A stretch of 64,000 bases of DNA from an uncultured delta proteobacterium. Its GTDB lineage: Bacteria; Myxococcota; Myxococcia; Myxococcales; Myxococcaceae. The DNA is taken from NCBI GenBank assembly GCA_963771175.1, contig CAVYSY010000046.1, forward strand, positions 32,001 through 96,000, given 5' to 3'. This document shows positions 1 to 64,000 of this stretch, in pieces (within the stretch, counting starts at the first letter, position 1; each line of letters starts with the position of its first letter). The notes below the pieces were generated by a model. The model did not search any database, was not told the DNA's origin, and saw only the letters and a program-made list of their open reading frames with translations. The position numbers were made by a program, and so were the translations under genes.

Positions 1-342
1 GCCATCCTCATCGAGCACTTCGCGGGCGCCTTCCCGGCGTGGCTGGCCCCGGTGCAGGCCGTGCTCGTCACGGTGGCGGACCGTCAGACGGAGTACGCAC
101 TCAAGGTGCGCGACCAGCTCCGGGCCAAGGGCTACCGGGTGGACGTGGACGAGCGCGGCCTCACCCTCAACGCGAAGATCCGCGACGCCCAGCTGCAGAA
201 GATCCCCTTCACCCTCGTCATCGGCGACAACGAGGTGGATGGCGGGGCGGTGTCCCCCCGGCGCTACGGCGGCGAGGACCTCAAGAGCATGAAGCTCGAG
301 GCCTTCGAGGCCCTCCTGGCGAAGGAAGCCGCCTGGCCGTAG
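1..342 (+). CDS. thrS: Threonine--tRNA ligase, C-terminal part (5' truncated by window)
   Basis: Frame 1 from base 1 reads [20 protein letters not shown]...[23 protein letters not shown], the ThrRS anticodon-binding domain; directly upstream of infC. Confidence 0.95.
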
Positions 343-374
343 TCGCACTGGGAGTCACAGCCTGTTGACAGCCC

Positions 375-402
375 TTGACTCCCTCGGGCTGGCAAGTATC
401 TT
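375..402 (+). promoter_or_regulatory. Putative sigma70-type promoter of infC operon
   Basis: TTGACT (375-380), 16 nt spacer, TATCTT (397-402), about 50 nt upstream of the infC start. Confidence 0.4.
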
Positions 403-450
403 GCCCCCCTTCAGAGGGGGGTACTTACTCCCACCACTGGAGGACCGCAC

Positions 451-1167
<717 letters not shown>

Positions 1168-1224
1168 TTGGACGCGGCTGACGGCTTCAACTCCGTCAGC
1201 CCTTGGAAGTCGAGGATCGGCAAC

Positions 1225-1434
1225 ATGCCCAAGATGAAGACCCGTAGCGGCGCCAAGAAGCGCTTCCAGGTGAAGAAGTCCGGCCAGGTGAAGTTCGGCA
1301 AGGCCCACGGCAAGCACCTCTTCACCCACGGGAAGACCCCGAAGGCGAAGCGGACCCACCGTGGCACCGGTCACCTGAAGGACATGGACGCCAAGAAGGT
1401 TGTCAAGGAGCTGTTCCCCTTCGGGGCGAACTAG
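1225..1434 (+). CDS. rpmI: 50S ribosomal protein L35
   Basis: MPKMKTRSGAKKRF signature; lies between infC and rplT. Confidence 0.95.
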   Translation: MPKMKTRSGAKKRFQVKKSGQVKFGKAHGKHLFTHGKTPKAKRTHRGTGHLKDMDAKKVVKELFPFGAN

Positions 1435-1520
1435 TAGGACCGCAGTCCAGAGGGCCCTGTCGGTGAGACCATAGGCCCGCACCGGGGGTTCAAACACCTC
1501 GCAGCAGTCAGGAGTCAGCA

Positions 1521-1868
1521 ATGCGCGTCAAAAAGGGATTCAAGGCCCGTCGCCGTCGTAATAAGATTCTGAAGCTGGCCAAGGGCTACCGTGGCCGCCG
1601 CAAGAATTGCTACCGCCGGGCCAACCAGGCCGTCGAGCGCGCGCTCGACTACGCCAGCCGCGACCGCGCCGCGCGGAAGCGCAACTTCCGCTCGCTGTGG
1701 ATCGTCCGCATCAACGCGGCCGCCCGCACCGTGGGCCTGTCCTACTCCCGGCTGATCGCCGGCCTGGCCAACAAGAAGATCGCGCTGGACCGCAAGGTCC
1801 TGGCCGACCTGGCCGTGGCGGATCCCGCCGGTTTTGCCGCCGTCGCCAACATCGCGAAGGCGGCCTGA
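1521..1868 (+). CDS. rplT: 50S ribosomal protein L20
   Basis: MRVKKG...[11 protein letters not shown]...[16 protein letters not shown]...DRKVLADLA. Confidence 0.97.
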
Positions 1869-1956
1869 GAATGACGCCGGCCTTCACGGGCCGGCACCGA
1901 AAGCGCGCGGTCGCGGTCTCCTCCCGGAGGCCGCTGCCGCACGCGGGTTTGAAAAC

Positions 1957-1986
1957 GGGCTGCCCCTGAGGGCGGCCCTTTTTTTT
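1957..1986 (+). terminator. Intrinsic terminator between rplT and pheS
   Basis: GGGCTGCCC-CTGA-GGGCGGCCC stem followed by an 8-T run. Confidence 0.8.
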
Positions 1987-2021
1987 GGCCCCGGCATGGC
2001 CGGGGAGGGAGACGAAGTCCC

Positions 2022-3071
<1,050 letters not shown>

Positions 3072-3120
3072 GCGGCCGCGGTCGGACCTCGCAACTCATT
3101 TTTCGCAATCGGGTGGAACC

Positions 3121-5532
3121 GTGAAGATTTCGGTGAAGTGGCTCGGAGAGTACGTGGCGTTGCCGTCGTCCGTGGACGAGCTGGCGCGTCGGTTGACGGC
3201 GGTGGGCCTGGAGATCGAGGGCATGGAGCGCCCCGGCGAAGGCCTGCGCGGCGTGGTGGTGGCCCAGATCAAGGAGTCCGTCCAGCACCCCAATGCGGAC
3301 AAGCTGTCCGTCACGAAGATCGACATGGGCGGCAAGGATCCGCTCCAGGTGGTGTGCGGCGCCAAGAACTTCAAGGTCGGCGACAAGGTGCCGCTGGCCA
3401 CCATCGGCACGAAGTTGCCCAATGGCGTGGAGATCAAGCAGGCCCCCCTGCGCGGCGTGGACAGCTTCGGCATGCTCTGCTCCGCCAAGGAGCTGGGCAT
3501 CTCGGAGGAGTCCTCCGGCCTGCTCATCCTCTCGCCGGACGCGAAGGTGGGCATGCCCATCGCCGAGGCGCTCGGGCTGGATGACACCGTGCTGGAGGTG
3601 AACGTCACCCCCAACCGGCCGGATGCCCTGTCGCACCTGGGCGTGGCTCGCGAGGTGGCGGTGGCCACCGGCGGCGCCCTGCGCCCGCCCCAGCCCAAGC
3701 CCTCGGAGTCCGGCGCTCCCGCCTCCGAGAAGGTGAAGGTTCGGATCGAGGACCCGGTGCGCTGCCCGCGCTACGCGGCCCGCGTCATCGAGAACGTGAA
3801 GATCGGTCCTTCCCCCCAGTGGCTGCAGGACCGGCTCAAGGCCTGCGGGGTGCGCCCGATCAGCAACGTGGTGGACGTCACCAATTTCGTCCTCCTCGAG
3901 TACGGCCAGCCCTTGCACGCCTTCGACCTGGAGAAGGTCGCCGGCCAGGAGATCATCGTCCGCACCGCGAAGCCGGGCGAGAAGATGACCACGCTCGACG
4001 GCAAGGAGCGGGCGCTGGAGCCCGAGGACCTGCTCATCTGCGACCGCGACCGGGCCCAGGCCCTGGCCGGCGTGATGGGCGGCTCGGACAGCGAGGTGAG
4101 CGCGAGCACCACGCGCGTGCTGCTCGAGTCCGCCAACTTCCAGCCCTCCAGCATCCGCCGCACCTCCAAGCGCCACGGCCTGCACACCGAGGCCTCGCAC
4201 CGCTTCGAGCGCGGCGTGGACATCGACGCCGTCATCCCCGCCGTCGACCGGGCCGCGGCCCTCATCGCCGAGCTGTCCGGCGGCACGGTGGCCCCGGGCC
4301 GGGTGGACGTGTACCCGCAGCCCCAGCCGCCGCGCCGGGTGACGCTGCGCTACGCCCGGGTGGAGAAGGTGCTGGGCGTGGTCATCCCCGAGGCCGACTG
4401 CCGGCGCATCCTCGGCACCCTCGGCTTCCAGGCGGTGGAAGAGGGAAGTGGGCAGACCACCTTCGAGGTGCCCCGCGCCCGCGTGGACGTGGAGCGCGAG
4501 GAGGACCTCATGGAGGAGCTCGCCCGCGTCCACGGCTACGACAACATCCCCGCCCGGCTGCCGCGCGGCATCGCCGAGCTGGCACCCGAGCCCGCCATCT
4601 CCGAGGCCGAGCGCCGCGCCCGTCAGGCCCTGGCCGGCGTGGGGCTGAGCGAGGTGGTGAACTACTCGTTCGTCGCGCCGCGCTCCCTGGAGGTCCTCGG
4701 TGGGAAGGAGAAGCCGGTGGCGCTCCTCAACCCGCTGAGCGTGGAGCAGTCGGTGATGCGCACCAGCCTGTTGCCGGGCCTGCTGGAGAACCTCTCCCGC
4801 AGCGTGCGGCACCAGGTGGAGTCGGTCGCCCTGTACGAGATGGGTCGCGCCTACTTCCAGGAGCCCGAGGGCGGTCAGGGCCAGCGCCCGGCCGCTCGCG
4901 AGGTGCACCGGATCGCCGGCCTCGTGTACGGCCAGCGCGGTGGGCGCACCTGGACGCAGAAGGACGCGCGCGCGGACTTCTATGACGCCAAGGGCGCCCT
5001 GGAGTCCGTGCTGCACGCACTCCACGTGGAGGGCGTCCGCTTCGTCTCCGCCGAGGCCCCGGCCTTCCACCCCCGCGCCTGCGCCCGGCTGGAGCTGGCC
5101 GACGGCACCGTGCTGGGCCATGTGGGAGAGCTGCACCCCCGGGTCACCAAGGCCCTGGAGCTGCCTCGGGACGTCTTCGCCTTCGAGGTGGACACGTCGC
5201 CCCTGTACTCGGCCGCCCGGCTGGTCCCCTCATACCAGGGCCTGCCCCGCTTCCCCGCCGTGCTGCGCGACCTGGCCGTGGTGGTGCCCCTGGAACTCCA
5301 GAACGACGAGGTGCGCCGCGTCATCCTCGAGGTCGGTGCTCCCCTGGTGGAGGACGCCCTCATCTTCGACGTCTACACCGGCAAGCCCATCCCCGAGGGG
5401 CGGAAGAATCTGGCCTACGCCATCCGCTACCGCTCGCCCGAGCGCACCCTCACCGACGCCGAGGTGAGCGCCGCCCACCAGCGCATCATCTCAGAGGTCA
5501 ACCAGCGCTTGGGCGGCGCCCTGCGGACCTGA
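3121..5532 (+). CDS. pheT: Phenylalanine--tRNA ligase beta subunit
   Basis: HPNADKL, VTPNRPDALS, GQPLHAFD, RFERGVD, C-terminal FDX-ACB domain. Confidence 0.97.
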   Translation: MKISVKWLGEYVALPSSVDELARRLTAVGLEIEGMERPGEGLRGVVVAQIKESVQHPNADKLSVTKIDMGGKDPLQVVCGAKNFKVGDKVPLATIGTKLPNGVEIKQAPLRGVDSFGMLCSAKELGISEESSGLLILSPDAKVGMPIAEALGLDDTVLEVNVTPNRPDALSHLGVAREVAVATGGALRPPQPKPSESGAPASEKVKVRIEDPVRCPRYAARVIENVKIGPSPQWLQDRLKACGVRPISNVVDVTNFVLLEYGQPLHAFDLEKVAGQEIIVRTAKPGEKMTTLDGKERALEPEDLLICDRDRAQALAGVMGGSDSEVSASTTRVLLESANFQPSSIRRTSKRHGLHTEASHRFERGVDIDAVIPAVDRAAALIAELSGGTVAPGRVDVYPQPQPPRRVTLRYARVEKVLGVVIPEADCRRILGTLGFQAVEEGSGQTTFEVPRARVDVEREEDLMEELARVHGYDNIPARLPRGIAELAPEPAISEAERRARQALAGVGLSEVVNYSFVAPRSLEVLGGKEKPVALLNPLSVEQSVMRTSLLPGLLENLSRSVRHQVESVALYEMGRAYFQEPEGGQGQRPAAREVHRIAGLVYGQRGGRTWTQKDARADFYDAKGALESVLHALHVEGVRFVSAEAPAFHPRACARLELADGTVLGHVGELHPRVTKALELPRDVFAFEVDTSPLYSAARLVPSYQGLPRFPAVLRDLAVVVPLELQNDEVRRVILEVGAPLVEDALIFDVYTGKPIPEGRKNLAYAIRYRSPERTLTDAEVSAAHQRIISEVNQRLGGALRT

Positions 5533-5642
5533 GCCGCGGGGCCCGCGGGAAAACCTGAGTGAAACCGGTGGGTTGACAGCTGTCGGGGAAGGCTGTCACA
5601 GTCCGCCGGGTTCACCGCAGAGAGGGGCGCGAAGGTACTCGC

Positions 5643-6087
5643 ATGACCAAGGCGGATATCATCGAAGGCGTCTACGAGAAAGGTCGGCTTCTCCAAGAAG
5701 GAGTCGGCCGAGATCGTCGAGCTCGTCTTCGACACCTTCAAGGAGACGCTCGAACGCGGGGACAAGATCAAGATCTCGGGTTTCGGGAATTTCCAGGTGC
5801 GTCAGAAGAAGGCGCGCGTGGGCCGCAACCCCCAGACGGGGAGGGAGATCGAGATCTCGGCTCGCCGGGTGCTGACCTTCCGGCCGAGTGCGGTGCTGAA
5901 GGCCGCCCTCAACGGCGAGCAGATTCCGGAGAACCACGCCGCCCTGGATGCCGCGGAGGACGCCGCCGCCGACGCCGCCGAGGCCGCGGGGCTGGATCCC
6001 GAGGATCTCGACGAGGGGATGGAGGATCTCGAGGAGGTCGAGCCTCTCAAGGCCTCCGCGAGCGGAATGAAGGCCAAGGCCGAATGA
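5643..6087 (+). CDS. ihfA: Integration host factor alpha subunit with acidic C-terminal tail; +1 frameshift near 5680
   Basis: [13 protein letters not shown] / [53 protein letters not shown]; removing one base from GAGAAAGGTC restores the frame; conserved position after pheT. Confidence 0.9.
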
Positions 6088-6115
6088 GTTTTTGAAGGGC
6101 TGCCCGATCTCTTTC

Positions 6116-6144
6116 TTGACCCGAGAAACGGGCAGAGGCATAAG
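6116..6144 (+). promoter_or_regulatory. Putative sigma70-type promoter of the tRNA pair
   Basis: TTGACC (6116-6121), 17 nt spacer, CATAAG (6139-6144), 35 nt before tRNA-Pro. Confidence 0.45.
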
Positions 6145-6177
6145 GCAGCCACCTCGCCGACGCCGGCGGGACACACA

Positions 6178-6255
<78 letters not shown>

Positions 6256-6258
6256 ATA

Positions 6259-6301
6259 GAAGACCCTGGAGTTTTGCCTCGCGGTGGGCTCCAGGGTCTT
6301 C
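6259..6301 (+). terminator. Stem-loop after tRNA-Pro
   Basis: GAAGACCCTGGAG ... CTCCAGGGTCTTC inverted repeat. Confidence 0.55.
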
Positions 6302-6327
6302 GCCTTCTCCCTCGGGAGAGGTGCTGT

Positions 6328-6404
<77 letters not shown>

Positions 6405-6407
6405 ATA

Positions 6408-6448
6408 GAAGGGCCCGGAATCGCAAGGTTCCGGGCCCTTCGTCTTTT
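6408..6448 (+). terminator. Intrinsic terminator after tRNA-Asp
   Basis: GAAGGGCCCGGAA-TCGCAAGG-TTCCGGGCCCTTC followed by GTCTTTT. Confidence 0.7.
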
Positions 6449-6556
6449 CCGCCCCTCCACCCCCCTGGGGGGTACACCGAAAAGCCGGCGAGTGACGTAG
6501 ACTCCGCGTGCGCTGCCGTGGGGCCTCCGCTCCCCCGGCCGAGGAGACACGTGACG

Positions 6557-8028
6557 ATGTTTTCGAGATGGACCGTGGGGCGGCAGTTCCTGCTGGGCTT
6601 GTTCCTGATGTGTTCGTTGATCGGGGCATTCATCCTCCTGAACCGTATGGGCACCTATGGTTTGACGGGCGCCTCCAACCTCGTGCTGCGGAGCCAGAAG
6701 ACGCTCCTCCAGATCGAGCGGATCCTCTTCCCACATCAAGGATGCGGAGATGGGGCAGCGCGACTACCTCCTCACCGGCAACGAGGCCTCCCTCGCGCCC
6801 TACCGCCAGGCCCTGGACGGCGTGCCCAAGGAACTCGAAGCTCCTGCGCGAGTCCCTCTCCGACAACCCCGAGCAGCTACGGCGTCTGGAGGCGCTGAAG
6901 GCTCTCGTCGAGCAGCTGCTGGCCAGCCTGAGCGCCAACGTGGAGCTTCGCCGCGACCAGGGCTTCGAGGCCGCCCTGGCCCGCGTCAACACGGGTGAGG
7001 GCTCGCGGCAGACGGACAGCGTCTACGCGGCGATTGCGGACCTGCGCCAGCAGGAGGAGCAACGGCTCGCGGAGCGCGATGGGCAGGAGGAGAAGGAGAT
7101 GCGCTCCCTGGATCGGTTCTACGTCATCGATGGCGCCGCGCTCCTGTTCTTCTGTGGGCTGATCGCCCTGCTCATCGGCAGGAACCTGGAGCGGAGGCTC
7201 CAGACCGCCATCGCGCAGGTGCAGGGCTCGTCGGCCGAACTCCATACGGCGGCCTCGCAGCAGAGCACCGGCGCGCGGGAGCAGGCCTCGGCCACCACGG
7301 AGATCTCCACCACCGTCAAGGAGCTGCTGTCCACGTCGCGGCAGATCGCCGGCAGCGCGCAGCAGGTGGCGCGCGTGGCGGACGAGACGGCCGGCGCCGC
7401 CCGCACCGGCAACGAGACGGTGCAGCACGCCCAGGAGGCCATCGACGCGGTGCGCCGCCAGGTGGACGCCATCGTCAATCACATGCTGGAGCTGGGCAAG
7501 CGCTCCCAGGAGATCGGCGGCATCCTGGACATCATCAACGAGCTGGCCGAGCAGACGAACATCCTCGCCATCAACGCCACCATCGAGAGCGCCGGGGCGG
7601 GGGAGCACGGCAAGCGCTTCGCCGTGGTGGCCGAGGAGATCCGCAAGCTGGCGGACCGCGTGGGCAGCTCCACCAAGGACATCCGCGTGCTCATCGACGA
7701 GATCCGCGCCGCCTCCAACACCACCATCATGGCCACCGAGGACGGCTCCAAGGCGGTGCAGAGCAGCGCGAAGCAGTTCTCCGACGTGGCCGGCAGCTTC
7801 CGGCGCATCGCCGAGCTGGTGCGCGCCAACCTGGACGTGGCGCGGGAGATCGAGCTGAGCACCCAGCAGCAGACGACGGCGGTGGAGCAGGTCAACACCG
7901 CCATCCTCGAGGTGGCGCAGACGGCCCGTCAGGCCGAGTCCACCTCCTCGCAGACGCTGCAGACGGCCAACCAGCTCTCCCAGCTCTCCAAGCAGCTCAA
8001 CGCCATCCTCGACTCGAAGGCCGCCTGA
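6557..8028 (+). CDS. CHASE3-domain methyl-accepting chemotaxis protein; two +1 frameshifts (near 6730 and 6839)
   Basis: TM1 ([21 protein letters not shown]), CHASE3 motif [21 protein letters not shown]...SDNPEQ spread over three frames, TM2, MCP hairpin [34 protein letters not shown]. Confidence 0.88.
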
Positions 8029-8029
8029 G

Positions 8030-8638
8030 CCTGTCGACCAGGACGTCCAAGGCCTCTACGATGACCTTGGCCAGAAGTACGACACGTGGACCCTTCTGCC
8101 GGACCGCCTCTTTCTCGACGGGTGGCGACGCGAGCTGCTCTCGAACGCACGCGGTGACGTGCTCGAGGTGGCCGTTGGGACGGGGAAGAACCTCCAGTTC
8201 TACCCCGAGGGTTGCCGGGTGACGGGCGTGGACTTCTCGCGGTCGATGCTCGACGAGGCCTCGCGCCGCGCCCGCGCCTTGGGGCGTGTGTTCGAGCCGC
8301 GGGAGGGCGACGTCACCGCGTTGCCGTTCGCCGATGCGAGCTTCGATACGGTGGTCTGCACGCTCGGGGCCTGCACGTTTGATGATCCGCTCGCCGCGTT
8401 TCGCGAGATGCGCCGGGTGTGCCGCACCGATGGGTCGGTGCTGTTGCTGGAGCACGTGCTCCCACGGGACCGGCCCCTGGCGTGGCTCGCGAAGGCCATC
8501 ACCCCCTTCGCGCGCAGGGCGGTGGGCTGCAATCCCAACCGCGACACGCTGGCGCTCGTGCGCGAGGCGGGGCTGCACGTCGTCTCGGTGCGCGGGCGAG
8601 CGCGGGACATCGTGCTTTCGGTGGTCGCGCGCCCCTGA
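8030..8638 (+). CDS. Class I SAM-dependent methyltransferase (start codon not evident)
   Basis: VLEVAVGTG motif I, VTGVDFSRSML, LPFADASFDTVV, LLLEHV; the frame is open and plausible (GLYDDLGQKYD...WRRELL) upstream of the GTG at 8159. Confidence 0.8.
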   Translation, partial: PVDQDVQGLYDDLGQKYDTWTLLPDRLFLDGWRRELLSNARGDVLEVAVGTGKNLQFYPEGCRVTGVDFSRSMLDEASRRARALGRVFEPREGDVTALPFADASFDTVVCTLGACTFDDPLAAFREMRRVCRTDGSVLLLEHVLPRDRPLAWLAKAITPFARRAVGCNPNRDTLALVREAGLHVVSVRGRARDIVLSVVARP

Positions 8639-8681
8639 CGCGTACCCGGCCCCGCTCCTGGTGGGGCCGGTGGGGTGTCCC

Positions 8682-9281
8682 TCACACCGGCCCGCGTGCC
8701 CCTCGCCGTGACAGCCACTGGGCGAACTGCGCGTATACCGAGTGGGCCTGCCACCGGGCGAACTGCGCGTTGCGCTCGGCCGGTGACAGCGCGGAGAGGG
8801 GCTTCGAGGCTCCCTCCGGAATGAAGACGTTCCACGTCGTCGACCAGGCCTCGGCGCAGCGGGTGCCGTCCACCTCCAGGGCCAGGGTCCCCACGCCCTG
8901 CTTGTCGACGAAGGTGTGGGTCACCCCGTCCTCGTCCACGTAGACCAGGGCGCCGACGAAGCGGCAGGTCCGGGACGGCAGCCCGTTGGCGAGCCTCAAC
9001 AGGCCGGCCACCCCGATCGTCTCGAGCATGAATTTCGTCACCGGTCCTGGGAAGCCCGCAAGCCCGTCCACGCACAGGCCGCTGTCCTCCACCACCAGCG
9101 GCTCCTCGATCATCGAGAACGCCTGCCGGGCCTTGTCCAGTGCCACGGCCTCCAGCGTGCTCCCCTGGGGCTCGATGATCGGGAGCTCGATGCGCTGCAA
9201 CTCGGCGCCCACCGCCGCGAGGCACTCCGCGAGGACCTTCGCCTTCCCGCGGTTGGTGCTCACGAACTTGATGCTCTCCAC
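8682..9281 (-). CDS. Ham1/ITPase-family nucleoside triphosphate pyrophosphatase, divergent
   Basis: FVSTNRGK, EPQGSTLEAVALDKA, VVEDSGLCVDGLAGFPGP motifs; GAGGAG SD before GTG 9281 (alternative ATG 9320); lacks FGYDP and SHR motifs. Confidence 0.85.
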   Translation of the reverse strand: MESIKFVSTNRGKAKVLAECLAAVGAELQRIELPIIEPQGSTLEAVALDKARQAFSMIEEPLVVEDSGLCVDGLAGFPGPVTKFMLETIGVAGLLRLANGLPSRTCRFVGALVYVDEDGVTHTFVDKQGVGTLALEVDGTRCAEAWSTTWNVFIPEGASKPLSALSPAERNAQFARWQAHSVYAQFAQWLSRRGARGPV

Positions 9282-9324
9282 GGAACGCTCTCCTCGTGTC
9301 GCGTCGGGATTCAGAAGCATGTCA

Positions 9325-10437
9325 TCAGGCCGCTACCAGGGACACGCCATCGAGCGCGCGCAGGAGCTGCTCCTCGGTGACGAGATCCACGCCCTTGCAG
9401 CGCCGCAGCCGGTCCACCCAGGTGCTGGTCAGCTCCTGGATGACCGGGCGGTACTCGGGCGGGGTGGAGGCGACACAGGTGCGGTAGTCCGAGATGACGT
9501 GGGCGGCGGTGCCGTGGATGCCCACCTCGTGGATGGCCTTGCGGATGGGGCGGGCCAGCTTCTCCAGCAGGGCGTGCGAGTGCGTCGGCTCCCGGTACAC
9601 CTCCGCCACGGAGGCGCAGGCCGTGGACCGGCAGATCTCCCACAGGGCCGCCAGGTCCGCGCGCAGGTCCGGGTATTTCTCGAGCGCCAGCAGCAACGGC
9701 CTCGTCACGGCCCCCATCAGCAGATCGTCATTCTCGCCCTCGGTCCAGCGGTTCTCGACGATGTTCACGATGTCGTCCACGTCCTGGAAGATGCGCCCGA
9801 AGGACTCCGCCACGCTGAGGGGGAGGGGGTCGCTCCCGTTGAGCAGCAGCGCCGTGTCCAGCCCGAAGGCGACTCCGGCCGTGTTCTCGCTGTAGCGGTT
9901 CTCCAGCCACTGATCGAACAGGTTCTCGGTGGGATAGATGTTGTTCCGCTCCCAGAGCTGGAGGGAGTACAGCTCGACGAAGAGGTTCGTCGTGGCATCG
10001 AGCAGGCGCGGGTCGATGCGCGCCGCCTCCCGGGTGGCGATCGCGACCAGGGTGCTCACGAAGGGAGCCGTGCTGGCCTCGCCGAAGTTGATGGGGAAGG
10101 TGGGCCGTCCCGAGCGCATGGGCGTGCGATCCACCGTGTCATCCACGATGGCGCAGGCCTCCATGCTGAGCATCATCACGGGCAGGAATTTCCGGTGCGA
10201 GGCATGGATGCCTCCCGAGGCCTCGCCCAGGACCAGGAACATGAGCGGCAGCAGCATGAACGACGGTTGCGGGTTGTCGCGCACCACCGTGTCGTAGAAG
10301 GGCCGCAGCTTCTCGGGCAGGGGGAGGGTGTCGAGCACCCGTCGGGCCTCCTCGACGAGTGGCGCGAAGACCTCTCGCCGGCGGGCGAAGACCCCTTGGA
10401 AGTACCGGGGATAGCGCAGGGGGACCAGTTCCTTCAT
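9325..10437 (-). CDS. Trans-isoprenyl diphosphate synthase / class I terpene synthase-fold protein, divergent
   Basis: FARM IVDDTVDRTPMRSGRPT...FG, SARM-like FGRIFQDVDDIVN, GENDDLLMGAVTRP; ATG 10437 lies 4 nt after the LOG stop. Confidence 0.8.
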   Translation of the reverse strand: MKELVPLRYPRYFQGVFARRREVFAPLVEEARRVLDTLPLPEKLRPFYDTVVRDNPQPSFMLLPLMFLVLGEASGGIHASHRKFLPVMMLSMEACAIVDDTVDRTPMRSGRPTFPINFGEASTAPFVSTLVAIATREAARIDPRLLDATTNLFVELYSLQLWERNNIYPTENLFDQWLENRYSENTAGVAFGLDTALLLNGSDPLPLSVAESFGRIFQDVDDIVNIVENRWTEGENDDLLMGAVTRPLLLALEKYPDLRADLAALWEICRSTACASVAEVYREPTHSHALLEKLARPIRKAIHEVGIHGTAAHVISDYRTCVASTPPEYRPVIQELTSTWVDRLRRCKGVDLVTEEQLLRALDGVSLVAA

Positions 10438-10441
10438 GTCG

Positions 10442-11008
10442 TCACCCCGCCACCGTCCGCGCCGCCGGCTGGACACCGAGCGCGGGAAGGAGCTCCTGCA
10501 CCTGGGACACCACGGTGAACAGCGCCTCGGCCCGCGCGTACGCGAAGCCGTGTCGCACCACCGAGTCGGCGAGCGCGACGAGCGGCTGGAAGAAGCCCCG
10601 CGTGTCGAGCAGCACGATGGGCTTGTCGAACATGCGCATCTGCTTCCAACTGATGACCTCCAGGGTCTCCTCCAGCGTCCCGAAGCCGCCCGGCAGGACG
10701 ACGAAGGCATCGGCCAGCTCCGCCATCCGCCGCTTGCGCTCGTGCAGATCGGCGGTCCAGATGAGCTCGCTCAGCCCACGGTGCGCGACCTCGTACCGTT
10801 CCAGATCCCGGGGCATGACACCCACCACTCGACCCCCCCGGGCGAGCGCGGCATCCGCGATGGCGCCCATCAGTCCTGCTCGGGCACCTCCGTACACGAG
10901 CTGGATTCCCTGGTCTGCCAGGGCCGTGCCCAGGGCTGAGGCGGCGCTCATATGCTCTTCGTACACACCCGGTGAGGATCCACAGAAAACACAAACGGAT
11001 TTCGTCAT
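10442..11008 (-). CDS. LOG family nucleotide 5'-monophosphate phosphoribohydrolase (TIGR00730-like)
   Basis: SVCVFCGSS, LVYGG..GLMG, HERKRRM, LPGGFGTLEE (PGGxGTxxE signature), KPIVLL. Confidence 0.92.
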   Translation of the reverse strand: MTKSVCVFCGSSPGVYEEHMSAASALGTALADQGIQLVYGGARAGLMGAIADAALARGGRVVGVMPRDLERYEVAHRGLSELIWTADLHERKRRMAELADAFVVLPGGFGTLEETLEVISWKQMRMFDKPIVLLDTRGFFQPLVALADSVVRHGFAYARAEALFTVVSQVQELLPALGVQPAARTVAG

Positions 11009-11158
11009 GAGTGGGGGATGGGGGGCGAGGGGGGGGCTCGACTCTTTGACGCCCCATTGTCTACCCGAATGACTCCGATTCACAACGAGCGACCAGTCAG
11101 GCTGCTGACGCAGTGGGTCGGGTTGTCCATCCGAGGTCTATACTCCGCGCCCTGAATG

Positions 11159-12514
11159 ATGGCGGACAAACTCAAGGAACAGCTCCGGCGTACGTGGCGA
11201 CGTGACCTGTGGCTCACGCTCGCACCCGTGGTCCTCATCATCGGCGCCGCGTTCGCCGCCACGTTCTACTTCGTCAAGCCCGCGCCTCCCAAGACGCTCG
11301 TCCTCGCGATGGCTCCGGACGAGGGTGGATTCCGGTACTTCGCACGGCGGTACAAGGAGGTCCTCGCGCGGGACGGCATCTCGTTGGTGCTGCACCCGAC
11401 AAAGGGCTCGGTCACCAACGTCGAGCTCCTCGCCAACGACACCGCGGGGGTCGACGTCGCGTTCGTGCAGAGCGGCTCGGTGGGTGGAAAGAAAGCGGCG
11501 AACATCGTCTCGCTCGGCAGCCTCTCGTACGTGCCCCTGTGGGTCTTCTACCGGGGCGAGCCTATCGACGACGTGCTCGGGCTGCGGGGCAGGCGCATCG
11601 CCGTCGGGCCCACCGAGAGCGGGACGCGCGCGCTCGCCCTCACGCTCCTGGAGGCGACCGGCGCCGCCGCGGCCCCGACGGAGCTCCTGCCCCTCGAGCG
11701 CGACGAGGCCATCGCGCAGCTCAAGCAGGGCCACATCGACGCGGTGGTCCTCGTCTCTCCCGCCGAGTCGCCGGCCATCCAGAAGCTCGCCGCGACACCC
11801 GGAGTGCGGCTCCTCAGCTTCGCGCGCGCCGATGCCTTCGTCCGCCGGTTCCCCTACCTGTCGAAGCTCGTGCTGCCGCGGGGCGTGTTCAATCTCGAGG
11901 CGGACATCCCCGAGCGCGACGTGGTGCTGCTCGCGCCGACCGCGAACCTCGTGGCTCGGGACACGCTGCATCCAGCCCTCGCGTACCTGCTCATGCGCGC
12001 CGCGAGCGAGATCCACGGCGGCGCCGGGATGCTCGACCGCTCGGGCGAGTTCCCGGCACCGCTGGAGACCGACTTCCCCCTCAGCGGCGAGGCCCGTCGC
12101 TATTACCAGGCCGGCGTCCCGCTCCTGCAACGCTACCTGCCGTTCTGGGCCGCGAACCTCGTTGACCGGCTCTGGGTGATGCTCGTGCCGATCATCGCCG
12201 TGGTGGTGCCCCTCGGGCGGATCGTGCCGGCGCTGTACCTGTGGCGGTTGCGGTCCCGCATCTTCCGCTGGTACGCGCGCCTCAAGGAGCTCGAGCTCCA
12301 GCTCGAGGAGGACCTCGACAGGCTGATGCTCGAGGACATGCTCAAGCGGCTGGAGGAGATTGAGCGCGCGGTGAACCGGATCCCCATGCCCGTCTCGTAC
12401 GCGGAGAACCTCTACTTCTTCCGCGAGCACATCGACCTCGTCCGCCGGCGGATCATCCGGCGGCTCGCGGGTGGCCCCGAGAGCACCGACGCCGCGACGC
12501 GGGTGACCGTCTGA
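11159..12514 (+). CDS. TAXI-family TRAP solute-binding protein, membrane anchored with C-terminal TM/helical domain
   Basis: N-terminal TM, TKGSVTNVELL, VDVAFVQSG, LRGRRIAVGPTESGT, LQRYLPFWAA + TM. Confidence 0.8.
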   Translation: MADKLKEQLRRTWRRDLWLTLAPVVLIIGAAFAATFYFVKPAPPKTLVLAMAPDEGGFRYFARRYKEVLARDGISLVLHPTKGSVTNVELLANDTAGVDVAFVQSGSVGGKKAANIVSLGSLSYVPLWVFYRGEPIDDVLGLRGRRIAVGPTESGTRALALTLLEATGAAAAPTELLPLERDEAIAQLKQGHIDAVVLVSPAESPAIQKLAATPGVRLLSFARADAFVRRFPYLSKLVLPRGVFNLEADIPERDVVLLAPTANLVARDTLHPALAYLLMRAASEIHGGAGMLDRSGEFPAPLETDFPLSGEARRYYQAGVPLLQRYLPFWAANLVDRLWVMLVPIIAVVVPLGRIVPALYLWRLRSRIFRWYARLKELELQLEEDLDRLMLEDMLKRLEEIERAVNRIPMPVSYAENLYFFREHIDLVRRRIIRRLAGGPESTDAATRVTV

Positions 12515-12535
12515 AGGGCACCCGCTCGGGCCGTG

Positions 12536-14290
12536 TCAGGGGTCCGAGAGCGCCAGCCGCGTCCCCACCGGCGGCGGGGTGAACCGGCGCAGCCCGTCCG
12601 ATCTCGATTGCAGGAACACGAGCGAGGGAGCCTCGAGCGGCGCATCGAACTCGAAGCCCACGCGGGTCGGCCCCTCGGCATCCGCGGCCAGCACCGTCAC
12701 CCTCATGCCCTCCAGCTCCACCCGCGCGCCCACGCCGAGCTTGTGCTCGGGTCCGCGGAGGCTCTGCTCGATATCGCTGGCGAGGAAGCGGCCCTGGGGG
12801 AGCTCCAGCTCGAGCGACGCCGGCCCGGTGCGGGTGAGGATGGGGGACACCGGCGCCAGCGACAGCGGCCACCACGCGCGCGGGAGCGGCTGGTCTCGCA
12901 GGGCCCACATGACGGGGGTGTACAGGGCCACCCCCATGTCCTTGGCATCGAGGAGCACCACCCGCTGCTGGGGAAGACGCTGGAGATCCAACTCGGCCTG
13001 CGCCTTGAGCGCCATCTCCTCGGTGCTCGTGCCGAGCTGGCGGATCAGCATCGACATCGCCGGCCAGCTCACGGGCGCGAGGACGAGGTGCAGGAGCGCG
13101 AGCACCCCACCCGCCACGACGAGGCCTCGCGGACGCCAGCCCTGCTTGCGCGAGCGCCACGCCTGGAGGAGCACCACGGCCAGGAGCACCGAGGCCCCCA
13201 GGCCAGGCACGAGCAGCAGCCGCCCCATGGGCATGGTGGAGGCCACGGGCAGCAGGGACAGCGCCGCCCCGGCGGAGAGCCAGCGGCAGTGCCGGCGCTC
13301 CTCCTCGGAGAGGCCGTGCCAGGAGGTGCGCACCAGGAGCATGAATAGCGCGAGTCCGGCGAGCCCCATGCCCACCAGCACGGGCCGGCTGCTCGGGCTC
13401 AGCGCCCAGAGGTCCACGGGCACTCCCAGCAAGCCACCGGCGAGCGCGGGCACCCGGCCGAGCGCGGCCGACAGGTATTGGACGGGCTCGCCCACGGGAT
13501 CCACATACATGGTGGAGCCTCGGGCGCCGTACCCGAGCGCCTTGTAGAGCCCGAGGTAGGCAAGCGCGAGCACCGCCGCGGGGACGAGGGCACGGAGCCG
13601 CTCCGCCCTCGTGCCCCGCGCGCCGAGCAGCTCATAGGCCAGCAGGTAGGCGAAGACGCCCAGGGCGGTCTCTCCCGCCGTCAGGCTCACGGCGAGTGCG
13701 AGCAGGGAGAGAGGCAGGGCCCAGGACTTGCGGGCCTCGCGCCACTCGAGGTGCAGCCACAGGCCCCCCAGGGCGAGGGTGGTGGACACCAGGGCATTGC
13801 GGTTGGCGAGCCACCCCACGGGGAGCAGGTGCGCATCGTCCACGGTGAAGAGCAGCAGCGCGAGCGCTCCGAGCGCCCCCGGGAGGAAGCGCCGCAGCAG
13901 GGCGCCGAAGAGGGCCACCAGGCCGAGGTGCCAGACCACCGAGTGCAGGTGGTAGCCCACCGGGTTGCGGCCGAAGAGTCGATGGTCCAGCACCGCGAGC
14001 GCGCTCGACAGGGGGCGCCAGAAGGAGATCTTCAGCTCGGGCAGCGTCCACCAGGGATAGGGCCCCTCCTGCACGATGCGCCGCATGCCCTCGGCGGGGC
14101 CTCCGGCGAAGCGGAAGAGATCGAAGGGCGAGCCCAGGGGCCACCTGCCCTCGAGGATGAGGAGGTGGATGTTGTCATCCAGGGCGAAGCCCATGCCGAG
14201 CGTGGGCAGGGACAGCACGAGGGCGGCCAGCAGGGTGAGCCAGTAGGCGCGCGAGGAGTCGAGCCACCGCTTCGGGGAAGGGTTTTCCAT
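12536..14290 (-). CDS. Multi-pass membrane protein, GT-C glycosyltransferase-like
   Basis: N-terminal TM followed by GFALDD, FWRPLSS, GYHLHSVVWH, VGWLANRN; many hydrophobic segments. Confidence 0.6.
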   Translation of the reverse strand: MENPSPKRWLDSSRAYWLTLLAALVLSLPTLGMGFALDDNIHLLILEGRWPLGSPFDLFRFAGGPAEGMRRIVQEGPYPWWTLPELKISFWRPLSSALAVLDHRLFGRNPVGYHLHSVVWHLGLVALFGALLRRFLPGALGALALLLFTVDDAHLLPVGWLANRNALVSTTLALGGLWLHLEWREARKSWALPLSLLALAVSLTAGETALGVFAYLLAYELLGARGTRAERLRALVPAAVLALAYLGLYKALGYGARGSTMYVDPVGEPVQYLSAALGRVPALAGGLLGVPVDLWALSPSSRPVLVGMGLAGLALFMLLVRTSWHGLSEEERRHCRWLSAGAALSLLPVASTMPMGRLLLVPGLGASVLLAVVLLQAWRSRKQGWRPRGLVVAGGVLALLHLVLAPVSWPAMSMLIRQLGTSTEEMALKAQAELDLQRLPQQRVVLLDAKDMGVALYTPVMWALRDQPLPRAWWPLSLAPVSPILTRTGPASLELELPQGRFLASDIEQSLRGPEHKLGVGARVELEGMRVTVLAADAEGPTRVGFEFDAPLEAPSLVFLQSRSDGLRRFTPPPVGTRLALSDP

Positions 14291-14349
14291 GGGGTTCCTT
14301 CGTCCAGGTGCCCCACCGACAACCGCGCCGGATCCCGGGTTCCAGGCGC

Positions 14350-15321
14350 CTACTCGCGCTGGAGAGGCCGAGCGTAGATGCCCAGGTGGTTGGCCACGGG
14401 GCGCTCCCAGAAAGTCAGTCGGAAGTTGATGGGCGAGTTGGCCCACCGGGCGCGTCCGTTCGCGTCCCGCCGGACGAGCGTAGCGGAGCCGCCGCCGTCG
14501 AGCTGGATGCCGGTGTGCCCGCCATGCCTCAAGAGGATGTCCGCCACCTCCGCGAGCGTCGCGCCCTCGCTGTAGCCGGGCTGCTTGCCATCGACCACCA
14601 GCAGCAGCAGGTAGCGCCCGGTGGCATCGACGGCGGCGGCGACGCGAGGGTAGGGCACGGCGTTGAACCCTTTCGCCGGGTGCACCACGGGCGAGCCATC
14701 CCGCACCACATACCCCAGGCCCGAGATGGCCTGCCAGACCTCGCCGGGAGGCCGCTCGAAGCCGAGGCGCCGGTCTCGCGACAGGTACAGGGTGACCGCG
14801 TCCTCGTTGCTCTCCCCGTAGAGCATCCCACCCGAGGCCGCCGGGCCGACGACGCGGACCGGGTCCCCGACGTGGGGCGCGTAGTCGAGGGGATGGTGGA
14901 CGTGGAACGGGTAGAAGAAGTTGGCGTTGATCGCCACCTGCACGCCATGGCGGACCGCGAACGAGCTGGTCGTATCGGCGAGGAGATCTCCCGCCGCCGA
15001 GGGTTGGCTCGGGGTCACCCGGAAGTCGATGCCGGGCTCCGTCAGATCGACGCGGACGAGGTGCACGACGATCGGCCGTGGCTGTCGGAGCACCTCGCGC
15101 TCGTACCGCACACCGGCGAACCAATCCTCTCGCGTCGGCTCCGGCGGATTCCGGTGGGTGAACCAGGACCAGTATCCCCCCACCGCGAGTCCGAGCACCC
15201 CCAGAGCGCTCAACGAGAGGCCGCTCGTCCACCGGAGCCACCGGCGAACACGCCACCGGCGCACCACCGCCACGCTGACGGCGAGCACCCCGCAGGAGAT
15301 CGCCAGGATCAGTGGGCCCAT
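14350..15321 (-). CDS. Phosphodiester glycosidase (NAGPA) family protein
   Basis: VAINANFF, YPRVAAA, LLVVDGKQPGYSEGATL, QLDGGGSATL, ERPVANHLGI. Confidence 0.85.
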   Translation of the reverse strand: MGPLILAISCGVLAVSVAVVRRWRVRRWLRWTSGLSLSALGVLGLAVGGYWSWFTHRNPPEPTREDWFAGVRYEREVLRQPRPIVVHLVRVDLTEPGIDFRVTPSQPSAAGDLLADTTSSFAVRHGVQVAINANFFYPFHVHHPLDYAPHVGDPVRVVGPAASGGMLYGESNEDAVTLYLSRDRRLGFERPPGEVWQAISGLGYVVRDGSPVVHPAKGFNAVPYPRVAAAVDATGRYLLLLVVDGKQPGYSEGATLAEVADILLRHGGHTGIQLDGGGSATLVRRDANGRARWANSPINFRLTFWERPVANHLGIYARPLQRE

Positions 15322-15369
15322 GAAGAACCGCTCTCTATCGAGGGAACGGTCCTCCCGGAAGAGCCTTCC

Positions 15370-15936
15370 TCAACGCAGGCCGGCCGTGCTGACCAATGAT
15401 GGGGACAGCGACAATACGATGGCCTTACCGATGGCGGGGGCGGCCTCGGGGAACCGCCCGCGAGCCAGCTCCCGACCCGAGGGGCTCAGCGCCTGGATGA
15501 GCACCTGGTGGAAGTCCTCCTCCAGGCCCAGCGCCTGGTGGGACGCACCGTTGGAGTCGGCCACCATGAAGAACGAGTCCTCCAGATCGGCGGGTGGCTG
15601 CTGGCCCTGATCGCGGAACAGCTTCCGGATGATCTCGAGCGAGTCGCGGTGGATCTTGCGGAGCTCCCGGCTCGCGGCACCCCGGAAGAGGCGAGGGACG
15701 TCACGCAGGTCCACGTGCACCACCACGATGGGGCGCTCCCGGCGCAGGTCGTAGGCGAACTGGAAGGCGTGCTCGTGCAGCACCTGGCGCGTGCCGCGGT
15801 TGGCATACAGCACCACCGCCGGCCGCCCCTGCCCGAGGGGGATCTCCCGGCCGAACACGTCCTCGAGGGCGGCGGCGTGGGCCGGCAGGGCTCCCAGCAG
15901 TCCCATCAAGCAGGCGAGTGCCACGATCATTCGCAT
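15370..15936 (-). CDS. Hypothetical exported protein, possibly thioredoxin-like fold
   Basis: Signal peptide MRMIVALACLMGLLGALPAHA followed by LEDVFGR; GGAG SD upstream. Confidence 0.55.
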   Translation of the reverse strand: MRMIVALACLMGLLGALPAHAAALEDVFGREIPLGQGRPAVVLYANRGTRQVLHEHAFQFAYDLRRERPIVVVHVDLRDVPRLFRGAASRELRKIHRDSLEIIRKLFRDQGQQPPADLEDSFFMVADSNGASHQALGLEEDFHQVLIQALSPSGRELARGRFPEAAPAIGKAIVLSLSPSLVSTAGLR

Positions 15937-16252
15937 CGGCAAGGTCTCCTCCAGGTGTGACTCCGGGCGATGGGTTGGGGTCGCTCCGGCCACCAGTCCC
16001 TCGCCGTGGGGACTCGCGGGCCCGTGATTGTACGGCTCGGACTGACATGGCCGGCGCGTCCTGACGGCCTCCGCCAACAGGGGTTTCCGGCCTCTTCTGC
16101 CCCGCCGTTTGCCCTCGGGAGTCCCAGGGGCGCCAGCCCGCTTGCCCCCCAGGCGCCTGCTCCGTCGAGGAGCGACCCGCCACACTGGGATTCGCGTGGA
16201 ATGACGCATCGCGTATAAGGCGTCGCGCATACCGTGGAGATGAGGAGACGGA

Positions 16253-17122
16253 ATGAGTCGCGTCCTGGATGACCTGCTGGGGCTCCTGAAGCTGGAGCCC
16301 ATTGAGGAGAACCTGTTCCGCGGACGGAGTCAGGATCTTGGCTTCCGACAGCTTTTTGGCGGTCAGGTGCTCGGTCAGTCGCTGTCGGCGGCCAGCCAGA
16401 CGGTGGAGCCCGAGCGACACGTCCACTCGCTGCACGGCTACTTCCTACGCCCCGGCGATGTCAGCCTGCCCGTGGTCTACACCGTGGATCGCGTGCGCGA
16501 TGGCGGCAGCTTCACCACCCGCCGCGTGGTGGCCATCCAGAAGGGCCAGCCCATCTTCACCGGGATGGCCTCCTTCCAGGGGGATGAGCCCGGTTTCGAG
16601 CACCAGGCGAAGATGCCCGAGGTGCCCGCGCCGGAGAGCCTCCTCTCGGACATCGAGCTGCTGCGCCGCAAGGCCCACCTCATCCCCGAGCAGGTGCGCG
16701 ACAAGTTCCTCTGCGACAAGCCGATCGAGATCCGTCCGGTGACGCGGGTCGATCCGTTCGATCCCAAGCCGTGCGAGCCCATCAAGTACGTGTGGTTCCG
16801 CGCCGACGGCCCGATGCCGGAGGATCCGCAGACGCACAAGTACGTGCTGGCCTACGCCTCGGACTTCAACCTCATCACCACCGCGCTGCAGCCGCACGGC
16901 ACCAGCTTCATGCAGCGCAACATGCAGATGGCGAGCCTCGATCACGCCCTATGGTTCCACGGGAACATGAAGGTGAACGACTGGCTGCTGTACGTCATGG
17001 ACAGCCCGTGGGCGGGCAACGCGCGAGGGCTGGCGCGCGGCCACATCTTCACCCGTGAGGGCCGATTGGTGGCCTCGGTGGCCCAGGAGGGCCTCATGCG
17101 CCTGCGCCAGGACGGGCGCTGA
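16253..17122 (+). CDS. tesB: Acyl-CoA thioesterase II
   Basis: LEPIEENLFRG, FGGQVLGQ, HSLHGYFLRPG, YASD, MASLDHALWFH, VAQEGLMR. Confidence 0.95.
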   Translation: MSRVLDDLLGLLKLEPIEENLFRGRSQDLGFRQLFGGQVLGQSLSAASQTVEPERHVHSLHGYFLRPGDVSLPVVYTVDRVRDGGSFTTRRVVAIQKGQPIFTGMASFQGDEPGFEHQAKMPEVPAPESLLSDIELLRRKAHLIPEQVRDKFLCDKPIEIRPVTRVDPFDPKPCEPIKYVWFRADGPMPEDPQTHKYVLAYASDFNLITTALQPHGTSFMQRNMQMASLDHALWFHGNMKVNDWLLYVMDSPWAGNARGLARGHIFTREGRLVASVAQEGLMRLRQDGR

Positions 17123-17256
17123 GCGGCGGGTTTCCGTCGCGACTCCTCGATGATGGAGCACCGGGTTCGCCTACGGGTGAGCCCGAAACGGCCTTGTCTT
17201 GCCTTATCGGTCCCGAGGGGGTTGTCCGGGCCGTGGACCTGGTCCGCTGGAATGTC

Positions 17257-17395
17257 TGCCTACATTTCTTGATGTTTGCAGACATGACCGCGCAGGTCGG
17301 TTCTTGCCTACATTTGCCGACGTTTTGTCCGTGTTTCATGTAGGGGTCTTTGCCTACATTTGGTCATGCATGCGGACATGTGTCGCGCAGGTATG
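17257..17395. repeat. Degenerate ~47-bp tandem repeat cluster 1 (core TGCCTACATTT)
   Basis: TGCCTACATTT at 17257, 17305, 17351; GACATG 24 nt downstream at 17281 and 17375. Confidence 0.85.
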
Positions 17396-17466
17396 TCAAT
17401 GTGGGGAGTGGTTCGGAATCAGTGCGTCCCAATCGCAGACCCCGACCCCCTGGTCGAGTGGTGCAC

Positions 17467-17493
17467 AAACCTGTCCGACTGTCGGACAGGTTT
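17467..17493. repeat. Perfect 13-bp-arm palindrome
   Basis: AAACCTGTCCGAC-T-GTCGGACAGGTTT; partial copy at 24290-24311. Confidence 0.9.
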
Positions 17494-17680
17494 TTCGAGA
17501 ACACGCCCGCCTGGGGGGTCCTTCGGATGGCGAGTCGGTCTGCGTGCGTCAGGTTCCTTCGGAGTTTGATGGGATCCTGCGGAGCTCGTTGGTTCGCCCG
17601 GTCGCGTGAGCGGCTCGTCTCTTCGGCCGCGCTTTCACTGCCAGATGACCGCTGAGCAACTCACGGCTTTTACGCATCGG

Positions 17681-17880
17681 ATATCGTGCCTACATCTCAC
17701 GACCTTCGCGGACATGCTTCATGCAGGTATATCGTGCCTACATTTCCCGACTTTCGCAGACATGCTCTGAATGCGTTATATCGTGCCTACATTTCATGCC
17801 TCAGACGGACATGGTCGGAGTCATGTCGTGCCTACATTGGTCTGTATTGGCCTCCAAGGTCCCACTGTCGCGCCTATTTA
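17681..17880. repeat. Degenerate ~48-bp tandem repeat cluster 2 (core TCGTGCCTACAT)
   Basis: TGCCTACAT at 17687, 17735, 17784, 17829 (decayed copy at 17871); GACATG 24 nt downstream at 17711, 17759, 17808. Confidence 0.88.
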
Positions 17881-17899
17881 ATGGCATATCAAAACATAA

Positions 17900-18100
17900 T
17901 CGTTCTTGTCTTGTTTTGTTTCGAGCGCGCGGTGTGTGTTTTTATTGTTTTATTATTGTTAATGATTGCATGTGCTTGTGTTTGATTGCATGTGTTTGGT
18001 GTTTTGTTTGTGTTTGTTTGGTTTGCGAGTTTGTGTTTTATTGATTGGTGTGAGGTTGTTTGTGTTTTGTTTGGCTGTTGTGGTTGTGTTTGTTGGGTAA
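17900..18100. other. Low-complexity T/G-rich (minus strand A/C-rich) tract
   Basis: Hand count for 17941-18100: 91 T, 49 G, 15 A, 5 C, within a high-GC window. Confidence 0.9.
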
Positions 18101-18178
18101 TGACAGACGGATTTCGGGCGCGCGGGAGCTCCCAGTCGCCGTCCCCCAGCGCGCACTCCCAGCCGCTCACTGCCGGCA

Positions 18179-19216
18179 TCAGGGAGACGTCTTGGGGACC
18201 GGCTGCGTGAACTCCTGCAGCAGGAACTCGTCCACGGCCGGGGCCTTCTCGATGATGCCCAGCTCCACGAGCTGCCGCCCCAGCGTCTCCCACCGCTCGC
18301 GACTCATTGTCCCCAGGCCCCTGGCCTTCGTCTCCTCCGTCTCGATGAGAGGCTTCTGGGCCTGCGCCGCCGCCGCGAACGTCTCCGCGTCCATCGTGGT
18401 GTTCAGCTTCGCCATGACCGCGTTGGCCGGCGCCGGATCCTCCAGGTAGGCGCGCCAGCCCTCTCGCACCGCCGCCACGAAGGACTTCACCCGCTCCGGC
18501 TGCTCCTTCCACTGCTCGCGGCGGGTGATGACCACGGCCACGTACGGGTTGAAGCCCTCGTCGGCCACCAGGAACACGACTGGATCCGCGCCCTGGCGCC
18601 GGGCGGCGATCGGCTCGGAAGTGATGAAGCACTGCTGCGCGAAGCTCTTGTCCGCCACGAAGCGCGCCACGCCGCCGTCGTAGGGCACCACCTTCACCTT
18701 CTCGAAGCCGTACTTCTTCTTGAGGTAGGCGGCGTACGGCAGGCCGGGCTCCAGGGCCACGGTGCCGCCGGAGGTGAGCACGTCCTTGATGCCCTTCGCC
18801 CCGCTCGAGGCGTGGGCCATGATTCCCTGTGGCGACGTCTGGTACACGGCGAAGAGCGGCAGCACGTCCACGCCACGCGCTCGGGCGGTGAGGAGCTCAT
18901 CCGCACCGGCGATGCCGAAGTCCGCCTGCCCCGAGGCCACCATCTGCACCACGGGCACGCCGGCCCCGCCGCCGAGGATGTCCACCTCCAGCCCATGGCG
19001 GGTGAACTCGCCCCTCTCCCGTGCGGCGTAGAAGCCACCGAACTCGGGCTCGGGCACCCAGTTCAGGGCCAGCTTCACCTTGGCGCGGGCCGCCTGCGCG
19101 CCACCCCCCGCATCCGTGCCCTCGGCCCGCTTCGCGCCTTCCTTCGAGCGCGAGCACGCCCCCGCCACAACCACCAGCGCCACACATCCCAGCAATCCGA
19201 CGAGACGTCCTCTCAC
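18179..19216 (-). CDS. ABC transporter substrate-binding lipoprotein, NMT1/THI5/SsuA-like
   Basis: GGAGG SD then GTG 19216, lipobox VAGAC, LNWVPEPEFGGFYAA, GLEVDILGGG. Confidence 0.88.
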   Translation of the reverse strand: MRGRLVGLLGCVALVVVAGACSRSKEGAKRAEGTDAGGGAQAARAKVKLALNWVPEPEFGGFYAARERGEFTRHGLEVDILGGGAGVPVVQMVASGQADFGIAGADELLTARARGVDVLPLFAVYQTSPQGIMAHASSGAKGIKDVLTSGGTVALEPGLPYAAYLKKKYGFEKVKVVPYDGGVARFVADKSFAQQCFITSEPIAARRQGADPVVFLVADEGFNPYVAVVITRREQWKEQPERVKSFVAAVREGWRAYLEDPAPANAVMAKLNTTMDAETFAAAAQAQKPLIETEETKARGLGTMSRERWETLGRQLVELGIIEKAPAVDEFLLQEFTQPVPKTSP

Positions 19217-19248
19217 TTGCGGTTTCCTCCCAGAAGCAGAAGTGGGCC

Positions 19249-20025
19249 TCACGACTCCCTGGCCGAGGGGTGCCAGCGCCGCAGCAGGCGGGCTCCGGCC
19301 AGACTCACCGCGCCGAACAGCGCCAGGCCCAGCACCGAGGCCGCCAGCACGGCGGCGAAGAGCAGATCCGTGCGCAGTTGCCGGTAGGCGGACAGCACGA
19401 GGATGCCCAGCCCGGCGGCGTCCTCGGAGAAGCCGGCGACGAACTCGCCCACGATGGCGCCGATGACGGCCAGGCCCGAGGCGATGCGCAGGCCGGTGAA
19501 CAGGTGCGGCAGCGCGGCGGGCAGCTCCAGCTTCCGCAGCGTGGCCACCCGGCCCGCGCCATAGAGGCGGAACAGGTCGCGCAGCGGCGGCTCCACCGAG
19601 CGCAGCCCGGTGAGCGTGTTGGCGATGACGGGGAAGAGGGAGACGATGAACGACGAGATGGCCACCGCGCGCGCTCCCGGGCCGAACCACAGCACCAGCA
19701 GGGGGGCGATGGCGACGATGGGCACCGTCTGCAGGAAGAGGGTGTACGGGTAGAGCGCCCGCTCCAGCAGCCGGGACGAGGACAGGATGATGGCGGCGAG
19801 CACGCCCACTCCGGCGCTCAGCCCGAAGCCCACCAGCGCCGAGCGGCCGGTGGTGAGCGCCGCGCCCAGCAGCGTGGCCCCATCCCGGACCGCCGCGGCG
19901 GCGATGGCGGAGGGCGGCGGAAACAGCCACGCGGGAATGGCGAGGACGCGCGTCAGGGTCTCCCAGAGGGTCAGGAAGATGGCGAGCGCGGTCAGCGGCG
20001 CCAGGGCCGAGCGGACGGCGTTCAC
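19249..20025 (-). CDS. ABC transporter permease, SsuC/TauC-like
   Basis: FPPPSAI, LQTVPIVAIAPLLVLWFG, KLELPAALPHLFTGLR, GAIVGEF; GTGA overlap with the ATPase gene. Confidence 0.9.
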   Translation of the reverse strand: MNAVRSALAPLTALAIFLTLWETLTRVLAIPAWLFPPPSAIAAAAVRDGATLLGAALTTGRSALVGFGLSAGVGVLAAIILSSSRLLERALYPYTLFLQTVPIVAIAPLLVLWFGPGARAVAISSFIVSLFPVIANTLTGLRSVEPPLRDLFRLYGAGRVATLRKLELPAALPHLFTGLRIASGLAVIGAIVGEFVAGFSEDAAGLGILVLSAYRQLRTDLLFAAVLAASVLGLALFGAVSLAGARLLRRWHPSARES

Positions 20026-20840
20026 GGGGCGTCTCCTCGCTCCAGGGCCTCGTGGAGGTGGCCGATCTCCCGGGCGAAGTCGGGCTCGGCGCGCAGGGCG
20101 GGGGAGCGCTCGGAGGGGAGGGCGAGGTGCCGGTCCAACATCACGCGCGCGGGCCTCCGGGAGAGCACCACGACGCGCTCGGCGAGGTAGGCCGCCTCGG
20201 AGAGTGAGTGGGTGACGAAGAGGACGGTCATCCCCAACTCCCGCCACAGCACGCGGAGCTGGTCGTCGAGCCGGTTGCGCGTCAGCTCATCCAGGGCGGC
20301 GAAGGGCTCGTCCAGGAGCAGCAGCCGGGGGCGGGTGACGAGCGCGCGGGCCAGGGAGACGCGCATGCGCATGCCGCCGGAGAGCTCGGCCGGGTAGCGC
20401 GAGGTGGCGTCGCCGAGCCCCACGTGCTCCAGCACGGCCCGCGCGGAGGCGCGGCGCTCCGGCGCGGGCACACCGGCCAGCTCCAGCGGCAGGGCGGCGT
20501 TGTCCAGCACGGAGCGCCAGGGCAGCAGGTGCGCGTCCTGGAAGACGTAGGCGATGGGGGCGCGTGTGTCGCGGGTGCGCTCGAGGGGAGGGGAGAAGGA
20601 GAGGGTGCCGGCGTCGGGCCTGTCCAGCCCGGCCACGAGGCGCAGCAGGGTGGACTTGCCACAGCCGGAGGGACCGACCAGGGCCACGAAGGAGCCGGCG
20701 GCGATGTCCAGGTCCATCCCGTCGAGCACGGGGAGGCCACCCGGGAAGACGCGCCGCAGGCCGGACAGCCGCACGCGGACGCCACCCCTGTCGTCATCGG
20801 GTGCGAGGGGGGCGGAGGGGAGCGGGCCGGGGGGAGCCAT
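20022..20840 (-). CDS. ABC transporter ATP-binding protein, SsuB/TauB-like
   Basis: GPSGCGKST, LSGGMRMR, LLLLDEPFAALD, FVTH. Confidence 0.93.
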   Translation of the reverse strand: MAPPGPLPSAPLAPDDDRGGVRVRLSGLRRVFPGGLPVLDGMDLDIAAGSFVALVGPSGCGKSTLLRLVAGLDRPDAGTLSFSPPLERTRDTRAPIAYVFQDAHLLPWRSVLDNAALPLELAGVPAPERRASARAVLEHVGLGDATSRYPAELSGGMRMRVSLARALVTRPRLLLLDEPFAALDELTRNRLDDQLRVLWRELGMTVLFVTHSLSEAAYLAERVVVLSRRPARVMLDRHLALPSERSPALRAEPDFAREIGHLHEALERGDAP

Positions 20841-21041
20841 GGGGGATACAGGTTTCTATCCGCCCGGCCCTCGAACGGCCAGTGTGGTTACGCGGCTGCA
20901 CGGATGTGAATCCGGCTACACAGCGGCCCCAAGTCCCGCTAGAGGGATGGTGCGTTTCCAACAGTTGGCACGAAGTCCGCAATGCCACATGCGCCCCTCC
21001 TCCTGGGGTGTCTGGCCCCGCCCGTGGGCCACCGAGAGGTG

Positions 21042-22587
21042 ATGATGAGGCTCCTCCTGCTTCTGCTGCTGGCCGCTCCCGCCCTCGCGGCGACGCGCCC
21101 GGCGTATGTCCTGCGCATCGAGGGCTCGGATGCCTTCGTCGATCTCGGCCGCGCGGATGCCACCTCGCCCGGAGAGCGGCTGCGCGTCTACCGCGTCGTC
21201 GAGGCCCGCCACCCCGCCACGGGAAAGGTGATGCGCGACCGTTTCCTCCTCGGAGAGGTGGAGGTGCTGGAGGCGGGCGAGTCCCTCTCCCGCATCGCCG
21301 CCCCCGACGAGCTCCTCGCGCGCATGGAGGTGGGCGACGAGGTGGAGCCGGTGGATGCGCCCGAGTCGCGTGAGCGCCCCACTCCGGCCGCCCCCAAGCA
21401 GGCGCCCTCGGCGTCCGCGCCCTCCGGCGGAGCGACCGATGCCGAGCGGGCCGCCCTGCGCACCGCGTGGAACGCCGCCCTGAAGCTCCCTCCCGCCGAG
21501 CGCGCGAAGGTCTGGGAGGAGTTCCTCGCCGCCTGGCCCCAGTCGGACCTGGCCGGCCCCATCCGTTCCGAGATCGCCCTGCTGCGTCAGGCTCCCGCGG
21601 CGAGCGCTTCCGCGAAGGGGACCGCCCAGCCGACGGCGTCCGTCCTCAAGGTGAGCGCCCCCACCGTCGCGCTCACCGACGAGCCCATCGTCATCTCCGC
21701 TCGCCAACCTCGCCGGTCCCATGCCGCGCGCGGCGATGGTGCACTGGCGCGAGCAGGGCTCGCCCACCTTCCGCACCGTCCACATGGCCGTCGAGCCCAC
21801 CGGTCACTTCCGCGCCTCGCTGCCCGAGGACGCGGCGGTGGAGCCCGCCCTCGAGTACTACGTCGAGGCCGTGGATTCCGAGGGCGCCACGGCCGCCGCG
21901 GCCGGGAGCTCCACCCGCCCGCGGCGCATCGACATCCGCCGGCCCCCGCGCGACGAGCGCGTCGAGCACCTCAAGCGCAGCCGGGTGCGCATCAGCGACG
22001 AGTACGTCGACTTCAACCGCTTCAAGGGCAATGACGTCTACAACCTCTTCGAGGCGGACTTCCTCTACCGCGTCTACACGGCGGTGCACGCGGTGCGCGT
22101 GGGCTTCGGCAACTACCGGGGCACCGGCACGCCGCGCGAGCAGCTCGACACGGACGTCACCGGCGAGGCGGTGACCTATACCTATGGCTTCACCGAGCTG
22201 GAGCTGCGCCTCCACCCGTCGCTCGCGGTGCTGCTGAAGGGGAGCGCGGGTGTCAACCGCAGCGGCCTCTCGGGTGGCTTCGACCTGGGCCTGCGCATCG
22301 GCAGCGAGACGGGCACCTCCCTGCTGATTCGCGGAGCCTCCATCGCGAACATCGGCCAGCGCGCCAGCCTCACGCTCGCCTGGGACGCCGTGAAGGGGTG
22401 GCCCATGAGCGGCGAGGTCGTCGTCACCAACGAGCCCATCGGCGAGGACCTCGGTGTGCGCCTCATCTACACGGTGGGCCGCTCGGTGACGCCCTGGCTC
22501 GATGTGTCCGGCCGCGTGAGCTACCAGCTCCGCGACATCAACCACTCCGGCCTCGGCTTCGGCCTGGGCACCACCTTCCACTGGTAG
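21042..22587 (+). CDS. Exported protein: FlgT-C-like N-terminus, Ig-like domain, C-terminal beta-barrel; +1 frameshift near 21697
   Basis: Signal peptide; AFVDLGRAD..PGERLRVYR...HPATG; frame switches at VIS/LANLAGPMP; ends in aromatic beta-signal LGTTFHW. Confidence 0.65.
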
Positions 22588-22601
22588 CGGGAACGCCTCC
22601 G

Positions 22602-23696
22602 ATGATGACCCTTTCCACCGCCACCTGTCTCCTGCTGCTGCTCACCGCCCAGACGCCGCCGGCCAGTGCCGCGAAGCCTCCCTCCGCGGAGCCCCTCGAG
22701 GTGCGGCACGTGCCGCTCGCGCAGGTGTACGCGGGCACGCCGTTCGTGCTCAAGGCCGAGGTGGCCCCGGCCTGGCGCCTCGGGGCGCTCGTCGCCCACT
22801 ACCGCACCACCGGGGAGACGGCCTTCCACGACGTGGCCTTCGAGCTCAGCTCCGATGGTACCTACGCCGCGGTCCTTCCCGTGTCGCCGGATCAGCGACT
22901 CCCCGTGGAGTACTACCTCACCGCCCGTGACACCGACGGGGTGGAGTCGGCGCGCTTCGCCAGCGCCGGAGCGCCGTACCCGGTGCTCATCGAGGTGGAC
23001 TCGTCCTCGCTGGAGCGCGAGGCCCTGCTGGAGGTGTACGGGCAGCGGCGCTCGCGCGTGGGGGTCTTCTCCGAGTACGTGAACTACGGCTCGCAGACGA
23101 TCAACGGCACGCGCTACTCGGACAGCTACTACCGCCTGGAGGCGGACTTCCTGTACCGCCTCTTCACCCAGGTGGGAGGCCTGCGGATCGACTCCATCCG
23201 CATCGGGGTGGGCCACCTGCGCGCGCACACGCCGCCCTTCGACATGGAGGCCCCGGACGTGGGCTCCCTGCCGGAGCTGCGCCCGGGTCTCGACTACGGT
23301 TTCTCCGAGGTGGACGTGGCCCTCGGCCGGTTCTTCGGCCTTGGCGCGCGCCTGGTGCTCGGAGGTAACGCGAGCGGCTTCGCGGCGGGCTTTGGCGGGC
23401 GGATCCGCATCGGCAGGCCTCATGGCGCGCGCGCGGAGTTCGAGGGCGAGTACACGGGAGGTCTCGGTGGGGCGGGAACGTTCCGGCTCGCCTGGGACAC
23501 GGTGCCCCGCTTCCCCATGAGCGCGGCGGTTCAGGTGACGAACGTCCCCTCGGGCCCCGCTGGCGTCCGGCTGCTCTACCGCGTGGGCTACCAGCTCACC
23601 GACTCCTTCCTCATCGGCGCCCAGGCCGGCTACCAGGCCCGCGCGGCGGTGGGCGGCGGGCCGACGCTGGGGTTCGCCGCGAGCTACGGTTGGTAG
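22602..23696 (+). CDS. Exported Ig-like + beta-barrel protein, paralog of upstream gene
   Basis: Signal peptide; VEYYLTA, SRV...EYVNY, EADFLYR, LAWD...PMS motifs shared with 21042-22587; ends FAASYGW. Confidence 0.65.
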   Translation: MMTLSTATCLLLLLTAQTPPASAAKPPSAEPLEVRHVPLAQVYAGTPFVLKAEVAPAWRLGALVAHYRTTGETAFHDVAFELSSDGTYAAVLPVSPDQRLPVEYYLTARDTDGVESARFASAGAPYPVLIEVDSSSLEREALLEVYGQRRSRVGVFSEYVNYGSQTINGTRYSDSYYRLEADFLYRLFTQVGGLRIDSIRIGVGHLRAHTPPFDMEAPDVGSLPELRPGLDYGFSEVDVALGRFFGLGARLVLGGNASGFAAGFGGRIRIGRPHGARAEFEGEYTGGLGGAGTFRLAWDTVPRFPMSAAVQVTNVPSGPAGVRLLYRVGYQLTDSFLIGAQAGYQARAAVGGGPTLGFAASYGW

Positions 23697-23710
23697 GGGA
23701 GGGTGCGCCG

Positions 23711-24262
23711 ATGATGCTCACCACGCTGACGCTGCTGTTGCTCTCGGCGGATCCGGGCCCGGCCCAGTCCGCTTCCTCGCTGGCGGTAGTGTCCACCTCC
23801 TCGCCCGGGCTCGAGAAGGTGGCCGGCGAGGCGGGCCGGACGCTCGGCACCCGGCTCGAGGCGCCCTATGTGGACCTGGGGGGCTTCCTCAAGTCCCGGG
23901 GCGCCGGGTGCCAGAACGACCTGCGCTGCCTCGTGACCGCTCCCGGGCTCTCCGGTGCCTCGCGCCTGCTGCACCTGCGCTTGCGCCCGCTCTCGGCCGG
24001 ACGGCTCGCCGCCGATCTGCGCCTCATCGAGGTCCGGACCCGGAAGTCCCTCGGCCGGAGCGCCTCGGTGGTGGAGCAGGGGGAGCTCGCCGCGTGGCTG
24101 GAGCGCGCCTCCGGCCAGCTCCTCACGCGGGTCGATCCGTTCGCGCAGCATCCTCCTCCGAGCCCCTTCGCGGTGAAGCCCGCCGAGGAGGTGCCCGCCG
24201 CGCCAATGCCTCGGGCCGAGAACCCCGAGGCTCGGCCGAGTCCCACACCGGAGAAGAAATAG
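23711..24262 (+). CDS. Hypothetical exported protein
   Basis: Signal peptide, CQNDLRC motif, Pro-rich tail; co-directional with upstream pair. Confidence 0.55.
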   Translation: MMLTTLTLLLLSADPGPAQSASSLAVVSTSSPGLEKVAGEAGRTLGTRLEAPYVDLGGFLKSRGAGCQNDLRCLVTAPGLSGASRLLHLRLRPLSAGRLAADLRLIEVRTRKSLGRSASVVEQGELAAWLERASGQLLTRVDPFAQHPPPSPFAVKPAEEVPAAPMPRAENPEARPSPTPEKK

Positions 24263-24380
24263 CCGCCGGCCTCCCGGAGCACTCTTCAGAAACCTGTCCG
24301 ACAGCAGGGTTGAGCGGAAGAGCGATTCCGGGTGTTCGAGCGCGCGGAGCTGCGCTGAGCGTGCGCGGTGGGAGCGGTGC

Positions 24381-25103
24381 TCAGGGCGAGGGCTCGACCG
24401 TGGCGGAACTGGCCAGGTTCCGCAGCACCTGTTCGGAGGCTTCGGGCGATGCGAGGTCCACTCCGTCCAGCCATCGGTCATAGGCCAGGCGGAAGGTGCG
24501 GCTCGCCTCCAGCGCGTCCTCGGTGAGGGACAGCCCCTCCAGCCACACCTCGGCGTTGCCGACGCTGGCGCTCTCCAGGCGGAAGGGCTTCGCGGGTCCT
24601 CCCTCGGCGGGAACTCGCTCGCCCTCCAGCAGCAGCGTCTTCCCCTCCATGCCCACTCCGGCGGGCAGGCCCTCGGCGTCCGCGTCCGCCGGCCCGAAGA
24701 CGAGGTGGGCGCGGCAGTAGCTGCCAGGAGGCGGTTGCAGGGTGCCCAGCAGGCGCGCCTCTCCATCCGGGCGCTCCAGGCCGATCACGTGCGGCGTGCC
24801 CAGCCGCCGGGGGCTGGTGGTGGAGTGCGCCTCGGCCGTTCCGATGGGGGAGAGCTGGCGCAGCCACCGCCACGCGCTGCTCGTCGGACACGGGAAGAGC
24901 TCCACGCTGCTCAAGGTGACGTGGGCTCGGGTCAGGGTGATGCGCTCGCCTCGGTCGTTGGTGAACTGGCGGGTGGAGCCTTCCGCCTGTCCATCCCGGG
25001 CCGGGCGGAGATCGAGCTGGAGGTGGAGTCGGATGCCTTCTTCGCGCGCTCCACACGCGCAGAGGGCCAACAGGAGGAGAACGGGGACGAGGCGATGCGT
25101 CAT
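24381..25103 (-). CDS. Hypothetical lipoprotein, possibly metal-associated
   Basis: Lipobox LCAC; AEAHS, GSYC motifs; start overlaps stop of the upstream barrel gene. Confidence 0.6.
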   Translation of the reverse strand: MTHRLVPVLLLLALCACGAREEGIRLHLQLDLRPARDGQAEGSTRQFTNDRGERITLTRAHVTLSSVELFPCPTSSAWRWLRQLSPIGTAEAHSTTSPRRLGTPHVIGLERPDGEARLLGTLQPPPGSYCRAHLVFGPADADAEGLPAGVGMEGKTLLLEGERVPAEGGPAKPFRLESASVGNAEVWLEGLSLTEDALEASRTFRLAYDRWLDGVDLASPEASEQVLRNLASSATVEPSP

Positions 25104-25993
25104 AGGTCGTAGGCGAGGGCCGCCTGGAGGATGGGGGTCTGGCGGACATTGCCGCGCAGGAGGTTGAGGACGGGCACGCGCACGCCGAGCTCCACCACCA
25201 CGTCGGTGGCTGGGCTGAAGAGCACGTCCGGGGAGAGGTAGGTGATGAAGCCGCTGCCCACCGGGTCGGGCTCGCCCAGCGTGTCGCTCGGGCCCTCCAG
25301 GCGGCTGTCCATGGCGAGGCGCAGGGCCCAGCTCGGGCGCGGCTGATATTGGGCGGCCAGTGTGGTGCGCAGGGCGGCTCCGGCGCGGAAGCCCTCGCGC
25401 CCGCGCGTGGGGAGGTAGCCCGTGGCGCTGGCGAGGAAGGACCAGTCAGCGCGGAAGGCCGTGTAGGCCAGTCCCAGGAAGGGGTCCACGGAGGCGGTGC
25501 CGAGCTGGGCATCGAGCGACAGCGGGCGTCCCTCCGCGTCGCGCTGCGTGGGTGAGGTGGGGAGCCGGGTACCCACGAGGACACCGAGGAGGTGGTTTGG
25601 CGAGAAGTCGCGATCCCGGAAGACGAAGGCCTTGGCGCTCACCTCCATGTCCCCGACTCCCCACGCCGTCTCGCGCGCGAGGCTGACGTCTCGCACCGTC
25701 CGGGCCTGCAGGGGCAGCGTGGCCGACAGGAAGAGCCAGGGCAGGGGGGCGTAGGCCACCGAGAGATCCATGCGCAGCTCGCGCAGGGCGAGGGCATCGA
25801 GCTGTTCCTGGCCCGTCGTCATGCCCCAGGCGCGCACCTGGGTGGCGAACCGCAGGCGCCCGGCGAAGGGCTGTTCGGTACCCATGGAGGTGAGGGTGGG
25901 ATCGCCACAGGCGCAGGTGGCGCAGGCGAGCCCCTCCAGGGGGAGGAGGAGGGTGGCCACGGCCACGGCGACGACGGCGGGGAACTTCCACAT
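25100..25993 (-). CDS. Outer-membrane beta-barrel protein with N-terminal CxxCxC motif
   Basis: Signal peptide then CATCACGD; GVGD, LPT, QLGTASVD pattern of MetA-pathway-type barrels; ends ALAYDL. Confidence 0.65.
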   Translation of the reverse strand: MWKFPAVVAVAVATLLLPLEGLACATCACGDPTLTSMGTEQPFAGRLRFATQVRAWGMTTGQEQLDALALRELRMDLSVAYAPLPWLFLSATLPLQARTVRDVSLARETAWGVGDMEVSAKAFVFRDRDFSPNHLLGVLVGTRLPTSPTQRDAEGRPLSLDAQLGTASVDPFLGLAYTAFRADWSFLASATGYLPTRGREGFRAGAALRTTLAAQYQPRPSWALRLAMDSRLEGPSDTLGEPDPVGSGFITYLSPDVLFSPATDVVVELGVRVPVLNLLRGNVRQTPILQAALAYDL

Positions 25994-26210
25994 GATGGCG
26001 CGCACTGTAGCCGCCAGGGTGCTCCGGCTCCCTGCGGCGAGTTGTCGCGGGAAGCGGGTGCGCGGCATCAGAGCGCCGGGATCCTCCATGACACGGGTGT
26101 CTCGATTTCCAGGTCCCGGCGTGGCGTAAGCCCGCGATCACACGGGGTGTGCATCCGGCACCCAAAATGCTACTGCCTCGGCCGCTGGCCCTTTCCCGAT
26201 GGGAGCCACG

Positions 26211-27887
26211 ATGCCACGCGCATTTTCCTGGATGACATTGACCCTGCTGGTCCTCGGACTCGGAGCCGCGGGTTGCGCCGCCTCCGCAGCGGATGAGTAC
26301 GCGCCCGATATGGGTGGAGGAGGGACCGGCGCCCCCGATCCCGGCGCCGGAGCCCCCGCGATCTGCACGACGGCCGCGGACTGTCCGGCTGGCTACACCT
26401 GCACCCAGTCCGCCTGCATCCCGCCGGAGGTCGAGCAGGACGCCTCGGACGAGCGCCCGCCGCTGGCCAGCAAGAGCTACGTCTACGTGCTCTCCCCGGC
26501 CGCCAACAGCCTCACGCGGATTGATCCGCGCACGCTCTCCCTGGAGGCCATCCCGGTGGGCGCCACGCCGGTGGACATGGCCGTGGTGCCCGGCGAGGAC
26601 GCGGCGGTGACGCTGTCCTCCGTGGAGGCCTCGTTGTCGGTGGTGGACTCCAGCGTACTGCCGTCGCGCGTGCTGCGAGTGCCGCTCGGCCGCCGCTATG
26701 GGCGACTGGCGGTGTCGGCGGATGGGGCGTACGCGCTGGCCTGGCCGGACCCGTCCTCTCCCCCCGGCTCCGGTGCCGAGGGCGTGGTGGCGCTGGTGGA
26801 TCTGCGCGCGGTGCGGCGCGGCGAGCCTCCCGAGAAGACCGTCCTCGAGCGCGCCGCCGGGTTCCGCGTCACGGACGTGATCTTCCGCCTGGAGGGTGGG
26901 GTGGCCACGCGCGCCTACGTCTTCGCCAAGAGCACGGTGACGGTGCTCGACCTCTCCGCCCCGAGCCAGCAGCCGCTGCCGGTGCGCGTCTCGCTGCCCG
27001 AGGCCATGGCGCAGGACGTCACCTCGCGCGAGGTGACGTCCACCCCCGATGGGCAGCGCGTCCTGCTGCGCGCCACCACCGCGGCCCTGCTGGCGACCTT
27101 CGACGGGACGGGCTTCCGTACGGTGTCGCTGCCCGAGGTGGCCACGGACGTGGACCTGCTCCCGGATGGCTCGGGGGCCGTGGCGGCGCTGCGCACCGCG
27201 CAACAGCTCGCACTCCTCGAGCTGCCGGCGGACTTCGAGGACCCCACGGGCATCCAGTTCCTCTCCGTGCCGGGGACCTCGGTGGGCCAGGTGGTGCTCC
27301 CTCCCCAGGCCGGCGGCGCCCGCTTCGCGCTGGTTTACACCTCCGTCCTCAATGATGAGTCGGTGACCCGGGTGGACTTCCCCGCGGGCACCGTCACCCG
27401 CTACCCGCTGGAGAAGCGCGTGGAGCGGGTGGCGCTCTCGGCGGATGGCCGCACGGCGCTCATCGTCCACAAGCCCGAGTCCGCCTCCACCGCGACCGAT
27501 CCCTACGAGCGCGCCGTGGACGCGGACCGGGGCTACTCCGTGCTCGACATTCCCACGGGCTACCTGCAGCTCCGCCGCACGGGGAAGCTCGATCCGGCGC
27601 AGTTCGCCTTCTCGTCGAGCGGGGGTTTCGTCGGGGTGACGTTGCGCGGTGACGCCGAGCGCCGCTATGCCGTGGACGCGGTGGACCTCTCGACGCTCGT
27701 GGCCCGCTCCGTCTCGCTGGCCTCGGCCCCGGCCTTCGCGGGCGGCTTCTCCGGCACCTCCGAGGAGACGCGCCACCGCATCTTCGTGTCCCAGCTCCAC
27801 CCGGCCGGCCGCATCAGCTTCGTCGACCTCGACGACAGCCAGATTCGCACCGTGACCGGCTTCACCCTCAACTCGCGGATCGAGTGA
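26211..27887 (+). CDS. Lipoprotein with Cys-rich module and YncE-like beta-propeller
   Basis: Lipobox AAGC, CTTAADCPAGYTCTQSAC, IPVGATP, repeated (S/T)(A/P)DG blades. Confidence 0.7.
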   Translation: MPRAFSWMTLTLLVLGLGAAGCAASAADEYAPDMGGGGTGAPDPGAGAPAICTTAADCPAGYTCTQSACIPPEVEQDASDERPPLASKSYVYVLSPAANSLTRIDPRTLSLEAIPVGATPVDMAVVPGEDAAVTLSSVEASLSVVDSSVLPSRVLRVPLGRRYGRLAVSADGAYALAWPDPSSPPGSGAEGVVALVDLRAVRRGEPPEKTVLERAAGFRVTDVIFRLEGGVATRAYVFAKSTVTVLDLSAPSQQPLPVRVSLPEAMAQDVTSREVTSTPDGQRVLLRATTAALLATFDGTGFRTVSLPEVATDVDLLPDGSGAVAALRTAQQLALLELPADFEDPTGIQFLSVPGTSVGQVVLPPQAGGARFALVYTSVLNDESVTRVDFPAGTVTRYPLEKRVERVALSADGRTALIVHKPESASTATDPYERAVDADRGYSVLDIPTGYLQLRRTGKLDPAQFAFSSSGGFVGVTLRGDAERRYAVDAVDLSTLVARSVSLASAPAFAGGFSGTSEETRHRIFVSQLHPAGRISFVDLDDSQIRTVTGFTLNSRIE

Positions 27888-27891
27888 AACC

Positions 27892-29391
27892 ATGAGCATC
27901 GTTCGACGGCTGTTGCCCGCGGTGTGGCTGCTCGCGGCCGGATGTGGCGACCGCGGAGACCTCTACAGTCAGGCCCTCAAGCCCCTGCCGCTGCTCACCA
28001 CGGGTGATGCCCTCGTCTCGGTGGTGCCGACGACGCGGCGGGTGGTCCGGGTGCGCAAGGGCGAGGGGCCCCAGTCCATCCCCATCGCGGACGGGGCGCG
28101 CATGGCGGCGCGGCTCCAGGAGGACCTGGTGGCCGTGCTGGCCGGGGATCAGCGTCACCCGTTGTTGCAGCTCGTGTCGGTGGACGGCGGGGAGGTGTGG
28201 ACGCTGGACCTGCCGGGCGCGTACGACACGGTGGCGTTCAGCACCGACAGCCGCTACGGCGTCCTCTCCTACAGCACCGCGAGCCTGGGCCCGGACGTGG
28301 TGGCGCGCAACCTCAACGAGGTGGCGGTGGTGGACGTGGATGCGCGCGCGGTGACGCGGGTGGCGCTGGGCACGGAGAGCCTCGCGCCGCGCTCGGTCGT
28401 CTTCGCCCCGCCGCGCGAGGACCGGCAGTTCGTGGCCATCACCCTGGATCGGGGCGTGGTGGTCTTCGACGCGAAGGACCCGCGGCGTGCGCTGCGGCGC
28501 ATCCCCACCCGCCTGTCGGAGACCCAGCCCGAGATGGCCGTGCAGGAGGCGCTCTTCTCGCCGGGCGGGGACGTGCTCTTCCTGCGGCTCGCCGGCATGG
28601 ATGACGTCTTCGCGGTGGAGCTGGCCAGGGAAGGGGACGAGCTGCTCGCGTCCGTGAACTTCCTCGCCGGAGGCACGGGGCTCAGCGATATCGAGCTCCC
28701 GCCGGCGTCAGTGCCGGGCTCGGAGCGCTCGGTGCTGGCCGTCTTCGCGGGCAGCCAGGAGGCCATGGTGCTCGACGCGCGCGGGCTGCAGGACGTGGCC
28801 CGGCTGCCGCTCGGGGCGCCGCTGACGAGCACCCACGTGCTCGCGGACGGGCGCGCGCTCTTCTACGACGGGAAGCTGCGCACGGTGGTGGCCTGGGATG
28901 TGGTCACCGGCAAGAGCGGGACGGTGCTGCTCACCGCCGGCTTCGACGGGGTCCGCTTCAGCGACGCGCTCGGTGCGGCCGTGTTCCGCCACCCCAGCTC
29001 GGGCACCGGCGGCGCGGCGCTCTCGGTGGTGACGGTGCGCGAGGAGGACACCCGCCTGCGCGTGCGCATCAGCCCCATCCCCGTGTCGCGCACGGTGCAG
29101 GCCGACGTCATGGACCAGTCCCGGGGCCGGTTGTACTTCGCGCCCCAGGGGCAGCCCGTCGTGGCCCGCCTGGACGTGGAGACGCTCGGCATCGAGCAGA
29201 TCACCCTGGATGCCCCCATCATCGCGCTCCACTACCTGCCGGAGCGGGACGTGGTGGTCGCCCAGCACGCCGAGCCGGTCCTGGGAGACGTCACCCTGAT
29301 CGCCGCGGACCCGTTCGAGCGCGGCGCCGCGGAGCGCGTGCGGTACTTCACCCTCGCGGACGAGCTCGACCGCGCCTCGGAGGGCCCCTGA
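27892..29391 (+). CDS. Beta-propeller lipoprotein
   Basis: Lipobox AAGC, FSTDSRY and FSPGGD blades; 4 nt after upstream stop. Confidence 0.65.
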   Translation: MSIVRRLLPAVWLLAAGCGDRGDLYSQALKPLPLLTTGDALVSVVPTTRRVVRVRKGEGPQSIPIADGARMAARLQEDLVAVLAGDQRHPLLQLVSVDGGEVWTLDLPGAYDTVAFSTDSRYGVLSYSTASLGPDVVARNLNEVAVVDVDARAVTRVALGTESLAPRSVVFAPPREDRQFVAITLDRGVVVFDAKDPRRALRRIPTRLSETQPEMAVQEALFSPGGDVLFLRLAGMDDVFAVELAREGDELLASVNFLAGGTGLSDIELPPASVPGSERSVLAVFAGSQEAMVLDARGLQDVARLPLGAPLTSTHVLADGRALFYDGKLRTVVAWDVVTGKSGTVLLTAGFDGVRFSDALGAAVFRHPSSGTGGAALSVVTVREEDTRLRVRISPIPVSRTVQADVMDQSRGRLYFAPQGQPVVARLDVETLGIEQITLDAPIIALHYLPERDVVVAQHAEPVLGDVTLIAADPFERGAAERVRYFTLADELDRASEGP

Positions 29392-29392
29392 C

Positions 29393-30055
29393 ATGAGACT
29401 CCTTCCCATTGCCTGCGTCGTCCTGCTGGCCGCCGTGCTCTCTCCCTCGACGGCCTCGGCCCGCGCGCCGGTGTCCCTGCGCCTGGGCTACGCCGGCCAG
29501 GTCAGCACTCCGCGCGCGTATGATCTGGTGGACGAGGACGATCACCTGCCGCTGTTCCGTCTGGGGGCCGCCTACGCGTTCCTCCTGCCGGGTGGCCGGC
29601 TGGAACTGGAGGGCGGCTTCCTCACCGGAGGCAGCTCCGCGTCACTCCACGGGCTCACCGAGGCGAAGTTGGGGCTGGTGGGCGTGGAGCTCGGGGCCGC
29701 GTACCGCGTGCGGCTCGGCTCCTTCTTCGAGCCCTATGCCCAGGCCCTGGTCGGCTATGACTCGCTGAACCTGCGAATCGGCGCGCTGAACCAGGAGGTC
29801 GGGCAGGTGTCCGCGACGGGGCTGCTGGGCATCTCGCTCCTGTTCCGCACCCATCCGAGCGTCGCGAGCAGCCCCGTCTTCCTCGTGGACCTCGGGGTGG
29901 GGTACGGCTTCCGACCCGAGGCCCGCTTCGACGCGCTCGCGCCGGAGCCTCCGGACGAGGACGCCGAGGAGCCCGTGCCCTCGGTTCCCCTCCGGGTGGG
30001 CGACCTCCCCCTGTCCGGGGTGGCGTACCGCCTCCAGGTCGGCCTGCGCCTCTGA
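29393..30055 (+). CDS. Small outer-membrane beta-barrel protein
   Basis: Signal peptide, alternating amphipathic strands, FEPYAQALVGY, C-terminal YRLQVGLRL. Confidence 0.65.
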   Translation: MRLLPIACVVLLAAVLSPSTASARAPVSLRLGYAGQVSTPRAYDLVDEDDHLPLFRLGAAYAFLLPGGRLELEGGFLTGGSSASLHGLTEAKLGLVGVELGAAYRVRLGSFFEPYAQALVGYDSLNLRIGALNQEVGQVSATGLLGISLLFRTHPSVASSPVFLVDLGVGYGFRPEARFDALAPEPPDEDAEEPVPSVPLRVGDLPLSGVAYRLQVGLRL

Positions 30056-30155
30056 GCCGTGCCTCGGGACGGGGTGTGGGAGTCGTGCTCACCCTCGTCT
30101 CGATTCCTGGGGGGGCTGACGAGTGTGCTAGATATCGCACACCTCGCCGACCCCT

Positions 30156-30632
30156 ATGCTGGAATCCCTCTCTATTCCGAAGCGACGTGTAGCGGCCCAG
30201 TTCGTCCTGCCGGGCGGTTCCTCGCGTGACGTGGCCGTGTTCCTCGCCGAAGCCGCTCCCGGACACTCCGGTGGCGAGCGGCTCTCGGACCTGCTCAACA
30301 ACAGTGGCTCGCAGTTCATCCCCGCGGTCGACGCGGAGACGAACAATATGACGTTCGTCCAGTGCGAGAACCTCGCCCTGGCGCGCGTGGCCGCCGAGCT
30401 CGAGCCCATCGCCGTCGATCAGTTCACCATTCCCACCGAGCACGAGGTGGAGGTGCGGCTGGTGGATGGCCAGAAGCTGCGCGGGCTCATCACCTACGTG
30501 CTGCCCGAGGCGCACTCACGCCTGACGGACTACCTCAACAGCGCGCCTTCGTTCATCCCCCTGCTCGAGGGGGAACGGGTCGCCCTCATCAACAAACGCC
30601 ACGTCGCGTACGTGGAAACCCTTCGCCGCTGA
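30156..30632 (+). CDS. Hypothetical protein with internally duplicated module
   Basis: RLSDLLN...FIP and RLTDYLN...FIP repeats; 11 nt upstream of the PilT paralog. Confidence 0.7.
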   Translation: MLESLSIPKRRVAAQFVLPGGSSRDVAVFLAEAAPGHSGGERLSDLLNNSGSQFIPAVDAETNNMTFVQCENLALARVAAELEPIAVDQFTIPTEHEVEVRLVDGQKLRGLITYVLPEAHSRLTDYLNSAPSFIPLLEGERVALINKRHVAYVETLRR

Positions 30633-30643
30633 GCTGACACACC

Positions 30644-32341
30644 ATGGCCCGCTTCGACGCTTTCATCGAGAAGCTCTACAAGGAATCTGGTGTCGCGATC
30701 ATGCTGGAGACCGGCAGCGGCATCACGCTGCGCACCGCCGCGGGCAACGTGCCCATCGTCAAGGCGGGGCTCAACTCCCAGCAGATCATCGGCGCGCTCT
30801 CGGAGATCATCCCCGCTGACATGCGCGGGGGCTTCCCCGCCGAAGGTGTCACCACCTTCCCGTACTCCGCTCCCTCCGGCTCGGTGAACGTGAAGGTGCA
30901 GAACGTCGGGGGCCACATGAAGGTGGCCCTGGTGCCCTACAAGCCGACACAGGCGGTGAACAGCGTGGCGGCGGTGCCCGCGGTCAGGGAGGCCCTGGAG
31001 CTGCCGCCCGCGTCCGAGGAGGACAAGCTGGAGCTGGCCACGCCGTCCGACATGATGGACCTGGCGGCCCGCGGTACCGGTGGGGCCTATGCCGCCGCTC
31101 CCGCCACCCCGGCGCGCGCTCCCACGGTTCCGCCGACCGCGTCCCGGGCGATTCCCACCGTCCAGCCGGCCGCCGCCAAGGCCCCCACGCCCGCGCCGGC
31201 CGCCGAGTCCAAGTCGAGCATCCAGGTGCTGCCGCCCCAGGAGGACTCCGAGGCGGGTGCCGCCCTGCGTGCGCTGATGGATCGCATGCTCGACAAGAAG
31301 GCCTCGGACCTCCACCTGTCGAGCACCGTGGTGCCCATGCTGCGCATCGACGGCGACATGGTTCCCCAGGAGGACTACCGCGCCCTGTCGCCCGAGCGCC
31401 TCAAGGCGATGCTCTGGAGCATCGCCCCGGAGAAGAACAAGAAGCAGTGGGAGGAGATGCACGACACGGACTTCGCCCACGAGACCGAGCGGGCCCGCTT
31501 CCGCGTCAACGTCTTCGAGGATCGCAAGGGCATCGGCTCGGTGATGCGGCAGATCCCCAGCAAGATCATGACCGCCGAGGAGATGGGGCTGTCCAAGCAG
31601 ATCCTCGACCTGTGCTTCCTCAGCAAGGGGCTGGTGCTCGTCACCGGTCCCACCGGCTCGGGCAAGTCCACGACGCTGGCCGCGATGGTCGATTTCATCA
31701 ATCGCAATCGCGAGGACCACATCATCACGATCGAGGACCCGATCGAGTTCGTCCACCCGAACAAGAAGTGCCTGGTCAACCAGCGCGAGGTGGGCGTCCA
31801 CACCCACGGTTTCAAGAACGCCCTGCGCGCCGCCCTCCGCGAGGATCCGGACATCGTGCTGGTGGGCGAAATGCGAGACCTGGAGACGATCGCCATCGCC
31901 ATCGAGACGGCCGAGACGGGCCACCTCGTCTTCGGAACGCTGCACACCAACACGGCGCCCTCGACGGTGGACCGCATCATCGACCAGTTCCCCGCGGACC
32001 GGCAGGAGCAGATCCGCATGATGCTCTCCGAGTCCCTCAAGGGCGTCATCTCGCAGATGCTGGTGAAGAAGACCGGCGGAGGCCGCGTGCCGGCGCAGGA
32101 GGTGCTCCTGTGCACCGGCTCCGTCTCCAACCTCATCCGCGAGGGCAAGACGTTCCAGATCCCCTCCATCATGCAGACGTCTCGCGGCATCGGCATGCAG
32201 ACGCTCAACGATGCCCTGCTGGAGCTGGTGAAGAAGAAGCTCTGCGAGCCGAACGACGCCTACATCAAGGCCATCGCCAAGACGGAGTTCAAGCAGATGC
32301 TCGAGCGCAACGGCTTCAAGATTGACCTCCCCACCTCCTGA
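30644..32341 (+). CDS. PilT/PilU-family type IV pilus retraction-type ATPase with N-terminal extension
   Basis: ASDLHL, RFRVNVF, GPTGSGKSTT, TIEDPIEF, ALREDPD, GEMRD, GHLVFGTLHT, NLIREGK, GMQTL. Confidence 0.92.
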   Translation: MARFDAFIEKLYKESGVAIMLETGSGITLRTAAGNVPIVKAGLNSQQIIGALSEIIPADMRGGFPAEGVTTFPYSAPSGSVNVKVQNVGGHMKVALVPYKPTQAVNSVAAVPAVREALELPPASEEDKLELATPSDMMDLAARGTGGAYAAAPATPARAPTVPPTASRAIPTVQPAAAKAPTPAPAAESKSSIQVLPPQEDSEAGAALRALMDRMLDKKASDLHLSSTVVPMLRIDGDMVPQEDYRALSPERLKAMLWSIAPEKNKKQWEEMHDTDFAHETERARFRVNVFEDRKGIGSVMRQIPSKIMTAEEMGLSKQILDLCFLSKGLVLVTGPTGSGKSTTLAAMVDFINRNREDHIITIEDPIEFVHPNKKCLVNQREVGVHTHGFKNALRAALREDPDIVLVGEMRDLETIAIAIETAETGHLVFGTLHTNTAPSTVDRIIDQFPADRQEQIRMMLSESLKGVISQMLVKKTGGGRVPAQEVLLCTGSVSNLIREGKTFQIPSIMQTSRGIGMQTLNDALLELVKKKLCEPNDAYIKAIAKTEFKQMLERNGFKIDLPTS

Positions 32342-33830
32342 GTTCCGGAGGTGGAGCGCCGCCGTGCTCGTGGCGGCGCTCACGGTGGGGGCTCTCGCCG
32401 TCCGGCTCGGGCGGCTCCTGGAGAGCCCCGAGCCCCCTGGCACCGACGGCTACTACTACGTGGTCCAGGTGGAGCGCTGGCTCGCCACGGGCCATTTCCA
32501 TGCGCCGGATGCCAGTTGGGTGCTGAGGGTGCTGGCCCTCGGCGCCGCCGGGCTCGGTGGGCCCGTGGTCGGCGTGAAGGTGGCCAGTGCGCTCCTGGCC
32601 GCGCTGTGTGTCCCGGCGGCGTGGTTCGCGGGGCGGGCGCTGGATGAGGAGGGGAGGGGGCACACGCGGGCCCTCGGGCTGGCCACGTGGGCCGCCGTGT
32701 CTCCGACGCTCACGCACCTCGCCGGGGATTTTCCGAAGACCCTCGGGGCCGTGGCTCCGCTCCTCGTCGTGCTCGCCTGGGTCGTCTCTGGCCGGCGAGG
32801 GTGGGGGGCTGTCCTCGGTGGCATCGGGGCGGTCCTGCTCGCCGCCACCGCGCACCGGCTCGGGGCCTCGGTGCTGGGCCTGGGCGCGGTGGGGGCCGTG
32901 CTCGGCCTCGTGCTGCGCGGGCGCGGGGACTCGCCCGAGCGCAAGTGGCCCCTCGTCCTCGTGGGCGTGGCGGGCCTGGCCTCCTTCGCGCTCCTCACCA
33001 CCGTGCTGCCCAACCTGCTCCACCCGAAGGACCTGGAGCGCGTCTCCTCGCAGCTCGACCTGTCCCCCGGCGTGCCGCCTCCCTTCGCGTACTTCGCGCT
33101 CCGCCGGACCCATGTCCTCCAGCAGGTGGAGCTGGGTGCCTCGTGGCTCGGGCTCGTGAGCGGGGCCGTGCTCCTCTGGCGGCGGAGGGCCCTGCGACCG
33201 CTCGTGATGGGGCTCCTGCTGCCGCTCGCGGTGTGCCTGTTTCCCCTGTGGCGCGGGGACGTGCTCGACCTGGGCTACCGCACCTCGCTGCTCGCGCCGC
33301 TGCTCGCCGTGCCCCTGCTGCTGCTCGCCGTGCCCCCGGTGCGTCAGGGCTTGAAGCTCCGTCCCTGGGCCATCGCCCTCCCGGTGCTGGCCCTCGTGCC
33401 CCTGGCGCGCTTGGGCTTCGATCCCCAGGCGACGCCGCCCTATGGCCGCTTCCGGGCCCTCATCGCCCGGCTTCCCCAGCCCCTGCCGGAGCTGCTCATC
33501 GCGCACCAGGGGGTGAACTTCCTCTACGACCACGTCACCGGCCGCGAGGCCATGGCCTGGGCCCCCGAGCCCGGTCTGGACCGCACGCGCATCGGACGGC
33601 TCGTGTGGGGCGTCCGCGATGGCGAGTGGATGGCCCATGCCCCCACCGGGGAGGGGCTCCCCGCGCCCGTCCGGCTCGATCGCGACTACGTCTACGTGCG
33701 CGAGGACGTCTTCGAGTCCTTCCTCGCCCATGCGCGGGAGGAGGGAGACGAGGAACTGCTCGAGCGGCTCGCCGACTGGCACAACCCCTCGGCGGTACGT
33801 CCCGCCTCCCTCCTGCGCAACCGCGACTGA
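32322..33830 (+). CDS. Multi-pass membrane protein, unknown function
   Basis: PPGTDGYYY after TM1, many TM segments; TTG start overlaps the end of the PilT gene (start uncertain). Confidence 0.6.
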   Translation: MTSPPPEFRRWSAAVLVAALTVGALAVRLGRLLESPEPPGTDGYYYVVQVERWLATGHFHAPDASWVLRVLALGAAGLGGPVVGVKVASALLAALCVPAAWFAGRALDEEGRGHTRALGLATWAAVSPTLTHLAGDFPKTLGAVAPLLVVLAWVVSGRRGWGAVLGGIGAVLLAATAHRLGASVLGLGAVGAVLGLVLRGRGDSPERKWPLVLVGVAGLASFALLTTVLPNLLHPKDLERVSSQLDLSPGVPPPFAYFALRRTHVLQQVELGASWLGLVSGAVLLWRRRALRPLVMGLLLPLAVCLFPLWRGDVLDLGYRTSLLAPLLAVPLLLLAVPPVRQGLKLRPWAIALPVLALVPLARLGFDPQATPPYGRFRALIARLPQPLPELLIAHQGVNFLYDHVTGREAMAWAPEPGLDRTRIGRLVWGVRDGEWMAHAPTGEGLPAPVRLDRDYVYVREDVFESFLAHAREEGDEELLERLADWHNPSAVRPASLLRNRD

Positions 33831-33837
33831 GAAATGG

Positions 33838-35136
33838 TCAGTCCAGCGAGGCCTGATCGGCGAAGAAGACCACGCGCCCGCCGCTCGCCGGGTCGGTGGT
33901 GCCGTTGTAGCCCTCGGTGATCGTCCACAGGTTGGTGCCGCTGCCCGTGGCGTGCATGCCCTCGGGCATCCTTGCCCACTGGCCGCTCCCGGACAGGTAC
34001 GCGGTGCGCGAGGCACTCGTGGACACCTTGAAGAGGGCGCCGGAGTAGCGCGTGGAGCTCAGCCAGTACGAGGTGGTCGAGGTCGTGGTCATGATGGGGG
34101 CCACGCCCTGCACGTTCGGCTCGTTGAGGATGTAGGCGCGCTCGGGCGTCACCGAGCCGCTCACCGTCTTGAGGCGGTACGTGGTGGAGTCCACCGGCCA
34201 GCGGTAGAGCCGCCCGCCGAGTCCCGGCGTGGAGCCGTCATAGGGGCACCCCGTGCCGGTGTTGTTGCAGTACTCGCCCGAGAGCACCACGTCCGTGGTG
34301 CCGCGCGTGTCCTTGCCCAGCCAGGAGAACTTGGGGCGGCAGGGGCTGGTGATGGTGGAGGGCACCACGTACGCGCTCACCTGCGGCAGCACGTACTTGT
34401 ACCCGTAGGCGCACCACACCGAGCCGACCTGGCCGATCGCCGTGTCGCACGTGGTGCTGGTGCTCACCTCGCGGATCTGCGTGAGGTCGAACACGCGGAT
34501 GCCATCGGAGGTGTCGGCCATATAGAGGTAGTTGCCGTACCAGGCCAGGCCGCCGCCGTGCTCGGGGATGACGGTGAAGTTGCCGGAGCTGGTGGGCCGC
34601 ACGAGCAGCACGTGGCGGTAGTTCACCGCGCTCAGGGACATGTCCGAGATGTCCGCCACCGAGATGCGCACGCCCTTCTCCGGGGCGGTGGTGGGCTCGT
34701 AATGCCAGGAGGCGATGGCGACGTTGGTGCTGCCGGACGTGCCCGCGGTCAGGGCCTGCGGAATCCAGTCCGGGGTGGACATGTCGCCATCGTTCCAGCG
34801 GAAACCACCCTTGTAGCCCACGGCCGGCGGGTGGTTGAGGGCGGTGAGCACGGGGCCCGCACGGTTCAGGTCCGCCAGGACTCCCGGCAGGCCGATCGCC
34901 GGGCCCACGGGCGTCATGTACGAGGCGTAGGTGCTCCAGGTGTTCTGGTCCTGCAGCCGCAGGCAGCTCGCGTCATGCGTCGTCAGCGGCGCGCCCTCGG
35001 TGAGGGCCTGCTGCCCGGTGCCCGTGGCTCCGTCCTCCAGGTCCGGCTCCGAGGCGGGGCCACACCCCGCGAGCCCCGCTCCGACGAGCCATGTCGCGAT
35101 GAAGAGTCCCCGCGTCTCCTTGTTGAAACCGGCCAA
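33838..35136 (-). CDS. Secreted lipoprotein, possible beta-propeller
   Basis: AGGAGG SD + TTG, lipobox LAGC, WIPQAL, KGVRIS, HGGGLAWYGNYLYMADT, GIRVFDL. Confidence 0.7.
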   Translation of the reverse strand: MAGFNKETRGLFIATWLVGAGLAGCGPASEPDLEDGATGTGQQALTEGAPLTTHDASCLRLQDQNTWSTYASYMTPVGPAIGLPGVLADLNRAGPVLTALNHPPAVGYKGGFRWNDGDMSTPDWIPQALTAGTSGSTNVAIASWHYEPTTAPEKGVRISVADISDMSLSAVNYRHVLLVRPTSSGNFTVIPEHGGGLAWYGNYLYMADTSDGIRVFDLTQIREVSTSTTCDTAIGQVGSVWCAYGYKYVLPQVSAYVVPSTITSPCRPKFSWLGKDTRGTTDVVLSGEYCNNTGTGCPYDGSTPGLGGRLYRWPVDSTTYRLKTVSGSVTPERAYILNEPNVQGVAPIMTTTSTTSYWLSSTRYSGALFKVSTSASRTAYLSGSGQWARMPEGMHATGSGTNLWTITEGYNGTTDPASGGRVVFFADQASLD

Positions 35137-35199
35137 GTCCGCCTCCTGGAAAATAATGGAAAGCGCGACTTAACCGGTTCGCGGAGTGGTGGCAATGAG

Positions 35200-36636
35200 C
35201 TACTCGCGGGCGAAGAGGTCCGTCACCGCGGTGCCGCGCACGACGAATGCATCCGCCTTCACGAGGTCCTCGTAGCTGTTTCCCTCGCCGCCCACGCAGC
35301 CCACCTTGGCGGCCTGTGTGCCCTTGGACCACTCGACCACGAGCTTCTCGAACTCCTGCTTGCCCAGGTCCGCCACCCGCGCCATCTCCAGCTTGCCGCC
35401 GGCGATACGCACCGAGTCCTTCGTCGTCGAGTCCGCATACGGGTCCCAGTTCGTCTCGCTCCGGTGCCTCCGGCCGAACAGCTCCACCGAGGCCCACGGG
35501 CCGCTCGCGTTCTTCACCACCCAGGCGCCGTCGAGCACCTCGGATACCTGCGAGGACTCGTCCCCCTGTTCCACGGTGTTGTCATAGAAGACGAAGGTGT
35601 TGTTGCCGCGCAGCTTGAGCTGCCGGTTCGACTCCCCCATGTCCAGCCCCGTGCAGCGCCCGAGCCAGCGGTGGTTGGCCACCTTCCCCAGCGGCGAGCC
35701 CGCCAGTCCGGCCTCCAACGTGCGCTTCCGCTCGTCGCCGTCCGGCGTGCGCACGCCCATGGGCCCCTGCGCGTCCACCAGTCGCAGCTCGCTCAGCACC
35801 AGGTCCGGGTAGCGCTTGCCGGGGTACACCTGCTCCACCGCCAGCTTCCACACGCGGCCCTTCATCGGCGCCGGCAGCTTCAGCGTCTGCACTCCGCTCG
35901 CGTTCTTCACGTCCAGCGACACGGGCGCGCCGCCGTCCACCGACACCGCCAGCGTCTTCGCCCGCGCGTTCTTCTGGAAGTGGTCGTCCGAGCGCTGGTA
36001 GCCATTCCACAGCTCCAGCGCCACCAGCTCCACGGGGGCCTCCAGCGTGAGCGTGAAGGACTCGCCCGTGCCGGGGCCCTTGGAGCCCTCGGCCCAGCCG
36101 AAGTCCAGCCGGCCGTCGAAGAGGAAGCCCGGGTGGTACGCGTCCGCGGGCGCCAGCACCGACGAGGCCTCGATGCGTCCCGCCACCGTGCGCGGCGCCT
36201 TCACCGCCAGCGCCTTGCCGCCCTGGAGCAGCTTCACCTCGCCCAGGCACGCCTTGCCGCTGGCGGCCGATTGCACGCGGATGAAGAGCGAGCGCAGCTC
36301 CCGCTTCCCGAAGCCCAGCACCTTCTCCTCGGCGCCGAGTTTCTGCTCGGAGCTCTCTCCGGCGCCGTTCAGGTACAGCGCCGCCGTGAGCTCCGGCGCT
36401 CCCTTGCAGGTGCGCAGCGCCACGCCGTCGAGCGACACGGGCTTCTCGAAGCGCAGCAGCACGCCTTCCTCGGCCGGGTCTCCCTCGGGGCTCCAGCCGG
36501 TGGCCGGATCGCCGTCGAGCAACAGCTCGGCGCCGGAGCCCGAGGTGGGCGTCAGCGTCTGCAGGGTGAGGGGATCGGCGGCGAGGGCGGCACCGCCCAG
36601 TCCGAGCGCGGTGAGAAAGGCGAGGCGACGGCTCAT
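35200..36636 (-). CDS. Exported discoidin / NADase-type glycan-binding domain protein
   Basis: Signal peptide; LLDGDPATGW and LFDGRLDFGWAEG, WNGYQ, YPGKRYPDLVLSEL. Confidence 0.7.
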   Translation of the reverse strand: MSRRLAFLTALGLGGAALAADPLTLQTLTPTSGSGAELLLDGDPATGWSPEGDPAEEGVLLRFEKPVSLDGVALRTCKGAPELTAALYLNGAGESSEQKLGAEEKVLGFGKRELRSLFIRVQSAASGKACLGEVKLLQGGKALAVKAPRTVAGRIEASSVLAPADAYHPGFLFDGRLDFGWAEGSKGPGTGESFTLTLEAPVELVALELWNGYQRSDDHFQKNARAKTLAVSVDGGAPVSLDVKNASGVQTLKLPAPMKGRVWKLAVEQVYPGKRYPDLVLSELRLVDAQGPMGVRTPDGDERKRTLEAGLAGSPLGKVANHRWLGRCTGLDMGESNRQLKLRGNNTFVFYDNTVEQGDESSQVSEVLDGAWVVKNASGPWASVELFGRRHRSETNWDPYADSTTKDSVRIAGGKLEMARVADLGKQEFEKLVVEWSKGTQAAKVGCVGGEGNSYEDLVKADAFVVRGTAVTDLFARE

Positions 36637-37487
36637 GCTGCACCTCCAAGGATGGCGGATTCAGGGGACTCGAGCTGGTGCTCGGGGACGACGTAGGCGA
36701 CGCGGGCGTGGTTCTCGCTCAGCGGCTCATCGCGGAACGAGCCTCCGGCATGGGTGCGGCGGACGAGCCGGTTCTCCCGCCAGACGGAGCCGTCGCGGCG
36801 GACGAAGCGGTGCGACACCTCGAGCACCTCGCAGCGGAAGCCGGGGTCCTCGGGCATCCGCACCGCGCCCTGGACGTGGGTGGCGTCCACGCGCACCTCC
36901 AGCATGACGGGCCACGGGTGCGGGTTGCGGAAGCGCAGGTCCTTGAAGGGGAAGAAGACGGTGGCGCCGCAGCCGAACGGGGCGGTGCGCTCGTGATCGG
37001 GGAAGAGGTCCAGGTCGTGCCGGTGGCGCTCCAGCACCTCCAGGCCCGCGTGGACCGCGAGCCAGTAGAGCAGGTTGGCCACCTGGCACAGCCCGCCCCC
37101 GGGTCCGTTCGAGAGCCGGCCGTCATGCAATTCGGGGCCGGGGAGGAAGCCGCGGAGGCGGATGGGCGGGCCCACCACGGCATGCCAGGAGAACGTCTCC
37201 CCGGGGGCGAGGATGCACCCGTGGAGCCGCGAGGCCCCCAGCCGCACGTTGTGCTCCTTGGCGCGCTGGAGGGCCTCTTCGTAGATCGTCGTCTCCCGGC
37301 GCAGCGGGCTGGAGCGCTCGCAGTGCGCGTGGGGGAAGAGGGCGGCATCTCCGCGCTCGGGTGGGGGAGGGGGACGGAGCAGCGCCGAGGCCACCGCGGG
37401 CAGGCGGCGCAGCCCCGCGCGCACGGAGAACGGCACGAGTTGGCGGGCCAGGGCTCTCAGGGACACGGTCGAGGAGGGAGCGGTCAT
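36633..37487 (-). CDS. VanW family protein
   Basis: HNVRL, ILAPGETFSW, GGGLCQVANLLY, LERHRH, GATV...DLRFRN. Confidence 0.85.
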   Translation of the reverse strand: MTAPSSTVSLRALARQLVPFSVRAGLRRLPAVASALLRPPPPPERGDAALFPHAHCERSSPLRRETTIYEEALQRAKEHNVRLGASRLHGCILAPGETFSWHAVVGPPIRLRGFLPGPELHDGRLSNGPGGGLCQVANLLYWLAVHAGLEVLERHRHDLDLFPDHERTAPFGCGATVFFPFKDLRFRNPHPWPVMLEVRVDATHVQGAVRMPEDPGFRCEVLEVSHRFVRRDGSVWRENRLVRRTHAGGSFRDEPLSENHARVAYVVPEHQLESPESAILGGAA

Positions 37488-37497
37488 CGACGGGGAC

Positions 37498-37557
37498 TCA
37501 GGCGTTCTCGGCGTAGATGCGCTTCAGCCAGCGGCGCACTTCGGCGTTCTTCGGCAT
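37498..37557 (-). pseudogene. 19-aa ORF or C-terminal gene remnant
   Basis: MPKNAEVRRWLKRIYAENA* with nearly all G/C third positions; stop 10 nt before the VanW start. Confidence 0.35.
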
Positions 37558-37659
37558 GGGGCTGGGACTCCTTGGAATCGAGGCGTCGAGCCTATCCCAC
37601 CGTAGTTCGTTCCGTGAGCCACGCCCTTGGCCCGCCGCATGCTTATGGCGCGGCTCGCC

Positions 37660-38658
37660 ATGTCTGGACCTCATGATCTCTTCGCCCGCTACACCTTCGG
37701 CCACCCCGAGCGGGCCGCAGCCGAGCTGCGCGCCGTCCTACCCTCGCATGTTGTCTCAGAGGTGGACTGGGAGTCCCTGCGGCGAGAGTCCGGCAGCGTG
37801 GTGGACCCGGAATTGCGCGAGACCGAGAGCGACTTGCTCTTCACGGCTCGACTGCGCTCAGGCCGCCCGCTGCTGCTGTACGTGTTGCTCGAACACCAGT
37901 CCTCGGTGGATCGGTGGATGGCGTTGCGCATGCTGCGCTACGTGGTGCGCCAGGTGGAGCGCTGGCGCCAGGAGCACCCGGAGAGCGGATTGCTCCCTCT
38001 CATCATCCCGCTCGTCATGTACCACGGGCCAGAGGGGGCCTGGACGGCACCTCGTCGGGTGGAGGACCTCTTCGAGCTGCCTGATGAGGGGCGGGAGCGA
38101 TGGCGAGCGCTGGTGCCGCGTTTCGAGTACCTGCTCGATGACCTGACGGCCGAGCGGGAGGAGGCGCTGCGCGCGCGCCCGGGACCGCCGCTGGTCCGGC
38201 TGGCGTGGCTGGTGCTGCGCTATGGGCGTACCGGGGAGTTGGCTCAGCGACTGCCGGACTGGGTGGCGCTCCTCGCGCAAGTGCAGGCCACCCCCGAGGG
38301 GGCCGAGCATCTGGTGGTGGTCATTCGCTATTTGCTGTGGGTAGGGGACAAGGCCGTCCGTGAAACGGCCGGGCGGGTGTTACATTCGGTGCTGGGTGAG
38401 CAACGAGCGGAGGAGTTGATGCGGAGCTATGGCGAGGAACTCATCGAGCAGGGACTCCAACAGGGCTTGGCGAAGGGGCTGACCCGAGGACGTGCCGAGT
38501 ACATCCTGCGGACTCTCGCCGCGAGGGGAGTGCAGGTCGACGAGGCGGCCCGGCAACGCATTTTCGCCTGCACGGATCTGGTCACCCTCGACCGCTGGTT
38601 CGACCGGTCCCTGAACGCCACCACCCTCTCCGAAGTGCTGGACGACTCGGCACAGTAG
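37660..38658 (+). CDS. Rpn family recombination-promoting nuclease / putative transposase (YhgA-like)
   Basis: MSGPHDLFARY, SVVDPELRETESDLLF, YVLLEHQS, MALRMLRY, PLVMYHG, EQGLQQG repeats. Confidence 0.92.
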   Translation: MSGPHDLFARYTFGHPERAAAELRAVLPSHVVSEVDWESLRRESGSVVDPELRETESDLLFTARLRSGRPLLLYVLLEHQSSVDRWMALRMLRYVVRQVERWRQEHPESGLLPLIIPLVMYHGPEGAWTAPRRVEDLFELPDEGRERWRALVPRFEYLLDDLTAEREEALRARPGPPLVRLAWLVLRYGRTGELAQRLPDWVALLAQVQATPEGAEHLVVVIRYLLWVGDKAVRETAGRVLHSVLGEQRAEELMRSYGEELIEQGLQQGLAKGLTRGRAEYILRTLAARGVQVDEAARQRIFACTDLVTLDRWFDRSLNATTLSEVLDDSAQ

Positions 38659-38739
38659 GGCCGCGAAGTGTCGGTTTCAGCGCCAGCCTTCCGAACGAGA
38701 GCGCTGACACTTCCCCCCGGTGGGTAGCCCGTTCAAGTG

Positions 38740-40275
38740 TCAGGTCTTCGCGTTGGCGGACTGGGGCTCGGCGAGCACCGGGGCCGGGGCGGGCACCGGC
38801 ATCGCGCGGGCCCCGAGCTGGCCGCCCACCAGCGACACCAGGGCGCCCAGCGAGCACACGGGCCGGGCGCCCGGCTCGATGATGCGCATGGCCAGGAAGG
38901 CCGCGGCCATTCGCGCCACCGCGGACAGCGCGAAGAGCACGTGCAGGTTCACCCACAGGTGGCCCCCGAGGGTGAACTCGGTGGGCACCAGGCTCGCGAG
39001 CCCCCCGCCCAGCGCCGAGGCCGCCGCGTAGGCGAGGCCTCCCGCGGTGGAGAACGCCGCCAGGTAGAAGGGGCGACCCTTGCGCGGCGCCACCGACAGC
39101 GGCAGCGCGAAGCTTGCCAGTCCGTGGCCGCCCCAGAGCACGCCGGCCAGCACCACGTCCAGCATCAGCGGCCAGAGGAACGTCGCCGTCGGGAACAGCC
39201 AGATGGCGGGAACCAAGCCGATGCCCAGCGAGCACGCCAGCAGCACCGGCTGCGCGCCCAGCCGGTCGATGATGCGCCCCCACAACGGCGCGGCGAGGAT
39301 GCGCATCCCAGCCACCGCCGCCAGGTACAGGGCCATCGTCAGGAAGCCCATCTTCAGGTTCTTCAGCATGTGGAAGGCGAAGAAGGGCGCCGACAGGCCC
39401 ACCGCCGCGTTCCAGGCCACCTGGTACACCAGCACCCGGCGCGCCCGCTCGTCATGCAGCGGCATCAGCGCCACGTGGAAGTCCAGCTTCGGCTTCTCCT
39501 TGTGCGGTGCCGGGTCATGCTGGCGCGCCATCAGCACCGTGGTCACCACGCCCGCCACGCACGCGAGCGCGGCCAGCAGCGGCAGGCCCAGGCCCACGCC
39601 CTCGGGCGGCCGCAGCTTGTCCATCAGCACGCCCGCCACCAGCGAGGCCGCCGTGCCGCCCAGCGTGCACAGCGCGGTGCGCCGGCCGAAGAAGCGCCCC
39701 CGGAAGGACTCGGGGACGAGCTCGCCCATCCACGCCACCCAGGCGTTGTTGCCGATGACGCCCAGCACCGCGGACACCCCCGCCACCGCCACCAGCAGCC
39801 GCTGCTGCCCCTCCAGCGTCAGCGGCAGCCAGGGCAGCACGCACAGCGGCAGCATCACCTGCCTCGACAGGCACACCGCCACCATCGCCACCCGCCGGTA
39901 TCCAAAGGTGGACGTCAGCCACGCCGCCGGGAATTGGATGAACTGGGCGAAGAAGGGCAGGGCGGTCATCACCCCCACCAGGAAGGGCCCCAGCTTCAGC
40001 GCCAGCGCCCAGCCGGTGAGCACCGTGGCCCCCGCGCACGCGGTGAACACCTCCGCCACAATCCCCTCGGACACCGAGGCCCGCAGCGAGCGGCGCAGGG
40101 CTTGACGCGCCGTGCCTCCCTTCGACACGCCGGGGGCGGCGGTGCTCGCGGGGGGGGCCCCCATCAACGGGGCGGCGGAGCCCGGCAGCGAGTTTCCGGG
40201 CCTGAACAGGGGAACAGCGGAGGCGAGGGCGGCGAAGCTGCGGAGGAGGTTGCGGCGCACGGTTTCCAGGGACAC
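38740..40275 (-). CDS. MFS transporter
   Basis: About 12 TM segments, AWMGELVP..FRGRFFGRR, WGRIIDRLG. Confidence 0.85.
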   Translation of the reverse strand: MSLETVRRNLLRSFAALASAVPLFRPGNSLPGSAAPLMGAPPASTAAPGVSKGGTARQALRRSLRASVSEGIVAEVFTACAGATVLTGWALALKLGPFLVGVMTALPFFAQFIQFPAAWLTSTFGYRRVAMVAVCLSRQVMLPLCVLPWLPLTLEGQQRLLVAVAGVSAVLGVIGNNAWVAWMGELVPESFRGRFFGRRTALCTLGGTAASLVAGVLMDKLRPPEGVGLGLPLLAALACVAGVVTTVLMARQHDPAPHKEKPKLDFHVALMPLHDERARRVLVYQVAWNAAVGLSAPFFAFHMLKNLKMGFLTMALYLAAVAGMRILAAPLWGRIIDRLGAQPVLLACSLGIGLVPAIWLFPTATFLWPLMLDVVLAGVLWGGHGLASFALPLSVAPRKGRPFYLAAFSTAGGLAYAAASALGGGLASLVPTEFTLGGHLWVNLHVLFALSAVARMAAAFLAMRIIEPGARPVCSLGALVSLVGGQLGARAMPVPAPAPVLAEPQSANAKT

Positions 40276-40453
40276 GGAATCCCGAGGTGTGATGGTGCCC
40301 GAGTCGTCTCACGACGCACCGCGCCCACTCAAACCGACCCCTCGGGCCTGCCTGCCCCCCTTCCGGCCCCCAAAAGGCCGCCCGCCCCCGCAGCAAACAG
40401 GTGCAGTTCACACGGTCTTGAACTATATGAACGGGCGCAGAGGAGAGGGGTAC

Positions 40454-41458
40454 ATGGAACTCGCGCGTGAACTGGCGGACTTTCTGGGGAGCGTGGAGCA
40501 GCGGCTGGGCTCGATGCTGGCGGATGGGGAGGTGGGCCCGGGAGTGCAGGGCGACACGCTGATGGAGGCCGCGCGCCACCTGTGCATCGGCACCGGCGGC
40601 AAGCGAGCCCGCCCCATGCTGGTGCGCCTGTTCGGCGGAGCCGTGGGCGTGGCCCCCGAGAAGCTGGTGGACGTGGCGGTGGCCTCGGAGATGATCCACT
40701 CCTCCAGCCTCCTGCACGATGACGTGGTGGACGCCGGCATGTTCCGCCGCGCCAAGCCCACGGTGAACGCCCGCTGGGGCAACATCGTCGCGGTGATGAG
40801 TGGAGATCTCATCCTCTCCACCGCGCTGCACCGCCTGGCCCACCTGGATCCACGCATCACCCAGAGCGCACTGGCGGTGGTGGTGGAGATGTCGCGCGCG
40901 GCCATCACCGAGGTGGAGGCCCGCGGCAACCTGGACCTGCCCCTGGAGCGCCTGCGCTTCATCGCCGAGGGCAAGACGGGCTCGCTCTTCGGCTGGTGCG
41001 GCAGCGCCGCCGCCACGCTCGCCGGCCAGCCCGAGGCCGCCCAGCGCTTCGACCTGTTCGGCCGCCGCTTCGGCGTGGCCTTCCAGATCGCCGATGACAT
41101 CCGCGACGTGCTCGGCACGGACCCGGGCAAGCCGCGCTACGCGGACGTGCTCTCGGGGACGCCCTCGCTGCCCATCCTCCTGGCGGTGGCACGGGACAGC
41201 AGCCTGAAGGGCAAGCTGAAGGACGCGTGGGCCTTCACCACGGTGAACCCCGAGCGCACCCGCGCCATCGGCGACGCCATCGAGGCCACCGGCGCCGTGG
41301 ATCTGGCCCTGGAGCGGATGAACAAGGAGCTGGATGCGGCCGTGGACGCGCTCGGGTCGTACGCGCAGCAGGGCACGGGGGCGGAGCTGGTGGACTGGGC
41401 GCGCAAGCTGTCGGTGGGCATGTCCACCCAGGCGCAGGAGCGGAGCCGGGCTGCATGA
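40454..41458 (+). CDS. Polyprenyl diphosphate synthase (canonical trans-IDS)
   Basis: GGKRARP, EMIHSSSLLHDDVVD..FRR..PT, GKTG, FQIADDIRD. Confidence 0.92.
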   Translation: MELARELADFLGSVEQRLGSMLADGEVGPGVQGDTLMEAARHLCIGTGGKRARPMLVRLFGGAVGVAPEKLVDVAVASEMIHSSSLLHDDVVDAGMFRRAKPTVNARWGNIVAVMSGDLILSTALHRLAHLDPRITQSALAVVVEMSRAAITEVEARGNLDLPLERLRFIAEGKTGSLFGWCGSAAATLAGQPEAAQRFDLFGRRFGVAFQIADDIRDVLGTDPGKPRYADVLSGTPSLPILLAVARDSSLKGKLKDAWAFTTVNPERTRAIGDAIEATGAVDLALERMNKELDAAVDALGSYAQQGTGAELVDWARKLSVGMSTQAQERSRAA

Positions 41459-42033
41459 AAGGCTACCTGTGGACGGGCGGTCTCGAAGCGGGCCGGGGGG
41501 AGGGCTCCAGCAACGGTCGTCTCGCTCCCTGGGAAGCCATCGCCGTCGACGCGGTGGGCAATGTGATTGAGTTCTGGGGCTTCAAGCGCAACCAGGGCCG
41601 GGTGTGGGCCCTGCTGTACCTGCGCGGCGAGCCCCTCACCGCCGGGGAGATCGAGCGCGAGCTGGATCTGTCCAAGGGCGGAGTATCCATGCTGTTGAGG
41701 GACCTGGAGCGCTGGGGCGTGGTGCGGCGGGTGCGCCTGCCGCAGGACAGCGCGTGGCGCTACGGGGCGGAGACGGACCTCATCCGCATGGTGTCGCACG
41801 TGGTGGAGGAGCGGGAGGCGGGCTTCATCGAGCGGATCCGCGCGGACCTTTCCGAGGCGCGCCGGTTGGCCGAGGAGGCCGGAAACGTTCCCCATGAGCA
41901 TCTGGCGCGCCTGGAGAAGATGGCGACGCTTGCCGAGCACGTGGAGCGCGCGCTACGGCTGTTCGTCAAGACGGCGCGCCTGGACGTGGGCGGCATCCTC
42001 GGGGCGTTGCGCGAGGAGTCGACGCGGCGGTAG
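41455..42033 (+). CDS. GbsR/MarR-family transcriptional regulator
   Basis: FWGFKRNQGRVWALLYL..PLTAGEI...LSKGGVSMLLRDL wHTH; ATGA overlap with the synthase gene. Confidence 0.85.
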   Translation: MKGYLWTGGLEAGRGEGSSNGRLAPWEAIAVDAVGNVIEFWGFKRNQGRVWALLYLRGEPLTAGEIERELDLSKGGVSMLLRDLERWGVVRRVRLPQDSAWRYGAETDLIRMVSHVVEEREAGFIERIRADLSEARRLAEEAGNVPHEHLARLEKMATLAEHVERALRLFVKTARLDVGGILGALREESTRR

Positions 42034-42057
42034 GCGGCCCGTACGAGGGAGTCACGC

Positions 42058-42579
42058 ATGGATTCGCATTACGATCAGGTGATGAAGGCGCGGAACCAGG
42101 CGGACACCGCGGCCTCGAAGCTGTACTTCGCGTACTCGACGATTCTGGACCGGGCGGCCTTCGAGGAGTGGCGCTCGCAGCACAGCTACGACTTCTTCGA
42201 GCTGCCCGAGGGCAAGCTGGCCGAGGCGCTGGACGTGGACCTCGTGTACGACTTCCCCTCGAGGTGGTGGGGAGGGCGGGTGGCGGGGCTGAAGGACGAG
42301 CCGGGGAAGAGCGTGTACGGGAGGCTCTTCGAGGTTTCCGGGAAGGACTGGCCCATCATCCAGCACAAGGAGGGCGCGGTGACGAGCATGTGCGTGGAGC
42401 GGCTCGTGCGCGTCCGGGTGGAAGGGCAGGAACTGCAGGCCACGGCGTTCGTGACGTCGCCGAGGCGCGCGTCCACCGAGGGCCCCATCAGCCAGCGGTT
42501 CATCGAGGCGCTGGTGCGCGGCGCGCAGAGCGCGGGACTGCCGGCGGACTACATCGAGCGGCTGCGCCGGGGCGAGTAG
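42058..42579 (+). CDS. Gamma-glutamylcyclotransferase family protein
   Basis: LYFAYS, WGGRVA, VYGRLF, KEG, GLPADYI. Confidence 0.8.
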   Translation: MDSHYDQVMKARNQADTAASKLYFAYSTILDRAAFEEWRSQHSYDFFELPEGKLAEALDVDLVYDFPSRWWGGRVAGLKDEPGKSVYGRLFEVSGKDWPIIQHKEGAVTSMCVERLVRVRVEGQELQATAFVTSPRRASTEGPISQRFIEALVRGAQSAGLPADYIERLRRGE

Positions 42580-42644
42580 GGCGTCATCGTCTCAGGGGTG
42601 ACGATCCCGTAGGCTGGAGCCTTCCTCGAGTTGGAGGGCGTCTC

Positions 42645-43886
42645 CTGGCACATCGTCTGACCGCTGTGGTCCTGCTCCTGGCGCTGGTCACCGCGTGCGC
42701 TACCCCGCGTGTCGTACGCCTCGACACGGGGCTGGGTGCACCCCTGGAGTACCGGCCGCCCACCTCGAACGAGTCCGTGAGGGTGGACGCGGAAGCGTTC
42801 GAGGAAGCGCTGGCGAGGTTGGTGCTGAACGCGCCGCTGTTCCTCCGCTCCCCCCAGCAAGGCTGGCTGGTGCGCGCCAGCTACCCCGGCAATGGCGGGG
42901 ACCCGGGTCCGACGAGCAGGAGCTTCGGCGTCCTCTGCGGGCCGGGCCAGCGCGGAGTGGGCTGCCTGTCCCTGCTCGACGACGTGGTGGGCCTGGGCGA
43001 GTGGGACAAACTGGGAGTGTCGCTGGGCCTGGCTCTCGAGCCCCTGGGAGAGAGCATCTCCAAGGCGGTGGAGGACACCCTGGCCCCCCAGCTCTTCTAC
43101 GCGGTCATCGCCACGGGCCTCGTTGGCTGGGTGGTCCTGGCGGCGAACCCCGAGCCCGTGTTCACCAAGGCGGCGGCCATCGTGTCCGCGCTGATGTTGG
43201 TCTACCTGGGAGTGGAGACCTTCCTGGAGGTGGTGGAGGCCAGCAGGGAGCTGAAACGGGCCACCGACAGGGCCACGACTCCCGAGGAGTTGGAGCGGGC
43301 CGGCCAGCGCTTCGCGAAACGAGTGGGACCGGAGGTGGCACGCGTCTTCGTCCTCGCGGTGACGGTGGTGGTGAGCCAGGGAATGACCGGGGGCGCGGCG
43401 TGGCTGGCCTCTCGGCTGCCGATGCTGCCTGGCTTCTCGGAGGCAGCGGCGGTGGGGGCCTCACGGGTGGGCATCAACCTGGCGAGCCTGGAACAGGTGA
43501 GTGCGGTGGCCGTCGTGGGAAGCACCGTCGTCATCTCCCTGCCCGCCACGGCGGTCGCCATGGTGGCCCGAGGCATGGGAGAGGGCCAGGCGGCGTCTGG
43601 TGCGAGCGGACAGCTACACCACGTCATTTCCAAGCGGATCGCCGAAAAGCTTGAGGAGCATGCCACACTCCGAGGTCACTACACCGCGAGGGATCCACGG
43701 TTCGTCACGCGAGCGGCCGACAAGGACTCCCACAACGGCTACCAGCAATGGCACCGTGACGTAGATGACGAAGTCATCAGATGGCTTGAAAGATACGACA
43801 AAGCAACACCCGAGGAGTTCGTGACCTTCTTGCGGCAGATCTACAATCGGCCCGCGATGCGCGTGAGGTTCCCGGATGGCTTCTGA
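42645..43886 (+). CDS. SitA-like (SitA5-type) polymorphic toxin lipoprotein with His-containing nuclease-like C-terminus
   Basis: GGAGG SD then CTG; lipobox VTAC followed by ATPRVVRLDTG; ANPEPVFTK; C-terminal LHHVIS...HNGYQQWH. Confidence 0.72.
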   Translation: MAHRLTAVVLLLALVTACATPRVVRLDTGLGAPLEYRPPTSNESVRVDAEAFEEALARLVLNAPLFLRSPQQGWLVRASYPGNGGDPGPTSRSFGVLCGPGQRGVGCLSLLDDVVGLGEWDKLGVSLGLALEPLGESISKAVEDTLAPQLFYAVIATGLVGWVVLAANPEPVFTKAAAIVSALMLVYLGVETFLEVVEASRELKRATDRATTPEELERAGQRFAKRVGPEVARVFVLAVTVVVSQGMTGGAAWLASRLPMLPGFSEAAAVGASRVGINLASLEQVSAVAVVGSTVVISLPATAVAMVARGMGEGQAASGASGQLHHVISKRIAEKLEEHATLRGHYTARDPRFVTRAADKDSHNGYQQWHRDVDDEVIRWLERYDKATPEEFVTFLRQIYNRPAMRVRFPDGF

Positions 43887-44551
43887 AGTTCCCTCGCCCC
43901 CCATGCGTTTCTTCGTGCTGAAGAAGCTGAGGGAAGGCCAGCACGACACCGAGTTCAGCAGGGTCAGTTCGAACCTCGGCCCTGCGCTGCTCTGTCCCCA
44001 GTGCGGGGACACCATCGGGTCGCTGACCTGGCAGCCCCCCTACCAGGGCGAACTGGAACTCTACGGAAAGGACTTTGGGGATCTCGTGGAGGGCCCTTGT
44101 GGCGGCTTACTGGTCACCGAGCGCTTCGCGGAAGATTTCAAGGCGGAGGGGTTGACGGGGCTGAGCGGCTTTCATCCCGTCGAGGTGCTGCGGGTACGCC
44201 GCAGAGCGTCGTGGCCCCAAGCCCGGTCCACCGCCCCGGTATCTCTTCGTCACTCCGGCCTACGGCCACCCAGCGCTGGACATGGAGCGCAGCCGCCTGC
44301 GGATCAGCAAGCCCATCAAGTGCTCGTGGTGTCGCTACACCGGTATCGACGCCATCGACGGACTCGCCTTGGAGGAGGGCACGTGGAACGGGGAGGATGT
44401 GTTCCGGCCGCGCGGCCTTTGGGGGGTGATTATCGTCTCCGAGCGCTTCATGCGCTTCGCCGAGAGACATGCCATGAGTCACTTCACCCTGGTGCCCATC
44501 GAGAAATACGTCGTGGACCCGCTGGGCCTCTACTATCCGCAGTCGCTGTAA
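43876..44551 (+). CDS. Putative cognate immunity protein with two CxxC motifs; +1 frameshift near 44203
   Basis: Overlaps toxin stop; CPQCG, LLVTERF / PPRYLFV...CSWCR, WNGEDVFRPRGL, IIVSERF. Confidence 0.7.
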
Positions 44552-44708
44552 CTGGACCCGCCGAGCAGGAGTTGGCACGGCGATTGATAGGGCGGGCCTA
44601 CTGCTGGAGTCCCGTCCCGCCGGACCTCAGCGGGGAATCGATCAAGCACAGGGCCTGCCGCCTGCTCGCTTGCATTGCCAACAGAGCGCTCGGGATGCAT
44701 CTCCCTGT

Positions 44709-46979
44709 ATGTCCCGCCCGCGCCACTTCCGGGTCCCGTGGATCGTCCTTGGCCTCTCGCTCGCCGCGACCGCCGTGGCCACGATTGCGACCCTGTGGCT
44801 CATTCACACGCAGGAGCTCCGGCAATTCCAGAATCAGGCAAAAGCCGCGCGCATCCACCTCCAGACGCGAATGGACGCCTACGACGGCATTCTCAACTCC
44901 GGCGCGGATCTGATCTCCGGGACACGCGACCTCACCCGGGAGACCTTTCGTGGGGTCGTCACCAATCTCTTCAGTCGGACGAACCCGGGAGTTCAGGGGA
45001 TCGGCTACTCGCTCCGGGTTCCCCCGGGCGAAATCGCCAAGGTGGAGGAGCGGGCCCGCCAGAGTGGAATCGAGGACTTTCACATCTGGCCTGCCGGTCC
45101 GCGAGACGAATACCACACCATCTATTTCCTCGAGCCGATGAACGTCCGGAATCGTGCCGCGCTGGGCTACGACATGTTCTCCGAGCCCACACGCCGGGCA
45201 GCCATGGAGCGCGCGCGTGACACCGGAGAAGCCGCGATGTCCGGCAGGGTGACCCTGGTGCAGGAGATCGAAGGGCCCCGTCAGCCGGGCGTCCTCATCT
45301 ACGTTCCGGTCTATGAGGGGGGCGGCACTCCAGCGACGGTTGCGGAGCGGCGCGAGAAGCTGCTCGGCTTCATCTACAGCCCCTTTCGCACCGGAGACCT
45401 CTTCGAGAGTGTCTTCGGTAAGTCCTTCGACCTCCAGCACGAGGACCTGAAGGTAGCGGTGGCGATCTACGACGGAGCGGCGGAGCCGCAGAACCTCCTC
45501 TTCGACGAGCTCTCGTCCAGTCCCGCGCTCGAGCACCGTGGCTTCACCGAGGTAGAGGAAGTGCTGGTGGGCGGACGCTCGTGGACGGTGGTGGTCCACA
45601 GCCTCGCCCCATCGTACCCCGGAGGCTTCAGCGGTTTTCTTCCAGTCATTGTTCTCGTGGGAGGACTCTTCATCTCCTTCGTCTGCTCTGGCCTCTCATT
45701 TTTCGAGGCCAGGGCACGGGAGCTTGCGGAGCGACAGCGGTCCGCCGCGGAAAGCCTCACCCGCGTGGGCCTGGTGCTTGTGTCCAGGCTCACCACCCAG
45801 AGCATCCTTCAGCGGGTGGTCGAAGAGGGCACCCGTCTCACCCGGGCGGAGGCGGGCGCCTACTTCGAGAAACAGGGTCCGCAGCCGCAATGCATGGAGG
45901 CGCTGGCGGTCGCCCCCCATGAGGCCGTCGCCGAGCTCACGTCGGCCGCGGTGATGCCGTTGCTGGAGCGGATCTTCCTGGGCGAGCGCGTGCGCGAGGA
46001 GGACCTCCGGAAGGATCCCCTCCTCGGCGGGAGATGGACCGGCCGTGTCGGCGGGGCGTGGCCAGTGGTCAGCTGTCTGGGCGCCCCGGTGCGCAGCCGC
46101 AACGGGGAGACCATGGGCGCACTGCTGTTCGCGCACGCGGCGTCCGGGCACTTCCGGCCGGAGGACGTGCAGATGGTGGAGGGCCTCGCGGCGCAGGCTG
46201 CTGTGGCGCTGGACAACGCGCGCCTCTACCGCGAAGCACGGGACGCGGTCCGGGCGCGCGAGGAGTTCATGTCCATTGCTTCGCACGAGCTGAAGTCGCC
46301 CCTCACCGGCCTCGCGTTGCGGCTCCAGATGCTCGAGTCCATGGTGCGCTCGGGGGCGCCTCCCGAGCGTCTGCTCGCCTCCATCCAGGGCGGGCGTGCG
46401 GGGCTGCAGCGGCTTTCCCGGTTGCTCACGGATCTGCTTGATATGGCACGCATTACCGGGGGACGGCTTCAGATTGAAAGGGCCAATACCGACCTGAGCG
46501 AGCTGGTGCGCGAGGCAACGGAGAGGCTGGAGCCGCAGGCCGCACAAAGCGGGAGCCAGCTGCGGATCAACGCCGAGTCGAACCTGACTGGCTTCTGGGA
46601 CCGCCTGCGGCTCGAGCAGGTCGTCACCAACCTGCTGGACAACGCCGTCAAGTATGGGGCGGGGCAGCCGGTCGATATCACCGTTCACCGCGATGGGACC
46701 TGGGCGGTACTGGAGGTGGTGGACCATGGCATCGGGATCGATCCCGCGCGGCTGCCCAGGGTGTTCAACCCCTTCGAGCGTGGAGTCTCCGACCGACAAT
46801 ACGCGGGCCTCGGTCTCGGGCTGTACATCGCGCGGCAGATCGTGGACCTGCACGGAGGCACCATCCAGGTGGAGAGCCAACCCGGCGAGACGCGGTTCAC
46901 CGTGAGGCTGCCCTGCGCACCCGCGATGGCGGAGCTGGGGCATCGCTTCCCCGAAGGCGAAGCGCGCCCCATGCAATGA
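44709..46979 (+). CDS. CHASE + GAF sensor histidine kinase
   Basis: PGVQGIGY, NRAALGYDMFSE..RR.AM CHASE motif; AVALDNARLY; ASHELKSPL H-box; NLLDNAVKY, DHGIGI, GLGLGL. Confidence 0.92.
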   Translation: MSRPRHFRVPWIVLGLSLAATAVATIATLWLIHTQELRQFQNQAKAARIHLQTRMDAYDGILNSGADLISGTRDLTRETFRGVVTNLFSRTNPGVQGIGYSLRVPPGEIAKVEERARQSGIEDFHIWPAGPRDEYHTIYFLEPMNVRNRAALGYDMFSEPTRRAAMERARDTGEAAMSGRVTLVQEIEGPRQPGVLIYVPVYEGGGTPATVAERREKLLGFIYSPFRTGDLFESVFGKSFDLQHEDLKVAVAIYDGAAEPQNLLFDELSSSPALEHRGFTEVEEVLVGGRSWTVVVHSLAPSYPGGFSGFLPVIVLVGGLFISFVCSGLSFFEARARELAERQRSAAESLTRVGLVLVSRLTTQSILQRVVEEGTRLTRAEAGAYFEKQGPQPQCMEALAVAPHEAVAELTSAAVMPLLERIFLGERVREEDLRKDPLLGGRWTGRVGGAWPVVSCLGAPVRSRNGETMGALLFAHAASGHFRPEDVQMVEGLAAQAAVALDNARLYREARDAVRAREEFMSIASHELKSPLTGLALRLQMLESMVRSGAPPERLLASIQGGRAGLQRLSRLLTDLLDMARITGGRLQIERANTDLSELVREATERLEPQAAQSGSQLRINAESNLTGFWDRLRLEQVVTNLLDNAVKYGAGQPVDITVHRDGTWAVLEVVDHGIGIDPARLPRVFNPFERGVSDRQYAGLGLGLYIARQIVDLHGGTIQVESQPGETRFTVRLPCAPAMAELGHRFPEGEARPMQ

Positions 46980-47093
46980 GCCAGCAAAAAGGGTGGCCGA
47001 TTAGCGGAGCGGTCGGTCCTACGCTTGGCGAAGCGAGCAGTCCTGAGAATGTAGTCTTCAGCCGGGTTCCACAGGGGGAGCCGTCTGACATCC

Positions 47094-50000
47094 ATGTACC
47101 TTCCAAAGCCGATATCACCCTCCAATTCCTTGGACATCCCGGGCTATCGATTGCTGGGCTCGCTCCGAGTGACGGGCGCGAATGTGCTGTTCCTCGCGGT
47201 GGGGGAGGCCGATAACCGGCCCGTCATCATCAAGACGCCAGCGAACCCCTCGCCCGGCCCGCGCGAGTGGGAGCGCTATCGCTGGGAGCACGGCATCCTG
47301 CAGCGGCTCCGGGATGTGCGTGGCGTATCTCGGGTCCACTCCTGCGAGCTGATCCAGGACCGTCCGGTCCTCATCCTGGAGGAGGTGGAGGGCGAGTCCC
47401 TGTTGGAGGCCGTGGGCCAGCGGTTCGCGATTTCCTCGTTCCTCGAGCTGGCCATCTCCATGGCCTCGGCCCTCGGGGAGATCCACCGGCGTGGCATCAT
47501 CCACAAGGATCTCAAGCCCTCCAACATCATCATCACGCCCGCGGGAGAGGCGCGGATCATCGACTTCGGGAGCGCCACCGTCCAACAGGTGGAGCACGTG
47601 GATTCGGCGGCCCCCAGCCTCATCGAAGGGACGCTGGCGTACATGTCTCCCGAGCAGACCGGGCGCATGAACCGAGCGGTGGATTACCGCACGGACCTCT
47701 ATTCGTTGGGGGTGACGTTCTACGAGCTGCTGACGGGCACCTTGCCTTTCTGCGCGAGTGATGCGCTCGGATGGTTCCATGCGCACCTGGCCCAGCTGCC
47801 GAGGCCACCCCAGGAGCTCGTCGCGACCCTCCCTCCCGCGCTGTCCGCCATCGTGATGAAGCTCCTGGCCAAGGTGGCCGAGGAGCGCTACCAGAGCGCC
47901 GAGGGACTGAAGGTGGACCTCGAGCGGTGCCGGGAGGACCTGCTCCAGGGGGTCTCCCGGGTGTTCCCACTGGGCGAGCGGGACTTCCCCAGCCGCTTCC
48001 AGATTCCCCAGCGCCTCTACGGGCGCGACGCCCATGTCGCCACCCTGTTCCAGGGGTTCGAGCGGATAGTCCAGGGGGGACGGCCAGAGCTCCTCCTGGT
48101 CAGTGGCTACTCCGGCATCGGCAAGTCGTCGGTGGTCAACGAGCTCCAACGGCCCGTGGTGGAGCGGCGCGGGTTCTTCCTGCGCGGCAAGTTCGATCAG
48201 TTCCAACGGGACGTTCCCTACGCCACCCTGGCCCAGGCCATCCGCGGGTTGGTGCGGCAGCTGCTCGCCGGTACCGACGAGGAGCTCGCGAAGTGGCGCG
48301 GACTCCTGAGGGAGGCCTGGGGGGACAATGGCCAGGTGCTGGTGGACCTGGTTCCGCAGCTGGAGCTCGTCGTGGGCAAGCAGCCGGCCATCCAGGAGCT
48401 GCCTCCCGCCGAGGCGCAGGTCCGCTTCAACCGCGTCTTCCAGCAGTTCCTCGGGGTCTTCTCCACCTCCGAGCACCCGCTCGTCGTGTTCCTCGATGAC
48501 CTGCAATGGGCGGATCTGGCCAGTCTGGGGATTCTCAAACATCTGCTCGGCGACGAGGACATGCCGCCGGTGCTGCTGGTGGGGGCCTATCGCGACAACG
48601 AGGTGAGCCCGTCCCACCCGCTGATGCTGATGCTGGAGGAGGTGCGAAAGACGGGCGCGAGGGTGACCGACATCCGGCTCGAGCCGCTGAGCGCCGCTCA
48701 ACTCCGGCAGCTCGTCGCCGATACGCTTCCGGGGGCGGGGGAGGAGCTCGTCGTGCCCCTCTCGGAGCTGATCCTCGAGAAGACGGGAGGCAATCCGTTC
48801 TTCCTCATCCAGCTGATGCTGACGCTGAACCAGGACGGACTGCTGGCGCGCACGCCGCAAGGGGCGTGGCGGTGGGATGCAGCCGGCGTGCGGGCGAAGG
48901 CCTACTCCGACAACGTCGTCGACTTCATGGTGGGCAAGCTGCGCCAGCTCCCCGCCGGGACGCAGCACCTCCTGCGCCTGGCGGCGTGTGTGGGCAGTGG
49001 CTTCCCGCTCCCGATGCTGGCCATCATCTCCGGCATCGAGGTGTCCGAGGTGGAGCAGAGCCTGGAGCCCGCGCTCCAGGAGGGTCTCCTGGCGCGTCAC
49101 GGAGCGGAGCAGTACCGGTTCCTCCATGACCGCATCCAGCAGGCGTCCCAGGCCCTCATCCCCGAGGAGGAGCGAGCGGCCGTCCACCTGAGCATCGGCC
49201 GCCTGCTGCTGGCGAGCCTGTCGCCGGAGGAGGTGCGCGAGAAGCTCTTCGACCTCGTGGGGCAGTTCAACGCCGGGGCGGCGCTGCTCGAAGACCCCGA
49301 GGAGCGCCTCCAGGTCGCGCGGCTCAACGCCGAGGCGGGTCGGAAGGCCAAGGCGTCAATCGCGTACCGCTCGGCCATTGCCTACTTCGAGGCGGCGTTC
49401 AATCTCCTCCCGGGGGAGCCCTGGACGACGGACCCCGAGCTGGCCTTCAAGCTGCGTCTCGAGCAGGCAACCTGCGAGTTCATGAATGGCAATGCCGCCG
49501 GGGCGCGCCACCTGTTGGCGGAGCTCCGCCCCCGGGCGAGAGTCTCCGCGGACATCGCGGCCGTCTACCGCCTGACGAGCGAGCTCCACCTCGCCATGGG
49601 GGAGGTCCCGGAGGCCATTACCTGTTTCCTGGAGTGTCTGGCCCTGCTGGGCATGCCGATGTCGCCACACCCCTCCTGGGAGGAGGTGGTGGCCGCCAAC
49701 GAGGAGGTGTGGGCCCTCCTGAATGGGCGCCCCATCGAGAGCCTCATCGACCTGCCCCTCCTGAAGGATCCGGAGATTCAGGCGGTGCTCGGTGTCCTGG
49801 GCGCCATGTTCGCCGCGGCCTTCTTCACCGACAACAACCTGCTCATCCTCCACCTCTGCCGGCTGGTCTCCCTGACCCTCCGGTACGGCAACAGTGAAGC
49901 GGCCGTGCACGGCTACGCCTGGTATGGCGTGGTGCTGGGGTCCGCCTTCAAGAAGTACCGGGAGGGCTATGCCTTCGGCACGCTCGCCTGCGCCCTCGTG

Positions 50001-52415
50001 GAGCGTCACAACTACGCCTCGTCCCGGGGCAAGGCGCTCTACACCCAGGAGTTCATCAGCTACTGGACCCGGCCCATCTCCCTCTCGCTGGAGCTCATCC
50101 GCAGCGCCTTCCATCACGCGCGGCAGGTCGGGGACCTCCCGGTCGCCAGCTATTGCTGCAACCACATCCTCACGGATCGCCTCGTCCTGGGTGACAAGCT
50201 GGAGGACGTCTACCTGGAGTCGGTGGCGCGCCTGGATTTCGTACGCAAGGCGGGCTTCCTGGACGTGCAGGACATCATTCGCCCCACCCAGCGCTACGTC
50301 CAGCAGTTGCGCGGGCTCTCGCGCTCCTTCGGCACGCTGAGTGGTGATGACTTCGAGGAAGAGGAGTTCGAGGCCAGTCTGACACCCGGGCGTATGAGCA
50401 CCATGCGGTGTTGGTACTGGCTGCACAAGATGCAGTCGCGCTTCATGTGCGGCGCGTACGAGGAAGCACGCGAAGCGGGAGAGAAGGCCACGGCGCTCAT
50501 CTGGGCCTCGTGGAGCCACATCCAGCTCCTGGACTACCACCTCTACCGGGCGCTGACGCTGGCCGCCTGCTACGAGGGGGCGGCGCCGGAGGAGCAGCGG
50601 CGGTTCCTCGAGGCCATGGGGGAGCACCAGCGGCAACTCGCGGAGTGGGCGAGCCATTGCCCCGAGAACTTCCTCGCACCCGAGCGGATGGTGTCCGCGG
50701 AGCTGGCCCGCGTGATGGGCCGGCCGGAGGAGGCGATGCGCGCCTACGAGGACGCGCTTCAGTCGGCCCGGGCTCACGGCTTCATCCAGAACGTCGGCCT
50801 CGCCAGCGAGCTGGCGGCGAACTTCTGGCGCGCGCGAGGGTTCGCGACCATCGCCGAGGGCTATGCCCATTCGGCCCGGGAGGCGTACCAGCAGTGGGGC
50901 GCCCGGGGTAAGGTCAAGCACCTGGAGTCCCGGTGGCCACACCTCGTGTTCTCGGCGGCCTCTTCGGACACGACCTCCTACGATACGGATTCGGCGCAGA
51001 TCGACGCGCACACCGTGGTGAAGGCCCAGCAGGCCATCTCCGGGGAGATAGTCCTGGACCGGCTGGTGACCACTCTCACGCAGGTGGCCATCGAGAACGC
51101 CGGCGCCCAGCGCGGCGCCCTCCTGCTGCCGAGAGGGGACACGCTCAGGGTGGTGTCCATCTCGGGCGCCTCGCCGGGCGCGCCCATCATCGTTCCGGGC
51201 GAGGAGGCCACCCACGAGCTGCCCTGGACGCTCATCGCCTACGTCAAGCGCACGCACGAGCATGTGCTCATCGGTGACGCCGCGAAGGATCACCCCTTCT
51301 CCGCCGACGAGTACTTCAGGCGTGGCCGGGCCCGGTCGGTGCTCTGCCTTCCACTGTTGCGACAGGATGCGTTCTTCGGGGTGCTGTACCTGGAGAACAG
51401 CCTGGCGACCGAGGCGTTCACTCCAGCCCGTATCGCCCTGCTCGGACACATCGCCTCCCAGGCCGCCATCTCCATGGAGAACGCGCGGTTGTACGCCGAG
51501 GTGCGGCACGCCGAGGCGGCCCTGCGCCGTGCCAATGACGAGCTGGAGACGCGGGTGGAGGAGCGCACGCGGGAGCTTCGGGACGCCCAGGCCCGGCTCG
51601 TGGACACCGCGCGCGCGGTGGGCATGTCCGAGGTCGCCTCCAATGTGTTGCACAACGTCGGCAATGTCCTCACCAGCGCCGTCGTCAACCTCGACCTGAT
51701 GCGTGCTGCGGAGGGCGCCTCGCGCTTCGGCCGGCTGAAGCAGCTCGCGGCGATGATCGATTTGCACCGCGACGGCCTGGCGGACTTCCTCACCCAGGAT
51801 CCACGCGGCAGGAGCCTGCCGGACTACTTCTGCGCGCTCACCGAGGAGCTCTTCCGCGAGAGGGAGAGCCTGCGGGGGAGATTGGAGGAGATGGGCTGGC
51901 ACATCGAGCACATCCGCTCCATCGTCCAGGTGCAGCAGACATACGCGAAGACCTCGCTTCTCATCGACGAGTGCGACCTGTCGCGGCTGGTCGAGGATGC
52001 CCTGCGCATCCAGAGGGCGGCGCTCGAGCGCCACGGCGTCTCCATCACGAGCGAGCTCACATCCACCGCCCAGGTGAAGGTGGACAGGCACAAGGTGCTG
52101 CAGATCCTCATCAATCTCATCAGCAACGCCAAATATGCCCTGGGGGACGTACCCGAGGGACAGCGGCGGGTGCTGGTGAGGCTCACCATGGAGGAGGGGA
52201 TGGCTCGAATCCAGGTGGTGGACAATGGGGTGGGAATCGCGCCGGAGGTCCGCGAGCGGCTCTTCTCGCATGGCTTCACCACGCGGAATGATGGCCATGG
52301 TTTCGGCCTGCACTCGAGCGCGCTCGCGGCGATGCTGTTGGGAGGCACCCTCCGGCTGGAGAGTGAAGGGCCGGGCCGGGGGGCCACGGCAACGTTGGAG
52401 CTCCCACTCGCGTGA
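47094..52415 (+). CDS. Hybrid Ser/Thr kinase - AAA ATPase - GAF - histidine kinase
   Basis: HKDLKPSN, DFG, YMSPEQTGR; GYSGIGKS; LDDLQWAD; GVLYLEN; LHNVGN; NLISNA, DNGVG, GHGFGL. Confidence 0.93.
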   Translation: MYLPKPISPSNSLDIPGYRLLGSLRVTGANVLFLAVGEADNRPVIIKTPANPSPGPREWERYRWEHGILQRLRDVRGVSRVHSCELIQDRPVLILEEVEGESLLEAVGQRFAISSFLELAISMASALGEIHRRGIIHKDLKPSNIIITPAGEARIIDFGSATVQQVEHVDSAAPSLIEGTLAYMSPEQTGRMNRAVDYRTDLYSLGVTFYELLTGTLPFCASDALGWFHAHLAQLPRPPQELVATLPPALSAIVMKLLAKVAEERYQSAEGLKVDLERCREDLLQGVSRVFPLGERDFPSRFQIPQRLYGRDAHVATLFQGFERIVQGGRPELLLVSGYSGIGKSSVVNELQRPVVERRGFFLRGKFDQFQRDVPYATLAQAIRGLVRQLLAGTDEELAKWRGLLREAWGDNGQVLVDLVPQLELVVGKQPAIQELPPAEAQVRFNRVFQQFLGVFSTSEHPLVVFLDDLQWADLASLGILKHLLGDEDMPPVLLVGAYRDNEVSPSHPLMLMLEEVRKTGARVTDIRLEPLSAAQLRQLVADTLPGAGEELVVPLSELILEKTGGNPFFLIQLMLTLNQDGLLARTPQGAWRWDAAGVRAKAYSDNVVDFMVGKLRQLPAGTQHLLRLAACVGSGFPLPMLAIISGIEVSEVEQSLEPALQEGLLARHGAEQYRFLHDRIQQASQALIPEEERAAVHLSIGRLLLASLSPEEVREKLFDLVGQFNAGAALLEDPEERLQVARLNAEAGRKAKASIAYRSAIAYFEAAFNLLPGEPWTTDPELAFKLRLEQATCEFMNGNAAGARHLLAELRPRARVSADIAAVYRLTSELHLAMGEVPEAITCFLECLALLGMPMSPHPSWEEVVAANEEVWALLNGRPIESLIDLPLLKDPEIQAVLGVLGAMFAAAFFTDNNLLILHLCRLVSLTLRYGNSEAAVHGYAWYGVVLGSAFKKYREGYAFGTLACALVERHNYASSRGKALYTQEFISYWTRPISLSLELIRSAFHHARQVGDLPVASYCCNHILTDRLVLGDKLEDVYLESVARLDFVRKAGFLDVQDIIRPTQRYVQQLRGLSRSFGTLSGDDFEEEEFEASLTPGRMSTMRCWYWLHKMQSRFMCGAYEEAREAGEKATALIWASWSHIQLLDYHLYRALTLAACYEGAAPEEQRRFLEAMGEHQRQLAEWASHCPENFLAPERMVSAELARVMGRPEEAMRAYEDALQSARAHGFIQNVGLASELAANFWRARGFATIAEGYAHSAREAYQQWGARGKVKHLESRWPHLVFSAASSDTTSYDTDSAQIDAHTVVKAQQAISGEIVLDRLVTTLTQVAIENAGAQRGALLLPRGDTLRVVSISGASPGAPIIVPGEEATHELPWTLIAYVKRTHEHVLIGDAAKDHPFSADEYFRRGRARSVLCLPLLRQDAFFGVLYLENSLATEAFTPARIALLGHIASQAAISMENARLYAEVRHAEAALRRANDELETRVEERTRELRDAQARLVDTARAVGMSEVASNVLHNVGNVLTSAVVNLDLMRAAEGASRFGRLKQLAAMIDLHRDGLADFLTQDPRGRSLPDYFCALTEELFRERESLRGRLEEMGWHIEHIRSIVQVQQTYAKTSLLIDECDLSRLVEDALRIQRAALERHGVSITSELTSTAQVKVDRHKVLQILINLISNAKYALGDVPEGQRRVLVRLTMEEGMARIQVVDNGVGIAPEVRERLFSHGFTTRNDGHGFGLHSSALAAMLLGGTLRLESEGPGRGATATLELPLA

Positions 52416-52526
52416 GCGCTCAGGTGTCCGCGGGCTCCTGGCAGCCCGTGTCCTCGCTGCCTACGAAGCTGGCCCCGGCGCAGGGGCCAGCGCAGCGTGC
52501 GTGGTGTTGACGAATCCCTCTGGGAG

Positions 52527-54665
52527 CTACCAACTCACCGAGTCGACAGCGACGGTATCGGACCAGGTGGCGTCGGTGTGGAGCATCAGGCCGAGCCGAT
52601 GGAGCGGCACCGCCGCATCCGCGGGGACCTGGAGGGTGAGCGTGTTCCAGGCCCCCGGGACGAGAGCCGTGCCCGAGTACCACGAGTCCGTCCAGCGCCA
52701 CGCGCCGGCCGAGTCCTCCTGGACGAAGGGCTGGGCCCCGGAGACGTGGTGTCCGGAGGGGACCCACAGGTGGAAGGTGATGGTGCTGCCCGCGGGGGTG
52801 GTGGGCGACAGGGCATACACCAGACCCGAGGCGGACGCGGTGCCCGCCATCGACACCGCGAGCGACTGGTCTCCCGCCCAGGCCCGTGCCGCGGAGGCGG
52901 ACGCTCCCGTCACAATCGCTCCCGAGTACAACCAGCTCTGGGTGCCGCTCTCGAAGTTGTAGAACGCGCTGTCCGAGCTGGGGGCGGGCTCCACTCCCTG
53001 GAGGGTGGCCGCGAAGTTCCAGTGGTGGCCGGTCCACGCCGAGTCGAAGACACCCACCTTCACCGTGTAGGTTCCCGTGGAGGGCACGGTCCACGTGTAG
53101 TGGTAGTCGCGGGACTGGCCGTAGAAGAAGGCCTGGCCGTTCACGATCTGCTGCCCCACCTTGAGACCCGCCGCGTCGTGGACCTCGATGTCGATGATGG
53201 CGCCGCTCAGCGGGCCTCCGGTGGCGGTGACGGTAGCGGTGATGTCGACGCTCGTGCCCGCGGGCACGGACGTTCCCGACAGCACGACCGAGCTGGTGAA
53301 CTTCGGGGCCTGGGCATTCGGAGGGCTCGTCGGCTCGGTGGTGGGGCCCGCGGGGATGGCCAGACCGCCGCCCTTCAGGAAGTTGCCCGCGCGGCTCTTC
53401 ATGAAGAGCTGGCCGTCCGAGTAGTAGTCGTTGGTGTACGAGCTCTGCGTCTCCTCCCCCTTGCCGAAGAGGAGGGCGATGACACCGCTGGAGGCGAACT
53501 TCTCCAGGTGCGCCAGCCCATCGGGGCCGAAGAAGTACTCGGCGCGGTTGTCCTTGTAGCCCTCGCGCGGGGCGTTGCTCGTGTTGGGCACGTTGAGGTG
53601 CTGGGAGTTGCCCAGGGGCATCTGCCAGAGGATCCACCGCTTGCCGGAGGCGACGTTCCACAGCCGCAGCCACTCGGCGTACCGGTTGAAGCTCCGGGAG
53701 TCGAGGGGCGCCGAGTCGCTCGGGTCCCACCACCGGTTCTCCCCGCGGACGAGCTGGAAGTAGTCCGCGTCCCGGTCGAGCGGATCCGTCACCAGCACAT
53801 CATAGGTGCTGCCCGTGATGTTGGGCGCCAGGCCGAAGGGCTTGAGGAAGTCGTGGACCTTGGAGACCTCGGCCTCCAGCGGGAGCCCGAGGGCGAAGTG
53901 GATGATGTCCTGACCGCTGGCCCAGCCCGAGACGTGAGGGGCGAGGATGACATTGCTGGCGCCCACGACCTCGCGCAGTTGGAGGAAGGCGAGTCCCCAG
54001 CCGGCCAACGTGTTGGGCAGTTGCGCCAGCTCCGGCAGCCCCGTGTCCGCGATGGCCCCGTAGGCGTTGGGGTTGTTCTGCGACTGCTTCTGGAGGAAGC
54101 CGAAACCATCCGCCTCGATGAGGACCACCACGGGCTTGTTGAACTCCTTCGCCCGCTGCATCAGCATCTTGAAGTCGGAGAAGTAGCTCCGCATGGTGGA
54201 GGCGTTCTGCACCTTGGCGAGGACGGCCTCCTCACCGCCGCCCGGCTCGGTGTTGAGCTGGTAGTACTGGATGGTCGGGATGAAGCCCTGCGCGTCGCAC
54301 TGCTGCATGTACTCCAGGGCGAAGGCGCCATCGGCGGGTCCCCAGCCCCAGTTGTTGACCCAGCCCTTGATGAAGTAGCGGTAGCGCAGGTCCCAGGGCA
54401 CACCGCTGTCCCTCATCCAGGTGAACACGGTGTCCTCGAACAGGCCCACCGCGAGTCGCGTCGGCAGTCCCGCGGGGATCTGCCCCGAGACAGGGCCAAT
54501 CAACGACTCACTTCGCGCGACCAGGGGCTCACCGGACGCGGCCGGCTCCGTTGGCGGCTGACACGCCAACAGCGGTACCAGGGTCAAGGCCAGCAGGGTG
54601 CGTATGGAGTCCAGACAGCTCGTGGTCGCTCCACAGGCGGAGTCGATTTTTCCAGCTCGATTCAA
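52527..54665 (-). CDS. Lipoprotein with putative glycoside-hydrolase-like domain and C-terminal carbohydrate-binding modules
   Basis: AGGAGG SD + TTG 54665, lipobox LLAC, aromatic-rich core (VLIEADG), Ig-like segment, YNFESGTQSW CBM-like tail. Confidence 0.6.
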   Translation of the reverse strand: MNRAGKIDSACGATTSCLDSIRTLLALTLVPLLACQPPTEPAASGEPLVARSESLIGPVSGQIPAGLPTRLAVGLFEDTVFTWMRDSGVPWDLRYRYFIKGWVNNWGWGPADGAFALEYMQQCDAQGFIPTIQYYQLNTEPGGGEEAVLAKVQNASTMRSYFSDFKMLMQRAKEFNKPVVVLIEADGFGFLQKQSQNNPNAYGAIADTGLPELAQLPNTLAGWGLAFLQLREVVGASNVILAPHVSGWASGQDIIHFALGLPLEAEVSKVHDFLKPFGLAPNITGSTYDVLVTDPLDRDADYFQLVRGENRWWDPSDSAPLDSRSFNRYAEWLRLWNVASGKRWILWQMPLGNSQHLNVPNTSNAPREGYKDNRAEYFFGPDGLAHLEKFASSGVIALLFGKGEETQSSYTNDYYSDGQLFMKSRAGNFLKGGGLAIPAGPTTEPTSPPNAQAPKFTSSVVLSGTSVPAGTSVDITATVTATGGPLSGAIIDIEVHDAAGLKVGQQIVNGQAFFYGQSRDYHYTWTVPSTGTYTVKVGVFDSAWTGHHWNFAATLQGVEPAPSSDSAFYNFESGTQSWLYSGAIVTGASASAARAWAGDQSLAVSMAGTASASGLVYALSPTTPAGSTITFHLWVPSGHHVSGAQPFVQEDSAGAWRWTDSWYSGTALVPGAWNTLTLQVPADAAVPLHRLGLMLHTDATWSDTVAVDSVSW

Positions 54666-54752
54666 CGTGACCTCCTGGACTGGTTCGAATTCCAGGGACC
54701 TCACGAGAGGTCCAATCGGCCACAACTCCAATGTGTTGCACGAGCTCCGGGG

Positions 54753-56861
54753 TCACCCGTTGAGTTGAGGGAAACCGGGCTCGAGCTGGCGGAGGACCTG
54801 CTCATAGGGCACCACCGTGCGCAGCTCCTCCAGCGAGGTGAGACCCTCCGCCGCGAGCCGGGCGGCATGTGCCACCAGTGGCCGGAAACCCGAGTCCATG
54901 GCGCTCCGCCGCAATCGCGAGGGCTCCAGGCCGCGCTCCATCGCGCCGCGGCCCTGCTCGTCCGGCTCCCAGTACTCCGCGAGGACGAGGCGGCCCGAGT
55001 AGCCCGTGCCTCCACACGCCTCGCAGCCCTGGCCCCGCCTCAGCCTCGCCCACATGGGGAGGCCCAGGGGGAAGAACTCCTTCACCAGCTCGGCGGGAGG
55101 CACGTCCGGCGCGGCGCACCCCGGACAGTTCCTCCGCGCCAGTCGCTGTCCCAGCACGCCGAGCAGTGTCTGGGCGAGCAGGCCCTCCTCCACGCCCAGG
55201 TCCATGATGCGCCGCACCACTCCGAACACGTCGTTGGCGTGCACCGTGCTGAGGATGAGGTGTCCGGTGAGCGCCGCGCGCAGCGCGCTCCGCGCCGTCT
55301 CCGCGTCGCGAATCTCCCCCACCAGGATGACGTCCGGATCCTGCCGCATGAAGGCCCGCACGAGCCGGTCGAAGGTGTTGCCGATCGACTCGTCCACCTG
55401 GCTCTGCTGCACGCCCTCCAGGGCGTACTCGATGGGATCCTCCGCGGTGAGGATCTTCTGCCCGGGGTGCTTGAGCTCCTCGAGGATGGAGTACAGCGTC
55501 GTCGTCTTGCCGGAGCCGGTGGGCCCGGTGATGAGCAGCAGCCCCTGGGGGTTGACCAGCAGCCGGCGAAGGTGCGCCAGCAACTCCGGGTCGAAGCCGA
55601 GCTGCTCCAGGGTGGAGACGGCCGAGCCCTGCTCCAGCACCCGGAGGGCGATGTTCTCTCCCCACAGCGTCGGCTGGGTGGCCACGCGGAAGTCCACCTG
55701 TCCCCGCTCGTAGCGGCGCCGGAGCGCCCCGTCCTGCGGCCGACGCGACTCGGTGATGTCCAGTCGCGCGTCCACCTTCAGCTTCGTCACCACGGCCTGC
55801 GCGTTCTCCGGCGTCACCCCGCTGTCCTTCATGGGCAGCAGGACTCCGTCCTTGCGCAGCCGCACGTCCACCCGGTGCTCGTAGCGCTCGAGGTGGATGT
55901 CGCTGCACCCACGCCTCACGGCCTCGTGCAGCAGCCGCTCGACGATGGCGGGAACGGTGGCCCCGGCTTCCATGGCGCTCGGGGGCTTGTCCGTTTCGGG
56001 AAGGGCCTCGAGGGCCAGCTTCAGCGCGCTCGGCGGGATGGCGAGGAAGTGCAGCTTCGCGCAGCCCAGCTCCCGGGCCAGCAGCTCCAACGGGTGCGTC
56101 TCGGGGAGCAGGTCCGTGAGGGCTACCCACAGTCGATCTTCCTCCACCCGCAGCGGCAGGGCCCCGCTCGATTCGATGAAGGCGCGGTGTACGCGGCGCA
56201 GCACGCCCGGGTCCACCAGCTCCTGCACCCGGGAGGCGGTGAGCAGGGGCTTGTCGAAGAACGCGCTCGCCGCGGCGTACAGTGCCTCCTCGGGGAGGTC
56301 CGCCTCCCGCAGGCGGGGTTGCCAGCCGCCGGGGCCCTGGGGGGAGAGCGACTCCGCCAGCGCGTGGCCGATGAGCCCCAGGCGCTGCAGGTAGCGCGGG
56401 AAGGAGTGCTTTCCCGGGTCCCTCCGCTCCAGCTCCGCCCAGGTGTGCTGGATGCGGGGGCTCAGGGCCTGCTGTTCCCCGAGCACCACCAGCTCCAGTC
56501 CGGGCAGGGGAGGCCGCATCTTCCCGTGGGACAGGGGCTCGGCCAGGCAGAACAGGCGCGAGCCCTGGAGCAGCAGCGGGAGGATGCCCGCCCCGAGTGC
56601 CCGATCGAGCGGTACGGCCCGGTGGATGCGCAGCGCCAGCACCTCGCCGTCCACCTCCGCGACGGCCACTCCCGCCTGTTCCGCGAGGAGGTGGATGAGC
56701 TCCTGACGCGAGAGCACTCCCTGCTCCAGCAGATAGCGCTCGAAGGGGAGGTTGGCCGCGTGCGCTCCTTCGAGCAGTGCGAGGCTGTTGGGGCGCGAGG
56801 GTCGGTGGCCGGGCAGCAGCCGGAGGAGCGTCTCTTCCTGGGAGGCAGGGGGGGGACTCAT
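54753..56861 (-). CDS. GspE/PulE/PilB family assembly ATPase
   Basis: SDIHLE, LDITESRRPQDG, GPTGSGKTTT, TAEDPIEY, RQDPDVILVGEIRD, CPGC...CEAC. Confidence 0.92.
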   Translation of the reverse strand: MSPPPASQEETLLRLLPGHRPSRPNSLALLEGAHAANLPFERYLLEQGVLSRQELIHLLAEQAGVAVAEVDGEVLALRIHRAVPLDRALGAGILPLLLQGSRLFCLAEPLSHGKMRPPLPGLELVVLGEQQALSPRIQHTWAELERRDPGKHSFPRYLQRLGLIGHALAESLSPQGPGGWQPRLREADLPEEALYAAASAFFDKPLLTASRVQELVDPGVLRRVHRAFIESSGALPLRVEEDRLWVALTDLLPETHPLELLARELGCAKLHFLAIPPSALKLALEALPETDKPPSAMEAGATVPAIVERLLHEAVRRGCSDIHLERYEHRVDVRLRKDGVLLPMKDSGVTPENAQAVVTKLKVDARLDITESRRPQDGALRRRYERGQVDFRVATQPTLWGENIALRVLEQGSAVSTLEQLGFDPELLAHLRRLLVNPQGLLLITGPTGSGKTTTLYSILEELKHPGQKILTAEDPIEYALEGVQQSQVDESIGNTFDRLVRAFMRQDPDVILVGEIRDAETARSALRAALTGHLILSTVHANDVFGVVRRIMDLGVEEGLLAQTLLGVLGQRLARRNCPGCAAPDVPPAELVKEFFPLGLPMWARLRRGQGCEACGGTGYSGRLVLAEYWEPDEQGRGAMERGLEPSRLRRSAMDSGFRPLVAHAARLAAEGLTSLEELRTVVPYEQVLRQLEPGFPQLNG

Positions 56862-57041
56862 GGCAACGGGAAGGGATTGCAACCCCGGCACCACCCCGTT
56901 TCCGCCGCGAGGGAGCCCGGCCTTTCCGCAACCGCTGCGCGCCGGGGGGGCCCTCCGCGCAGCTCTTGCGCGGCGAGCCCGAACCGCCGCGCTCGGGTTC
57001 TCGCCTGGCCCCAGCAGCCGCCCGCCTGGGACCCCCAGCTC

Positions 57042-57070
57042 TCCTATACTTCCAACCTGTCCTATACTTC
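57042..57070. promoter_or_regulatory. 11-bp direct repeat upstream of FIST gene
   Basis: TCCTATACTTC at 57042 and 57060 in the divergent intergenic region. Confidence 0.5.
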
Positions 57071-57087
57071 ACGGATAGGAGGTTGGC

Positions 57088-58272
57088 ATGCCGACCCGGA
57101 TGGCGAGCGGAGCGTCGAGCTCTTCCGACACGCGCAGGGCAGTGGTTGAGGCCGTTGGGGCGGCCCGGGTGCGGCTCGGTGGCGAGACGCCCGTGCTGGG
57201 GTTCCTCCTGGCCTCCGCGAGGCATGACCTGCAGGCCATGCTGGGCGTGGCTCGGGACTGCTGCCCGGGGACGATGTTCCTCGCGTCGAGCACGGCGGGC
57301 GAGTTCACCGAGGCCGGCCTGACGCGGGGCGGGCTGAGCGTCATGCTGCTGGCTTCCGACACGCTCCAGTACGAGACCCGCTTCGCCACCTCCGTCTCCA
57401 AGAACTGCACCGCGGCCGCCGATACCCTCTGCGCGGACTTCGAGAAGCTGTCCCAGCAGGCGGGAAAACGGGGTCTCGGGCGCGCGCTCACGCTCCTGCT
57501 GGGGGATGGGCTGAACTTCATGATGGAGAGGCTGGTGGACGAGGTGCGGGAGAGGACCCGGGCCTTCCACCGCATCGTCGGCGGTGGGGCGGGGGATGAC
57601 GGCGCCTTCAAGAAGAGCTTCGTGGGAGTGGGCTCGCGCGCCGCCACGGATGCGGCCGTGGCGCTCCACCTCTTCGGGCGTCAGTCGTGGGGCATCGGGG
57701 TGGGCCACGGGGTGAGCCCCGCCTCCTCCCAGGCGACCGTCACGCGCTCCGTGGGCAATGTCGTGTACGAGCTCGACGGGCGGCCGGCCATCGAGTTCTA
57801 CCAGGAGTATGCCCGGAGCAAGGGGCTGGAGTTCTCGCCTCGGAACGCGGCGGAGTTCCTCGTGAGCAACGAGCTGGGCCTGCACGGCCTCAATGGGGTG
57901 GTGAAGGTGCGGGCGCCCCTATCGGTGACGCCGGAGGGGGCGCTGGTGTGCGCGGCGGACGTGCCGAGGAACGCGAAGGTGAGCATCGTCACCGGGACGG
58001 TGGAGAGCATGACGGCGGCGGCTCGGAATGCCGCGCAGGAGGCCCTCCAGGAGCTGGGCGGGCAGAAGCCGGCCGGGGTGTTCGTCTTCGACTGCATCTG
58101 CCGGGGCCTCGTCATGGGCCCCCGGTTCAGCGAGGAGATCGACACCATCAAGTCCGTGTTCGGCGACGTCCCCATCGCCGGCTTCCTCTCCTATAGCGAG
58201 ATTGCCCGGTTCAAGGGGCGCCTGGACGGCTACCACAACAACACCGTCGTCGTGGTGGCCGTGCCCGCGTAG
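57088..58272 (+). CDS. Stand-alone FIST signal transduction protein
   Basis: SSTAGEF, IVGGGAGDD, VYELDGRPA, FDCICR, GFLSYSEI, HNNT. Confidence 0.88.
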   Translation: MPTRMASGASSSSDTRRAVVEAVGAARVRLGGETPVLGFLLASARHDLQAMLGVARDCCPGTMFLASSTAGEFTEAGLTRGGLSVMLLASDTLQYETRFATSVSKNCTAAADTLCADFEKLSQQAGKRGLGRALTLLLGDGLNFMMERLVDEVRERTRAFHRIVGGGAGDDGAFKKSFVGVGSRAATDAAVALHLFGRQSWGIGVGHGVSPASSQATVTRSVGNVVYELDGRPAIEFYQEYARSKGLEFSPRNAAEFLVSNELGLHGLNGVVKVRAPLSVTPEGALVCAADVPRNAKVSIVTGTVESMTAAARNAAQEALQELGGQKPAGVFVFDCICRGLVMGPRFSEEIDTIKSVFGDVPIAGFLSYSEIARFKGRLDGYHNNTVVVVAVPA

Positions 58273-58300
58273 AGTGCCGGCTCCTGGAGGGGGTGTTTTC

Positions 58301-59671
58301 ATGTCGATTCGCATGGGTGTGGTGTTTCTGGTGTTGGCCCTGACGGGCTGCCCAGGCAATGGCGGGCCGGGCTCTCCTCCCGACGCGGGCGGAGACCCTC
58401 GCAGCGGATGCTTCCAGGTGCCCGAGGAGTCCTCGCTGTGGAGCGGCGAGGGGTTCATGAGCGGGACGGAGGCGGGCGAGGAGTGGCTGGACGTGGCCGT
58501 TGACTCCCAGGGCCAGCTCTACCTCGCCGGCTATGAGAATGGAGAGCTCGGAAGGATCACTCCCTCGGGAGATTCGCGCGGTGTGCTGCTGAGGGTGGGG
58601 CAGGCCGATGGCGCCACGAGCGGGTATTGGAAGAAGGAGTTCGACCTCCAGGGCACCTCCGAGACCCTCGATGTGCTGGCCTTCCACCCGGACACTGGCG
58701 CTCTCTACTTCGCGGGCCGTACCACCGGAGCCTTGTCGGGGTTCACCCACATGGGCCAGCAAGACGTCTTCATTGGCGGGCCCCGCGGCTCCGAGAGGGA
58801 TGTGATTCTCTACCAGGGGGGGACGGAGCGTCCGCAGTACCCGAACCGGCTGGCCTTCGACGCCAATCGAGACCTTATCGTCAGCGGGTATGACGACTAC
58901 TACGTGCCCACTGGCGCCAATTACGTGGATCGGTGGGAGGATCCCTTCGTCTTCAAGCTGCGGTGGGCGGAGGAGGGGGGCGCGATGAGCCAGGTCTGGT
59001 GGCGGCAGTTCGACACCTCCCGCCCCGACACGCTGGGCGGTCTGGCCGTGGACCTCCAGGGTGAGTCGGCCATCTACGTCACGGGCAACAGTGGCCCCGA
59101 GAGTGGCTCATTCGTACAGAAGATCGACAACGCCACCGGTGAGCTCGTCTCCTCGTGGCGGCAGTCGACGAGCAGCATGGACATGATGCAGGCCGCCCAC
59201 GTCCGGAAGGATGGGAAGCTGCTCATCGCCGGCTCCACGGTCGCGCTGATGGGGGCGCAGGCCTACGGCGGGCAGGACGTGGTGGTGCGGTTGCTGGATA
59301 CGTCGACCGGCCAGCCTCTCTGGACGAGCCAGTTCGGTTCCGCGGAGTCCGACTTCGTGACGGACATGGCGGTGGACGCCCAGGGCAACATCTTCGTGGT
59401 GGGCGAGACGTTGGGGGCGGTGGATCCCGCCTACGGCTACCGGGGTGATTACGACGTCTTCCTGATGAAGTTCGATCCGGAGGGCAAGCTCCTCCTCGTC
59501 CGGCAATGGGGGAGTGCGGGGGATGATCACCCGAGTGCCGTGGCGGTGGACGCGTGCGGAGAGGCTTTCATCGTCGGTTACACGACCGGCGACTTGATGG
59601 GCCCCCGTTTCCCCTGGAAGGGGTCGCGTGACGCCTTCGTCCTCACCACGGCCTCGAGCGTCTCCCGTTAG
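58301..59671 (+). CDS. SBBP (beta-propeller) repeat lipoprotein
   Basis: Lipobox LTGC; repeated (V/M)AVD..GN.(Y/F)..G.T.G and DVF/DAF blades. Confidence 0.8.
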
Positions 59672-61125
59672 CGCACCTGGATGGCGTCGGCGATGACGTT
59701 GTAGCCCGTCGTGGTCCAACGGCTGAGCTGCACCTTGTTCCAGCCGGCCGGGAAGCTCCAGGTGCCGAGCGCGTTCCACTTGCCGCCGTTGAGCTGCTGG
59801 TTCACGTTCACCGTGGCCAGCTTGGTGCCGCTCGAGTTCCAGATGACGAAGGGCGCCGTCGTCGAGCGGTTGGTGCCCGCGGTCCACCAGGCGTCGATCG
59901 TCTTGGTGGCCGCCGCCGGCAGGTAGAACCAGAACGTCGCCGGGTCCGACACCGCCTGGGTGCTGGCGTAGTAGTAGCCCGAGCCGTAGTAGCCCGCCGT
60001 GGACGACGAGGAGATCCAGTTCGCCGACACCTCGATGTAGCCCTTGGTGGTGTCGTTGTTGGTGTTGTTGCTGTCGATGACCAGGCCCGTGGGCGTCGTC
60101 CCGCCCGAGGTCCACAGGTACGTCACGGTGACCCAGTCGTTGTTGCTCATCCCGAGGTCGTACCAGAACGTCCCATCGGCGAGGTCGATGCCCGCGGGAT
60201 TGGCTGGCCGGCGCCCGAACTGGTCATACCCGCCGTTGTAGCCGTCCTGGTACGCGGCCTGGGCCTCGGGCTTGCCCTGCGGCAGATCCTTCCACATCTC
60301 GCGGACACTCGAGGGATTCCAGTAGTCATCCTTCGTGTTCCAGGGGCCCACGTCCCAGACGGAAGTGGTCGTGCACTTGCCCGTCACCGAGTAGCACAAG
60401 CGCACCTGGTACTCGGTGCCTCCGTTGCTCGCGAGGGCCCGGCGCGACGGCAGCGCCACGAAGCGATCACTCGTCTTGATGACGTGGCCGTTGGCTGTCG
60501 TTCCGCCCACCAGCCCCTCGCGCGTGGCGAAGATGCGGTAGCTCAACGGCGTCGCCAGGGTCGCGAGCTCCTGGGAGGCGGTGCCCCCCTCCAGCGTTCC
60601 CTCCAGCTTCACCTCGTGCACCAGGGGCCCGCGGCCGTGGTCGTCCGACAGCAGCGCGAGCCTCACCTGCACCTCCGTGCCGGCCCAGGGCAGGCGCACG
60701 GCCTCTCCCGCGTTGGAGGTACGCCACTCGCTCCAGGCGCCGCCGTCCGCACGCACCCGGACATCCACCTCGACACCCATCCCCAGGGCACTCTTCGCCT
60801 GGAGCAGCGGCTGGATCGTGTCCACGGGCTGCTCCAGCCGGCGGGCCGGGAAGGTGTAGAGGCCGGTGAGCCTGAGCAGCCCTTCGGATCTGCGCATGAC
60901 GGCATAGGGCTCGAACAGCAGTCCCTCCCGGGTGCGCACCAGCTCGCCCGTGCCCTCTCCGGTGGCGAGCTCCTCCACCCAGCGCTGGGCGCTGGCGACA
61001 CCCGGCGCGGCGGGACGGAGCGACTCCGCGGCGGGCTCCTGGGGGGCCTCCGCGAGCGCGGCGCCTTCCGCCAGCGCTACTCCCAACATCATCGTCATGA
61101 AGGTGGACCGCAACATCGAGCGCAT
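59668..61125 (-). CDS. Exported protein with RlpA-like double-psi beta-barrel domain and C-terminal golvesin/CBM-like domain
   Basis: GGTTANG, FVALP, WDVGP, GIDLA; C-terminal [14 protein letters not shown]...VIADAIQ. Confidence 0.65.
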
Positions 61126-61256
61126 GGACCGACTCCTTGGAAATCGCGGGGGGAGCAGTGAATACGGGGTATTCGCTCCTTCCAGGAAGATGGCCCAGGC
61201 GCCTCTCGATCTCCAAGAAAAAATGGAATCCGTCTTCTGGCGACCCGTGGCGGCGC

Positions 61257-62208
<952 letters not shown>

Positions 62209-62361
62209 GTGGGGGCTCCTTGTGTTGAGGGTGGGGTCGCGGCGGGGGCGACCTGGCGCGCATCGTAGTCCGCCCTGGCGCGGCTGCACCCGGAGTTTCT
62301 CCAAGGAGGGGATTGTCCTTCTGGCTGCTGGCAGCGGAACTCCTGGACGGAGGTGCCTGGG

Positions 62362-64000
62362 CTACGGCGGACGCTCGCCGGGCAGGACCGCCGTGGGCTC
62401 CTCGCTCCTCGCCTCGGTGGGGATGTGCATCTGCCGGGTCTCCTGATCCATGCTCCGCACCGGGGCCAGGCCTCCCTGCCGCGCGAGCGCCTCCTGGACG
62501 AGCCGCGCCAGCTCCCGCTGCCCGTGAGGGTAGGGCGCGAGCTCTCCGGTCAGCTCACAGAGCTGCTCGCGCAGCCGGTGTCCTCGCTGCGTGCGGTCCA
62601 CCACCTGCCACTGCAGCAGGCCCATGATCGCCGCATCCAGTACAGGGGGGATCTCCGGCCGGACGGCCGAGGGCGGCACGAGGAAGGGCGGCGGGGCGCT
62701 GCGCACCGAGTTGGAAGCATCCTCCTTGTCGAAGACGAGCCGTCCCGTGAGCGCCTCGTGCAGCGTGAGGCCGAGCGCGAAGAGATCCGCGCGCCCGTCG
62801 AAGGGCTCGCCCCGGGCCTGCTCCGGGGCCAGATAGCCCAGCTTGCCGCGGACCCGGTCCACCTGGGTGAGGCGGACGTGGATGGCCGCTCGCGCCACCC
62901 CGAAGTCCCCCAGCTTCACCTCGCCGATGCGCGACAGCAGGATGTTGGGCGGATTCACGTCCCGGTGGATGAGGTTCAGCGGGGTGCCGTTGCTCGAGGT
63001 GCGCCGGTGCACGTAGTCGAGCGCATCGCCCAACTCGGCCCCGAGGTAGGCCACCACGGCCGGCGGCAGCGGCCCGTGACTCTTGAGCAGCTCGCGCAGG
63101 GACATGCCCTCGATGTGCTCCATGGCCATGAAGTAGGTGTCCGCGAAGCGGCCCACGTCGAGCACCTGGACGATGTTGGGGTGGTTGAGCAGCGAGCCCA
63201 GCTCCGCCTCCCGGCGGAACAGCGTCACGAAGTCCTCGTCCTCGGCGTAGGCCGGGAGGATGCGCTTGATGGCCACCACCTTCTCGAAGCCGCCCTCCGG
63301 GCTGTACGTGGCTCGGAACACCTCCGCCATGCCTCCCACCCCCAGCCGCTCGTGGAGGAAGTACTTGCCCAGCAGATCCTTCGCCCGGATGGCGTGCAGC
63401 GCCTCCTCGGCCTTGTGCGTGAGGTGGCCAGCCACCATCGCCGCCATCCACCCGGTGACGAAGTAGTAGCCCGCGCGCAGCACGATGATGGGCGGGGAGA
63501 ACATCAGCGGGATGGGCTCGACCAGCCGTGGCCAGGCCAGGAGGAAATAGAGCAGCACCGTCTCGGCGGCCACGACGCTGCCCGCGAAGAGGGCCAGGCT
63601 CCGTTTGGAGCGCAGCGCCGCGAGCAGGATGAACGCACTCCACAGGACGGCCATGGGGTTGGTCAGCGCCTGCTCGGCATCCGCGAAGAGGACGTCGCCG
63701 AGATAGAGGAACGCTCCGGTGGAGGTCTCCAGCGTGACGTTGACCCAGAGGATGGCGGGGTGGAACCACCCCCGCCGCAGCCGCCGGTGGAGCCACTCGT
63801 AATAGAGGGCGAAGAAGATGCACAGGCCCGCGACGGAGATGGAACGGGGCCAGCCGATGAGGGGCCCCAGCCCGAGCGTGGAGACGGTGAAGACGCAGGC
63901 CACCCTGCTGATGAACCGGGCCACCGAGGCCTCACGGGCGGCGGCGTCCGCCCGGAGGTGCTCGGCGAGTAACTTCGTGCCGAGCGGAGCCGCACTGGCT
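62362..64000 (-). CDS. Membrane-anchored Ser/Thr protein kinase (5' truncated by window)
   Basis: N-terminal TM segments; LGVGGMAEV, VAIK, HRDVNPPN, DFG, YLAPEQ; frame open to the window edge. Confidence 0.9.
   Translation of the reverse strand, partial: ASAAPLGTKLLAEHLRADAAAREASVARFISRVACVFTVSTLGLGPLIGWPRSISVAGLCIFFALYYEWLHRRLRRGWFHPAILWVNVTLETSTGAFLYLGDVLFADAEQALTNPMAVLWSAFILLAALRSKRSLALFAGSVVAAETVLLYFLLAWPRLVEPIPLMFSPPIIVLRAGYYFVTGWMAAMVAGHLTHKAEEALHAIRAKDLLGKYFLHERLGVGGMAEVFRATYSPEGGFEKVVAIKRILPAYAEDEDFVTLFRREAELGSLLNHPNIVQVLDVGRFADTYFMAMEHIEGMSLRELLKSHGPLPPAVVAYLGAELGDALDYVHRRTSSNGTPLNLIHRDVNPPNILLSRIGEVKLGDFGVARAAIHVRLTQVDRVRGKLGYLAPEQARGEPFDGRADLFALGLTLHEALTGRLVFDKEDASNSVRSAPPPFLVPPSAVRPEIPPVLDAAIMGLLQWQVVDRTQRGHRLREQLCELTGELAPYPHGQRELARLVQEALARQGGLAPVRSMDQETRQMHIPTEARSEEPTAVLPGERPP

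Follow-up and report, generated by a model that had tools for sequence, protein, structure and literature searches.

The described systems closest to the operon reported here are the cytokinin pathways of bacteria and plants, in which an IPT-type transferase acts first, activation then proceeds either directly through LOG, a nucleoside 5'-monophosphate phosphoribohydrolase, or in two steps through a nucleotidase and a nucleosidase, and cytokinin oxidase (CKX) degrades the products. To our knowledge, it is always IPT-family enzymes that make cytokinin-type molecules; the fas operon of Rhodococcus fascians is said to carry CKX, P450 and IPT genes. According to the accessible text of a review, plant IPTs yield tri- and diphosphates that need trimming before LOG can act, the nucleotidase-plus-nucleosidase route exists, and it is listed as unknown which enzyme leads from iPRTP/iPRDP to iPRMP, on which LOG acts (PMC12066119). 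No dedicated Ham1 pyrophosphatase is described for cytokinin pathways in the literature that we searched.

Attachment of terpenyl or prenyl groups to adenine is also found outside these pathways. The Mycobacterium tuberculosis tuberculosinyl-adenosine transferase Rv3378c is an analogous case in which a chain-elongation prenyltransferase fold is reused for terpenyl-adenine attachment, but its fold is that of the cis-prenyltransferases, it acts on a nucleoside, it is not accompanied by LOG or Ham1, and it is unrelated in sequence to the trans-fold protein studied here. Its reaction is described in the accessible part of PMC7321100. In the TvAPT locus of Trichormus/Nostoc, adenine prenylation is co-clustered with a PF00348-type gene and gives long-chain cytokinin analogues; as far as the accessible part of the preprint goes, the transferase there belongs to the IPT family, the synthase is thought to elongate the donors, and no LOG gene is adjacent (10.64898/2026.04.03.716432). 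Vitiosangium cumulatum, which belongs to the same bacterial family as the source of our sequence, makes (2-hydroxy)sorangiadenosine, an N6-terpenyl adenosine that incorporates 15N5-AMP; its cluster, assigned in silico, comprises a terpene cyclase and two ~510-aa 'transferases', with no LOG, isoprenyl-diphosphate-synthase-like or Ham1 gene in the published Table 4 (PMC7321100, accessible part). Since this gene list differs from that of the present operon, we set aside the identity of the two, and with it the link to sorangiadenosine suggested by a preceding sequence-only reading of the same DNA.

The operon lies in a 64,000-nt stretch of DNA, hereafter the window. Open reading frame calls and translations reveal three genes that run in the same direction on the minus strand, in the order LOG, trans-isoprenyl-diphosphate-synthase-like (IDS-like), Ham1. 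The features referred to below are as follows.

10442–11008, minus strand: LOG-family nucleoside 5'-monophosphate phosphoribohydrolase, 188 aa, ATG at 11008; opens the operon.
9325–10437, minus strand: divergent trans-IDS-fold protein, 370 aa, PF00348 41.6 bits.
8682–9320, minus strand: divergent Ham1/ITPase-fold NTP pyrophosphatase, 212 aa, alternative start 9281, PF01725 82.6 bits.
11009–11155, no strand: divergent intergenic region of 147 nt between the LOG start and a TAXI-type binding-protein gene.
6179–6255, plus strand: tRNA-Pro.
6328–6404, plus strand: tRNA-Asp.

The junction sequences, TGA-cgac-ATG between LOG and the IDS-like gene and TGA-tgac-ATG between the IDS-like gene and Ham1, bear out the tight co-directional spacing proposed earlier: both gaps are 4 nt, the second widening to 43 nt if the later Ham1 start is used. 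That later start, a GTG at 9281, agrees with the 199-aa Ham1 protein record P0232. With the alternative GTG start at 11083, LOG would gain a Pro-rich extension, which the 188-aa Vitiosangium homologue (locus L001) lacks. The 147-nt intergenic region is the presumed promoter region; a scan of positions 8000–11600 against the sigma-70 consensus found no promoter-like site, so this role is presumed from position. A terminator scan of the same positions gave two overlapping terminator-like sites (11498–11516, minus strand), no excess over the 0.9 expected from shuffled sequence; both fall inside the neighbouring transporter gene, upstream of the operon. An Rfam search of window positions 5500–13000 and of eight Chloroflexota loci found no riboswitch, with tRNAs the sole matches. 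The tRNA-Pro/tRNA-Asp pair ends 2.3 kb from the Ham1 gene and has no evident bearing on the operon. The surroundings (pheT, tRNA, chemoreceptor and transporter genes) are syntenic across Archangiaceae, and the GC content is unremarkable. In six loci, a CHASE3 chemoreceptor gene is conserved nearby.

The product of the middle gene scores only 41.6 bits with PF00348, above the cutoff of 27 that assigns it to the polyprenyl synthetases in Pfam. Its AF2 model (pLDDT 93.3, pTM 0.92) predicts an all-helical trans-IDS fold, the best PDB matches being medium- and long-chain trans-IDS with TM scores of 0.74–0.79 (target-normalised) at 14–19% identity. A search that scored 7,997 candidates returned 83 proteins at E ≤ 0.001, 81 of them at E ≤ 1e-53 and the other two at 1.9e-5 and 2.7e-4. 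Among 1.84 billion proteins there were 34 representatives at E ≤ 1e-30, after which the score dropped from 109 to 64 bits. In a tree, the family is split from five canonical IDS (SH-aLRT 99) by a long stem branch of 2.73. Judged by sequence, this is a very small, sharply bounded and distinct family. The closest metagenomic homologues (P0004–P0007) show 90–81% identity.

We compared the motifs of ten family members with those of ten canonical IDS. The family retains DDxxD, R108, Q218, D221-D222 and D238, and shares with solanesyl-, hepta- and octaprenyl-diphosphate synthases, besides the fold, the DDxxD motif together with the Arg that first follows it, and FQ..DD. The first Asp-rich motif reads DDT(V/I)D. 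The second reads DD(I/L/V)V(N/G/S) in all ten family rows and lacks the third Asp that is present in nine of the ten canonical rows, so the family does not have two complete DDxxD motifs. Further residues of the medium- and long-chain enzymes, all present in the ten canonical rows, are replaced in every family row: the Lys/Arg of GK..xR(P/S), the His of 'LH' (E93), the second Arg of RRG (S109), the Lys of KT and the Lys of GK (E235). From FPPS enzymology we take these residues to bind IPP and diphosphates. The family has instead its own invariant set, GENDD/E228/R230/W162-E163. The replacement of all residues at the presumed IPP-binding positions argues against chain elongation, and we propose that the prenyl group is transferred to a nucleotide instead. 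As the losses include both lysines (KT and GK) as well as the third Asp in the second motif, even binding of a prenyl diphosphate is presumptive. A class I terpene cyclase was considered and rejected, since D221 and E228 stand one residue closer together than in (N/D)Dxx(S/T)xxxE, the metal-binding pattern (NSE/DTE) of these cyclases, and since the listed fold matches are all prenyl-diphosphate synthases or prenyltransferase domains of bifunctional synthases.

The first and last genes encode putative nucleotide-processing enzymes. LOG scores 193.6 bits with TIGR00730 (cutoff 96.35) and 136.8 bits with PF03641, carries both family motifs, GGARAGLMG (GGxxGxMG) and LPGGFGTLEE (PGGxGTxxE), and is a canonical member of the LOG family; against the named cytokinin LOG equivalog NF058542 it reaches 140.8 bits, under the cutoff of 300. 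Its closest solved relative, 5zbj (172.7 bits), is annotated as a 'putative cytokinin riboside 5'-monophosphate phosphoribohydrolase'.

Ham1 belongs to the Ham1/ITPase family by its 82.6 bits with PF01725 (cutoff 22.5) but stays below the equivalog cutoff of TIGR00042 (83.3 against 145.35 bits). Among solved structures it is closest to archaeal Mj0226 (1b78, 70.3 bits) and PH1917. It falls in a subfamily of 81 proteins, beyond which the E-value jumps from 4e-34 to 2e-17. In a 27-row alignment, N23, K26, E50, K63 and F90-P91-G92 show no variation and E78-D79 hardly any. The motifs GFG(Y/W)DP and SHR are replaced throughout the subfamily by AWSxLW and xxRWQxHSVY, the canonical state (GFGWDP, SHR) being read from the outgroup rows P0315 and P0317, both of canonical type, and from an archaeal alignment. 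Presumably the replaced motifs form the base pocket that selects hypoxanthine or xanthine, and residues of the N23/K26/E50/K63 type bind phosphate and metal. The phosphate- and metal-binding residues thus appear intact and the base pocket rebuilt. The house-cleaning NTP pyrophosphatases ITPase, RdgB and Mj0226 share the fold family and the phosphate/metal residues with the window protein, which in contrast lacks their base-pocket motifs, scores below the equivalog and adjoins an IDS-like gene. The subfamily is specific to the LOG/IDS-like system.

We then compared the neighbourhoods of 41 IDS-like loci (40 fetched and the window, with 8-kb flanks) from Myxococcota, Acidobacteriota and Chloroflexota. 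At least one of LOG, Ham1, HAD phosphatase and nucleoside hydrolase lies next to the IDS-like gene in 32 of the 41, all from Myxococcota and Acidobacteriota. LOG is a partner in 21 loci, in ten of which it forms one open reading frame with the IDS-like gene (the protein search found 17 such fusions). The other partners are a HAD phosphatase in 17 loci, the operon-type Ham1 subfamily in 12, an inosine-uridine nucleoside hydrolase in seven and CKX in one (L023). The gene orders include LOG, IDS-like, HAD; LOG, IDS-like, Ham1; the IDS-like–LOG fusion followed by Ham1; HAD, IDS-like, an unknown gene and the hydrolase; and, in Acidobacteriota, LOG, Ham1, IDS-like. Because the same families recur beside IDS-like homologues elsewhere, in several orders and as fusions, the adjacency in the window goes beyond chance, and the linkage of the IDS-fold protein to LOG and Ham1 on which the sequence-only reading depended holds up. 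Many of the loci are close relatives, among them ten Archangium fusion loci and six Herpetosiphon-type loci, so that the independent observations amount to about 6–8 arrangements and not 41.

The window IDS-like protein nests among rows with the order LOG, IDS-like, HAD (SH-aLRT 99), and the window Ham1 is 75–82% identical to Ham1 of the fusion clade. Ham1 and HAD fill one and the same slot, and the partners of the family together mirror the direct and the two-step routes of cytokinin activation, both of which occur here as alternatives. The HAD phosphatase scores at superfamily level only, with nucleotidase and epoxide-hydrolase-N-terminal-type phosphatase models below cutoff, so its substrate could also be a prenyl phosphate. 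The AF2 model of an IDS-like–LOG fusion has a pTM of 0.60 and a disordered 17-residue linker (362–378, pLDDT <50) and is thus silent on a fixed interface between the two domains. A search for fused forms of greater length found none, in itself weak evidence.

One difference from cytokinin pathways of the fas/tzs type concerns the transferase. Of their accessory genes, LOG occurs in the window and in 21 of the 41 loci and CKX in L023 alone, but an IPT-type transferase is absent from the window, where no neighbour matches PF01715 or PF01745, and from 40 of the 41 loci (Pfam, 216 neighbour ORFs within the 8-kb flanks); the conserved core is the trans-IDS-fold protein.

We hypothesize that the operon makes a free, isoprenoid-substituted, cytokinin-like purine base. 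The IDS-like protein would use the Asp-rich/Mg2+ motifs that it retains to bind an allylic diphosphate and would prenylate an adenine nucleotide, Ham1 would cut the modified NTP to NMP and PPi, and LOG would split the NMP into the free base and ribose 5-phosphate; in sister lineages, a HAD phosphatase and a nucleoside hydrolase would reach the same end by way of the nucleoside. We infer the substrates and products of all these steps from the operon structure, fold, family boundary, motif pattern and conserved linkage and fusions described above, and assign the complete scheme a probability of roughly 45%. That the unit handles an isoprenoid-modified purine of some kind is probable. The narrower proposition, in which prenylation of the nucleotide is the work of the IDS-like protein itself, has slightly less than an even chance; we favour a coupling role over the supply of a prenyl donor and do not regard the choice as settled. 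More tentative still is the broadest form of the hypothesis, in which the family would be a new class of nucleotide N-prenyl (terpenyl) transferases on the trans-IDS fold, founding a route by which predatory soil bacteria (Myxococcota and some Acidobacteriota) reach cytokinin-like prenylpurines without IPT, and Ham1 would be the first example of the 'missing' step from prenylated ATP to the LOG substrate. The cytokinin-like reading made from the sequence alone has gained from the HAD and nucleoside hydrolase alternatives, from the CKX of L023 and from an HMG-CoA reductase at L025; its prenylation step stays a proposal.

The locus L023 bears on the choice between coupling and donor supply. Its CKX is full-length and genuine (234.7 bits against the maize enzyme, residues 27–467; PF09265 97.6 bits), and CKX, a P450 gene and an IPT-like gene are co-directional with HAD and the IDS-like gene, the three kinds of gene that the fas operon reportedly combines. 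The IPT-like protein scores 57.1 bits with TIGR00174 (model positions 2–100), its best solved match is a tRNA-IPT (51 bits), and tblastn with it matched itself alone. The earlier claim of a pathway without a MiaA/IPT-type transferase is accordingly not universal; at L023 the coupling may fall to another enzyme, and the IDS-like protein may supply the donor. In a general form of this alternative, the unit would still be cytokinin-like, with the IDS-like protein only making or reshaping the prenyl donor, an IPT/MiaA-type transferase encoded elsewhere coupling it to adenine, and Ham1, HAD, LOG and hydrolase trimming the product. A precedent exists in TvAPT, an IPT-family adenine prenyltransferase that co-clusters with a polyprenyl synthase-like gene (accessible part of preprint 10.64898/2026.04.03.716432). 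We nevertheless consider it unlikely, given that an IPT-type gene occurs in just one of the 41 loci within 8-kb flanks, as against trimming enzymes linked in 32 and fused in ten, and that the IDS-like protein lacks the canonical residues at the presumed IPP-binding positions.

A second alternative dispenses with isoprenoids: the genes would form a purine-nucleotide salvage or house-cleaning module, with the metal/diphosphate site of the IDS-like protein acting on a diphosphate of nucleotide origin, such as an NTP or PRPP, or with the protein serving in regulation. Every conserved partner does act on nucleotides, several canonical prenyl-diphosphate contacts are gone from the family, and its Chloroflexota members adjoin STAS and histidine-kinase-type ATPase genes. 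Counting against the favoured scheme, the nine Chloroflexota loci all lack a nucleotide-processing neighbour, having a STAS-domain gene upstream instead, and the Herpetosiphon proteins have long branches and an altered GENDD motif. The fold and both Asp-rich motifs, however, are those of prenyl-diphosphate enzymes, and we know of no trans-IDS fold acting on non-isoprenoid diphosphates. Cytokinin oxidase, whose substrates carry isoprenoid side chains, adjoins the L023 member. HMG-CoA reductase shares one open reading frame with the IDS-like member at L025 and lies ~4 kb from the operon at L029; the single frame at L025 may be the artefact of an indel, as the junction is Arg-rich and of low complexity and the hydrolase gene next to it falls into two ORFs. 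Taken against this evidence, a salvage module is improbable.

Finally, the anti-phage role offered as an alternative in the sequence-only reading, here taken as Ham1 and LOG depleting ATP with the IDS-like protein as sensor, draws on the LOG/SLOG and HAM-like domains known from defence systems and on matches of LOG to the PsyrA model (weak, 25.6 bits, PADLOC) and of Ham1 to the HAM-like protein KomB (45.1 bits), but is very improbable, as PADLOC gives no match for the IDS-like and Ham1 proteins, no homologues lie on plasmids or phages at E ≤ 1e-10, the locus sits in the syntenic surroundings of unremarkable GC content described above, and CKX and HMG-CoA reductase are ill-suited partners for defence.

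Neither the gene trio nor an IDS-fold nucleotide prenyltransferase is described in the literature searched, which covered open sources outside subscription journals and bioRxiv supplements, in agreement with the earlier impression that the trio is not a known system. If the favoured coupling role is correct, a second, unrelated fold performs the coupling reaction, which would amount to a new enzyme class and provide a genome-mining handle for terpene-purine natural products. Ham1, with its rebuilt base pocket and its gene between or beside those of LOG and the candidate coupling enzyme, is a concrete candidate for the tri-/diphosphate-to-monophosphate step left vacant in the accessible text of the 2024 review (PMC12066119). 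Around a single core enzyme, the direct and two-step activation routes would be exchanged as modules, a clean natural experiment on how pathways evolve, and the question arises what role a cytokinin-like signal might have in gliding, predatory bacteria.

Two other observations are recorded here. Cystobacter fuscus strains are named among the compared extracts in the legends of Figures S11–S12 of PMC7321100 (accessible part); two other C. fuscus strains carry LOG, IDS-like and HAD in this order (L002 and L014), with no link to sorangiadenosine shown. An ESM Atlas search with the IDS-like protein and an uncharacterised partner of ~140 aa gave no usable lead for either; 12% of the members of one cluster bear a SpoIIAA-like label, which we note as a lead only.

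The operon occupies the minus strand of the window, where ORF calls and translation delineated the following genes in and around it.

3121–5532: pheT
6179–6404: tRNA-Pro and tRNA-Asp
6508–8028, plus strand: CHASE3 methyl-accepting chemotaxis protein
8159–8638 (frame 8027–8638), plus strand: UbiE/COQ5-like SAM methyltransferase ORF, convergent on the operon
8682–9320, minus strand: Ham1-like protein, 212 aa
9325–10437, minus strand: IDS-like protein with a weak polyprenyl synthetase match, 370 aa
10442–11008, minus strand: LOG, 188 aa
11156–12514, divergent from the operon: TAXI-type binding protein

The junctions read TGA-cgac-ATG (LOG/IDS-like) and TGA-tgac-ATG (IDS-like/Ham1), which makes the gaps of 4 nt and 4–43 nt given by the sequence-only reading exact; the Ham1-like collection record P0232 is 199 aa long, consistent with a GTG start at 9281. 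LOG is a clear family member (TIGR00730, 193.6 bits; cutoff 96.35). The IDS-like protein matches PF00348 at 41.6 bits (cutoff 27) and falls far under the cutoff of every named IDS equivalog model, and the Ham1-like protein matches PF01725 at 82.6 bits and TIGR00042 at 83.3 bits, under the cutoff of 145.35. The G+C content of the window is ~68–70%, and no signs of an island or a defence locus were found among the neighbours of the operon in the window.

Sequence comparison places the middle protein in a family that is both small and distinct. In a word-indexed search, 83 IDS-like proteins were identified among 7,997 candidates scored, 81 of them at E ≤ 1e-53 and the other two at 1.9e-5 and 2.7e-4. 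In a profile search of all 1.84 billion representatives, 34 were recovered at E ≤ 1e-30, and scores fell from 109 to 64 bits, the value at which ordinary polyprenyl synthases start. The closest named relative, from Vitiosangium sp. GDMCC 1.1324, is 77% identical, which assigns the window to a myxobacterium of the Archangiaceae. The AlphaFold model (pLDDT 93.3, pTM 0.92) has as its best solved structural neighbours exclusively medium- and long-chain trans-IDS enzymes (TM ≤ 0.79 normalised to target, 14–19% identity), in agreement with a profile search of PDB sequences (5h9d, 52 bits; solanesyl-PP synthases).

Ten family members were aligned with ten ordinary IDS from the profile search. The family retains DDT(V/I)D as its first Asp-rich motif, with the Arg that follows (R108); of the second motif it retains the core FQ..DD (Q218, D221, D222), and D238 is kept as well. 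In all ten IDS-like rows, substitutions have removed both the Lys and the Arg from GK..xR(P/S), the His from ‘LH’ (Glu93 in the window protein), the second Arg from RRG (Ser109), and the Lys from KT and from GK (Glu235 at the latter); the third Asp of the second Asp-rich motif is Asn, Gly, or Ser. New family invariants are H81, W162-E163, E228, R230, and G234-E235-x-D237-D238. In FPPS enzymology, the missing basic residues are those that hold the IPP diphosphate, and two are lysines in contact with the allylic diphosphate. From this pattern we infer an enzyme that still binds a metal-diphosphate but has given up elongation with IPP.

A scan covering 185,579 species genomes yielded 40 loci with IDS-like homologues (denoted L001 and onwards), 41 with the window. 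Their neighbours were assessed by tblastn with several queries per family, by ORF clustering, and by Pfam and NCBIfam searches of 216 neighbour ORFs, and fall into three groups.

Gene arrangements at the 41 loci (IDS::LOG, one fused ORF; HAD, HAD phosphatase)
Group 1, LOG>IDS>HAD: L001, L002, L003, L005, L007, L014 (n = 6)
Group 1, LOG>IDS, contig ends ahead of the third gene: L004, L022 (n = 2)
Group 1, LOG>IDS>Ham1: window (n = 1)
Group 1, IDS::LOG, then Ham1: L006, L008–L012, L015, L020, L021 (n = 9)
Group 1, IDS::LOG without Ham1: L013 (n = 1)
Group 1, LOG>Ham1>IDS, two Acidobacteriota: L026, L029 (n = 2)
Group 2, HAD adjoining IDS: Polyangiales, Sandaracinaceae, one Archangium (n = 11)
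Group 3, STAS-domain gene upstream, no adjacent nucleotide enzyme: Chloroflexota (n = 9)

The linkage on which the sequence-only reading depended thus recurs elsewhere: within 2.5 kb of the IDS-like gene, LOG is found at 21 of the 41 loci, HAD at 17, Ham1 at 12, a nucleoside hydrolase at seven, and a cytokinin oxidase (CKX) at one, and the protein search returned 17 IDS::LOG fusion proteins of 555–578 aa. The hydrolases, all in Group 2, are of the inosine-uridine type (PF01156) and score 121–146 bits where intact; in L025 the gene is broken into two ORFs with weaker scores. Of the 41 loci, 32 have one or more enzymes that trim nucleotides or nucleosides, although many loci are close kin and the independent observations are nearer six to eight. 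The linkage is kept across gene order, strand, fusion state, and phylum, which argues against simple inheritance of one arrangement. Several metagenomic contigs, matched through identical lengths, appear to carry a stand-alone IDS-like gene together with an operon-type Ham1, which is suggestive only.

Two loci appear to tie the family to cytokinin and isoprenoid metabolism. L023, from Archangium minus Cbm 6, has a co-directional run (1709–9071) that ends in the HAD>IDS pair and encodes an IPT-like (isopentenyltransferase-like) protein (TIGR00174, 57.1 bits, model positions 2–100; tRNA-IPT 2qgn, 51 bits), a PLP enzyme, an IMPDH/GMP-reductase-like protein, a P450, and a full-length cytokinin oxidase/dehydrogenase (PF09265, 97.6 bits; maize CKX2, 234.7 bits, residues 27–467). 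This run appears to be a candidate cluster for making a modified, myxobacterial cytokinin. At L025 (7971–11808), a single 836-aa ORF encodes both the IDS-like domain and an HMG-CoA reductase of class-II type and is followed by the split nucleoside hydrolase. The two are certainly adjacent; the ORF is either a real fusion or a product of indel errors in the MAG, the latter being possible given the Arg-rich junction and the hydrolase split in two. A further HMG-CoA reductase gene lies ~4 kb from the LOG>Ham1>IDS operon of L029.

By its scores, the operon Ham1 is likewise a subfamily of its own, with 90 proteins found among 828 candidates, 81 of them at E ≤ 4e-34 and the next at 1.6e-17. In a 27-row alignment, the phosphate/metal residues N23, K26, E50, K63, and FPG do not vary, and E78-D79 is nearly invariant. 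GFGWDP and SHRG, the motifs that form the hypoxanthine/xanthine pocket, are replaced by AWSxLW and xxRWQxHSVY in the operon-type rows and kept in both canonical-type outgroup rows (P0315 and P0317); the replacement was also viewed against archaeal alignments. We infer a working NTP pyrophosphatase with an altered base preference. In a quick IQ-TREE analysis of 39 IDS-like members and five canonical IDS, the window protein clusters (SH-aLRT 99) with those Vitiosangium and Cystobacter loci that have the order LOG>IDS>HAD. Yet the third gene of its operon is a Ham1, 75–82% identical to the Ham1 proteins of the Archangium fusion clade, and in that clade the IDS domains share only 44–47% identity with the window protein. 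Ham1 and HAD have thus replaced one another at the same position, which suggests equivalent roles in phosphate removal.

The partners of the IDS-like protein match both established routes of cytokinin-nucleotide activation, described in PMC12066119 as direct action of LOG on the monophosphate and as a nucleotidase followed by a nucleosidase. A bacterial effector of the nucleoside hydrolase family has also been reported to be linked to cytokinin production (10.1101/2021.07.05.451090). In the simplest scheme, which we propose here, the IDS-like protein would ionise an allylic diphosphate and alkylate an adenine nucleotide, Ham1 would trim the triphosphate product to the monophosphate, and LOG would release the free base; for plants, the enzyme of the triphosphate-to-monophosphate step is called an open question in PMC12066119. 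The order ‘modify first, trim later’ is favoured, since a Ham1 or a LOG that worked on the bulk pool of ATP or AMP would waste it, and since a LOG joined to the IDS-like domain is consistent with consecutive steps. Linkage, fusions, and the CKX and HMG-CoA reductase neighbours support the cytokinin-like product of the sequence-only reading, in which the IDS-like protein is the putative prenylating enzyme; the further proviso of that reading, that no IPT-type transferase takes part, is not universal in view of L023.

The IPT-like gene of that locus makes it credible that the IDS-like protein only provides or reshapes a prenyl donor, to be used by an IPT whose gene lies at another site; the cyanobacterial TvAPT locus, as presented in a preprint (10.64898/2026.04.03.716432), is a precedent. 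However, an IPT-type gene was seen at just one of the 41 loci, the conserved partners are trimming enzymes, and the residues of the IPP site have been lost. Neighbours such as CKX and HMG-CoA reductase are at odds with a role in nucleotide salvage alone. The anti-phage module offered earlier as an alternative finds no support, as PADLOC matched LOG alone, and weakly, and no homologue of the family turned up on plasmids or phages at E ≤ 1e-10.

The direct nucleotide-prenylating chain would belong to a known pathway type, prenylpurine/cytokinin biosynthesis, with an uncharacterised enzyme family at its centre as the new element. Neither the trio, nor LOG fused to a polyprenyl-synthetase domain, nor an IDS-fold nucleotide prenyltransferase was found described in the full-text literature, a body that leaves most subscription journals outside. 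The suggested connection to sorangiadenosine finds no support, as the proposed Vitiosangium cluster (PMC7321100) has a gene list different from that of the operon.

Several smaller features accompany these loci. The CHASE3 chemotaxis protein adjoins the operon, whatever its form, in six Archangiaceae loci (window, L001, L006, L012, L013, L021), which may reflect synteny by descent or a sensory link. The UbiE/COQ5-like frame is open, with a genuine-looking N-terminus from ~8030, and its first ATG/GTG/TTG (8159) is already within the methyltransferase domain (Pfam match from residue 2); the ORF may have an unusual start codon or a 5'-truncation, and it is not conserved across related loci. A 906-aa ORF at 12536–15321 (minus strand), has no Pfam match and shows a weak GC contrast between codon positions; it overlaps an ORF of 323 aa matching NAGPA phosphodiester glycosidase and as drawn is probably not a real gene.

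In five Group 2 loci, a ~140-aa gene of no assigned family directly follows the IDS-like gene. It encodes a product of ~130–144 aa and lies between the IDS-like gene and the nucleoside hydrolase gene in L024 (9099–9521), L028 (9105–9539), L030 (9131–9517), L031 (8961–9335), and L032 (9320–9706); the product has no Pfam or NCBIfam match and a weak SpoIIAA/STAS-like lead (Atlas).

The Chloroflexota members, which are without nucleotide partners, long-branched, and altered in the GENDD motif, may for these reasons do something else. In Herpetosiphon, a non-coding stretch of ~670 nt with no Rfam family match precedes the IDS-like gene (L037, 7298–7970; also L033–L038), and DeoC aldolase, phosphoribosyltransferase, and NUDIX genes lie 3–6 kb downstream.
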